From Eledone cirrhosa (taxonomy: Eukaryota): 64,000 nucleotides of DNA. Shown piece after piece: positions 1 through 64,000 of this stretch. Both the position numbers and the translations under genes were made by a program. The notes under the pieces were generated by a model. It saw nothing but the letters and a program-made list of their open reading frames with translations, was not told the origin of the DNA and did not search any database. Every line of letters begins with the position of its first letter. Positions within the stretch are counted from its first letter, which is position 1. Where the stretch lies: NCBI GenBank assembly GCA_964016885.1, contig OZ024743.1, forward strand, positions 188,604,001 to 188,668,000. Reading direction: 5' to 3'.

Positions 1-397
1 AATATGCTATGCCTTCATCAGACAAAATACAATATAAACAGTTTTATAGATAAATATATTCGACATACCGTAATAAACATCGACTTCATTTGAAGAGGTT
101 TACGCTAGCAGTATATTTTCACTGCTAGCGTAAACCTCTTCAAATGAAGTCGATGTTTATTACGGTATGTCGAATATATTTATCTATAAAACTGTTTATA
201 TTGTATTTTGTCTGATGAAGGCATAGCATATTGTTAATATGATACCCCCGAAATATATATAATGAAATAGATATGGTTTTATAAATATAGTTTTCCATTT
301 ATTTAATATTGTAAATATACTCCAAATATTTGTCGAGTGCTTTTATATCAGATATAAATATTTACTAGTTGTAACCCAACAATTTTAAATATAACTT

Positions 398-403
<6 letters not shown>
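1..403 (+). mobile_element. Short non-coding fold-back element (PLE pLTR/retrozyme-like) carrying a hammerhead; family A
   Basis: Perfect inverted repeat 1-112/121-232 with an 8-nt loop, then a hammerhead and a tail homologous to 27794-27910; ends in (TA)n. May extend left of the window. Confidence 0.65.
204..269 (+). ncRNA. Minimal type I hammerhead ribozyme
   Basis: TATTTTGT-CTGATGA(212-218)-stem II containing CATATT/AATATG-GAAA(250-253)-TATATA-TA-ATGAAATA; stem I pairs with two G-U wobbles. Confidence 0.75.
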
Positions 404-448
<45 letters not shown>

Positions 449-710
449 TTGGAGGCTTAGTAAAATCGAATCTTTGATGGTGTGCAGCAAATTCGACCTA
501 CTATATGAATGAGTAAGCAAAGCACTTGACAAGGTAGGTCCTTAGAGTAATAACATACGTTTAAATAGCTTGATAATTGAACATTGTGGCAGACAAAATC
601 TAACACACAATACCAAAGCAACGAAAGAACTAACAGGTTGAAAAAAATAAATGTATATATATGTATATATATGTGTATGTATATATATATGTGTGTGTGT
701 GTATGTAAAC

Positions 711-766
<56 letters not shown>

Positions 767-814
767 GACGTAAAATAAGAAAATTATAAAAATTACCTTA
801 CTTACTACAATTTC

Positions 815-897
815 ACTCCAACTAATTAGTTTCTGAAAGGGAATAAACATGGTTTCCGAATGGAACACATGGAGAAGGCCTTTCGTCATCAGGAAGT
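815..897 (-). ncRNA. Type I hammerhead ribozyme
   Basis: Minus strand ACTTC-CTGATGA-C-GAAAGG...CCTTTC-A-GAAA-CTAATTAG-TT-GGAGT; palindromic stem III ACTAATTAGT. Confidence 0.8.
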
Positions 898-1123
898 CAA
901 TTCTCAGCTAAGTTCCCAGGTGATGCGTGGACACAGGGAACTTATACAAAAATAATTTAGTGGATGGAAAAAAGCAAGCGTGGACTAAATTCCAAGACAT
1001 TGAAAAAATCACTGCCTATTTGGTCGGTGGCAAATTCAAAAGAATTAATCACGTGACATCGAGCTAATCAGTGAGGCGTGGGGTGTTAAGAAGACAGTAG
1101 CCGAACTATTACTATGAACTATA

Positions 1124-1528
<405 letters not shown>

Positions 1529-1529
1529 A

Positions 1530-1812
1530 TGTTGGTACCACAACATCCAGTCCGAAATAAATGATGTCGTGTAGGTGTCACAACAAAAAAACACACAGTC
1601 CACGCTGTAATGTGGCCGTGTAGGTAACACGGTAAAAACCTCCCAGTCCACACTGTAAACGTGGTTGGTGTTAGGAAGGTCATCCAGCCGTAGAAAACCC
1701 GCCAGACAGTCCTATACGAACAGGACAACCAATCTTGCCTCAAGTGGGAAAACTCCCATCCAAATTCATGCAAGCGTGGAAGATGGACGTTAAACGATGA
1801 TGATGATGATGA
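1530..1812 (+). mobile_element. 3' UTR/tail fragment of RTE family 2
   Basis: GGTTGGTGTTAGGAAGG box and GGAAGATGGACGTTAAACGATGATG tail, as at 18600-18790 downstream of RTE coding sequence. Confidence 0.7.
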
Positions 1813-1825
1813 TATATACATCTAC

Positions 1826-1862
<37 letters not shown>

Positions 1863-1917
1863 ACGGCGATGAATTAGTTTTGCGAGGTATTTTATATGAA
1901 ATCGTGTGTCGAAACAA

Positions 1918-2855
1918 ATATTGTTATACTTGGGGAGGGTCATATTTGTGTAATATTGTGTGTATAGTGTTTTGTTTGATGTGTGATGTGTGTTCATGAT
2001 TGGGTGACTAGTGTGTGTTTATGTTCTTGTGTATGTATTTATTTATTTATTTATTTTATTTTATTTACTTATTTATACTTCTCTAAGGTCAGTGTTGTTC
2101 GTTTGGGTGTTGTTGTTATTCCATTCATTCGTTCTGTTTAGTCTTGGTCTTCTAAGTATACTATACGAACATGCCAGACAACAACATGACGGCAACATAG
2201 ACAACATAGAAATTAGAATAATATCTAAACATAGAAATGACCCAGCACATAGGCAAATCAGAGAGGCCAGTGAAATAGAACTTAGAAGACCAAGACTAAA
2301 CAGAAAGAATGAATGGAATAACAACAACACCCAAACAAACAACACTGACCTTAGAGAAGTATAAATAAGTAAATAAAATAAAATAAATAAATAAATAAAT
2401 AAATACATACACAAGCACATAAACACACACTAGTCACACAATCATGAACACACATCACACATCAAACAAAACACTATACACACACGCAAACGCATGCGCA
2501 AAGAAGACAAAATAAAATAAACAAACAAGCAAATAAATAAATATATAGACAGACTGAATAAAAATGGCGTAGACATACAATACAACGGGAGGAAATAATA
2601 GCACCACTGACGATGTTGCAGATGTGCAACGAAAGATTTATGATAAACTATATATATATGTGTTTGTGTCCATATTGTATCTGTATTATTTTTGACCGTA
2701 TTGTATCTGTATTATGTTTGGCAACATTGAGGACCGAGTAAGTTAGATTACCGATATAAAAGACACAGAAGCGAGAAGCGAAAACCAACCAAACAGTGAG
2801 TGTGTTCTGTTATTAATTCTGGCAATATTACACAAATATGACCCTCCCCAAGTAT

Positions 2856-2863
<8 letters not shown>
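1918..2863 (+). mobile_element. 5'-truncated Penelope-like element with inverted 5' segment
   Basis: IR 1957-2157/2280-2484; terminal IR 1918-1958/2823-2863; centre encodes a GIY-YIG C-terminus (YEHARQQHDGN...DPAHRQIREASEIELRRPRLNRKNEW); hammerhead at 2603-2644. Confidence 0.75.
2603..2644 (+). ncRNA. Minimal type I hammerhead ribozyme
   Basis: ACCA-CTGACGA-T-GTTGCA-GATG-TGCAAC-GAAA-GATT-TA-TGAT; one stem I mismatch. Confidence 0.75.
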
Positions 2864-2916
<53 letters not shown>

Positions 2917-2929
2917 CACATACACACAC

Positions 2930-2959
<30 letters not shown>

Positions 2960-2967
<8 letters not shown>

Positions 2968-4061
2968 CGTATTTAAGAAAGCCACAACAATGCAAAGGGA
3001 AATCTCGAGGTAGGAAGTGAAATATAGATAGGAAAAACAGGTGAAAGTGAAAGTTGAGAGAGACAAAGATGAAAACAAAACAAAGGTAGAAGGGTTACCG
3101 TAGTAGAGATTTTAATCCCAATATTTCGGGCTCACGCCCATCAACGGGGGAAAAGTTCCAAAAGGGGGGAAAACAGGCCAAGCGGAGAAAGTGGTGATGT
3201 CGTTAAGACAGGAATGCCGTTATGGGGAGAAAAATATTTAAAATTTAAACGAGGGAGAGAATGCGCGTGCGCGTGATAAGCTGTGGCAAAAGCTACTGAC
3301 CAAATGGGTTAAATCAAGAGGGTGCGTTAGCGTGTGAAAGCCTTAAGATATGTGTATGTAAATATATATGTGTGTGTGACTGTGTGTGTATAAGTGTAAG
3401 TGTGTATATGTGTGAGTGTGTGTGTGTGTGAAAGATAGTGGGCTGTAGAAGTTGGAAATCAAAGGGTGTGAAAGGTGGTAGGTTGTAAAATATGTGTGCG
3501 TGTATAAATATAGAAGTGTGTGTGTGTAAGCGTATGGGTATACATGTGTGTGTGTAACTGTGTATGTATATGTGTGAGTGCGTTTGTGTGTGAAAGATAG
3601 TGGGCTGTAGAAGCTGGAAATCAAAGGGTGTGAAAGGTGGTAGGTTGTAAAAACATGTGTGCGTGTAAAATATAGAAGTGTGTGTGCATGCGTATGGGTA
3701 TGCATATACGTGCGTGTGTGTGAATATAGCAGGCCGTAGGCTGTGAATGGTCATTATGGTTAAATTAGCCATGTCAGCTCATTTCTCTCAGCCCGGTTGT
3801 TAAGTGGGGGTCTGAGGTTCTTAATAACAAGTGCTTCCGAAATAACAAGTGCTTCCGAAATATTGGGATTAAAATCTCTACTACGGTAACCCTTCTACCT
3901 TTGTTTTGTTTTCATCTTTGTCTCTCTCAACTTTCACTTTCACCTGTTTTTCCTATCTATATTTCACTTCCTACCTCGAGATTTCCCTTTGCATTGTTGT
4001 GGCTTTCTTAAATACGTATTTTTACACATTTCACAATGCTTCAAGCAAACTTTAACACCCT

Positions 4062-4063
<2 letters not shown>
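2960..4063 (-). mobile_element. 5'-truncated Penelope-like element with inverted pLTR
   Basis: ~170-bp IR 2960-3129/3855-4024; minus 3843-3760 reads ISEALVIKNLRPPLNNRAERNELTWLI* (GIY-YIG C-terminus); two ~160-bp tandem units in 3430-3710; (TA)n on both sides. Confidence 0.75.
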
Positions 4064-4109
<46 letters not shown>

Positions 4110-4128
4110 CATATACATACACACACAT

Positions 4129-4191
<63 letters not shown>

Positions 4192-4240
4192 AAGAAAGAA
4201 GAGTAACATCTTTGGCTGTACAATAAGGGCTTTATTCAAA

Positions 4241-4351
4241 TTGCTGACAATTGTTTCGTTGATCTGTTGGTTCTAGAGTTCGTTAATCGCTTGATGCTAC
4301 GTCAATCGATCTCCAATACGTTGTTTACAACCAGTCAACACATCAGAGCAA
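4241..4351 (-). ncRNA. Hammerhead ribozyme variant with long stem II
   Basis: TTGCT-CTGATGT-GTTGA...TCAAC-GAAA-CAATTG-TC-AGCAA; the core lacks A9. Confidence 0.6.
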
Positions 4352-5308
4352 GTGGATATGAAAATAATACGCAAGGCATGGCTTTTATAGTAGAGTGGTG
4401 TTAAACCAAAACTATAACATCAGTAACAAAATAGCTATATAGCGAATAATTAAACAATAACATCAATAATAAAACACGCATTGTAAATAAACAGATAGGG
4501 TACATTAAAAGTAGATAAAGGAATAAAATAATAAAATGTACTTAGAGTCAGATTTTAGGGTCTCAACTGTAAGTGCAATTATGAGAGATTTAGATACAAA
4601 TGAGCTGGGGGTCTGAAAAATGAACAACAATAAAATAGAGATTAATTTATGGTTTGACAGATAAATGGTTGTAGTAGATATTTCCTAGTGAGATTGATGG
4701 AGGGAGTATATACAGATTTATGGTTCTATGGTAGTTGGTAATAAGTGAAATTGTGGATTCAGTATGTTAAGGTTTAGGTGGTTAAGTCCAATTTTGGGAT
4801 TGCTGGTTCGAATCATGGAGATTTAAGTTTCGTAACATCAATAACAACATAGCGTATAATTAAAACAATAACATCAATAATAAAACATGCATGGTAAATA
4901 GATAGAGAATCTGGCGAATAAAATTAAGGATAGGGTACATTGAAATGATAATAATAATAAGAAGAAAATAAGAGTTACACGGGAGTATAAAAGTAATAAG
5001 ATAATGTACTTAGAATTAAGTTCGTCTGTAAGTGTTCCTGGGTGTTAGTATGAGATATGTAGATGCAATTGTGTGGTCCGAAAGAATGAACAACAGTAAA
5101 GACGAGATTAATGTATGGGCTGACAAGATAATTGATAAATGTTTGTAGTAGACGATTGTGCCTGTTGTACTATCTTGATGGTATTGATGGAAGGAGGTTG
5201 GAAGAGGTTTACAGAAATGTATGGTTCTGAAGTAGCTGTGTGATAGTGTGGATTTCATACGTTAAAGTCTAAGTGGTTTTCTATTAATTTTGGGAATGCT
5301 GGTTCGAA

Positions 5309-5616
5309 TCACGGTGGTTTAAATTTTGTAAATCTAATTGCAATCTTATGTCTGCAGAAAATGGACCTTTCTATTTTGCTGTTAAGCAGCATCCCATCGT
5401 ACCTTAAGATATGTAGCAGTTCCAAATTACAGAGCCCGCAGTGGGACATACCGTTAGTATAGGTGTTTGCTGTCGCTAATTTCGACCAGCTAATTTTGTA
5501 TTCAAGGTTTTTGTCCTTAAGTTGCCAGATTTCATTGGCCAACGCTGTAGAATTATCCAGTGCACGGTTCCTCATGGAGTATCTGTGGACGTACCACCTT
5601 TTTTTAAATTCCCCCG
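5309..5616 (-). pseudogene. PLE GIY-YIG endonuclease C-terminal fragment
   Basis: GEFKKRWYVHRYS...STALANEIWQLKDK...WSKL...CGLCNLE...LN...CRH, homologous to the C-terminus of the 20409-21899 ORF. Confidence 0.8.
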
Positions 5617-5866
5617 CAACAGATCAACGAAACAAATGTCAGCAATTTGAATAAAGCCCTTATTGTACAGCCAACCATGTTACTCTTCTATCTTTAACTA
5701 TTATTACTCCAAGTATAACCTGCATAGAAACTACCGCAAACTCGCTGCATCACTATGGAAGCATCTTGTTGAGTCAAACTAAACCGCACTTTAAAACCAT
5801 TCACAACACGGAGTACTCTAACCGGATTACCTCTAAGTGGATCACCTATAACGATAACTTGTTAAC

Positions 5867-5894
<28 letters not shown>

Positions 5895-5903
<9 letters not shown>

Positions 5904-6360
5904 CATACAATAGGTTGAAAAGGTAACACACTAGAGAGAGATAGTGTGCCATCAATAAAACATGGAAAACCACCAGTGTATGGGATCTATAATCTATGGA
6001 AGGCAGGGTAGACACACAATAATAAAAAATATAAATTAAAATGTATATACGCACCTCTATAACTATATAACACACGAGATCTGTTTCGCCAGGAAGTTGT
6101 TGACTGAAATGGAATAGCCTATGGTCCATTAGCGCGTGCAAGACTATACATTCCAGACAAGTCTAAGAGAATCTAAAGCGACCGTCCAGCTACACGCGGC
6201 AGAGAGATGTCACAGCGTGTTTAGGGCAGTGAACCAGTGGTGTCTGAGGGACGAGCTGCTAGAAAGGGCAGCCCAAAAACCACTCAAAGAAGTGTGCTCA
6301 ACCAAACAGAGAGAGAGGAAAGACTGTTATAAGGATCGAAATATCACGATAAATTAACTG
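5895..6360 (-). mobile_element. Diverged copy of the non-coding ~500-nt family (cf. 34337-34920, 35460-36136)
   Basis: Colinear similarity with 35520-35870 (GTTTCGCCAG, CATTAGCG, TATACATTCC, CTGCTAGAAA..GCAGCCCAAAA.CCACTCAAA); degenerate hammerhead on minus ~6071-6138. Confidence 0.55.
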
Positions 6361-6399
6361 AGCCATAGACTGAAGGAAATCGGTCTGACGTAACACCTC

Positions 6400-6610
6400 A
6401 AAAAAACGCCCAAAAGCTGAAAAAACACAGTTTTTCACCTAGGTAATCCAAAAGTTGAATTTTTGTATGTGCCTAACACTCCCTGAAACATAAGTAATAC
6501 ACATGTAAAGTTTGAAAAAAATCGGTGGGGACTTCTCGAGTTTTAGGGATTCAAACTCACAGACACACACACAGAGACAGACAGACATCCTCAGTATTAT
6601 ATATAGAGAT
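6400..6610 (+). mobile_element. Possible non-autonomous Helitron/Helentron (DINE-1/HINE-like) 3' part
   Basis: AAGTTTGAAAAAAATCGG core, (CAGA)n/(CA)n block, terminal TTATATATAGAGAT. Confidence 0.4.
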
Positions 6611-6689
6611 TTGTAATTTTAACTGTCAGTCAATCAATGATAAACATTGATTGCCAGCTAAATTATCTATGAAGATATAATGATATACT

Positions 6690-7238
6690 GAACTGAGAGC
6701 AATATAGCTAGAATAAGGATAGGATGGAAGAAGTTTAGAGAGCTACTCCCACTGTTGACAACAAAAGGTTTCTCCCTATGTACAAAAGGACAACAGTTTG
6801 ATGCCTGTGTGTGAAGTGCAATGCTGCATGACAGTGAAACATGGACAGTGACTGTAGAAGACATGCATAGGCTGGAGAGAAATGAAGCAGCCATGTGCAA
6901 TGTAAATGTGAGAGAAATGCTGAGCTTTGATGAACTGAGGGAGAAGCTGGGTTTAAAATGAATCTGAGGTGTTGTGCAAGAGAGAAAACGTCTTTGGTAC
7001 TAACATGTGATGCGCATGGATGATGATCTCTTGGTGAAGAGGTGCCAGGGAATGCCAGTGTATGGATACCAAGATAGAGGTAGACCGAGAAAGACCTAGG
7101 AAGTGGTGGTGAGACTGACTGCAAATTGCTGAGACTCACAGAGGAGATGACAATGAAATACAGTGAGTGGAGTTATGCTGTGTTGAAAAGAACCCAGTCA
7201 GCATGGGAAAACAGACGTAAAAGTGATGATGATGATGA
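6690..7238 (+). mobile_element. Decayed RTE LINE 3' fragment
   Basis: RIRIGWKKFRELLPLLTTKGF...LERNEA... similarity to 61989-62513; ends GACGTAAAAGTGATGATG. Confidence 0.8.
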
Positions 7239-7364
7239 AATATATATGTATATAAATATATATATATAAATATATATGTATAAATATGTATATAAATATA
7301 TATATATATATATATAAATATATATGTATATATATATACATATATACATATATATATACATATA

Positions 7365-7722
7365 CAATCGAAAGGTTATGAGTTAAATTCTCAGACAGGG
7401 TGATGTGTTGTTTCCTTGAGCAAGACACTTTATTTCACATTGCTCCAATTTACTCAGCTGTAGAAATGAGTGATAGGGACTGGGGTCCATATCATTCCAC
7501 TGCAAAGTGGTCGTGGATGTGCCACAGCAAAAAAGCACCCAGCCCAAACTGTAAAGTGGACGTGTAGGCGCAACAGAAAAACAAGCACCCAGCACTCACT
7601 GTAAATGAGGTTGGTGTTAGGAAGGGCATCCAGCTGTAGAAATCAAGCCAGAATCAGTTCCCGTCCCACCCTTGCAGGCAGGGAAAAGCAGACATAAAAT
7701 GATGATGATGTATGATGATGAT
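7365..7722 (+). mobile_element. tRNA-derived SINE family 1 (5'-truncated)
   Basis: Matches 60216-60550 from the B box onward; RTE-type tail. Confidence 0.8.
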
Positions 7723-8579
7723 ATATGTGTATGTGTGTGTGTGTATATATATATATGAAGGATGAATACCATACAGTTATACAAATGCTTCAATTGATCA
7801 AACATTTCTTAAAATACTTAGAATGAGAGCCACATTTAATATTAATAAACAGAAATATTTTTATGATGTTGAATCTTGTTTCACTTCTTTTCTGGATTGA
7901 AGTCTTCTTAAATGTTGTTTTCTGACTATATATGTATGGGTATGTGTTATATGTTTGTGTGTTTGTAAATGGGTATATGGAAGTGTACATGCATGTGTGT
8001 TTATGTGCATGGATGTGCATACATACATGTGTGAATATATAGGCATGTGTGTTTGTCTATGTGGCATGCATTAAAGTGATGGTAACTAGGAGAGGAGTAA
8101 GGAGAGATATTTCTTATATATAGCATCAGTGATATTATAGAAGTTGACAGCAGAATTCTACTACTGCTATTTACCAAAATATACTGTGAAATATTTTTGT
8201 GGTATTTGTAAAAGGATTAATATAATTTTGTAAATAGAAATATCTCATTGCACTGGATTGGGATACTGGAAATAATTGAAGAAAAAAGGTAGATATCTTT
8301 TTCAACCTATGCATTACAGCATAAAAATAAGCAAGCTTAAATACTTTCATGGGACTTGAAGCAAAAATGAATATGCATGAATGCATATAGATTCTACAAA
8401 TACATGCAAGCATTTTTCATATTTTGTAAATGTTTAATTGTGTTTGTGTACTCATGTACATTTCTATGTGTACATGTTCTGTGAATGCCTTATATAAGTA
8501 CATATACATACATACCAATATCTTTATGCATACCCTGCTATCTGTCTCAATTATACATATCTCTCCTCTCTCTTAATAT

Positions 8580-10985
<2,406 letters not shown>

Positions 10986-12208
10986 AGAGAGAGAGAATGC
11001 AAGAGCGAGATGTACATAAATCTATGTGTGTTGTGTGTGTCTATCTGTTTTTCACTGTGTATGCATGTGTGTTTGTGCATATATATTTGTATGTATATAT
11101 GCGTTGCCTATGACTTCAAGTTTTGCTTCTCGATGAATATTCAACCAGTGAATTAATACAGATTTTGTAAATATTTATACATGAAAAATTCTATAAAAGT
11201 TATAGAGGGTGGGGAAGATTTGCTCACATGAGATGACATTAGTAATTTTTATCTGCTGTCAGATTGTAGCGGTAAATTTAATTTTAGTTTTTGGGAGTTG
11301 AAAAGGCCTTTAAACAGATGTATGAATGGAATAAAATATTCTATAAATAGGTGATAATTTATTGTAAGCAAAATTTGATTTTGTATGTGTTTTGGTATGT
11401 ATCACCTATTTATATATGAAACCTTAATGCTATTTAAATTTGAAATATAATGGTGAATTAAAGTTGAAAGTGGATGTCGATAGTTACATTGTGAGAGAGG
11501 TGTCATGGGGGTGTATGTGTGAGTGCTTGTTTGAGTGTGCTAATTACTACTTAAGCATGTGTGTAATGTGGGAAAGGTTTCATAAAATTCTTCTCATGAT
11601 GATTTGACAATGTAAGTATAGTTATATAAGTTTTTATACCTCAACTACAAGGAATTAAGGTTATACATTAACTACATAAATGAAGCAACAGAATAAGTGA
11701 AAAGTTGAAGCCTTAATACTAAACCCCTTAAAGTGAACATAGAAACAATGAACTCTGGGAATGCTTTGTGTAAGGACATTAATATGAATAATTCAACTTT
11801 TGTAGAGTGTTACAAGCATATGTAAAACATCACGGCAGTATTCAAAAGAAGGTCTAACTTTCAGAAACATGTTCCTAAACAAAGCTCTTCCCAGAAAAGA
11901 TCATGATGAAGAATTATTTGTATTCTAGACCATGCATTTGTAACAGTGAATATAAAGACAAGACTAAACCCAGTATGTGAAATTTTCAATATAAATATAC
12001 ATAAGTATACAATATAATTATACATAACAACATAAAAAGAAAAAGAGAATGAATGAATACGAAAATTATAGTTGTGTTCTATACACTCAAATGGCCAAAT
12101 AAAATCCAAAATAAAAAAACATTGGAAAATGAGGCAAAGCTAGCCTCCGGGAAGTAGTCGATAGATGCCTTCATGAAACAGAAATTAAAGTAATGTGTAT
12201 ATATTATA

Positions 12209-12489
12209 TGTTGTATGGACTGGGAATCGAACTCACAACCTCATTGTTGTATGGACTGTTAAATTCGTTTTATTCAATTTACACGTGCTCACACATTTGC
12301 ATATGAATCACGTAACCAGGGCAGTCAGTCAGCGTTGGTATTAAAAACTCGGTCACAGACTGCTACTGGCACTTACTTTATGTTATTCTGCTACTGTGAG
12401 GAGGGGCGTTTTGGTTGTTTCGTACAATACACAAATTATTTGATATAACTCGTTGTGTTTTCTCTGCGAGTACCGAGAGGAATACAACA
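12209..12489 (+). repeat. 5' LTR
   Basis: TGTTGTAT...ATACAACA; differs from the 3' LTR by a handful of substitutions and one small indel. Confidence 0.95.
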
Positions 12490-12497
12490 GAGTTTAT

Positions 12498-12515
12498 TGG
12501 CGTTGCCGATAGGAT
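12498..12515 (+). promoter_or_regulatory. Primer-binding site, tRNA-Ser-like
   Basis: TGGCGTTGCCGATAGGAT just after the 5' LTR; resembles the complement of a tRNA-Ser 3' end with mismatches. Confidence 0.6.
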
Positions 12516-12574
12516 TTACGTACATTGCCGATAGGATTTACCTACATTTCCGGGAAATTGTTTATCATAAAAAC

Positions 12575-13635
12575 ATGGCGGAACAACAAACAGCGGAGCT
12601 AATAAAGTTGTTTAGAGAACAGATGGAACAACAAATGCAACAACACAAGAAAGATATGGACACTCTGATAAAACTGTTTGGTGCTCGAGATTCTGAACAA
12701 CGGAGTTTATTGGCGTCACCAGTTGCTTCGACACAAACAGCATTCATCCCACCATTTGCTGCTTTTGATTCAACAACAGAACTATGCCCTGATTACTGGT
12801 CAAGATTCTGCACGTTTGTGGCTGCTAACGCTGTACCCGAGAAACGCATGGCACAAGTGTTCCTGACTAATCAGACGGCTGCTATCTACAAACAACTTGC
12901 AATTCTGGCTGCTCAACAAAATCCGCCTAAGGATATCAACAAGTTGACAATGGACGAAATTGTTGACTTCATGAAAGAACAGTTCGACCCAAAACTTTTC
13001 ATTGTGAGAGAACGTTTCAAGTTCTGGAGTGACATGCAACGGAACCCAGGCGAAACTCTCCAGGAGCTGGCAGCACGTATACGTCAGGATGCAGCTACCT
13101 GTGATTTTCCTTCGATCACAAATCCACAAGATGAAGCTCTATGACAGAGATTTATATTTTCTGTCAATAATGAAGCTGTGTTGAAGGCTATTTTCAAGAT
13201 CAAGGATACAGAACTAGATTTCGCCCGTGCTGTCCAAGTTGCCATCGGGACCTAAGACGCAACAAAGGTTGCCAAGGAAACTGTTTACGGTTCCAAAACC
13301 AAGCAAGTATACAAGGTCCAGCAGAACAAGAACAAGGGTCCTCGAAAGAACCATCAGCAGTCTTATTCCACAGACCAGGAGATGTGCTACCGATGTGGAA
13401 AGGCCCACAAAGCGACATACTGCCCCTTCGAAGAAGCCAAATGTCATTTTTGTGACAAAAAGGGACATTTGCAAGCGGTGTGTAGAAAGAAACAACATCA
13501 GCAACGTAATCATCGCTCACAAAATTACGTGAAAAGAATCACGAAAGCTGGGCTAGTCAAGGCGATCCTTGGTGAAGTTCCCCACGATACTCATAGTTTG
13601 AATGTGCCAATAACAATCCAGAACAGATTTTCACA
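12575..13635 (+). pseudogene. gag: Gypsy gag with tandem zinc knuckles (stops at 13142 and ~13253)
   Basis: MAEQQ...ERFKF...Q.PGETLQELAARIRQDAATCDF; CYRCGKAHKATYC and CHFCDKKGHLQAVC. Confidence 0.85.
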
Positions 13636-16600
13636 ATGGAATTGGACACAGCTACTACAGGCAATTTTGTTTCCTTGTCAGTTTGGAAACAATTAGGAAA
13701 ACCGAAGCTGCAAGATGTCAAACATCGGTTTGAATCTGCCAGCAAGCACGACCTGCCCGTTCTGGGAACTTTCATGGGCCAAACCAAGGATCCAAAGACT
13801 GGTAAACGGAATTCAATACCCTACATCGTCACCAAGAACCCTGATCTTAATTTGCTGGGACGAAACGCTATCCAGACTCTGGGAATTTCCGTGGACAATG
13901 CTCTAGGATTGAAAAGCATAGACAGCCAGGCCAAGAGTGGGGGTGCAGAAGTGATGCAACCAAAGACCTCAAATGAGCTTTATATTTCCATGCAACGAGA
14001 TTGTCACATGTGTGATGAATTCCCAGATCTCTTCAAGCAAGAATTGGGATGTCTTAATGACTTCGAACTGGAAGTGAAGTTCAAGTCGGACGAGACACTG
14101 GTCTTTCACAAGGCACGCCCGGTCCCGTTTGCTCTTCGTGATGACCTGTCCAAAGGTTACGAAGAAGGCATCGCCAAAGGAATCTGGAAGCCAGTACAGT
14201 TCAACGAATACGGAACGCCAGTGGTACCGATTCGTAAAGCACATACTTCAGGCAACCTGAAGCCCAAACTACGGATTTGTGGTGACTACTCTGTGGGAAT
14301 TAATGACCAACTTGCAGATCATCGTCATCCAATGCCACTCCCAGAGGAACTGATGCAGAAACTCGGAGGTGGATTCGGATACACAAAGATTGATCTTGCT
14401 GATGCCTATAATCAGATCAAGTTGGCTCCAGAAAGTCAACGCAGGCTTGCACTCAGCACTCACCGTGGGGTGCTCCTGCAGGAACGACTCCCTTTCGGAA
14501 TCAGGTCAGCACCTGGTTACTTTCGGGAGATCATGGAAAACCTGACTCAAGATCTACCTGGTGTGGCCGTCTTCCAGGACGACATGTTCGTCAGTGGGAA
14601 AGATGCAAACGATCACCTGAACAACCTAAAGTGTCTGCTCACACGTCTGTGCGACAAAGGACTCAGATGTCACCGTGACAAGTGCCAGTTTGCACTACCC
14701 AGTGTGGAATACCTTGGACACACCTTGTCGGCTGAAAGGATCGCGAAGGGATCCAAGGTCGAAGCAGTTTTAAAGATGCCACCTGCAACGAACGTCTCAA
14801 ACTTGAAGTCTTTCCTGGGTTCAGTTCAGTTCTATGGAAAGTTTATCCCAAACCTGGCCAGCATGGCAGAGCCACTCTATTGCCCTACGAAAAAAAACAA
14901 CTACTTGGAAGTGGGGAGATGAAGAACAGTCAGCTTTCGATCAGTCGAAAAATGTGCTTTCATCGGATCAAGTTCTGATACACTTCGATCCAAACAAAAC
15001 TTTGGGACTGGCTTGCGACGCGTCAAACGTTGGTATTGGAGCAGTCCTGTTTCATCGCTATCCTGATGAAAGCGAGCGCCCAATATCCAATGTGTCCAAG
15101 ACTCTTACTTCTGCACAGCGTAACTACGGCCAAATTCAAAAGGAAGCCCTGGCCATCATATTTGGCTTTGCAGAAGTTCTATCAGTATCTGTACGGACAT
15201 CAGTTTATACTCGTAACTGACCACAAGCCACTGACATCACTGTTCAGTCCGAGGAAAGGGTCGCCACTTCTCGCTGCTAACCGACTAGCACGGTGGGCCC
15301 TGTGGCTGAACCAGTTTGACTACACCATCGAATATCGGAAAACAGCGGATCATGGCAATGCAGATGCCCTCAGTCGCTTGCCATTTGGTAATGACATCGA
15401 CTTTGACAGGAAGGAAAATGGTGAAGACATGGACATGGTGTGCTCCATCAAAGCTCTCAGTCTTCAAGTCCAGCCTATCGATGCTAACGTCCTCCGTCAA
15501 GAGTCAGGGAAATATCCAGTGATATCTACAGTGATACGCTACGTCCGTGAAGGCTGGCCACCAAAGAATACTGAGATCAATGACGAAGTCAATAAGTTCC
15601 GGAAGTTATCGGATTCACTCAGTATCTGCCACGGATGCCTTATCCATGGATCGAGAGTTGTGATTCCACATAGCTTACAGCCAAAGATCCTCAATCTTCT
15701 GCATCTCGGACACTTTGGCACGGAGCGCATGAAACAATTGGCAAGAACTGCTGTTTATTGGCCTGGTGTCGATGCTGCTATAGACAAAACCAGTCGACAA
15801 TGTGATTCGTGTGGTGAACATCAAAACCAGCCATCCAAGTCTCCAGTTCACCCATGGATGTTACCTGAAAAGCCGTGGAGCCGCTTACACCTGGACCACG
15901 CAATAAATTTCATGGGCAGTAATTGGTTAGTGATCACGGATGCTTATTCCAAGTATCCATGCATTCATCTTACGTCATCCACGTCCTCCAGAGCCACTTT
16001 AGATCTGCTTGAAGAAGATTTTGCGCACTTCGGATTTCCTCACACGCTAGTCACCGATAACGCACCAACTTTTATTTCTGAGGAGTTCCAGAGCTGGTGC
16101 AAAGAACGTGGGATCACGCACCTGACAGGGCCACGTTACCACCCAGCTACTAACGGAGCAGCGGAACGTTTGGTACAGACAAGCTCTGAAGAAGACTTCT
16201 CTTCCGCCGAAGCGAGCACTTCAAGAGTTCTTGATGCAGTACCGGAGAACACCGACATCCAGTGGATTCTCTCCGAGTGAACTTTTGAATCACCGGCAGA
16301 TACGGACAAGGATTGATTCTCTGCTGCCCTCGCCAGCACACATCGCTCAAGGCAAGCAGTCTAAGGAAGCATATAAGTCTCAGATGACTCCGGAATCGGC
16401 AGGTGTCGCTAAGGTTACCAGGCAGTACAAGGCTGGAGATCCTGTATATGCACTGTACTACGGACCTCGCCGAGACAAAGATCCCCAATGGGTACCAGCA
16501 ATCATTGAGAAGTCATTGGGTACTCGCTGCTTCAACGTTAAGGTCATACCTCATGGCCCGGTGTGGAGATGACACTGGGAACAGCTGCAACCGCGGTACA

Positions 16601-16806
16601 CTACTGAGGAAGACAATGTATCTGGTGATGCAGTAGACACTGTTTTTGAATTTGCAACAGATCACCCGATGGAGATCTCGGAAATCGTGCCACTAACTCC
16701 AAGACAGACCAGACCCAAGACCTTGTTGCCCGTTCCAGAGTATGGACCAGACAATCGAAGACGGTCCAAGAGAACTCGTAAACCCCCAGAGAGACTTTGC
16801 TGTTGA
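13636..16806 (+). pseudogene. pol: Gypsy pol (protease, RT, RNase H, integrase), frameshifted
   Basis: LDTAT protease; RICGDY, KIDLADAY, LPFGI, FQDD RT; LACDAS/TDHKPL RNase H; H-H-C-C zinc finger and D,D,E integrase; frameshifts near 14900, 15170 and 16180. Confidence 0.9.
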
Positions 16807-16830
16807 TGCTTCTTTTGTCGCATCAATTTC

Positions 16831-16840
16831 GGTGGGGAGG
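16831..16840 (+). promoter_or_regulatory. Polypurine tract
   Basis: GGTGGGGAGG abutting the 3' LTR. Confidence 0.8.
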
Positions 16841-17118
16841 TGTTGTATGGACTGGGAATCGAACTCACAACCTCATTGTTGTATGGACTGTTAAATTTCT
16901 ATTCAATTTACACGTGCTCACACATTTGCATATGAATCACGTGACCTGGGCAGTCAGTCAGCGTTGGTATTAAAAACTCGGTCACAGACTGCTGCTGGCA
17001 CTTACTTTATGTTATTCTGCTACTGTGAGGAGGGGCGTTTTTGTTGTTTCGTACAATACACAAATTATTTGATATAACTCGTTGTGTTTTCTCTGCGAGT
17101 ACCGAGAGGAATACAACA
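16841..17118 (+). repeat. 3' LTR
   Basis: Direct repeat of 12209-12489, followed by (AT)n. Confidence 0.95.
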
Positions 17119-17729
17119 ATATATATATATATAAGGAGTTGACGGACCCAGCATATTTATCAATGCCATTACCGGTTGTATCTCAGCGTACTCAATGGGC
17201 AATGTAAGATACATTCCCAAAGTATACACATAGTTATTTGCTTCAACACAACACACGTAAAATGGGTGCCTATAATGGTCCCCGGACTCGAGTTTATGCC
17301 GCACTAATGCAGCAGTAAGGTGCACTGCACCAGCCGTCTGCATATATTATGCAACAATACACATATATATATATATATATATTTTATTTTGTATACTTTT
17401 GTTAATTTTTATTTTTATTTAATATAATTTGATTTGTTTCTCAATGTCAATCCTTTCTGGTGTGTAAAACTTCTCACCTCCAGACAAATACCAAACTTAT
17501 ATTTTTTAAAGTGCTGATTTGTAAGAAAACTACTTTGAAGAATGCTTTAAGCAGGAACATACTAATCCTTGAACCACAGGTTTAAAATTTTTCACCAATC
17601 AAAAATAACAGTTTGTAAACAATTAATCATTAAAGAGTAAAATAATAACCATCATAAAAGTCTTTCTAATCATTTTTCAATATACAGGGTGTCCCCCAAA
17701 ATATATACACACTTCAACAGCATTCTAAT

Positions 17730-18790
17730 AATTATTGCCTCTGGCAAATGGCCATGGTCAGTGTGTAAGAAAGGAGTAGGCAGAAACTCCATTCTATGTT
17801 CCAAATGCCAACTATGGGTACATAAAAGATGTAGTGGGATCAGAGGTAAGCTATCTAAGAAATTAGATTTTATATGTGGCCGATGCTCAGGGGCAGTAGC
17901 AAGGACCCACTGGATGATATCTCCTTCAACTGCCCAGATGGTTCTATAGAAATAGTAGACACCTTCCATTACCTGGGTGACAAAATCAGCAGTGGAGGAG
18001 GGTGCTCTGAAAGTGTAGTAGCCAGAATTAGTGAGGGATGGAAAAAATCCAGAGAGCTAATACCGCTGCTGGCCACAAGGGGTTTTTCTCTAAAAATGAA
18101 TGGCAGATTGTATGATGCATGTATATGAACAGCGATATTAAATGGCAGTGAGACTGGGACATTGTGTGCTGAAGACCTGCGTAGATAAGAAAGAAATGAA
18201 GCTTGCATGCTCTGATGGATGTGTAATAGTAATGTGTGTGAAAGGCAAAGCATACACAAACTAAGAAGGAGACTAAGCATAAGAGGTATCAAATGTTGTG
18301 TTCTGGAGAGGAGACTGTGTTGGTATGGACATGTGATGCGTATGAAGGATGACAGCTGTATAAAAAAAGTGCAGGGCAATGAAAACTAATGGAAGCTGCG
18401 GAGGGGATAGACCAAGAAAAACCTGGGACAATGTGATGAAAACTGACCTTGCTCACTTACACCTCTCTAGGACAATGACACTGGATCGAGATCTTTGACC
18501 CGACTCACATAAAACCTAGAGTCAGTAGGCACCTATTAACTCAATGTGCACCCCACCCCAACACCTCAACTCCATCCTCCCTTTCCCGTTCCATCCACTG
18601 TGTCGATGACACAACAGTCCACACTGTAAATCTGGTTGGTGTTAGAAAGGGAATCCAGCTGTAAAAAAACCTGCCAGAGACGCTTCCGTGCCAGCGAGAC
18701 ATGGTCTCCCAACCATTCCCGCATCAAATGGAACAAAACCATCTAACCCATGCTAGCATGGAAGATGGACATTAAACGATGATGATGATT
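17730..18790 (+). mobile_element. 5'-truncated decayed RTE LINE (family 2) with long 3' UTR
   Basis: SGKWPWSVCKKGVGRNSILCSKCQLWVHKRCSG, FHYLGD, GWKK.REL, GRPRKTW; tail GGACATTAAACGATGATG. Confidence 0.85.
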
Positions 18791-18846
18791 GCCTGGACAG
18801 GTAATCAAAGTGTGTATACATGTTTTTTGGACACTCTGTGTGTGGG

Positions 18847-18878
<32 letters not shown>

Positions 18879-18908
18879 AGAACAAAAGATGGTTAAAAGA
18901 GTTCCATG

Positions 18909-18979
18909 TATTTTATTATGCGCATTTCAAAAACAAATATCATCATGCAATAATATTTGTGTTTTCATCAGATAAAACA
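18909..18979 (-). ncRNA. Hammerhead ribozyme in inverted pLTR
   Basis: Reverse-complement copy of 22754-22824. Confidence 0.82.
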
Positions 18980-20408
18980 TGAAGACATGGATAGTTCAGT
19001 TTTAAATCAACATATGAGAAGTAGTTTTAGATTGATGTGTTATTTTGGGAAAAATATTTTATTTAGAGGGGGGGGTGGAAAGGATGAAAAAGAGGAGGAG
19101 ATGAGAGTAAAAAGTGGAGAGGGAGGAGTATAATGAGGAAGGATGAGATAGGAGGAGAGATGGGTGATAGAGAGAGAGAGAGATAGCTTTTATAACTGAG
19201 AAAGATATATTGTTTTACATAGAGAGGTTGAAAACCGTTGGAAGATAATGAATAAATTAAAAGAATTTGAAAATTAACGAAGAGAAAAATAATGTAAAGT
19301 TAAGGTTTGTATATTGAAGGATTTGATAATATGTGTGATGAAAAAAGAAAATGTTAATATGTATTGAGAATAATGTTTAAGGGTTTAATAATATGTGCGA
19401 TGTTAAGAAGATGTTGATATGTATTATTAAAAGAAACAACAGGTTATTTAAGTAAGGAAATATTGTGAGATGAATGAGTTAGATGAAAGGGAGAAAAGAA
19501 TAATGAATTGAGGACGAATAATCTAACGTCAAAAAAATGTATATGCTTACGAAGGATTTTCACAAGGTGAATAGAGTAAGAATGTATTGTATTATGTAAT
19601 ATTTGATTCTATGTTAGGCAAGAGTGAGAAAAGGTACAGATTAGGGGTTAGACATTAAAAGAAGAAGAGAAGAATGAGTAACAAGTATTATAGTATGTAT
19701 AATAACCTTTGAAATAAGGTAGAAAGATGGGTATATTTTTAAAAGAAGTGTATATATATATATATGTGCCTTTGAGAAAAAGATTCTAAATTGATAAAGA
19801 ATTGAATATTAGCTGTATACTTTGTGAAATGTTTTATGGAATTTATGCAAGCAGATAGAAAACAAGTCAGTGCGATTAGAAATAATGGTAAATTTTTCAT
19901 TTAGGCAGAGATTGCAAATTTTGGATAGAGAACTGTTCAAGTATGGAGACGCAGAAGAAACCTTCTTCCAAAAGATGCTATATTTAATATTTTTGTCTTT
20001 CAAGGACCATATGAGTTCTGAGAGAGCCGTGTTGGTTCTTTTAAGTTTGTATTTAAAAGACGAATGATGGTTATAAAGACGAGCTTTAAAAGAGGTGGAA
20101 GTGGAGCCAAAATAGGTGAAGGAATTGGTGTCAGTTATAACTTTACATTCGTAAATCAAGTTTTTATCAAGACAATGGTTGTTGAGAGGACATTTATTTT
20201 TAATAGGGCAATTGCAATTGCGATTAGAGAGATTATTAATGAGTGACCTAGTGTTATCTATAGAAGGAATTGGATTGGAGAAGTTATTTGCGATAGGAAT
20301 AATAGTTTCTTGATTTAGAATGGGATTAAGAACATTTAGCGAAGTTGTGTTTGACGTTGTATTTGGGTTTGTAGAAATTAGCCTAGGGTTTACAATGACG
20401 TCGGGAGT

Positions 20409-21899
20409 AAAACCATCCTAGAGTTCAACAACGAATATTGGACCAGAGCCGATACCTCTAACAACTTCGACATCACAATGGGAGCATCCGATTCATCCCA
20501 ATTGACAGATTTAATTGGTATCTTTATTTTGAACTCTTTGAGTCGGAAAATTCCTCAACTTCGCGGTGGAATTTATCGTGACGATGGATTCTTTACTATC
20601 TTAAATTGTAATATAGTTAACCTTAATATTATTAAGAACAATATATGTAATCTCTTTAACCAACATAACCTAAAAATTGAATTTGATAACAGCATCAAAC
20701 TAGCTAATTTCTTGGATGTATCTCTTAATCTTGACACTGGCCTATATTACCCTTACCATAAAAATAATGAGAACCTAAATTATGTTTACTTTAAATCTAA
20801 CCATCCTACTAATATCAAGAATGCTATAGTTAGTAATATTGGAAAAAGAATATCTAACCTATCTTCTAATAAAAACATCTTTGATGCTAACACCAATTAC
20901 TATAATAACGCGCTTTCTAAAGCCGGCTATCCTGATAAAATTAAATATAGTAAAGAAACAAATTCTAGAAGAAATTACAGTAGAATAATTAATCATGATC
21001 ATTCCAATAACTTTAATAAAAGACCTAGATACAAAAACATAATCTGGTATAATGCTCCTTTCTCCATCTCTATTAATAACAATATTCCTAAATTATTCTT
21101 TAGTGCCTTAAATAAATGCTTCCCTCCCTCACATATCTATAGTAAAATATTTAACAAACACACTATAACATTTTCCTATTCTACATCCTCCAACATTTCC
21201 AACATTATCTCTAAACACAACAATAAAATACTAAATACTAAATCTCTTCCTTCCAACACTGAATATCATAATAATAGTACTCCCGACGTCATTGTAAACC
21301 CTAGGCTAATTTCTACAAACCCAAATACAACGTCAAACACAACTTCGCTAAATGTTCTTAATCCCATTCTAAATCAAGAAACTATTATTCCTATCGCAAA
21401 TAACTTCTCCAATCCAATTCCTTCTATAGATAACACTAGATCACTCATTAATAATCTCTCTAATCGCAATTGCAATTGCCCTATTAAAAATAAATGTCCT
21501 CTCAACAACCATTGTCTTGATAAAAACTTGATTTACGAATGTAAAGTTATAACTGACACCAATTCCTTCACCTATTTTGGCTCCACTTCCACCTCTTTTA
21601 AAGCTCGTCTTTATAACCATCATTCGTCTTTTAAATACAAACTTAAAAGAACCAACACGGCTCTCTCAGAACTCATATGGTCCTTGAAAGACAAAAATAT
21701 TAAATATAGCATCTTTTGGAAGAAGGTTTCTTCTGCGTCTCCATACTTGAACAGTTCTCTATCCAAAATTTGCAATCTCTGCCTAAATGAAAAATTTACC
21801 ATTATTTCTAATTTAGATTCTATAATAAATAGACGCACTGACTTGTTTTCTATCTGCTTGCATAAATTCCATAAAACATTTCACAAAGTATACAGCTAA
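20409..21899 (+). CDS. PLE reverse transcriptase (C-terminal half) plus GIY-YIG endonuclease, 5'-truncated open frame
   Basis: Frame open from the inversion junction (KTILEFNN...FDITMGASDSSQLTDLIG...GIYRDDG...FLDVSL...SNHP...WYNAPF...CNCPIKNKCPL..C...LIYECKV...YFGST...FKARLYNH...CNLCLNEK...CLH). Confidence 0.88.
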   Translation, partial: KTILEFNNEYWTRADTSNNFDITMGASDSSQLTDLIGIFILNSLSRKIPQLRGGIYRDDGFFTILNCNIVNLNIIKNNICNLFNQHNLKIEFDNSIKLANFLDVSLNLDTGLYYPYHKNNENLNYVYFKSNHPTNIKNAIVSNIGKRISNLSSNKNIFDANTNYYNNALSKAGYPDKIKYSKETNSRRNYSRIINHDHSNNFNKRPRYKNIIWYNAPFSISINNNIPKLFFSALNKCFPPSHIYSKIFNKHTITFSYSTSSNISNIISKHNNKILNTKSLPSNTEYHNNSTPDVIVNPRLISTNPNTTSNTTSLNVLNPILNQETIIPIANNFSNPIPSIDNTRSLINNLSNRNCNCPIKNKCPLNNHCLDKNLIYECKVITDTNSFTYFGSTSTSFKARLYNHHSSFKYKLKRTNTALSELIWSLKDKNIKYSIFWKKVSSASPYLNSSLSKICNLCLNEKFTIISNLDSIINRRTDLFSICLHKFHKTFHKVYS

Positions 21900-22753
21900 T
21901 ATTCAATTCTTTATCAATTTAGAATCTTTTTCTCAAAGGCACATATATATATATATACACTTCTTTTAAAAATATACCCATCTTACTACCTTATTTCAAA
22001 GGTTATTATATATTCTATAATACTTGTTACTCATTCTTCTCTTCTTCTTTTAATGTCTAACCCCTAATCTGTACCTTTTCTCACTCTTGCCTAACATAGA
22101 ATCAATTATTACATAATACAATACATTCTTACTCTATTCACCTTGTGAAAATCCTTCGTAAAAATATACATTTTTTTGACGTTAGATTATTCGTCCTCAA
22201 TTCATTATTCTTTTCTCCCTTTCATCTAACTCATTCATCTCACAATATTTCCTTACTTAAATAACCTGTTGTTCCTTTTAATAATACATATCAACATCTT
22301 CTTAACATCGCACATATTATTAAACCCTTAAACATTATTCTCAATACATATTAACATTTTCTTTTTTCATCACACATATCAAATCCTTCAATATACAAAC
22401 CTTAACTTTACATTATTTTTCTCTTCGTTAATTTTCAAATTCTTTTAATTTATTCATTATCTTCCAACGGTTTTCAACCTCTCTATGTAAAACAATATAT
22501 CTTTCTCAGTTATAAAAGCTATCTCTCTCTCTCTCTATCACCCATCTCTCCTCCTATCTCATCCTTCCTCATTATACTCCTCCCTCTCCACTTTTTACTC
22601 TCATCTCCTCCTCTTTTTCATCCTTTCCACCCCCCCCCTTCTAAATAAAATATTTTTCCCAAAATAACACATCAATCTAAAACTACTTCTCATATGTTGA
22701 TTTAAAACTGAACTATCCACAAGTGTTCTTTAACCTTCATATCAATGTCTTCA

Positions 22754-22824
22754 TGTTTTATCTGATGAAAACACAGATATTATTGCATGATGATATTTGT
22801 TTTTGAAATGCGCATAATAAAATA
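22754..22824 (+). ncRNA. Minimal type I hammerhead ribozyme in PLE pLTR
   Basis: TGTTTTAT-CTGATGA-long stem II (CAGATATTA/TGATATTTG)-GAAA-TGCGCA-TA-ATAAAATA; palindromic stem III ATGCGCAT. Confidence 0.85.
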
Positions 22825-22950
22825 CATAGAACTCTTTTAACCATCTTTTGTTCTTATATATTATGTATACTCCAGTCCTACAAAGTGTAGAGTGCTTATT
22901 ATCCGATATCTGCATTGCTGTATTGTACTACAATACAACTCACCTCCTAC

Positions 22951-23051
<101 letters not shown>

Positions 23052-23596
23052 TCATCATCATCGTTTAACATCCATCTTTCACGCTAGCATGGGTTTGGAC
23101 GGGAATTTTCCCACTTGAGGCAAGATTAGTTGTCTTGCTTGTATAGGAATGTCTGGCGGGTTTTCTACGGCAGGATGCCCTTCCTAACACCAACCACGTT
23201 TACAGTGTGGACTGGGAGGTTTTTACCGTGTTACCTACACAGCCACATTACAGCGTGGACTGTGTGTTTTTTCTAGTGACACCTACACGACGTCATTTAT
23301 TTAGGACTGGATGTTGTGGTACCAACATAACTTTACATCGAAAGGGGTGGTGTGGGGTAGTGGGACGGGGGTCGGGGGTGTATATTGGTTAAGAGGTGCC
23401 AACTAACTGTAGGTTTCGCTTTGTACTTAGGCAAGGTGGGTCTTCTCTATTACCGCGTAGCGCCAAAGATCTCGGTCCAGTGACATTGTCTTGGAGAGGT
23501 GTAAGTGTGTGAGGTCGAAATTTATCAAGTCGTCCCAGGTTTTTCTGGGTCTGCCAACACCGTGGCTACCGTCTATTTTGATCGCCCTGCACTTTA
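23052..23596 (-). mobile_element. RTE family 2 3' end
   Basis: KCRAIKIDGSHGVGRPRKTWDD...DRDLWRYAVIEKT followed by the 3' UTR and (ATG)n tail. Confidence 0.85.
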
Positions 23597-23597
23597 T

Positions 23598-23916
23598 GGA
23601 GGCACATGGCTTAGTGGTTAGAGCATTGGCCTTGCAATCGAAAGGTTGTGAGTTCAATTCTCAGACCGTGTGATGTGTTGTTTCCTTGAGCAAGACACTT
23701 TATTTCTCATTGCTCCAGTTTACTCAGGTCCATATCATTCGACTGCAAAGTGGTCGTGGATGTGCCACGGCAAAAAACCACCCAGCACTCACTGTAAATA
23801 AGGTTGGTGTTAGGAAGCGCATCGAGCTGTAGAAATCAAGCCAGAATCAGTTCCCATCCCACCCTTGCAAGCAGGGAAAAAGCGGACGTAAAATGAAATG
23901 ATGATTATGATGATGA
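23598..23916 (+). mobile_element. tRNA-derived SINE family 1
   Basis: A box TGGCTTAGTGG, B box GAGTTCAATTC, CCTTGAGCAAGACACTT core, RTE-like tail. Confidence 0.85.
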
Positions 23917-24432
23917 TATATATATACATATATTTGGTGATGGTCATTTTGCCAATTTTGCCAGCAAAAGCCCACTTTAGTCGATTTTCACTTCACCTGT
24001 ATTATTTTTTATTAATGATGGAAAATATTAGGGCGGTGGATTGGCAGTATCAGTCGAGGATCGGACGCCATGCTTTGCAGCATAGAAAGTCTATATCAGG
24101 TTCGGCTCTCTTGTTGAAAACCTCGCTGATAAAAGTGTGACTAGAGAAAAGTGAGGAAAGGTAGGCCAACAGTGCCAGATCTGATGCAGAGTGGAGGCTG
24201 AGGCTACCAAACCTCACAGGGAGCTTTGTCTGTTGTCAGCTGGTGCTCTTGAAACTAAATTAGTCAATCAAAGCTTTTTCAGCACACATTTTGTGACCCC
24301 GTCAATGACATCTGTTCTCCTGTGTCTCCTCTTCCTTTTAGTCTTAATCCATTTATATCAAGAGTCTTGCAAAAGAAATACATATACATGTATTTATATA
24401 TATATATATATATATAGAAATACATAGACATG

Positions 24433-24482
<50 letters not shown>

Positions 24483-24739
24483 TGTATATATATGTTTTCC
24501 TACCCATGGTAGCATGGAAGATGGACGTTCAATGATGATGACAATGATGATATATATATATATATATATATTAGTTCACTTTGTAAGGTGGTAATTGGTT
24601 TTTAGAAATGGTATTTAGCCATAGAAAATCAAACCAAAAATGGATTGTAGGAGCAAGACATGGTCAACTAATCTCTTGATCCTCATAACAGGACTTCATC
24701 TAACCCATGTTCGCATGTTAATATGGCTATCCATTGTAG

Positions 24740-25860
24740 GTGGTGTTTTTATCCCTTATAAAACAGTAAGAAATAACAAATACTTATTCAGCCTCCCTGT
24801 ACACCAGCATTCACCAGCTAAGACCATCCCTCAGTGCCTAGAGGAATGATGAAAACTCATGCTAGACTTTCCATTAGCAGGTCTCACCTTGTTGCTGGAA
24901 TTCTCAACCAACTACACATTAAATACACTACCTACAACTATAAATACACTACCTACAACGAAATCAGTGCACTTCCAATTGGAGCCAAACTAAGTGGAAC
25001 CCTGGTAACCCTAACAAGGGATAGCCTGGAATGAAGAGCACTACACTTTGTATTGTACATTGTACTAGACATACATAGATGATACTACTGCTAATGCATT
25101 TAAATGATGCAAAAGAAATATATTAAATATTTAATGAACTTTACATCACCATATTCAACATCAAACACCCAGCAGATTCTGGGTTCCTAAATTTGCTCGA
25201 CTTTACCCTATCCATATCTTCAGGAAAAGATCACATCAGCTTCTATGATAAAGAAACAAGAGAGATGTCTTCTTCCTCCCAGACTCAGCATATCCACGAA
25301 GCCTAAAACAACATGCGGTCAGAAACAAACTTATATGCCATACAGACGCATGTGATGAGGGTACACAAGCAAGATCCATGCTAAACAACTTTTGGAATCT
25401 ACAGAGAGGCTATGGACATGCTTTGTAAAAACTTTGTTGAGAGTATAAAAGGAGAAAATAAACAAACATTCACAAACACTACACAGCAATATCAACCACC
25501 ACCCTTAATCATAATAGAAAACCACAACCACTCGCAGACCAACAACAATGAGGAAAGACACAACAACACCAACAAGAAGGCAAATAAAAGAGAGAAAGAG
25601 AAGTGAGAACAAAGATAAAACCTGTGTCTAACTTGATCTTCCATATGAAGGAGAATGGACATAAAATCATATGAGAAACTGTATCACAAGAGCAGGCCTC
25701 CCAGTGGGTGTAGTATGGCCTTTGAGGATGTTGAGACAAAACCTGTGAGGACATTGAGACAAATAAAAAGGCTACTGCCTTTGGAGATGCACTGTCAGAG
25801 AATACACTTCCCCAGGAATTAACAACAACAATACAAAACCAATAAGCTTGAGAAACCATG
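24740..25860 (+). pseudogene. Decayed Penelope-like RT (Naiad-like)
   Basis: SLYTSI, LPIGAKLSGTL...DSLE, YIDD, LNLLDFTL...FYDK...SAYP, LDLPY fragments across frames; degenerate hammerhead on minus 25879-25912 (CTGATAA-GGAA..TTCC-GAAA). Confidence 0.6.
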
Positions 25861-26019
25861 TAGTATCCTTACTAAAAGCCCTAGATTTCGGAAAACTATT
25901 CCTTATCAGGGATCAGAGAGCTCAACCCAAGCAAAACTCTGAAACACACTACTGTTCCATGACAACTCATACAGTTTAAAAATTGAAGATGATTCATTAT
26001 TTAACATACCCATTGTGTC

Positions 26020-26342
26020 CTAGACAAAAGCACCCAGTCAACACTGTAAAATGATCGTATAGGTGTCACTACAATAGTACCCAGCCCACATTGTAAAGTG
26101 TTTGTGTTGGCAACATGATAAAAAGGGCCAAGCCAACACTATAAAGTGGTTGTGTAGGTGTCATGATAAAAAGCACGCAGCACACAATGTAAATGTAGTT
26201 GGCATTAGGAGGGGCATCCAGCCTTAGAAACCAAGCCAAAATCAATTCTATGTGAGCAAAACATGGTACTTTAACCTGGATCTCTCACAACCGGACAGCC
26301 CATCCTACCCATGCTAGCATAGAAAATGGATGTTAAATTATG

Positions 26343-26346
<4 letters not shown>
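26020..26346 (+). mobile_element. Older RTE family 2 3' UTR fragment
   Basis: Repeated CCCAG.C.ACACTGTAAA units, GGCATTAGGAGGGGCATCCAGC box, CCCATGCTAGCAT tail. Confidence 0.6.
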
Positions 26347-26398
<52 letters not shown>

Positions 26399-26631
26399 TA
26401 AATATATATAAACACGCACATACAAATATATATACATATACGGGATGGCTGCCCCCTTGTTATCAAATATGGCCATTGCATGATAAAAAAAAAACCCAAA
26501 AAACAAACAACCATATACATTGATAATTAACAGTGCTGCAATCGAATGTAGCTTTTTAGCCCAGCCAATTATCTAAAATGTCTTGCACAGAGTTGGCAAC
26601 CATGATAAAAACATTCACTGGCAATAGCCAG

Positions 26632-26985
26632 CTATGGTTGGTCTTCATGTACTTTTGCATGTCGTTTGAGTCCTCCTGCTGATCTACACTCTTTTCCACA
26701 TGTTTGACAGGTATAATGAATAGCATCTCCAACAGCAACCTGGTAGTCAACCACTGGTTTCAGTTTATGATTGCGAAGATGACTTCTGAGTCCAGCTTTG
26801 CTGAGGCAGAGTCTTGCACATACACTGCATGTCAGCTCCATAAGAGGACCTTTGTTGTCTGGAAATGTAACAGCAATGCCTTTTCTGCCATCTTCTGCAC
26901 TACATCCTTGTCAATGTGCATGGAAGACGGGATGAGTAGTGTATTCATGTTCCTTGTGGGGCTGTGTGTTGGACGGACTACCACC
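26632..26985 (-). pseudogene. LINE (RTE-like) C-terminal fragment with two C2H2 zinc fingers
   Basis: CSVCARLCLSKAGLRSHLRNH and CQTCGKECRSAGGLKRHAKVH; this type of finger ends many RTE ORFs. Confidence 0.55.
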
Positions 26986-27195
26986 TAGTACGTGCAAAAT
27001 TGAAAATAATTATATAACGTATAATCCGGGCTGTAGGTGTTACCCTGCCTTAAAGACTGAAAGTTGCTCATCTTAGGGATAATAGCGCGAAGCGGACATT
27101 GCGAGATGTTGGTGAGGATTGGCCAACCCTTAAAAAGTCGATATATAGATATATATACATACATATATATATCTACATATATATACATATATTTG

Positions 27196-27476
27196 AAGGC
27201 GTAGTGGTTAGAGCATTGGGCTTGCAATCGAAAGGTTGTGAGTTCAATTCTCGAAGCGGGTGATGTGTTGCTTTCTTGAGCAAGACACATTATTTCACAT
27301 TGCTCCAGTTTACTTAGCTGTAGAAATGAGATGATAGGACTGGAATCCCTATCATTCCACTGCAAAGTGGTCGTGGAGGTGCCACGGCAAAAAAGCAGGC
27401 GGAACTGAAGAAAAAGCACCCAAGAGCAAGACAAGGTCAGCCGACCGGACACTGCAACTGCGATGATGATGATGAT
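27196..27476 (+). mobile_element. tRNA-derived SINE family 1 variant (different tail)
   Basis: Head and core match 60216-60420; (GAT)n end. Confidence 0.8.
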
Positions 27477-27590
27477 ATACATATAAATAAATACATATAT
27501 ATATATATATATATACACATATGAATAAATATATATATATATATATACAATATATTAATAAATGGAAACTATATTTATAAAACCATAATT

Positions 27591-27654
27591 ATTTTATTAT
27601 ATATATTTCAAGGGCGACCAAGGTAAATTATGGTGCGCTTTCATCAGATAAAAT
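27591..27654 (-). ncRNA. Minimal type I hammerhead ribozyme
   Basis: ATTTTAT-CTGATGA-AAGCGCACC...GGTCGCCCTT-GAAA-TATATA-TA-ATAAAAT. Confidence 0.8.
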
Positions 27655-27731
27655 ACAGATTTGTTTTATAAATAAATATTGACATACCCGGAAAAAAGGC
27701 AACCTCAACGGTTGAAATTCGCTGGATAGTA

Positions 27732-27794
27732 ATTTTATCTGATGAAAGCGCACCTTAATATACCTTGGTCGCCCTTGAAATATATATAATAAAT
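27732..27794 (+). ncRNA. Minimal type I hammerhead ribozyme (inverted partner)
   Basis: CTGATGA 27739-27745, GAAA 27777-27780, TATATATA, ATAAA. Confidence 0.75.
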
Positions 27795-27917
27795 ATAGTT
27801 TCCATTTATTAATATATTGTGTATTTACTCCACTAACTTGTTGAGTGCTTTATATCAGTTATAAAAATGTTTAAGCTTGTTGAATCCCAACAAATTAAAT
27901 ATAACCTCTGCATATAT

Positions 27918-28310
27918 ATCATCATCATCATCATCATCAACGTTTAACGTCCGTCTTCCACGCTTGCATGGGTTTGGACGGGGGTTTTCCCACTTGAGGC
28001 AAGAGTGATTGTCTTGCTCGCATAGGACTTTCTGGCAGGTTTTCTACAGTTGGATGCCCTTCCTAACACCAACCACATTTACAGTGTGGGTCTGGGAGGT
28101 ATTTACCGTGTTGCCTACACGGCCACATTACAGCGTGGACTGTGTGTTTTTTTGTCGTGACACCTACACGATCTCATTTGTTTCGGCCTGGATGGTGTGG
28201 CACCAATATAACTTTACATAGAAGGGGGCAGTGTGGACGGGGTGGGGTGGTGGGACGGGGGTGTATTTTGTTAGAGATGCCTACTGACTGTAGTAGGTTT
28301 TACTATGTAT
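27918..28310 (-). mobile_element. RTE family 2 3' UTR
   Basis: Near-identical to 23052-23426. Confidence 0.8.
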
Positions 28311-28329
28311 TTAGGTAAGGCGGGTCTTC

Positions 28330-28365
<36 letters not shown>

Positions 28366-28404
28366 ATAAGGAAAAGCGAAGTGATTTCAGATGTTCAAGT
28401 TCTT

Positions 28405-28584
28405 TAATAATAATTGTTTCTCCTTTAGGCACAAGGCCAGCAATTACCCAGTGCATTACTGGTACTTTATTTTATCGACCCCGGAAGGATGAAAGGCAAA
28501 GTCAACCTCGGCGGGATTTGAACTCAGATCGTAAAGTGACGTAACTATGCTGGAAAGCATGGCGTCCGACCCTCTACCGATAAT
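28405..28584 (-). mobile_element. tRNA-derived SINE family 2 (Meta/Sauria-like central box)
   Basis: GAGTTCAAATCCCGCCGAGGTTGACTTTGCCTTTCATCC...GTCGATAAAATAAAGTACCAG...AGAAACAATTATTA; further copies near 38210, 41420, 44200, 44690, 48120, 50270, 50715, 51222, 54870, 60725 and 61640. Confidence 0.8.
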
Positions 28585-28658
28585 GCTGTGATATATATTT
28601 CAATGGCGACAGTGGCCACACTGTTCCGTGCGCCAGTGCCGCGACATCGTCAGACAGC
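28585..28658 (-). ncRNA. Type I hammerhead ribozyme with GC-rich stem II
   Basis: GCTGT-CTGACGA-TGTCGCGGCACTGGCGCAC..GTGTGGCCACTGTCGCCATT-GAAA-TATATA-TC-ACAGC. Confidence 0.82.
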
Positions 28659-29772
28659 TTGTTACATAATAAGGTTATGTTTCCGAGGCAATCCAAATTG
28701 AATCGACATTGGAATGGACGAAGTGTGTGCTCTTGGGTTCTTCATCCGTTCCCTTGTAAGTACCAATTCACCCCCACCGGTCTGCGCAGGCGCCGGTCCG
28801 AAGGAATTTGGCCATTAGCTACCGCAGATTTCAACGAAATTCGCCTAATCAGTTCCCCCTCTCAACCAAATAATGACCCATTCAGGCCTGTTATATATAG
28901 CTTACTTCTAGCCACCCCGTCAGTGGCAGTCAGCCGAAAGCCAGTGGGGATGGGAGAGTGTTAGTATCAATAGGTTTCAATACTACCCCTCATTAAGCAT
29001 GGACAGTATAATTGACCATCAACCTCTAAGAGAAAATATACTTAATTCTAGGTATCATGGTTTCACAGTGGAAGTTATAAATGAGAGTTGGAAATTAGAA
29101 CTAAAAATTAAAAGTTAAAAATCGAAAATCAGAAATCAAATATTAAAAATTAAAAATTAAAAAGATTTATAAGTGAGAATCTAGATTGAGGTGAGTAAAA
29201 AAAATATAGATTGAAGTGAGTAAAAAATATATGCACCTACACTATCTACTACGTAGGGGGATGTTTAAGAAAGAAGTTTTCAAAGGGGTATTAATGTTAT
29301 AGATATATTATCTACATACTGAACGATAGTACCGTACAGTAGAACGGAGGGTAAATTACAGTATGAAAGGTAGTAGTTAGGCGAGTACCTAGTTAGTATT
29401 TCCATCACATGGAACATAACCCCCCCAAAAAACACAGATATAAAGAACACAAAAGAAAAAATATCCAATAAATGTAAAAAACACATACCCTACATATATG
29501 CAAAATGAGATATGAGATACATTATTAATATGATTGTCAATTTGTCCATATATAGATTGAATTGAGGGGGCTTCTGTTCAAATGCGATTTGGTGCAGGAA
29601 AATAGGGGTTTATTGTTGTTCTTGTTTCCGCGTATTTAACCTGCCGAAAGTTATTTTTATGTCCTTCCAGTATCAGGGATGTCCATCCTCGTGGTAGAGG
29701 GAATTTCCGGGTGTAGCTGGTGGCTTGTCCCTCTTCTCTCCACTATATCGGTTACATCATAGAGCGCTCAAC

Positions 29773-30378
<606 letters not shown>

Positions 30379-30381
<3 letters not shown>

Positions 30382-32298
30382 AGAAGGTTATAGTTCACTT
30401 GAATCATTGTGTAATGAGGTATATTGTATATGTATAATAAAGCCAAAACAATGCAGGTATGGACATAGAATAAAGAATGCAAATTCAAAAGATATTGTTG
30501 ACAATTAGTCTTTTACCTTAGATTTATTTAAATGTCATTAATTTTCGAGATAATATCTCTTCTTCGGAGGGAAGTAAAGCGGTTAAACCAGTGTTCTAAA
30601 TAGCTTGCCAAGTCATGCTGACAGGAAATGGTATAGAGTATCTGTTCTACCTCTAATGTCAAAGAGTTAAGGTTAGGTGGATAAAGAGTAGTCTCCCTTT
30701 AAATGGGTTTTTTTTGTACATGCCTGTTTAAGTGTGTGGGAGAATGCATGAAGGTGTAAGTATGTGAATGTGTGTGTGTGAGTGTGAGAAGATATGTCTA
30801 TACGTGAATGTGGGGGATAGATGTTATCTCGTGTTAGAACTAGTCTTTGTGTGTGTGTGTATGTGTGTGTGTGAGAGAGAATAAGTGGAGGTGTAAGCAT
30901 GTGTGTGTGTGTGTGTGTGTGCGTGCGTGTGTGTGTGCGTGGGGTGTGTGTGGGGTGTGTGTGTAAATATGGGGCTAGAAGCTCTATCAAGTTATAAATT
31001 GCTTGTTGAGTTCTAGTCTATTATTGATTGGTGGTTGTGTTTTGTCTATAATTAGTGCTTCCTTAATTCTAAGATTGCCGAGGTTTCTTTCCTTAGTTTC
31101 TATCCTAACTGTTATGGTTTTGTCGGTGTTTTTGCATTTAACTAGGTGTTTCTTAAATGAGGAAGCGTTAGTATTGAGGTGTTCTTTTATTCTTATGTGG
31201 AGTGGTCTGGAGGTGCTACCTACGTAGAAGTTGCTGCATTTGTCACACTCTAGTCTGTATACGACGTAAGCCTGGTGGCATAGGTCTGTGTCGTTGATGG
31301 GGCAGTTGGCTAGCCTGCAGCAGTTGTCATGTCTAGTGGAGTGTCTTTTGGTTAGCTGTCCGCGTAGAGAAGGACCTGTGTGGGCCAGTTGGATATCTAG
31401 TCCCCCTCGTCTGATAGCTCTGCGGATGGCTGTTGTTGTTTCGTCACTGAAGTGTGGGAGCTTCAGGAAGCAAGTGTTAGTGCCTCGGGTGTGGTGTCCT
31501 CTGTTCTTTCTGGCACGGTTTGTGGTGGATGTCGTGTATCCGTTAAGTTTGAGTACTTCCAGGAAATGTGTGGTGTGTGTGTCTTGGTCTTAGCGTCGGT
31601 GCATTTGTTCCGGATACGTGTTACTTCGTTCCTTATGTATCCGAACTTAGCGCCGGCTGGGAGGGCCGATCTGAAATGTACGAACAGGTCCCTGCTGGCG
31701 GCTTTTTTATAGAAGCAGGTGTCGGTGTTGCCTTCCTCTGTTACCCTGAGTTGGAAGTCCAGTAGGGATAGGGATCCGCGGTCATCGGGGTGTTCCATGC
31801 TGAACCTTATACTGGCGTCCATGCTGGAGAATGTTGTGTATATTTTAACAATATATATATATACAAAGACCAGTTCTAACACGAGATAACATCTATCCCC
31901 CACATTTACGTATAGACATATCTTCTCACACTCACACACACACACTCACATACTAACACCTTCATGCATTCTCCCACACACTTAAACAGGCATGTACAAA
32001 AAAAAACCCTTTTAAAGGGAGACTACTCTTTATCCACCTAATCTTAACTCATTGACATTAGAGATAGATACTCATTGACATTAGAGATAGATACTCTATA
32101 CCATTTCCTGTCAGCAAGCTATTTAGAACACTGGTTTAACAGCTTTACTTCCCTCCGAAGAAGAGATATTATCTTGAAAATTAAGGACATTTAAATAAAT
32201 CTAAGGTAAAAGACTAATTGTCAACAATATCTTTTGCATTTGCATTCTTTATTCTATGTCCATACCTGCATTGTTTGGGCTTTATTATACATATACAA
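30379..32298 (-). mobile_element. Penelope-like element (Naiad-like), 5'-truncated with inverted pLTR
   Basis: IR 30424-30851/31862-32298; coding remnant between the arms; CCGAAGA-variant hammerheads near 30535-30572 (-) and 32150-32187 (+). Confidence 0.85.
30987..31838 (-). pseudogene. PLE RT thumb plus GIY-YIG endonuclease (one frameshift)
   Basis: IRFSMEHPDDRGSLSLLDF...FYKK...SALP; then LKLPHF...CRLANCPIND..LC...VVYRLECDKCSNFYVGSTSRPLHIRIKEH...KKH...LRIKEALII..QPPINNR. The endonuclease part is missing from the ORF track. Confidence 0.85.
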
Positions 32299-32349
32299 AC
32301 GTATATATACATATATATATACACACACACATATATATATATATATACG

Positions 32350-32405
<56 letters not shown>

Positions 32406-32488
32406 TATATATATACATACATACATATATATATATGTATATATATATAAATACATATATACACAATATATATATATGTGTGTGTGTG

Positions 32489-32543
<55 letters not shown>

Positions 32544-32546
<3 letters not shown>

Positions 32547-32783
32547 GATGATGTTGCAGATGTGCAACGATAGAACTTTGTTAGACTATATATATATATA
32601 TATGTGTTTATATCTGTATTTTTGACCGTTGGTCAGCCAATGATAAACATTGAGGACCAAATAAATTAACTGTGGAGATATAAAAGATACACAAGCGAAA
32701 ACCAACCAAACAGTGAGTGTGTTCTGTTATTATTTCTGGCAATATTATTACAACAATATAACCCTCCCCAAGTATAACAATAT
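32544..32783 (+). mobile_element. pLTR-only copy of the 1918-2863 PLE family
   Basis: GATGTTGCAGATGTGCAACGA...AAAACCAACCAAACAGTGAGTGTG...ACCCTCCCCAAGTATAACAA; hammerhead core damaged. Confidence 0.75.
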
Positions 32784-32799
32784 ATATATATACATATAA

Positions 32800-33277
<478 letters not shown>

Positions 33278-33340
33278 ATATATATATATATCTGTGTGTG
33301 TATATATATATATATATATGTGCGTATATATATATATATA

Positions 33341-33371
<31 letters not shown>

Positions 33372-33392
33372 GTGTGTATATATATATACATA

Positions 33393-33786
33393 TAAATAAA
33401 TATAACCAAAGATTAATATGGTTCATTGATTACTCAATGAATATAGTTTTACAATAGATTAACAGCACTCTACAAAGAAGTTTTCTCTAGTTATTAATAT
33501 TATTCAGAATATTAATAAATGAAGACATTCACATAATCAAATTATATGTTTTATTATATATATTTCGAAGGTACTGTGTTGTTTTGTCAGTACGTCCTCA
33601 ATACTCCCAATACTGGAATTGAACCATCAAGACCGTTGAGGTATGTCATACATCAATTCATGTAGTTTATCTGACGAGGGCGTACTGAAAAAACAGCACA
33701 GTACCTTTAAAATATATATAATAAAACATATCTTGATTATGTGAATGTCTTCATTTATTAATATTCTGAATAATATAAATAAATAT
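33393..33786 (-). mobile_element. Fold-back element related to family A
   Basis: IR ~33497-33600/33675-33777; CTGACGA-GGGCGTACTG..CAGTACCTT hammerhead; shares GACATACC and GAGTGCT motifs with family A. Confidence 0.6.
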
Positions 33787-33844
33787 ATATATATACATAT
33801 ATTGGGATTGGTGCCCTGAAATAGCGATGTATACATGAATGTAT

Positions 33845-34214
33845 GTATAGTATATTTGGCAATATACCGTATGTTTAATTAAAAAACATTTAGAAGACCA
33901 TACGCTATCGGTTTTAAAGAAGCTGGATTCTTATAGAATTCCAATAATAATCAGGAGCTAATTATACAGAGTTCTTGATTCAGCTGCTGATTATTACTGG
34001 AATTCTATAAGAATCCAACGCACATAATTTTCAGCAAACAGTAGGGGTAGTGAACTTTGGTAAGTACCAAAAGGTACGAAACAGCTCTGTCAGTTTATCT
34101 CCCCTGTTTGCTGAAGATTTAAATAAGTGACATTGTCATTATTTTAAAACAATAGCGTATGGTCTTCAAAATGCTTTTAATTAAGCATACAGTGTATTGC
34201 AAATTACACTATAT
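33845..34214 (+). mobile_element. Branched fold-back element with decayed hammerhead
   Basis: Outer IR 33845-33918/34143-34214, hairpin 33925-34017, second arm 34030-34115 with GTACC-AAAA-GGTAC-GAAA-CAGCTCTG-TC. Confidence 0.6.
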
Positions 34215-34222
34215 ATATATTC

Positions 34223-34255
<33 letters not shown>

Positions 34256-34263
34256 TATATATA

Positions 34264-34911
34264 CATGAAAAGAACATGCTTTTTTCATTACAGGGTATTT
34301 TTACCACTGGAGTGAAAGATATATAAACTGTTTTTATTTTGAAGAGCCTGGAAAATTTTCCTTGAGTTCATTATATTACAGGGAACAACACGAGTCCTTT
34401 ACTCTGTTTCTTCGTTTGATATTTTAGCTCCCCACACCTCGCTGGTGAAACACAATTTAACTTGAATGATCATATGCTAAACTTTCTAGCAGTTTTACTC
34501 AACCATTCAGACCATCATATACAGTTATAAGCATGCATTTCTCTTACCATGTGCTGAAGACTAGTTTCTAACTTAACATTAGAAACGCAAGCCACATAAT
34601 CTGAAACACCAGCTGAAGAACTATGGATAATGTGATCTTTGCTGCGTATTAGCGAAACAATCCCTCCATGGGACTGTACAGGTGTAATAGTTATTGAGGT
34701 ACTTTTTAAAATTTATTAACCTGTTTGATTATAATGTTTTTCTCATACCTTTCACAGTTTGTATGTCTTTCACTCTGGTGGTAAAAAAAACTTGTAATGA
34801 AAAAGCATGTTCTTTTCATGTATTCTCTCCTATATATTTGAAAAGCCCGGAAAATTTTCTTTGAGCTCATTATATTACAGGGAACAACACGAGTCCATTA
34901 CTCCGCTGCTT

Positions 34912-34920
<9 letters not shown>
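34264..34920 (+). mobile_element. Non-coding ~499-nt unit with terminal redundancy and inverted 5' piece
   Basis: Direct repeat 34337-34422/34836-34920; IR 34264-34331/34754-34822; two CTGAAGA...GAAA motifs at 34554-34660. Confidence 0.6.
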
Positions 34921-34931
<11 letters not shown>

Positions 34932-34953
<22 letters not shown>

Positions 34954-35418
34954 TTAGGTTTGTTGGTTCACCACTGGATAGAATTGGTCATTCCGTATGG
35001 TCAATCTCGATGTAATATTATGGAGAGTACTCAACGTAATGCAGCTCACCCGTCTTCGTTTGTGAAGTTGGTGGTGCGAGTACGAAGTTAAGTATTATAA
35101 TAAAATAACAGGAGGCTGGACTTGTGTAAATCCTTGAAAGGTTTAATATACTATGATCATTTCAATGACCGGGTTCCGGTGATATCATCAGGTATTCGAA
35201 ATATAACAAAGGAATATAACAGACAAAATTCATGGGGCTGAAAATCATAAACAAGAGGATGACCGACCATCTACCATCTTCTGCCTTAGTCGGTCGCCCT
35301 CAAGTCAAATACCTGATTATATCACCGGATTCATACGGAACCCGGTCATTGAAATGATCATAGTATAATAAACCTTTCAAGGATTTACACAAGTCCAGCC
35401 TCCTGTTATTTTATTATA
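34932..35418. mobile_element. Non-coding hammerhead element family C (fold-back copy)
   Basis: IR 35095-35196/35308-35417; same family as 56910-57533. Confidence 0.7.
35148..35195 (-). ncRNA. Minimal type I hammerhead ribozyme
   Basis: ATAC-CTGATGA-TATC-ACCGG-AAC-CCGGT-CATT-GAAA-TGATCA-TA-GTAT; the plus partner 35309-35366 has CTGATTA. Confidence 0.78.
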
Positions 35419-35459
35419 TATATATATATGTGTGTGTGTGTCTGTGTGTGTGTGTGTAC

Positions 35460-36137
35460 TATAGAGAAGAAAACACGAGAGAGTGTCTGTTTATCAAATT
35501 ACAGGAAATACGACTAGCTATTGGAACCTATAAACTAAGAAAGGTGAGGCAGATACATTATAATTAAAAAGATAAATTAAAATGAAAAAAAAAACACCTT
35601 TATAACTATATATCACACACGTACACACTCTGAGAGATTGTTTCGCCAGAAAATCAGTGTTTGAATTGAATTTACCGAGGTTCATTAGCGTGTGTTAGCT
35701 GTATACATTCCCAACAATTCTAAGTGAGCTTCAAGTAACTGACTTGCAACATGTGGGAGAAGGAAATGTATGTACGAGACGGTAGGCCAGTGGTTTGAGT
35801 GGGGTGAACTGCTAGAAATTGCAGCCCAAAACCACTCAAATTAAGGTGCTCAACAAAACAGAGAGAAAACTGTTCAAAATGAAGTAACGGAGTCAAACAC
35901 TCGCGTTAGTCCCTGTAATTCATGAACTCAAAGGAAAAAGAATCCCGGGAACTTCAAATATAATATAGAACTTATAAACTAAGTTCCGTACGCTAGTGGT
36001 ATTCCCTGTAATTTGATAAACACACTCTCTCTGGTGTGTTTTCTTCTCTATATTTGAAGAGTCTGGATTTCTTTTTCCTTTGTACTCCTATATTACAGGG
36101 ACTAACGCGATTTTCTGACTTCGTTACTGCATTTTGA
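35460..36137 (-). mobile_element. Diverged copy of the ~500-nt family with permuted inverted segment
   Basis: A 35460-35518 pairs with 35992-36052; B 35875-35962 pairs with 36049-36136. Confidence 0.6.
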
Positions 36138-36180
36138 TATACATATATACATATATATATATACAGTATATATATATACA

Positions 36181-36240
<60 letters not shown>

Positions 36241-36724
36241 ATACTTTGAGAGGGTCGTGTTGCCAATAAGAAACACACGCACCAGTAGCTTTCACTTCAA
36301 TTTATTATAAATTAAATTTATAAATTTAGGAATTTATAAATTTCCGGTTGGTTGGTTGGTTCCACAACCAGATGATTTTTCATATATTGTCAAAGTTCTT
36401 TTGTCACACATTCTGTGACCTCTTCAGTGACTGGGATTATTTTCTGTTTTTGTGCCTCTCCTTTGTTCTGCCCTACGCCATCTTGTTTTTGTGTGTGTCG
36501 TGTGCTTAGTTTGCGCATGTGTTATATCCGGGTGTCTGTGTGTGTTTATATTTGTTTATTTACATGTTACTGGTTGGTTGTTTGTTCTGTGTGTGTGTGT
36601 TTTCATTTTGTCCTTAATTGTAAGGACAAAATGAAAACACACACATAGAACAATATCGGTTTCAACACACGTTTGCAGATAAAGAATCTTGCTAAACAAA
36701 TTCAGAAACGAATTATACATACAT

Positions 36725-36812
<88 letters not shown>

Positions 36813-37650
36813 TATTACTATTATTTGGGGAAAGGCAGTACAGTGCAAGTTAGAACTAGAAGAGTGGAAAATAGAGTAAATTAAGAAAAATAGAACAAAT
36901 AAACAGTTTATACTTTTACATCATAATTCACGATATTTTGACTTTAGGATTGCTTTTTACAAAGGAAAGGGAATAGTGTGTTGCTTGTCGCTCAGCCTAC
37001 AAGATGTAGCAGCTAAATTTCATTCAAACCACATGTTCCCATCTTATAAAAAGAAGACATTTGTTCATGGCTATATAAATTATAGGTTTGCTGACATAAG
37101 GATGACCTGAGACGAAAAGAGAGTTCCACCACAACCTTTATCATCATCCTCATTGTCACCCTAAGCATTATTGTTATCATCATCGTCATTGCCATAGACA
37201 TCATCATTATCTTTATCAGCAGTGTCAATTTCTCTGGTTTGATAAGGCAAATGTAAATGTCAGAATGCAAAGATAGTATATATTTGTAAAACATCAAATA
37301 TTTTAACATTATGTTGAATAACATTTGTTATTCATAGAGAAATTTGGAAAACGTGAAGGAAAATTGTATTCAATAACTCTTTTACCTGTGGCATGCTGAA
37401 GAGAAAACTCTTTTGTCCTGGTTATTTATCTAGAAATGAATACATATATTCAGTCAATAGATTAATGAATGAAATTTCCATTACATATTCTATTAAACAG
37501 CTTTCATTTCTACTATGTTAAGGAATTGAATATCACACACCACACTACCTCACATAAAGCACACTCAATACATACATGATATGTATGCTTATGTCATATA
37601 AATCTGCGAGTGTATTTGTGAATGTATAATATATATATATGTGCACATTC

Positions 37651-37692
<42 letters not shown>

Positions 37693-38754
37693 TATATACT
37701 GAGAAAGAAAGTGAGAGTTTTGGTCTTGAAATTACAGGCATAGTTTCAATGCATTGAAATGTTTTGGCACTCACCATATCTAGAAATTGAGACAGACTAT
37801 TTGTATATACATATATCACCATCATCATCATCATTTAGCATCAGTTTTTCATGCGTGCATTAGTTGGATGGTTCTTCTTCACACAGTCTCCTTATTACTT
37901 TCACATATAATATATATATATATATTATTCTTTTGTAATCTTTGTCGCATCCACTGATACTGACCTCAACATCTCCACTTTGTAAATATGACACTGTTGA
38001 TGACAACACTAATATCTATGTATCTTTATGATCATTCTGTGGAATAGGAAGCTAATTATATGTCTAAACTTTGATAGTGCTCCAATGATTCCAAAAGAAA
38101 GTTTGGAAGAAACGATTGTCACCAATAAGATATTTTGAACATAGTTTTGATTATTCTGTAATTTCTATATATGTATATTAATGAATATATATATATATGA
38201 TCATCGTTATTTCGGACGCCATGCTTTGATGTATAGAGTTACAGCCCTTTCCAATCTGAGTTCAAATCCCGCCAAGGTTAACTTTGCCTTTCATCCTTAC
38301 GGAGTCGATAAAATAAAGTACCAGTAATGCACTAGGTAATTGCTGGCCTTGTGCCAAAAGTAGAAACAATTATTTAACGTCTTCTTTCCTGGCTATCAAA
38401 TACATATTATTGCGCAAAAATTGAATATCACTGTTGTAATTAATGCTTTCTGTATTTTGATTCTTAAGGTTATATTTTGAATGCATAACATATTTCGTGT
38501 AAATAATACATGTAACAGTAAGATATTTTATTTGATCCCAATATATTTTGGTTCAAGTATGTTACAACACCAGTGTATATAAAACCTGTATGCATTTTGT
38601 ATGTCTTCCACAATACCTGCTGCTCATAAACCCTGTCTGCTCATAACATTCATCAACATATCTTTACTACATACATGAATCCACATTAAGGCACAATGTA
38701 TAGAACATGAATATGTTTCTTTTAATATGCATACATTAAGGTAGATAAGAAACT

Positions 38755-39568
38755 ACAATGCTTAGACAAGCAGGAGGCGTTTCTCACCCTGAAGGATCAC
38801 AAGGTAGACTTTGCTTCTAATCCTACGTGTAGACGACTAAACCCGGCACGCACAGAAATTGGACTAGTCAGTAAGGCTATACTTAGAAACATAGTTAAGA
38901 CCATTAACCAAGTCCAACCTGTTCCAGAGGGAGAACAGCGACTCCGTCATTAAGTTGTTTAACTCCTCAACTCCCAAAACGAGAAGATCATGCAATTCGA
39001 CATTGTAGATTTTTACCCGTCGATCTCAGAGACCCTGTTAAACAAAGCGTTGGACTTTGCTACCACTTACACTAATGTCCATGTTTTAGACAGGGAGATC
39101 ATCGCACACTGCCGGAAAACCCTCCTCTTCAACAACGGAGTAGCCTGGGCAAAGAAGTCAACCACTTCAGAACTATTCGACGCCTCTATGGGATCATTTG
39201 AGAGTGCTGATGTATGCGACTTGGTTGGCCTATTTATTTTAGACATATTATGTTAGATTCCCTGACTTCCACACGGGAATATACCGCGACGATGGCCTGA
39301 CCTTATAGAGCCATAAAAGTGGTCACGACCTGGACCGGTTTAAAAAGATTTAACTTCTACCTTTAATGAGTAGAACTTAGGATAACGGTAGCTACCAACC
39401 TCTCTAGCGTAGATTTCTTAGACATTAATTTAGACCTTCGCACACATACCTTCAGACCCTTCCATAAGCTAAACGAAAAACTTAATTACATACACAAGGA
39501 CTCATGCCAGCCTTCTACTGTTTTTAGAAACTTCGTAAATAATATCAGTACTAGAATCTCCAACCTGG
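38755..39568 (+). pseudogene. Decayed PLE reverse transcriptase (Hydra-clade-like)
   Basis: AFLTLKDHK..F..NPTCR.LNP; QFDIVDFYPSISE; MGSFESADVCDLVGLFIL; GIYRDDGL; DFLDINL; NNISTRISNL. Confidence 0.85.
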
Positions 39569-40084
39569 TGGGAGGAAGTGTTTGAGAGTGGAATGGAGCT
39601 GGCGGAAAAAGATTTGAGATTGGGCATGATGAAGGTACTGGAAAGATGGGAGTAAGAAGAGTATAGTGGAGGAAAAGTGATAGAGAGTTGTGGTATATTT
39701 AAATAATTCAGGAAGTAAAGAAAATATCAGTAATACAAAATGATTTCCTTGTGGAAGTTTAGGTAAACGCCAGATGTAGATCCCGTCCATTATCACACAG
39801 ATGCTTGTACATTCACCCCTAGATTACTATGGCTTTGTATATTCAGAAACATATACTCTTACAGCTGATACAGACCAACAAAATATGCACACACACACCT
39901 CTACTTTTCCCTTCACAGTTCTGTATATACAGACACACACTCCCTTTTAATAACATACTTTTGCTCACAGCTTGGTACTTACAAGCACACACACTTTTTA
40001 CTTACATACACACACACTTACTCTCTTAGCTTCGTACGGACGTATAATAGCAAATACGCACACGCAAATATATAGCTCTATATA

Positions 40085-40405
40085 CAAAACGTTTTTTTTT
40101 TTCCATTTCAGGTAGACGCGCTCCATGATCCACTTTTCTAAAAGATATATCATACACAAAACGTCAGCATCAACAGTTTTCCAGGAGATGGCAACATGAA
40201 TAGACCTGTTATTTTTCTCTAAAAACATTTTTTTTCCGATTCAACACTGCCCGTCCCTTCTATCTTTCTAATTTCTCATTCTTTCTACTGAGAAAGGACT
40301 AGCATCCAAAATATTAAGACCGTCTTCCTGCTATTTCAAGCGTTAAACTAATATATTCCTTTTGTATACTGTACTGACGTGCTGGTATTTCTGTTTACCT
40401 TTTAC
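40085..40405 (+). mobile_element. pLTR-like repeat family B with degenerate hammerhead
   Basis: Homologous to 55130-55265, 58105-58375 (-) and 59925-60195. Confidence 0.65.
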
Positions 40406-40576
40406 ATACATACATGCACACATACTCATATATATATATATATATATATAGTAATAATAATAAATTTGAAGACTAAAATCCAAAGAGGGCTCGATAAGGA
40501 TAAATATATATCAAATATATAAGAACCGTAGAGCAAAAATTTATTAAATCTGTTATTTTAATATATATATTTGTTA

Positions 40577-40648
<72 letters not shown>

Positions 40649-41865
40649 TATTTTCCCGTTTTCTTTCACTTTGAATTTCTAGTATATCTTTACATAGCTG
40701 TCATCATCCATATACATTACATGTCCATACAGCACAATCTTCTCTTGTATATGCAACATCTGATTCTTCTTATACCTATTTTTTTTCTCATCTCATCTGT
40801 GGTTCATTGTATATGCATTACACATCCAACGAAGCATGCTCACTTCGTTTCTAACTTTCTGTATTCAGTGCCCATATCGTCTTTTATATACATGAGAGAG
40901 AGAGAGAGTAGATACTTATGACACTAGTAATCATTGACAATAAAATTATCACTTTATAATTAGAGGATACACTTTACAGTTATAAAAACTATTTTCCTTA
41001 CATTTAAATTTCATTTTCTAAAGAATATTTTATTTTTATAATTGGATTATCAATACATATAATTTAAATTTTAATAATAATTATTTAAAAATCGTATATT
41101 AGGTGTGTCTTTGTTCTCATTAGCAATCTTAATGCCATTAATACAAATATACTTTCTAAACTACATACTAATACAAATATGAACCATCCATGTATAGAAT
41201 ATTTTGAATGAAACAAAATTGTAGTTTTATGTTCATTTAAAAAAACAACCAGATATATTTTATCAGGAATTATTTTGAAGCAGAAACATAACTGCTTATA
41301 GGAAAAAGGAAAAGTTGATCCTTGACGGTTTCATTTCATAGTCATAATTTTTATATATAAGTAAAATGTATGGCATACTTGATTTTTAACTAATAATTTT
41401 CAGTTGTTTTGAAAGTATCAGTAGAGGGTCGGACACCATGCTTTCCAGCATAGTTACGCCCCTTTATGATCTGAGTTCAAATCCCGCCGAGGTTGACTTT
41501 GCCTTTCATCCTTACGGGGTCGATAAAATAAAGTACCAGTAATGCACTGGGTAATTGCTGGCCTTGTGCCTAAAGTAGAAACAATTATTATGACTCTATT
41601 GAAACAAACGTAGAAATAAGGGAATGAATGTAAGTTGTTAACCTTGATTTTTTGTAATACATGTGGGGGCGTATTGGTATGTGAATTGGATATTCACATA
41701 CCAATACTCGCCCACATGTGTAAGAAGACACACATGAATCCTTACATGCTCGCACACATATGCATGCACATGAATATACGTGCTGATATACATGTGCAAA
41801 GATGACTTACCAATTGCAATACAAACACCACATATGCCCAAACACAAAAACACAGGGCCAATGCA

Positions 41866-43089
41866 AATGGAAGATCAATCTTTCAGACTACTGAACAAAT
41901 TCCTTTATCTCAGATGAATCTATTCAAAGAAAAATGGGCTGGTTGGATGAGATGTGGAAATAAACTAAAACCTTATTCTTCATGATTTAAAAATGACTTT
42001 GATTTTTCTCTGATATTTCATGAACTAATATATTTATACATAATTCTATTTTTCATTTTCCACCTGACAAGTTTTCTGAAACTTATATATATATGCTATT
42101 TGTTAAGTATTAATTGAAATATGTACATGCGTGACATCCATTTCGTCCTCTCCACTCTCTCTCTATCTATCTTTCATTCTAGCTTACTCTTCTTAATTAT
42201 CATGGGTTATTAGTCACATTATAAACTGTATTATGATTGTATGTTTTTCCTTGCATAATGAGGAGTTTGAATAGATATTTATATGCAAGCAAATATATAC
42301 ACAGAGAGAAAGAAAGAGGGACAGAGGAGTGTAAGAGACAGAGGTAGTTAAAGTAAGAAATAAATACATATGTGAAAATCATTTTTAAATTTTAGTATTT
42401 TTCTAATAAGTTAATTGGTGAATGCAATAATTTAGTTCCAGCCATCGACGACACTTCTAATTGAATTCACACACACACGTATGTATGTATGTATGTATGT
42501 ATGTATGTATGTATGTATGTATGTATGTATGTATGTATGTATGTATGTATGTATGAATTGTAATTAGAAGTATTGTCGATGGCTGTAACTAAATTATTCC
42601 ATTGACCAATTAGCTTATTAGTAAAATCCTAAAATTTAATGCTTATATATATACCCATCATCTCACAAATCACAACAAGCATATTTTTTTGTCACATCGC
42701 CAGTTTGAAGAGCAGACCGATAATGGAGTTGGGTCCATAACCCGTATGGGTGATCTTGAGTCAATCCTCTGTGAAATATGCTTAACAGATTGATACACAA
42801 TAAAAATCTAATACATGTAAATGAAACTTCCTCATTTTTTCAAATATATATATATAAATGTATATTTGAAAAAATGAGTTTCATTTGTCAGGTGGAAAAT
42901 TAAAAATAGAATTATGTATAACTATATTAGTTCATGAAATATCAGAGAAAAATCAAAGTCATTTTTAAATCATGAAGAATAAGGTTTTATTTTATATCCA
43001 CATCTCATCCAACCAGCCATTTTTCTTTGAATAGATTCATCTGAGATAAAGGAATTTGTTTAGTAGTCTGAAAGATTGATCTTCCATTT
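41866..43089. repeat. Nested inverted repeats
   Basis: Outer ~205-bp arms 41866-42070/42885-43089; inner ~85-bp arms 42386-42470/42553-42638 around (TATG)n; small hairpin 42831-42878. Confidence 0.85.
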
Positions 43090-44965
43090 TTCATATATTT
43101 CCTTCAAGTTTAAGGAAATTATATTTTGTCTATCCTTTGGTAGAAATTTTTAAAGTGTATTTATCCAAGATAAACATGATTTAATGGTAAGATGCAGGAT
43201 GTTGGGAAACTTGAGATATTCTGGTATATGTTCACTGTGAATAAAACTATAAACCAAATTTTGCAAGTACTTGAAGCCATCTTCAGAATATATATCTCTT
43301 CTCAATAACTACAACTTTCTTCTTTTTTCTTTTGTTTTTGTTAGATGTATATGAATCTTTAATTGCTGTATCTCAGAATATCATTGATATACAATATATT
43401 AATGTGAAGCAAATACGTATTTATGTATATAAATGGATATGTGTGAGTGCGTTGGTGTATATATGTGTAAAGATACATATATATGTTGTAATATTTATAT
43501 ATATTAGTACTTATATGAAATCTCCCTCTTTAATGTATGTAGTGGGGAATGAAGAAGATACACTATGTTTAAAAAACAAATGTTGAGAAACTGACATGTT
43601 ATTATATAAAGAAAATATATGTATATTTTATTTGTATGCTGTAAGTACATGTAGACTTGGTTGAAAGGGGAAAAAAAGAAAGTTCTTTGGTAACTAATCA
43701 TATTCTACATACTTTTTTTACTTTCATACTTTCATAATAAAGAAGATATATATATATATCATCATAATCATCCTCATTTTACCTTCACATTCCATGCTAG
43801 CAAAGGTTGAACAGGTTGTCATGGTCTGAGACTAGACTGTTTGGAGAAATACATCTTGTTCTTATGTGATTTCTTTGGCTGAATACATCTAATGGCAACC
43901 AATTTGCAAAGTGTATTGGGTGCTTTTATCATTGCATCATCACTACCAGCATGGGTGTAATTTTCGGTAGTAGTAGAAGTTTTAATTTAGGCACAAGACC
44001 AGCAATTTGGCTGGTAGGGACTCAAGTACTTAACTGGTAATTTATTTCATTGAACCCAGAATTGTAAAAACCATAATTAAATACCTTAAGGAATTTAATC
44101 TGACGTTCTACAGATTTCATTATCAACAACAACAACAGCAACAATGGAAACAAAATCAAAATACAAAAGACATCAAGAAACAAGAAGCAGTTCTGATAAT
44201 AATGATTTCTGATTTAAGCACAGGACTAACAAACTTTGGGGAAGAGAAAATTGATTAAATTGACCCCAGTGCATTACTCATACTTTATTTTATCGACCCC
44301 CATAAGGATGAAAGGCAAAGGTAATTTCAGCAGGATTTGAACTCACCCAAGACATCACCATATATTATTCTGACACACTAAAGCCTTTTCCTACATCTTT
44401 CTGTGAACCTACAGGTGTTCAGTCTATAAGCATTTAGTCTCACCAATTTGACCACATTCTCCCATATTTAATTACATTTACTGCATAATATGACAACACA
44501 TCAACATGAAAACGAATAAGTGGTATAAACATGTACCAAGCATACTACCTGAAATCATCTTGCCATGATCTTTTGAAACATACCTAACCAGACTAATAAA
44601 GAAATAAAAGCAAACCATTCAGATATAATTATCAAGGGATGGAACACTGATAAACATTTTGTTCCACTTCTTCTTATTCTTATTATTATGGCGGTGGATT
44701 GGCAGTATCGGTAGTGGGTTGGATGCCATGCTTTGGCCCTTTTCGTTCTGAGTGCAAATTTTTCCAAGGTTAACTTTGTCTTTCATCCTTACAGGGTTGA
44801 TAAAATAAAGTATCAGTAATGCACTGGGGTAATTGCTGGCCTTGTGCAAAAAGTAGAAACATCATCATCATCATCTTCGTTTAACGTCCATCTTCCACGC
44901 TACTATGGGTTAGACGGGAGTTGTCCCACTTGAGGCAAGGTTGGTTGGATGACCGTGTCTCGTTC

Positions 44966-45460
44966 AATTATTATTATTATTATTCGATGTCTCAGTCATT
45001 GATGTACTTCAACTAGAATAATTGCCCTAATGAATATCAAAATGCTACACGCAGCCTCAGATATTTAAGCATGCCTTTTGAAGTGTTACAAATCAGAGGA
45101 GTGGGCTGATGGTCTTTAGCCAGCCTTGGAAACTCTTAGAGTTTGTACCCAGTGCTCCCATGATGATGAGGCTGACTTTGATCTCATGACAGTTCCAAAT
45201 CCTTTTCAGTTCCCACTTCAGATCCTGGCATTGGTTAATTTTTCCCTCTCCTTTTCCTGTATTCTAGTGTCGAAGGGGAAAACTATATCTATAATCAAGC
45301 ACAAACTTTTTTTTTCTTGTCAAAAACCACCACATCAAACCTATTGTGTTCTAATTCTTTATCAGTTTGTATTCTGAAATTCCACAACACCTTCATCCGG
45401 TCATTTTCCACCACTGATTCTGGCTTATGTTTATACCACCTCTCAGAATGGGGTAAATTG
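44966..45460 (-). mobile_element. Older 3' fragment of R4/Dong-type LINE
   Basis: Diverged homolog of 45463-45980 with its own (TAA)n tail. Confidence 0.75.
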
Positions 45461-45462
45461 TT

Positions 45463-48030
45463 TTATTATTATTATTGTTCTTTGAGTCTCAGTCATTGAT
45501 GTTATTTAACTGGAAAGTTTGTTGAAATGAATATCAAGCCGCTACCTGCCGCCTCAGATATTCAGGACGGATCGGAGGGTTCTTGCTGTTGCCAGCAAGC
45601 ATGCCTTTTGAAGTGTTCCAAAAAGCGGGGCTGAACTAATCTTCTTTAACCATCCTTGGAAACGCCTTGAGATAGTACCTAGAACGCCTATGACAATCGG
45701 GACGACCTTGATTTCAATCCTTTTTAACTCCCACTTTAAGTCCTGGTATCGGTTAATTTTCTCCCTCTCCTTTTCTTGCACTCTCGTGTCGAATGGGCAG
45801 GCTACATCTACAATCAGGCACAATCTTTTTTCCTTGTCCAAAACCACAGAGGTCAGGCCTATTGTGTTCTAATTTCTTGTTCGTCTATATCCTAAAATCA
45901 CATAGCATCTTCACCTGATCGTTTTCTATCACCGACTCTGGCTTATGCTCATACCACTTCTCAGAATGTGGTAAATTGTTTACTTTGCATAGATGCCAGT
46001 GGATCACCCTGCCTATCATATCATGTCTCCAGCCCTTATAGTGAGTCTGGGCTAGGTGTTTACACTCGGATACAATGTGAGCCATAGTCTCCTCTCTCGC
46101 TTCACAGATCCTACACAGTAAACTAGCCTCCTCCTTGTAAATATGATGTTTCACCCACTTCGTTCTGAGGGCTTGCTCTTGCGCAGCCATTAGCATTCCT
46201 TCTGTAGCTTTTTTAAGGTCTCCTCATTTCAACCAGTTCCATGTCTGTGGATCTCTAAATTCTGTTTTCCTAAAAGTAGTATGAAGGGATTTTTCATGAA
46301 GGTTGCTCCTCCTCCTTGTTGTTATTTCCTCCTTGGTCATCCCTGGTCTATTGTCTTCTCCTTCAGTACAATTTTGAGCATTGGCTCCCTACTGTCAGTC
46401 ACATATTTGTGCAGGTTGTTTTTCTCCATCTGCACACAGTCCTCTATGCTGATAAAACCTCTTCCACCTTCAGATCTCTTTAAGTAGAGTCTATCGACAT
46501 CACTCCTCTTGTGGAACATGTTGTGGGTAGGCAATAGCTTCCTAGTCTTCCTATCCATTTCGTTTTGTTCAGCAACATTCCATTTCAGAATCCTAATAAT
46601 GGACACACCTCGGGAATTCACTGCACTTATGACATTCCTACTATTTAGATGTGATTTTAATACGCTCCTTACTCTCCTTATGTACTCAGGTCTTATCAAT
46701 TCCTTCATTTTTTGTTTTTGATGTCATCTGTCTCCAGAACACCTAAATATTTGAATCCCTCCTCAGTGTCAATTTCCTTTATCATCTCACCTGTTGGTAC
46801 CTGGATTCCATTGCTTCTGTTCAATTTACTCCTCTTCATCACTAGGACTCCACACTTACTAATACCAAAATGCATACATATATCATTGCTGAAAATACGG
46901 ACAGTGTCAACAAATACATCCAACTCCTTCTCACTCTTCCCAAAGAGTTTAAGATCGTCCATGAGGAGGAGGTGATTGATGGTAATCTCTCCCTTTCCCG
47001 ACTTGTATCCTGCTCTCACTTTTCACAATACAATGGTCAGGGGTATCAGAGCAAGGACAAACAGCAGAGGGGATAAACTATCTCCCCGGAAGATACCTCT
47101 CTTGATCTTCACGCCTCCCAAGTATTCTCCACCCGATGTCAACTGTTTCCCAGGACTTCATACTTTTGCTCAACAACTGTCTGATGTTATCTGCCACGTT
47201 GAAGATCTCTAGGCTTTTGGTTATCCAAGAATGAGGTACCATGTTGAATGCCTTTTTGTAATCTATCCATCCGATGGCAAGACCAGTTTGCCTCCTCTTG
47301 CAATTCCTCATTACCATCTTATCAATAAGTAACTAGTCTTTTGTACCATGGTACTTCTTTTGGCATCCTTTCTGTTCGTCCAGTAGCAAGTTGTTTATGT
47401 GGAGGTGATGGTAGATTTCCTCAGACACATTGCTTGTTAACAGTTTCCACATTATGGACAGACGTGATAGGTCTATAGTTGGTAACATCATTACCCTTCA
47501 TTTGGTCTTTCATTACCAGAACTGTGGTATTTTTTGTCAACCACTCAGGTACCTCACCCGACACCAAGCAGTCATTGAACATGGTTGTCAGTTTCGGGTG
47601 GAGGGATGTTATGTTTTAATCCAATACCCTTGCACGCCATCTGGGCCTGGTGATTTCCAGTTGGTTAGTTTTTTGGCCTGCGCTTTAAGAGTTTCATCTG
47701 TGATACTCAAATCAGGTTGTTGATGTGCTTGTTCACTAATCTCCTTTTGTACTGCCTGACTATTATGTTCAACATCCTGCTCCCATATTCCTCTCCAGAA
47801 TGTCTTAGTCTGTTCCGCCTCAGGGATCACGTCGTTGCCTCTTTCTTTCCCTTCAAGCTGTCCAAACAACATCTTCTGGTTGTTGTCAAACATGCGGTTC
47901 TGTCTATACTGACTGACTCTGTTCTCATACCCCCTAATCTTTACAGTTTTTGCTACAATGCGTTGCTTCAGTTCCTCTATCATAATATTTAGCTTTTTTC
48001 CCCTAGTTTTGTATTTTATTTCCAATCTAT
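45463..48030 (-). mobile_element. R4/Dong-clade non-LTR retrotransposon (RT plus restriction-like endonuclease), decayed
   Basis: NWKSPGPDGVQGYWIK, WIDYKKAF, HLLLMDDLKLF, RLYLKRSEGGRG, AAQEQAL, CRIC..ETMAHIVSEC, VDVACP..EK..RY.DL..VPIVIG.LG; (TAA)n tail. Confidence 0.9.
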
Positions 48031-48578
48031 CTTTAGTGTCTATGTTTTATATTGTTATTTCTATATATTGATTATTCGAAATATATATTGTCATTACTAT
48101 ATATTGATTATATTGACCGAAGTACTTAACTGGTACATAATTTATCAACCCTAGAAAAATGAAAGGCGAAGTTGCCCATGGCTAGATTTCAACTCAGCAT
48201 GTTGAAAGTTGTAACCAAATGCTGCAAAGCCTTTTGTCCAACACTTTACGATTGCTGCAAATCTACTCACCTTGAATGATAGTAATATTATTAATCCACC
48301 TAATTTATAGGACAAGAAAATGGATCAGAAATTGCTACCAAGTACCAGCAGGAAAAAATGTAGCCTCTAGACTGAAATATCATTCCCAATAGATGATAAT
48401 CTAATTCAAATATATCACTAAAATTTGAAGTCTTACATGACAGCAAATAGCAATACTGGGCACTACACACATTTTAATAAAATAGAAAATATGTAAAGAA
48501 AACACTATATATACGCAAAGGCATATAGTGTTGTACTCAGTTGTATAATGGAAGAATGCAATACAAATATGATAGCTG

Positions 48579-48624
48579 AGTAGCAGTAGTAGTAGTAGTA
48601 GTAGTAGTAGTAGCAATAGTAGTA

Positions 48625-48665
<41 letters not shown>
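48579..48665. repeat. (TAG)n microsatellite
   Basis: Direct reading. Confidence 0.95.
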
Positions 48666-51600
48666 TTAACCTTATCCTCTCAGTGGGATACTTTAAATAG
48701 TACACAGTATGTTGTATCATTAATTTAGATCTTGTAGCATTTGCTATCTGCTAAATAAGAATTAAACAGAAAGCCAAGCCTCTTTCATATAATTTTAATC
48801 ATTCCTAGAAAACTGTTCTATGTTGGAGAATTGTGAAATCTTTAAATCAGAGATTGTTAGCCAAAAGACATATATTTCTATGCAGTATCTTTCTTTATAT
48901 CACTTTCTATTTCTCCATATCACACTCTCAATTTCCCTGTCGCTCGTGTGATAAGTAGGTTTCCGTGTTTTTAAATAATAGCATGTTAGTAGACATTCTG
49001 ATTTCTAATGAATAATACAGTTGGAAGGTGAAACTTCTTTGAAAAAACAAAATTGCTTGTAACGTTGGCAGTAAACGATTGAATGAAACTAGAGAGAAAT
49101 TGAGGAAGGTCCTTAAAAAGAGAATAGTAAATGTTTGAAAAGTAAAATAAATGTTATGTTACATCTGGACTTGATAGTAGAGATACTACAACCATTGTTG
49201 GTTTTAATGGAAAGAAGAATGTATATCAGTCACAACTTTCTTCTCAGAATACTCAATAACTTCCTTCACTGTTACATTATACTAAATCTTCCATCGTTTT
49301 CAATGATGAGTATTCAATTTGTCAATGAAGAGCATGTCCTACATGTTAAACAACATGTCGTACTTGTTAAATCAACATGTTTGCACTCAAGTATTCCACA
49401 GATACATGCATTCTTACATAATTCTCAAGCCAAGGCAATGTGACAGGGTATGATGATAATACTGGGCATTTCCACACTGTTTCTATTTCCCCAGTTTCAT
49501 TCACATGGCTTGGGTCGATCCAGGGCTATGAAAAATAAAGGTACTTATCCAAGAGGTCACACAGTGGTATCCTACTCTGTGCCTTCTGATTACAAAGCCA
49601 AAATGTTAATCACTCAACCATGCTTGTTTCTTTATAAGTATTATGGCATATGTATATAAATACATTTGCATATACGTTTTAGTATGCAACTCAGCCTGTT
49701 TGTTATTTGTTCCACATCAGCACTGGTCAAGTATGCCTATGACCGAAATCATTACAACTATGACCAACATATATTGTTTCTATTTTTTTTACTTAATGAA
49801 GGTAAGTCTACATTATCCAATATATCTTTTCCTTTTTAAGAGACTTAGGTGTGGTATTTTGGAAGCATTGTTTAAATAACATAAGATTTAGGGTCTTTCC
49901 CTTGGGCATTTGTGAAACATTCAATAATGAATCAAAACTGTGGTGGATTTGTTTAGACAGTGCCATACTTTTCATTCTATTACTGTATGGTAACATTTTT
50001 GAATCAGTCTAAATGAACTAAACAAAATGAGAAGCTTAAGGCAAAACTGAAACCAGAGTATTATTAGTAAAGATAAATAGTGTTTTGATAGTCATACCAT
50101 TTCTATCAAAATGAAATGAAGGTATATAAAGTGTGGTTACCATAATTATGCAAATGAAAACTGCATCATAAATTCAGTCTTAACATCAATATTCATAGTT
50201 AATAGAAAAAGAGTAATAAGATGTGATTCATATACCTAAATCCATGTTATTGTTAATGCAAATAAAAGGTTAGTGAATTGGCGAACTAAATAGTGCCTCA
50301 GATGAAGTGCATTGCAGTATTTTTTATGTCTCTCAACTTCATCTTTCATCCTTTCAGAATCAATAAAATACAGTACCAGTCATGTACTGGGATCGATATA
50401 ATTGACTTAATCCTTCCCCACAAAATGTGTGGTCTTTTGCTTATGTTAGAAACCATTATTAAAGCAAAATAAAGGTGGTGAATTGGCAAATTGTTTGCAC
50501 CTGAAAGTTCTGAGTTCAAATCCTACCAAGTTTGACAACAGAAATATTTAAGTCACTCCTATTAATCTGATCATGATTGAGAATATACACTTGAATTTCT
50601 TGTGACCTATGCCTTCATGTTATTGTAGTTGGGATGAAGGGAGTGTATTTCCATTTTCATATATGCTTCTATGTAATAAGAAAAAGAGTGGTTTGAAGGT
50701 TCCCTACCAAGGAAATTATTAATAATTGTTTCTACTTTTGGCACAAGGTCAGCAATTATCCCAGTATATTACTGGTACTTTATTTTATCGACCCCGTAAG
50801 GATGAAAGGCAAAGTAAACCTCAGCGGGAATTGAACTCAGATCGTAAAGGGACGTAACTATGCTGGAAAGCATATCCTACCCTCTACCGATACTGCCAAT
50901 TCAGTCTAACAAAATGGATAATCCAGTATGACTGGAATAGATGAGATTCTTGGTACTTAAGCTAAGTATGCAATTTTGAAAATCAGAATCATATATTTAA
51001 AGTAGGCCACATATGCATGTACTCTCCTTCTTGCTGTATTAAAGAAAACTTTATATTAAAATCCAATTTTTCATATGCATGCATTTTATGCCTTGCATTC
51101 ATGCAGATAATACCAGTAGTCTAGAAAACGAGAGAGCCAGAAAATCGATGGATTATCTGTGGTAATGATGACATCAGCAATTTTTAAGACATGTTTTAAC
51201 TTCATTATAGTAAGAAACAATTCAACCCGCCGAGGTTGACTTTGCCTTTCATCCTTACGGGGGTCGATAAAATAAAGTACCAGTGATGCACTGGGTAATT
51301 GCTGGCCTTGTGCCTAAAGTATAAACAATTATAGTAAGAAACAATTATAGTAAGATTTAGGCAAGAAAGCTGAATCTATGGATCCTTTTTTTCTATCTTG
51401 GTAAGGTATGATTAATTCCATAAGCTGTTGGTTCAGAAAGGAATCTAGGTCATATCAGCAGTCCTGATATTTCAATGTATGTAGTTCAACTTACTATATC
51501 TAGTTCTCTACTTAAATATCTGTTTCTGTACTGAACTCTCTTAAAGTATTTTGAAATATAGAATTGCCTGAAATTCTAAAGTTTAAATTATCTCTTGTAT

Positions 51601-51909
51601 AGCTTTTCCATTTATAGTACCTCAAATAAAACAAACAAAAAAGTCATTGCTAGATAAAATTATGAAGACAAATAATTTCACTTTTATTTTTTCCCAGAAT
51701 CTTTGGTGTTTTAGCACTTAGATTTAATTTATTCTCTTGTTAATGCAATCAATTCAGAGAAAATAAGTGTTTCAGAAATACTAAATGAAATTCTTCCAAA
51801 TACTTCATTTTCATTTGATATGTTATTTACTTTTATTCAACATTCTTCCCTTACTGCTCTGGCAGCACAATTAACAACTTGTTCAGAATTATATTTAAAA
51901 CTCAATATA

Positions 51910-52108
51910 TGAGGTAAGGCTGAAAATTCATAAACCGACTATGATGTAGTGATGCTAGAGCTCTGAAATCTTGCATGCATAAATTTCATCTTTTTTTTAA
52001 TCAATAACTGAATTGTTTCTTTCCAGGCACTATGTTGAAAAATAAAACTTATTTGGTCATTCCATGAGAAGGTTTTGGTCAGCCTATGAACTTTTTTGCC
52101 GACCTTCA
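51910..52108. mobile_element. Tc1/mariner-like MITE
   Basis: Imperfect ~30-bp TIRs TGAGGTAAGGCTGAAAATTCATAAACCGAC / GTCAGCCTATGAACTTTTTTGCCGACCTTCA, flanked by TA. Confidence 0.65.
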
Positions 52109-52399
52109 TAATATTGAATCAACACAATTAACAGTGTTCATAATTATATTTAAAACTCAATATAGGTATTGAAACACTCAGGTCAGGCCTCTGCCTGATA
52201 CTGGCACCATGTAATTCAGTACAACCTGCATCCATGGTTGCATAGTCGGTGACTATATCTGCTTCCCAACCAGACCCTGATCAGGTGAAAAGGGTAAGTG
52301 AGACCCCAAAAGTACAAAAAATTAAAATAATAATAATAAGCTGATAAAAGGGTGGATGAACTTTTCAGCCATCCACCAAAACTATGAGTTTAAATAGCC

Positions 52400-52700
52400 T
52401 CACCAACCCAGAATTGGCCAAGTGTGATAAAACCAATAAATACGTGCGAGGAAATGTTAAACGTTTTGTTGGTCACCAGGAAAAGTCTCCTCATCACTGT
52501 CAAGAGGAGGAAACTGGTGTGGTTTGGCACGTCAAACGACATGACAGCCTGTAGAAGATCATCATGCAAGGCACCATTGAAGGTGGGTGCAGGAGGAGAA
52601 GCCAAAGCAAAAAACTGGATAGACTATTTTGAATGTGCACTGCTTCTGCAATAGGATCCTTCTGACGACTACAGAAGTCAAGAGACTGATGATGATGAAG
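52400..52700 (+). mobile_element. Highly decayed RTE-type C-terminal fragment
   Basis: LLITVKRRKLVWFGH...KIIMQGTIEG..RRRSQ.K.W motif. Confidence 0.55.
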
Positions 52701-53562
52701 AATACAGCTACACCCCTGACATGATCAAAACCAAACAGAAAATGGTGGAGGTCAACTGGGGAGGAGGAGGGGGTCCTCTAAGAGGAGGGAGAAGGCCCTG
52801 GATTGGATTGGACAGTATTGAATCAAGATATTTATCAGCATTGATAACCAAGAAATGATTAATATTTTTTCAAACATATTTGAGTTAATAGTTCATTGGT
52901 TATCATGAATATCAAATTTTTCTTTAAACTTAAAAGAAATTCAAAAATACTTGATACATTGGCAAAATTCATAGATACTAATTTCCTTGACAATTTAAAT
53001 TTTGAGGGTTTGTTTTAAGTCTTGAAAATCATCTCAAGGAAAATTATAAAACCAATGATTTAGACTTAGAATCAAGTATTAAATAGTCACTGAAGTTTTA
53101 ATAGCAATTAGCTGAGATTCCTTGATGTGTTGAACAGCTTGTATTTGATGATGCAACATTAAGATATTTACATGGCAAACAGAGAATTTAATCCTTAACC
53201 TTTCCATGGTCTTTGCATTTTCACTGCAATTAGATACTCAACAGGATTTGACAGAAGATTCTAGGATTCATAGAAAAGGTATAGAAAAATATCCTTTAAT
53301 TTTGGAAAAGAAAACCCTTTTAAAAACAAAAACAAACAAAAAAAAACAAAAAAAAAACAAAGGAATAAAATGAATTTCAAGGTGTCAAGAGGGAAATTAT
53401 TTTAGAGTGATTCTAAAGAATATGTAGATTCTTTTCTAATGTTCAGCAAGTATCTACATTTCAGCCTATTGTGTACAACACCATTGTATGGTGTTTAATT
53501 TTTCTTGTAGAATATTAATTTTCGTAAACATTAAGTAAATCTAAAAGAAGCCACCAGTTACT

Positions 53563-54620
53563 ATCATCATCATCAGCACCGTTTAACATTCATTTTAGAC
53601 AAGATGTTCCATTGTGAGACGAACCAGATCAGATGATTGTGTCTTGCTCATACAGGGCTGACTTTAGCTAGGTTTCTATGGTTAGATGCCCTTCCTAACC
53701 CCAACCATATTTACAGTGTGTACTGGATGCTTTTTGGCATGATACCTACATGACCACTTAATAGTGTTGGCTGGGCGGTTTTATCATGACGCCTACATGA
53801 CCACTTTACAGTAAGGATTGGATGCTTTTTGTTGCAACACCAAAACAAATTTACAGTGTGGACTGAGCGCTGGGGCATTTACCAGGTGAAGAGTGGAGTG
53901 ATAGGGCGTGGGTAGAGAGTAACAATGTGAGTGGTTTATAGAAGGGAAGGTAGGGGAAGGTGGGTCTTTGTTTTACTGCATAATTCCAGAGATCTTGATC
54001 CTGTGTCATCACCTTTGAAAGTAGCAATTTTACAAGGTTTGCTTTTATTACCTCACCCCAGGTCATCTTACATCAATATACTCCATAGCTTGCACCAACT
54101 TTGAATGCCCTGCATCTTTTTATGCAGTTGTCATCCTTCATATGCATCACATGTCCATACCAATGCATTCTCCTCTCCTGCTCACTGCATCTGATCCCTC
54201 TTATACCCAGTTTCTTTCCCAGTTCATTTACTCTTTGCTGATCATACATATTAGTATTACACATCTGACAAAGCATGCAACCATTTATTTATTTCCAAAA
54301 TATGCAGGTCCTCTGCACAAAGTGCCCATGTCTCACTTCCATGCAGCATAGCAGTTCGTATAAATGCCTCATACCATGTGTTCTTCATTTTGAGGGAAAA
54401 AAACCTTTGTAATTTGCAGCGGTAGTAGCTCCCTGAACTTTTTCCATCCTGTTATCACTCTGGCTACTGTACTTTTAGAACACCCAGCTCCATTGCTAAT
54501 TTGGTCACTCACTGCTCCTGTGCAATGCCCACATTTGAAACCTACATTCCTTGCTAGGCTACCTGACATCCCACTACATCTCTTGTGTTCCAATATATTG
54601 CATTTGGGACAATATGTCAA
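53563..54620 (-). mobile_element. Decayed RTE family 2 copy
   Basis: HKRCSG...GWKKFRELLPL, ERRMHWYGHVMHM..DNCIKRC, followed by the 3' UTR. Confidence 0.8.
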
Positions 54621-56095
54621 TATATTTTTTTATCTTGCCCTTTGAAACGATTGTAAAACAACGAATTAATTAACTACTAACCCCTATCTTATTTATTTTC
54701 TTTGTTCAACATTATATATCTGACTCTGTTGTTTTTGAATACTCAATAATAAATAATAATATATCATTTTTTTACAAAAATTACTTTTTGCTTAGATGAG
54801 ATAATGGGATATTCATATCAACATTGCATTAAGATATAAGATTAGAAATCTTACCTTAATTGAGTAGAGCAATAATAATGATTTCTAGTATAAGCACAAG
54901 GCCAGTAATTTGGGGGGAAGAGAAAGTCGATTAAATACGACCTCAGTATGTTACTGGTACTTTATTTTATGAACACCATAAGGATGAAAGACAAAGTTAA
55001 CCTCAGCGGGATTTGAACTCAGACTGTAAAGGACCGTAACTCTATGCTGTAAAGTATGGCGTCTGACTCTCTACCGATACGGCCAATCCACCACCATTAG
55101 AGTAGAGCAATAATAATAACTCCTAGCACTCTCTCTTCCTCTCGTCTCTTCAATCTTTCTAATTTCTCATTCTTTCTTCTGATGAAGGACTAGCGTCCAA
55201 AACGTTGAGGCACTATTCCTGCTATTTCAAGTGTTAAACTAATATATTCCTTCCATATAAGTACACACACACAGAGACAGAGACACACATACACAGACAG
55301 ACAGACAGACAGACACACACATATATATATATATATATAATATTTATATTCTTTTCCACAAAACTTTAGAAAACTTTCCAGATGGTGAGAGGCAATCGTA
55401 GTTGGGATTGAGCTTGAATTTTTGATTGGCTGATGTCTATAGGGAAAATGTCGGCATTAAAGTAGTTCAAGGTAACAACAATTCTAGGTTGGAACACTGG
55501 AGTAGTCAAAGATTTGGGTGTGAATGTGAGGACCAATGGAATCAGATAGGCTTTTGTGAACATATAGATTGTTAGTCCAGAGGTGTCAATGCAACTTAGT
55601 TTTTGTTTAGAACAAAGTCAAAACTGATTGAACAGACATATGTAAATGTCTTCCTGCTATAACTATTCTATTTTTATTTGAACAGTGTATTCAATACTAT
55701 AATTTTCAATATGTCCATTTTAGTAAAAAGATTGTCAAGTATAATTTGAAGATTTAGCTGGTATATCTTGCATATGGATATGGATATGATGTATATATAT
55801 ATATAAACAAATAACGAAACGAAATTAAATTTCGTTTCGTTTGTAACTCACTTTTGTATGACTGACGCTTAAACAATTAAGTTAAAAATGTACATCTACA
55901 TATGCATACTGAAATACTAGTATGTATATGAATACACACACGTATACATATGTAGATGTACCAAGTCTTTCACTGGTTACTTTACTGTGAGTATCCAGCT
56001 ATTCTGTATGTAAACACACAGACAAACCGGTTTTTAGAGTCATACTGGTTTTTGAGGAAACACCTTTCCTCTATTCTCCAGAAAGCCAGACAAGG

Positions 56096-56140
56096 AATAT
56101 TGAACTAGTTTCGTTGTTGTTACAACTCATCAGCAATATT
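56096..56140 (-). ncRNA. Minimal type I hammerhead ribozyme
   Basis: Exact reverse complement of 56624-56668. Confidence 0.9.
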
Positions 56141-56623
56141 TACCTATCTACCGGCCTTTCTGGAGAATCGTAAAAGCACATATCGTTATATGCTTTTTCT
56201 ATGAAAATTAGTAGTGGGCAGACTAATTTGCATAGAGTGTGAGTACGTACCGGTTCAACGGAGACGATAAAAACAAATAACGAAACGAAATTAAATTTCG
56301 TTTCGTTTGTAACTCACTTTTGTATGACTAACGCTGGTACATCTACATATGTATACGTGTGTGTATTCATATGCATACTAGTATTTCAGTATGCATATGT
56401 AGATGTACATTTTTAACTTAATTGTTTAAGCGTCAGTCATACAAAAGTGAGTTACAAACGAAACGAAATTTAATTTCGTTTCGTTATTTGTTTTTATCGT
56501 CTCCGTTGAACCGGTACGTACTCACACTCTATGCAAATTAGTCTGCCCACTACTAATTTTCATAGAAAAAGCATATAACGATATGTGCTTTTACAATTCT
56601 CCAGAAAGGCCGGTAGATAGGTA

Positions 56624-56668
56624 AATATTGCTGATGAGTTGTAACAACAACGAAACTAGTTCAATATT
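56624..56668 (+). ncRNA. Minimal type I hammerhead ribozyme
   Basis: AATATTG-CTGATGA-GTTGT-AACA-ACAAC-GAAA-CTAG-TT-CAATATT; all helices perfect; predicted cleavage after 56661. Confidence 0.9.
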
Positions 56669-56909
56669 CCTTGTCTGGCTTTCTGAAGAATAGAGGAAAG
56701 GTGTTTCCTCAAAAACCAGTATGACTCTAAAAACCGGTTTGTCTGTGTGTTTACATACAGAATAGCTGGATACTCACAGTAAAGTAACCAGTGAAAGACT
56801 TGGTACATCTACATATGTATACGTGTGTGTATTCATATGCATACTAGTATTTCAGTATGCATATGTAGATGTACATTTTTAACTTAATTGTTTATATATA
56901 TATATATAT

Positions 56910-57533
56910 AAATGAAATAACAGGAGGCTGGACTGGTGTAAATCCTTGAAAGGTTTATTATACTATGATCATTTCAATGACCGGGTTCCATATGAATCTG
57001 GTGATATCATCAGGTATTGGAATATAACAAAGGAATATGTAAAAAGCCATGGGTCCGAAAAACCATGGGTCCGAGAAACCAGAGACAGAGAGAGCGGCTG
57101 ACCAACTAGCTTCACAGCCAGCCGCCCTCAAAGTGTTGGCAACCGAAAACTACCAGTGAATATCTGGTAAGGGGGCGCAGGCCTATCATGTACTACCATC
57201 ACTCAGTCAAAGAAGAGGGGGAAGAAAGAAAGAAAGGAAGAAAGAAGTGTAGAGTAAGGGTTAAACTACATTCATGTTAGAAAATGCGGCGAAAAAAATA
57301 CTACCCAAAGAATCTATAGTGGGTGTCTGTATGGTCTAATGTGTGAACCGAGGATTGGAACGCTAAACTTATGTTGCGAGTTATAGGATGAAATAAATTA
57401 AATTAAAAATATTAATTTGCAAAATGGTAAATTGAAAAATAGAGGTAGCGAGATTTATTTATTTAACGAACTTACAGAGAGTGTCTTATGGAATTACCAG
57501 TTCTATCCAGTGGTGAACCAACAAACCTTAAGA
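56910..57533 (-). mobile_element. Non-coding hammerhead element family C
   Basis: Hammerhead 56960-57017 (-) as at 35148-35195; 57490-57530 matches 34934-34995; (TA)n flanks. Confidence 0.7.
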
Positions 57534-57729
57534 TATATATATATTTTTTTTTTTTTCGGAATGTATTTGACAGTTATTTCTTGTAAACAAACATTCGCTT
57601 CATTCTGACGTCACTAGCCTCGTTTTTCCTCATGTGCGTTTTTCATAATCACGCATGATGGTGAACTAGCCAGTTTTAAAATTCCCTTTTTGGCTTATAA
57701 ATCTGTGAGAGTCCTGGTTATCTGGTTGA

Positions 57730-57809
57730 GCTATGCTGACGATTGAAATCCAACCGTGACCATCTCCACTAAAAGTTTTCATGAAATAGTCTTTAAGACT
57801 ATACAGAGC
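57730..57809 (+). ncRNA. Type I hammerhead ribozyme with full-length stem III
   Basis: GCTATG-CTGACGA-TTGAAA...TTTCAT-GAAA-TAGTCT-TTA-AGACTA-TA-CAGAGC. Confidence 0.78.
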
Positions 57810-58062
57810 AATTGATGTTTTTCCAAATTGAAGGATAAGTATTTTAGACTTTATTTTATCATGAGTTAAGGCTCTATTGATTTTTCCCTGGATTTCACTA
57901 AATTCTGTGGATGAATTTATATCCTGATTCTCTTTTGAGATGAGTTTGAATTATTTTTCCTACATCTTACGTTAACTATTTTTCCCATCTTGACGCTATA
58001 GTCGCATATATGTTATGGAATACTGTTAGCTTCTCGCTACAACAATTTCTATACCTTTCATT

Positions 58063-58105
<43 letters not shown>

Positions 58106-58724
58106 ATATAAAATATGTAAAAGCTAAACTGAAATAACAACACTATCGGTACAGTATATGGAAGGAATACATTAGGTTAACACTTGAAATAGCAGGAAGG
58201 GGGACCTAATGTTTCGGACGCTAGTTCTTCATCAGAAGAAAAATGAGAAATTAGAAAGATTGAAGGGACGGACCGGGTGGAATTGGAAAAAATGTTTTTA
58301 GAGAAAAATAACAGGTCCATTCATGTTTGCCATCTCTTAGAAAACTGTTGATGTTGGCGTTTTGTGTATGATATATATATATATATATGATTTTCACTTC
58401 AGTTTTGTTATTACTTAGTTCATCAAAGATTTTTATCTTGTCTTTTTTTAGCAAAAGAAGAGTATCAGAGGAAAACAAAGTCATTGATAAGATCACAGAA
58501 TATGTGATGAAAGATCTTTGGTGATATAACTAATAACTGATAGTACAGCTGAAATGAAAATCAAACAGAACATGCTTTTTTATTGTCAAAATTTGCAACA
58601 AGACTATCTACAAATATAACAATATCTGTTTCAACAAACAATCTTAAATCAAGAATCATACAAAATAAATATGTACATACACAACACACACACTCATATA
58701 TATATATATATATATATAATATAT

Positions 58725-59643
58725 ATATATCCAAATTTAGTTAATTTAAGGGAGTCATGTCCGAGACATGCGCCATATCCACCGTAGAATAAGCTCAAAG
58801 ATTCCAATGAATAGATCCGAGCATTTTATATCAACTAGAAATTGATTGACATATATATATATTTAAAATAAACACATGAAACAATCACAGGGGATAATTT
58901 GTACAGTGTGTAAGCACACACAACTAGGTAGGTAACTAATTAAAGATTAATCATTTTTAAAAGGTAATATTTGAAGTCCCAGTTAAACTTTAATTAGTTA
59001 CCTACCTAGTTGTGTGCTTACACACTGTACAAATTATCCTCTGAGATTGTTTCATGTGTTTATTTTAAATATATATATATGTCAATCAATTTCTAATTGA
59101 TATAAAATACTCGGATCTATTCATTGGAATCTTTGAGCTTATTCTACAGTGGATATGGCGCATGTCTCGGACATGACTCCCTTAAATTAACTAAATTTGG
59201 ATATATACATGGCCCCTTACTTGTAGTGCTAACTCAGTTGAAAGGACTCGGTTGCTATCTATAGCTGTCAATAACCCTATTCACGCCACTGGGATGATGC
59301 CGGCACGATGGGTGTAGTTTTATAAATGCAACACATGCGACTGGTCATTCGCAGATTTGCATTTGATGTGTAAACACAGATAGTTGAGTCTTCTCCTTGC
59401 TGAAGATCCGGGATTTGACTACTGTGAGTTTACGGATTAATTGGTGAAATATATTTCTTTAATGAAATATATACAAGGAAGATTAATCATTTTTAAAAGG
59501 TAATATTTGAAGTCCTAGTTAAACTTTAATTATTTACCTACCTAGCTGTGTGTGCTTACACACTGTACAAATTATCCCCTGTGATAGTTTCATGTGTTAA
59601 TTTTAAATATATATATATATGTCAATCAATTTCTAGTTGATAT
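58725..59643 (+). mobile_element. Retrozyme-like element: 1.3 copies of a 536-nt unit plus inverted segment
   Basis: Direct repeat 58943-59104/59479-59643; IR 58725-58945/58988-59206; one hammerhead. Confidence 0.75.
59394..59479 (+). ncRNA. Type I hammerhead ribozyme with bifurcated domain II
   Basis: TCCTTG-CTGAAGA-[TCCG..CGGA][TTAA..GAAATATATTTC..TTAAT]-GAAA-TATA-TA-CAAGGA. Confidence 0.7.
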
Positions 59644-60215
59644 ATATGTGTGTGTGGATGGTCATGTTGCAAATTTTGCCAATAAAAATGCATGTTCTGT
59701 TTGACTTTCATTTCAGCTTTACTATCAGTTATTAGTTATATCACCAAAGATCTTTCATCCCATAGTATCTGACCTTATCAATGACTTTGTTTTCCTCTGA
59801 TACTCTTCTTTTTGCTAAAAAAAGACAAGATAAAAATCTTTGATGAACTAACTAATAACAAAACTGAAGTGAAAATCATATATATATATATATATATATG
59901 TATAAATATATATATATATAAATATATCATACACAAAACGTCAGCATCAACAGTTTTCCAAGAGATGGCAACATGAATGGACCTGTTGTTTTTCTCTAAA
60001 AACATTTTTTCCAATTCCACCCCGTCCATCCCTTCAATCTTTCTAATTCCTCATTCTTTCTTCCGATGAAGGACCAGCGTCCGAAACGTTAAGACCCTCT
60101 TCCTGCTATTTCAAGCATTAACCTAATGTATTCCTTCCATATACTGTACTGATAGTGTTGTTATTTCTGTTTACCTTTTACCTATTTTACATACATATAT
60201 ATATATAAATATATG

Positions 60216-60550
60216 GAGGCACATGGCTTAGTGGTTAGAGCATTTGCCTTGCAATCGAAAGGTTGTGAGTTCAATTCTCAGACCGGGTGATGTGTTGTTT
60301 CCTTGAGCAAGACACTTTATTTCACATTGCTCCAGTTTACTAAGCTGTAGAAATGAGATAATAGGGACTGAGGTCCATATCATTCCACTGCAAAGTGGTC
60401 GTGTAGTTGCCACGGCAAAAAAAGCACCCAGCACTCACTGTAAATGAGGTTGGTGTTAGGAAGGGCATCCAGCTGTAGAAATCAAGCCAGAATCAGTTCC
60501 CGTCCCACCCTTGCAAGCAGGGAAAAAGCGGACGTAAAATGAAATGATGA
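60216..60550 (+). mobile_element. tRNA-derived SINE family 1, full length
   Basis: A and B boxes, central core, and a 3' tail matching the RTE end at 61867-61925. Confidence 0.88.
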
Positions 60551-61099
60551 TATGTGTGTGTACATGCAAAGAGAGTAAGAGATAGGCAAATATGCTCGTA
60601 TGAACATATATTCAACTCTACTCTTCATATCAAGTGCTATATTCCTGGACACATCTAATCACTCTTCACACACACACACACACACACACATGCCCTCATA
60701 CATACATACATATATATATCCAAGTGCATCGGTAGAGTGTCGGACGCCATGCTTTGACGCATAGAAGTTACGGCCCTTGCCATTCTGAGTTCAAATCCCG
60801 CTGAGGTTAATTTTGCCTTTCATCCTTATGGGGTCGATAAAATAAAGTACCAGTAATGTACTGGGTAATTGCTGGCCTTCTGCCAATAGTAGAAACAATT
60901 ATTTAGTTTCACTGCTCAATAACTAATATAAACAGGTGAATGAGTTCTGACAAGAAAAGTATTGAAATCAAATAGTTCTATAATTACCAAAGTTATGAAA
61001 CCTTCATGATATCCCTGCACTTACCCACACATGTATATAAATGTGAAGGTCTATATACAAATTTAATTATGCACCATTTCTCTCTCAGTTCCTCTCTCC

Positions 61100-61146
<47 letters not shown>

Positions 61147-61866
61147 TATATATATATTAATATACATATATATATATATGTGTGTGAGTGTGTGTGTATC
61201 TGTGTGTGGGTGTACATACCCTCAAAGCATTCATTTAATGTCAAGTAACATGTTGAGAATGATGATACTTCTTTGTTATGAATGTGCAAAATTATCCTGA
61301 TTTTATTGAATTAACAATGATGGCAAAATTGAACAAGGCCCTCCCTTTGGCTTTCAGGAATTATGTCCAACAGATTTGTGTTGTTATATACATGGGATAA
61401 AAGTATTGACGTTACCAGCACTTCTAATGAACGACATTTACAAATAAAGGAATGTATGCTTTCACTAATTGATTCGTTAGGATGTTTCTTCACGATGACT
61501 GTGATAGAAACTGCAAGTCATTAAGGTACAAATGGACTAACACTATGTAGCAAACGTATTTGAATGTTAAACAATCTAACATACTGATTAATTGACCAAG
61601 CAATCAGCATGAAAGAGGATAGTTAATATGAAGGAAGTCAATAATAGTTTCTAATTTAGGCTCAAGGCCAGCAATTTTGGTGGGAAGGGACATTGACTAT
61701 CTCAATCCCAGTACTTGACTGGTATTTTGTTTGATCAAGCTCAAAAGGATTGTAGGCAAAGTTGACCTTAGTGTGATTCGAACTCAGTAAATGATGACCT
61801 GAAACAACTACTAATATTCATTTGTTCAATACTCTAATGATTCTGCCAATTTATCACTTTACCATA

Positions 61867-64000
61867 TCATCACAATCATCATCATTTTACGTCCGCTTTT
61901 CCCTGCTTGCAAGGGTGGGACGGGTCTTATTCAGCACAGCATCTCTCCATTCATCACGGTCCTTCGTCATCTCCACCGTGAGCTTCATTTATCTGAGGTC
62001 TGTTCTCACCACCTCCGCCCATGTTTTTCGTGGTCTACCTCTAACACGTCTTCCTTCAACTGGCATTTCCTGGCACTTCTTCACCCATCGGTTATCCTCC
62101 ATGCGCATCACATGTCCATACCACCTAAGTCTCCTCTCCCGTACACTACATTCTATCCCTCTCAGACACAGTTTCTCTCTCAACACATTTATGCTGGGTC
62201 GTTCATGCACATTTACACTGCACATCCAATGGAGCATGCTTGCCTCATTTCTCTCCAGCCGTTGCATATCCTCTGCAGTTGCTGCCCATATCTCACTACC
62301 ACGCAGCATCGCGCTCCTCACACAAGCATCATACAACCGGCCTTTCGTACGCAGGAAGAAACCCTTCTTAGTCAGCAGAGGAAGCAGCTCCCTAAACTTC
62401 TTCCAACCCGTCCTTATTCTAGATACTATGGCCTTGGAACACCCTCCTCCCATACTAATCTGATCTCCTAGGTACCGGAAGCTATCGGCCACTTCTATAG
62501 TGCCGTCCTGCATTTGAAAAATGTGTCTATCAATGCGACTTCTAGTCTAATTTCCCTGTACATCTACTGCATACATATTTCTCCCTACCTGTTAGTTTGC
62601 CTGCTATCCCGCTACATCTCTTGTGTACCCAGGATCTGCATTGTGTGCATTTTATAGAATTTATGCCAGTTCCTTTTCTGCATATCGAACATGGCCATTT
62701 CCCTGACGGAATCAGGGTTTTGTCCTCTTTTCTACTCATCAACACTTGCTTCCAACTGCTGTTTCCATAGCCAGAATTTATTCTCTAGCTCCCCTACTGA
62801 TTCTGCTATGAGAACCATAGAACAGCATAGAGAAGTTCCCATGGACAGCCAGTCTTAAACTCCTCTGTTATGGCTTGGAGGATTATAATGAACAAGAGCG
62901 GGCTGAGGACTGAACCCTGATGTACTCCTACTTGTATCTGGAATTCCTCACTAAACTCCATTCCTACCCTGACTTTACTGAGAGTACCTCTGTACAAAGT
63001 TTGCACTGTCCTCACAAGCCATTCCTCAACACGTAGCTTCCTTAGGGACCACCAGATGACAGATTGGGGTACCCTATCAAAGGCCTTCTCTAGGTCAACA
63101 AAGGCTAAGTATAGTGGCTTATTTTTCTCTAAGAACCTCTCTTGCAATTGTCTCACCAAGAAGAGGGCCTCTGTTGTACTCTTCTCAGGCACAAAACCAA
63201 ACTGCATCTCATCTAGTTTGACCCTTTCTCTAATTAGTTGTGCTAATATCCTTTCTGTCACTTTCATAACCTGATCCATCAGTTTTATACCCCTATAATT
63301 GCTCCTCTCCAGAGCATCCCCTTTACCTTTGTAGCAATTTATGAGAACACTGCTGCACCAGTCTTTGGGTATGACACCACCATATATAGCCTGATTGATG
63401 ATGCGTGCAACCAGTTTAGTGCCTACGTCCACTGATGCCTTCAGCATCTCAGCAACTATTCCCAATGGTCCAGCAGCCTTAGCATTTTTCATTTTCTTAA
63501 TCGCCTCTTAGACCCTATATTCGTCAATCTCAATAGCTGGTCCCTCTGTCAGATCTACTAAGGGTAATTTCTCTCTCTCCCATTCGTTCTCCACATTCAT
63601 CAGTCTCTCATATTGACATTTCCAGGCCTCCTTTTTCTGATCATTTGTGACACTAAGTACACCGGCATCATCCCGGACACATTTATCTCCAACAACATCC
63701 TGATTTGCATTGACACACTGCCTTGCAATGTGGAACACCGCACGCCTCTGATCTTCCCGTCATAGAACATTGGCAAACCTCTACTCTCCGCCTCCCTGCG
63801 TGCTTAGTACACCTGACGTCTAGCTTCTCTCTTAGTGGCTGTATATTCTTCCCTACTGCCACCCTTTTTCCAAGCCTTCCATGCTAGTATTTTGTCTCTA
63901 ATGGCCTTATCTACTGTGCTGTTCCACCACCAGGTCACTCGCTGTCTGGTTGCAGCTCTGCTCCAGCCACAAGTTTCATCAGTAGCCTGCAACATGTTGT
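61867..64000 (-). mobile_element. RTE-clade LINE (family 1), frameshifted, continues beyond window
   Basis: TWWWN, KAAGP, YKGKGD..NYRGI, QFGF, AFVDLEKAFDRVP, GVHQGSVLSPLLF, Cys-rich insert, FRYLG, RRLRWYGHV, RGRPRKTW; (ATG)n tail. Confidence 0.92.

Follow-up and report, generated by a model that had tools for sequence, protein, structure and literature searches.

A stretch of 64,000 nt from the genome of Eledone cirrhosa (GCA_964016885.1, contig OZ024743.1, positions 188,604,001 to 188,668,000), called the window here, contains two back-to-back copies of one small hammerhead-bearing unit. This locus raises the question of what kind of element leaves such a pair, which enzyme moved it, and what template was copied. 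A preliminary description, made from the letters of the window, read the pair as a young, viroid-like retrozyme, with circularly permuted arms that were reverse transcribed round a circular or multimeric RNA, and suggested the enzymes of Penelope-like elements (PLEs) as the mover. Having followed the unit through the genome, we consider it probable that this is a protein-free retrozyme inserted by PLE twin priming on one RNA monomer, which would form a closed or nicked circle and be read repeatedly.

The window locus, its family and its ribozyme

Both arms derive from a single 466-nt unit and had been placed exactly, at 531 and 560 nt (Table 1). The plus arm shows no mismatch to the reference unit, and its second pass reaches position 94. 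The minus arm departs from the unit at 56330, 56169, 56078 and 55925, four positions where about four had been anticipated. The unit was said to have no ORF, and the longest ATG frame on a trimer indeed encodes 19 aa on the plus strand and 50 aa on the minus strand; its GC content is 34.8%. The (TA)n repeat in which the arms were thought to be embedded adjoins both outer ends. By the end rule of the family, described below, the window copy is an ordinary A+B pair. Because it has one ribozyme per arm, on opposite strands, it cannot release a 466-nt monomer or circle and is a dead end.

Table 1. Features of the window locus, with unit positions numbered from window position 56335, and one further locus discussed in the text.
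Feature	Position	Strand	Remarks
Minus arm	55805..56335	-	531 nt, 1.14 units, unit position 95 round to 159; ends at site B
Plus arm	56335..56894	+	560 nt, 1.20 units, unit position 1 round to 94; ends at site A
3' end of minus arm	55805	-	
3' end of plus arm	56894	+	
Full 466-nt unit, reference for unit positions	56335..56800	+	94-nt direct repeat at spacing 466
Head-to-head junction of both 5' ends	56334..56336		1-nt overlap at 56335
Left (TA)n target	55792..55804		target duplication unreadable within microsatellite
Right (TA)n target	56895..56910		doubles as the 3' tail of an older minus-strand repeat that bears a hammerhead
Long hairpin upstream of site A	56337..56408	+	repeat at 56803-56874
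Start site A	56884..56894	+	unit positions 84-96; U-rich, just 3' of long hairpin; 97/212 outer ends
Hairpin between sites A and B	56457..56485	+	within the ~70-nt tail
Start site B	56490..56499	+	unit positions 156-165; U-rich, largely unpaired; directly 3' of second hairpin; 106/212 outer ends; used by window minus arm at 55805
Type I hammerhead, plus arm	56613..56684	+	Rfam Hammerhead_HH9, 38.6 bits, E 6e-8
Hammerhead core CUGAUGA	56631-56637	+	
Predicted cut, plus arm	56661/56662	+	after GUU; unit 327/328
Hammerhead, minus arm	56080..56151	-	predicted cut 56103/56102
Locus L208	G000:C3:245517700-245522100		A arm carries A>G cluster

The exact 29-nt ribozyme core occurs 5,217 times in the 3.0-Gb genome, and with about 28 loci among the first 100 core matches we estimate roughly 1,500 loci. 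We mapped 129 of them, a non-random set made up of the best BLAST scores, the first places on one chromosome and loci picked by lineage patterns, from which eight duplicates had been dropped and in which four overlapping pairs had been merged. Units measure 466-468 nt, and arrays reach 38 units. Across 233 passes at 63 loci, divergence was 0.20% within arms, 0.18% between arms and 2.76% between loci. The family shows what is expected of non-LTR retrozymes, namely tandem non-coding hammerhead units, GC below 50%, target duplications longer than 4 bp and no linked ORF. These observations support a young, ORF-less hammerhead retrozyme that has moved through RNA, as first proposed. Sequence of the stretch also occurs in sequencing runs of 16 studies, but we do not claim horizontal transfer: in three other organisms (X4, X6, X8), coverage is confined to several high-copy repeats of this genome, at trace depth and without its exons, and trace contamination is likelier than transfer. 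Contigs rich in T>C changes in run X5, absent from the deep run X1, were likewise not accepted as evidence of expression, two host exons being without coverage and the library type unrecorded.

Each arm carries one hammerhead, as the preliminary description held, but its wording of a perfect minimal ribozyme does not fit: helix III consists of a single base pair, capped by a CUAG loop that is palindromic, the cleavage triplet is GUU, and helix I is extended. The covariance score lies below the Rfam gathering score of 52, and a scan at gathering thresholds missed the hammerhead; miRNA-family matches at relaxed E-values were discarded as hairpin noise. In the predicted fold of the monomer, helix III has a pairing probability of 0.0, and helices I and II range from 0.66 to 0.99; the hammerhead is predicted to work only as a pair (dimer). 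Axolotl HHR_Amex1 and newt satellite 2 share the 1-pair helix III with its palindromic tetraloop, and cut as dimers (PMC7229834; PMC6155905). The core letters are invariant in 88 loci, while in a 423-nt sister family, of which three copies were aligned, helices I and II persist although their letters differ, and the palindrome is unchanged. This invariance and covariation point to a ribozyme under selection. The long hairpin upstream of site A is also present in the sister family with different letters.

Folded as a circle, the unit is predicted to be far more stable (-149.9 kcal/mol) than 60 dinucleotide shuffles (-91.4 +/- 5.9 kcal/mol), and the hairpins singled out in the preliminary description appear in this fold. 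It is branched, not rod-like, with 66% of its bases paired against 61% in the shuffles. The epithet viroid-like thus suits the fold but not a replicon, as the hammerhead is found on one polarity only and nothing points to RNA-to-RNA replication.

Probable repeated copying of the template, and A-to-G changes

Arms cross the cut site in 133 of 155 cases from biased samples, and in 31 of 44 from a sample chosen by 3' pattern only, and the longest reach 29 units. Because they run through the cut site for up to 29 rounds, a circular or multimeric template is needed. This part of the origin first proposed stands, whereas free permutation of the arms, which had been taken as its sign, does not (see below). 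Eleven two-armed arrays of at least six units show cross-arm differences at 1 of 5,115 columns, compared to 74 of 15,561 in 38 short loci (p 2e-8). With almost no differences between their arms, the longest arrays appear to be the youngest and to be born long, although assembly polishing could flatten long arrays. Periodic variants also reveal that blocks of 2, 3 and 8 units were duplicated locally in the DNA (L083, L087, L192/193), so some array length was gained after insertion.

Both arms of an insertion carry one haplotype. At L214, eight A>G changes relative to the base lineage are found in both full units, and the six that we tracked recur in every pass of both arms; the pattern is found nowhere else in the assembly (4/13 matches, all at L214), which favours one monomer copied repeatedly as the probable template. 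Other variants that had seemed private to a locus were abandoned as proof of a single template, since they proved to mark small lineages genome-wide. Because these variants are not private, sibling RNAs of a single dominant source might also explain why the arms are identical. In two arrays the haplotype changes partway: one chimera switches between positions 327 and 397 and the other near 437-459; one of the two switches away from the cut site.

A further locus, L208, records a change of template at the cut. In the 5'-most 329 nt of its A arm, 43 of 104 A are replaced by G, with no other change, and none of the 223 A in the 700 nt downstream is altered. The base upstream of an edited A is T in 22 cases, A in 20, C in 1 and G in none, as compared to T 19, A 9, C 18 and G 15 for unedited A (p 3e-9), such that 42 of the 43 changed positions are preceded by T or A. 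Depletion of G upstream of the edited A has been reported for ADAR, and octopus counts among the animals with the most hyper-editing (PMC5625713). The 43 changes are likely ADAR edits of RNA written into DNA; being A>G on the sense strand, they would have been made on the RNA template and not on the cDNA. The last change lies 7 nt before the predicted cut of the ribozyme, and a stretch reaching from there to 5 nt beyond the cut would escape editing at every A with a probability of about 0.02. The edits are confined to one arm, and the two arms are separated by a third sequence. Further upstream, 600 nt belong to a third repeat family; they run in the same sense, lack the usual TA end of that family and may reflect a second template jump or a later insertion. 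In our reading, the enzyme left one RNA for another, hyper-edited one, which it entered at the 3' end made by the ribozyme, or else copied a ligated mixed multimer; a template change at the cut is not expected from a sealed monomer circle.

A search of the ribozyme loop returned no hyper-edited copy besides L208. Among 56 inherited minor variants, A>G (21) exceeded T>C (6; p 0.003), G>A (3) and C>T (5), with the reservation that 5 of the 21 A>G variants had served to choose loci. Their neighbour bias was not significant (16/21 with T or A upstream, p 0.45). An apparent A>G excess in single-pass variants was set aside, as it came mostly from L208 and was gone without seven mixed loci (19 vs 14, p 0.39). 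We found no report of ADAR-edited retro-copies in genomes in the literature searched, supplements excluded. The nearest published analogue is the APOBEC editing of LTR retroelements, which shares with L208 the clustered, strand-specific deamination frozen in a retro-copy; the screen described there looked for G>A and came out empty for invertebrates (PMC4866542), while the change at L208 is A>G on the sense strand.

The alternative that survives best is PLE twin priming on a linear multimer that is left uncut after transcription of a long array; length would then come only from local DNA duplication, and the hammerhead would play a minor part. It can draw on the block duplications, on the clustering of long arrays in few lineages (71 units in 7 loci; 288 units), as long parents predict, and on the ribozyme itself, since a GUU triplet combined with a helix III of 1 bp probably cuts poorly. 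Eight of nine frog dimers did not cut (bioRxiv 10.64898/2026.07.22.740005), and for PAc, a PLE from the anole (lizard), the ribozyme is described as dispensable in vitro, with mutants inserting normally, unprocessed RNA as the main substrate and a multi-copy linear template favoured (PMC11167929). Still, we regard this explanation as unlikely for the Eledone family. Lineage-defining changes are fixed in all units of both arms, which would need passage through a single unit followed by re-multimerisation, and the near-zero cross-arm differences in long arrays would need both arms to expand almost simultaneously. No ordered unit-level pattern common to the loci of one lineage was seen, in a comparison of low power. 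The L214 pattern occurs in every pass with no parent in the assembly, and the edit boundary of L208 falls at the cut. Repeated reading of one processed monomer accommodates these observations more readily, and it is the reading that we carry forward.

Two fixed start sites and a probable PLE enzyme

Mapping of copy ends did not bear out the free permutation of the preliminary description. Inner (5') ends (n=216) are uniform round the unit (Rayleigh p 0.50), and their pile-up at the cut site is not significant (7 vs 3.7 expected, p 0.08). Outer (3') ends are not arbitrary: at the 129 loci, 203 of 212 lie at site A or site B, about 70 nt apart, and 9 elsewhere. The two-armed head-to-head layout is present in 80 of the 129 loci. 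Among 81 pairs, 70 are A+B, 2 are A+A, none is B+B and 9 have another end (p 1e-18). One different site per arm is thus the rule in 70 of 72 classifiable pairs, here quantified for retrozyme insertions, and six further loci with a tiny second arm obey it. Neither two-armed retrozyme insertions nor such a rule in a retrozyme was reported in the literature that we searched, supplements excluded. The apparent circular permutation of the arms is therefore the product of two fixed starts plus random stops. The same mapping excludes a MITE, a possibility raised at the outset, since the 5' ends are not fixed and arm lengths vary from under 0.2 to 29 units.

Among the first 93 loci mapped, TA-type repeats adjoin 141 of the 155 outer ends, target duplications measure 12-13 bp where readable, and junction overlaps of 1-9 nt are found in 36 of 59 pairs. 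At two loci with non-TA targets (L182 and L197), short pairing to the element was seen by eye at both ends.

This footprint can be compared to that of the PLEs of the same genome. Young PLEs are present with open RT and GIY-YIG frames and a CX4CX2C linker, which by the description in PMC8557442 would be of Neptune or Nematis type; the nearest named relatives of the genome's PLE proteins are mostly in bivalve records. In one family with open RT and GIY-YIG frames, the 3' ends fall at two sites separated by 65 nt, and in 6 of 6 pairs each arm uses a different one. The sister retrozyme (66% identical to the unit over 218 nt; 3,973 candidates) follows the end rule in 9 of 13 two-armed loci, and no locus has both ends at the same site. 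Published PLE insertions show inverted arms, lie in microsatellite targets and have a tail at one end (PMC8557442, PMC3846280). For PAc in vitro, two internal start sites define the tail, both strands are cut and extended, and a dimer is predicted (PMC11167929). Because intact PLEs and the sister family obey the same end rule, matching the PAc start sites, the mobilising enzyme is very likely that of a PLE. The suggestion first made on general grounds thus gains a footprint of two ends, inverted arm and TA target, which matches that of the genome's PLEs.

Self-priming, in which the cDNA end of the first arm would snap back and copy that arm after a single RNA priming event, has been proposed for PLE inverted repeats (PMC3846280). 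It would account for the same haplotype in both arms and for the 1-9 nt overlaps. In this family we judge it quite improbable, as neither arm bounds the other. The A arm is the longer in 21 of 51 pairs, and very young loci vary, with arms about equal at L087/88, B longer at L073 and A longer at L099. Both outer ends pair to the target at L182, L197 and L129, with a duplication of about 12 bp, and at L208 the arms are split by a third sequence and edited on one side only. Extension of both DNA strands in vitro (PMC11167929) also argues for two priming events.

We give still less credence to the possibility that the unit is the pLTR of an autonomous PLE and the copies its 5'-truncated stumps. 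Their insertion geometry is identical to that of the genome's PLE stumps, and frog retrozymes are described as related to pLTRs (bioRxiv 10.64898/2026.07.22.740005). However, no sequence common to the unit and a PLE was found in 50 sampled loci, of 10,597 GIY-YIG candidates, and no sampled copy is attached to a PLE ORF as its pLTR, the attachment that had been named in advance as fatal to the retrozyme reading. Arms continue upstream into more units and never into a shared ORF end, arrays of 20-38 units hold no coding sequence, 34 loci without a detected second arm share no upstream sequence at the junction, and where PLE protein matches lie near the unit, at 12 loci, none is connected in sense with its 5' end. 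A PLE-like ORF at L112, near a 66% match, was rejected as the parent, the match being a sister retrozyme inserted in that PLE's TA tail; and L063, considered as a retrozyme-PLE chimera, is equally explained by insertion beside an old stump. That the window inversion is an assembly artefact is scarcely credible, for although PLE inversions trouble short-read assemblies (PMC8557442), the 80 two-armed loci have different junctions, a strict end rule and in several cases target duplications, and the window arms differ at four positions and end at different sites.

For PLE twin priming on one monomer, the following course of events seems to us most consistent with the data. Tandem arrays would be transcribed, and the pair-dependent hammerhead would cut the transcripts to 466-nt monomers, the ends of which would be held by helix I and probably ligated. 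A PLE protein, likely a dimer, would nick both strands of a (TA)n target about 12 nt apart; the footprint of this step is seen in the insertions, the enzyme being putative. One 3' end would start at A and the other at B, aided by 4-5 nt of U-rich pairing. To judge by the arrays, each reverse transcriptase would then cross the cut site, travel from part of a round up to 29 rounds and stop at random, and the two cDNA ends would join by microhomology to give a head-to-head pair with a target duplication of about 12 bp. Arrays would thus be born long, and later shrink or duplicate locally. Edits on the template, bearing the signature of ADAR as the presumed enzyme, would be copied to DNA and supply many lineage-defining changes.

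A bolder version of this account we can offer only tentatively. It holds that a PLE dimer grips one ribozyme-processed monomer at two fixed sites, extends both target ends and rolls round it up to about 30 times, making multi-kilobase palindromic satellites in one step; that fold-back transcripts feed ADAR, whose edits would be the main heritable source of new lineages; and that L208 would be genomic proof of hammerhead cutting in vivo and of an enzyme crossing ribozyme-made ends.

Relation to known systems

Retrozymes are known in molluscs, and their mobilisation by PLEs has been proposed (PMC7229834; bioRxiv 10.64898/2026.07.22.740005); for cephalopods, we found no report in the literature searched, supplements excluded. 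With the metazoan non-LTR retrozymes described in PMC7229834 the family shares an ORF-less tandem unit, a single type I hammerhead, GC below 50%, thousands of copies, a stable circular fold, target duplications longer than 4 bp and PLEs in the same genome. At 466 nt, its unit compares to 170-400 nt in that account and to 51-972 bp in another (bioRxiv 10.64898/2026.07.22.740005). Retrozymes are described there as tandem arrays, whereas this family is two-armed and head to head, with two fixed ends. In these papers PLEs were proposed from co-occurrence and likeness to pLTRs, and here from the insertion footprint. Circles and cleavage have been shown for published retrozymes, while the present family is known from its sequence.

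Endonuclease-bearing PLEs, as published, have in common with the family head-to-head arms, random 5' truncation, an optional tail from two internal starts, an AT-rich or (TA)n target with an 8-13 bp duplication, and a hammerhead in the repeat. The retrozyme differs in having neither an ORF nor sequence common to the 50 sampled PLE loci. Its starts pair with the target, whereas PAc is described as starting at a non-homologous site (PMC11167929). Its tail of about 70 nt is longer than the 30-40 bp published for PLEs and close to the 65 nt of the genome's own PLE family, and its arms run to 29 units, unlike those of published PLE insertions.

Two other systems invite comparison. In LINE-1 twin priming, both nicked ends prime on one RNA, one at the poly(A) end and the other at a variable internal site, and the resulting inverted arm is joined by microhomology. 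In the retrozyme, each arm starts at a fixed internal site, and the two arms can both be longer than one unit. Hammerhead viroids are likewise small, highly paired, non-coding and hammerhead-bearing, with a circular form that is predicted here; the retrozyme, by contrast, is genome-encoded, with a ribozyme on one polarity and a branched fold, its inherited changes favour A>G when read on the sense strand, and it gives no sign of an antisense replication step.

The movement of animal retrozymes as circles by means of PLEs has been proposed since 2020 on the basis of co-occurrence, and the head-to-head, one-tailed insertion of PLEs has in general lacked a settled mechanism. The family offers roughly 1,500 natural insertions of a 466-nt substrate, which give a direct view of the start sites, of the one-site-per-arm rule, of a stagger of about 12 nt and of repeated copying, and it defines a small in vitro test for both retrozyme movement and PLE insertion. 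It also points to a route by which RNA editing may enter a germline genome, and to a one-step origin of long perfect palindromes, which would give rise to double-stranded RNA in an animal group of extreme editing.

Hammerhead-bearing and other repeats around the retrozyme pair

The window holds several further repeats (see table below), some of which lie close to the 466-nt retrozyme pair. The right-hand target of this pair is the (TA)n tail of the nearer copy of an older hammerhead-bearing repeat. Two decayed hammerhead-like repeat ends, ~87% alike and inverted, flank the pair. A separate small head-to-head pair is made up of two of the hammerhead-like motifs of other families, at 27647 and 27739. 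Head-to-head arrangement was also observed in one of the Penelope-like (PLE-like) coding fragments, a 505-aa frame accompanied by an inverted partial copy. This frame was labeled by eye and had no Pfam match. The other PLE-like fragment is GIY-YIG-like.

Repeats and related families in the window and at other loci of the Eledone cirrhosa genome (L-numbers; coordinates after them are locus-internal)
Feature	Location	Strand	Remarks
Older hammerhead-bearing repeat	window 56911-57060	-	
Second copy of this repeat	window 35101-35230	-	
Decayed hammerhead-like repeat ends (two)	window 55141-55262; 58151-58272	+; -	
Hammerhead-like motifs, other repeat families	window 212; 18971; 22762; 27647; 27739; 36427	+; -; +; -; +; -	
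Broken LTR-retroelement frames, LINE-like reverse-transcriptase fragments	window 12449-16572; 46337-48046; 61989-63507	+; -; -	by-eye labels
tRNA-like heads, repeated SINE-type element	window 23604-23672; 60224-60281		
PLE-like coding fragments	window 19809-21899; 30987-31945		
Sister retrozyme family	L112:1890-2455; L152-L181; L055; L111	- (L112)	423-nt unit; older
Young PLE family	L101, L102, L106, L110, L112		938-aa open frame
Third young tandem family	L208:1976-2576, L223, L224		unit ~530-555 nt; G-rich block, TA at end

Composite loci and sequencing runs

In the arrays at L188 and L194, the 5'-most unit comes from a different haplotype (switch intervals 327-397 and 437-459), reflecting either template switching or recombination. 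L205 contains two inverted copies of one insertion. Their junctions are identical and ~4 kb separates them; they probably represent a segmental inverted duplication. Close to another 466-nt-family copy, at L063:2475-2815 (-), are two exon-like segments with splice signals, the second of which we take to resemble a Ras-association domain.

One arm (946-1975) of the copy at L208 (G000:C3:245517700-245522100) carries 43 A>G changes within 329 nt, in ADAR context, and the cluster stops 7 nt short of the predicted ribozyme cut. Between the two retrozyme arms of this locus sits a copy of the third tandem family (473 candidates), in which inspection by eye revealed no canonical hammerhead.

Sequencing run X5, whose library type is not on record, yielded T>C-rich contigs of the 466-nt unit. 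Several high-copy E. cirrhosa repeats appeared at trace depth in runs from other organisms (X4, X6, and X8), with exons absent, likely due to cross-contamination.

Penelope-like elements and a sister retrozyme family

Insertions of the young PLE family are head-to-head, with two 3' ends spaced 65 nt apart; read by eye, the family has a variant hammerhead-like motif with a palindromic helix III. Three short pairs, in the flanks of L065, L089, and L100, have a 5' end common to within 3 nt, possibly a start or cut hot spot.

The sister retrozyme family (3,973 candidates) is 66% identical to the 466-nt unit across 218 nt. It has a GUA triplet and shares its palindromic helix III with the 466-nt family. 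Both families also follow the two-end rule, whereby the outer (3') ends of the arms lie at two fixed sites, one per arm.
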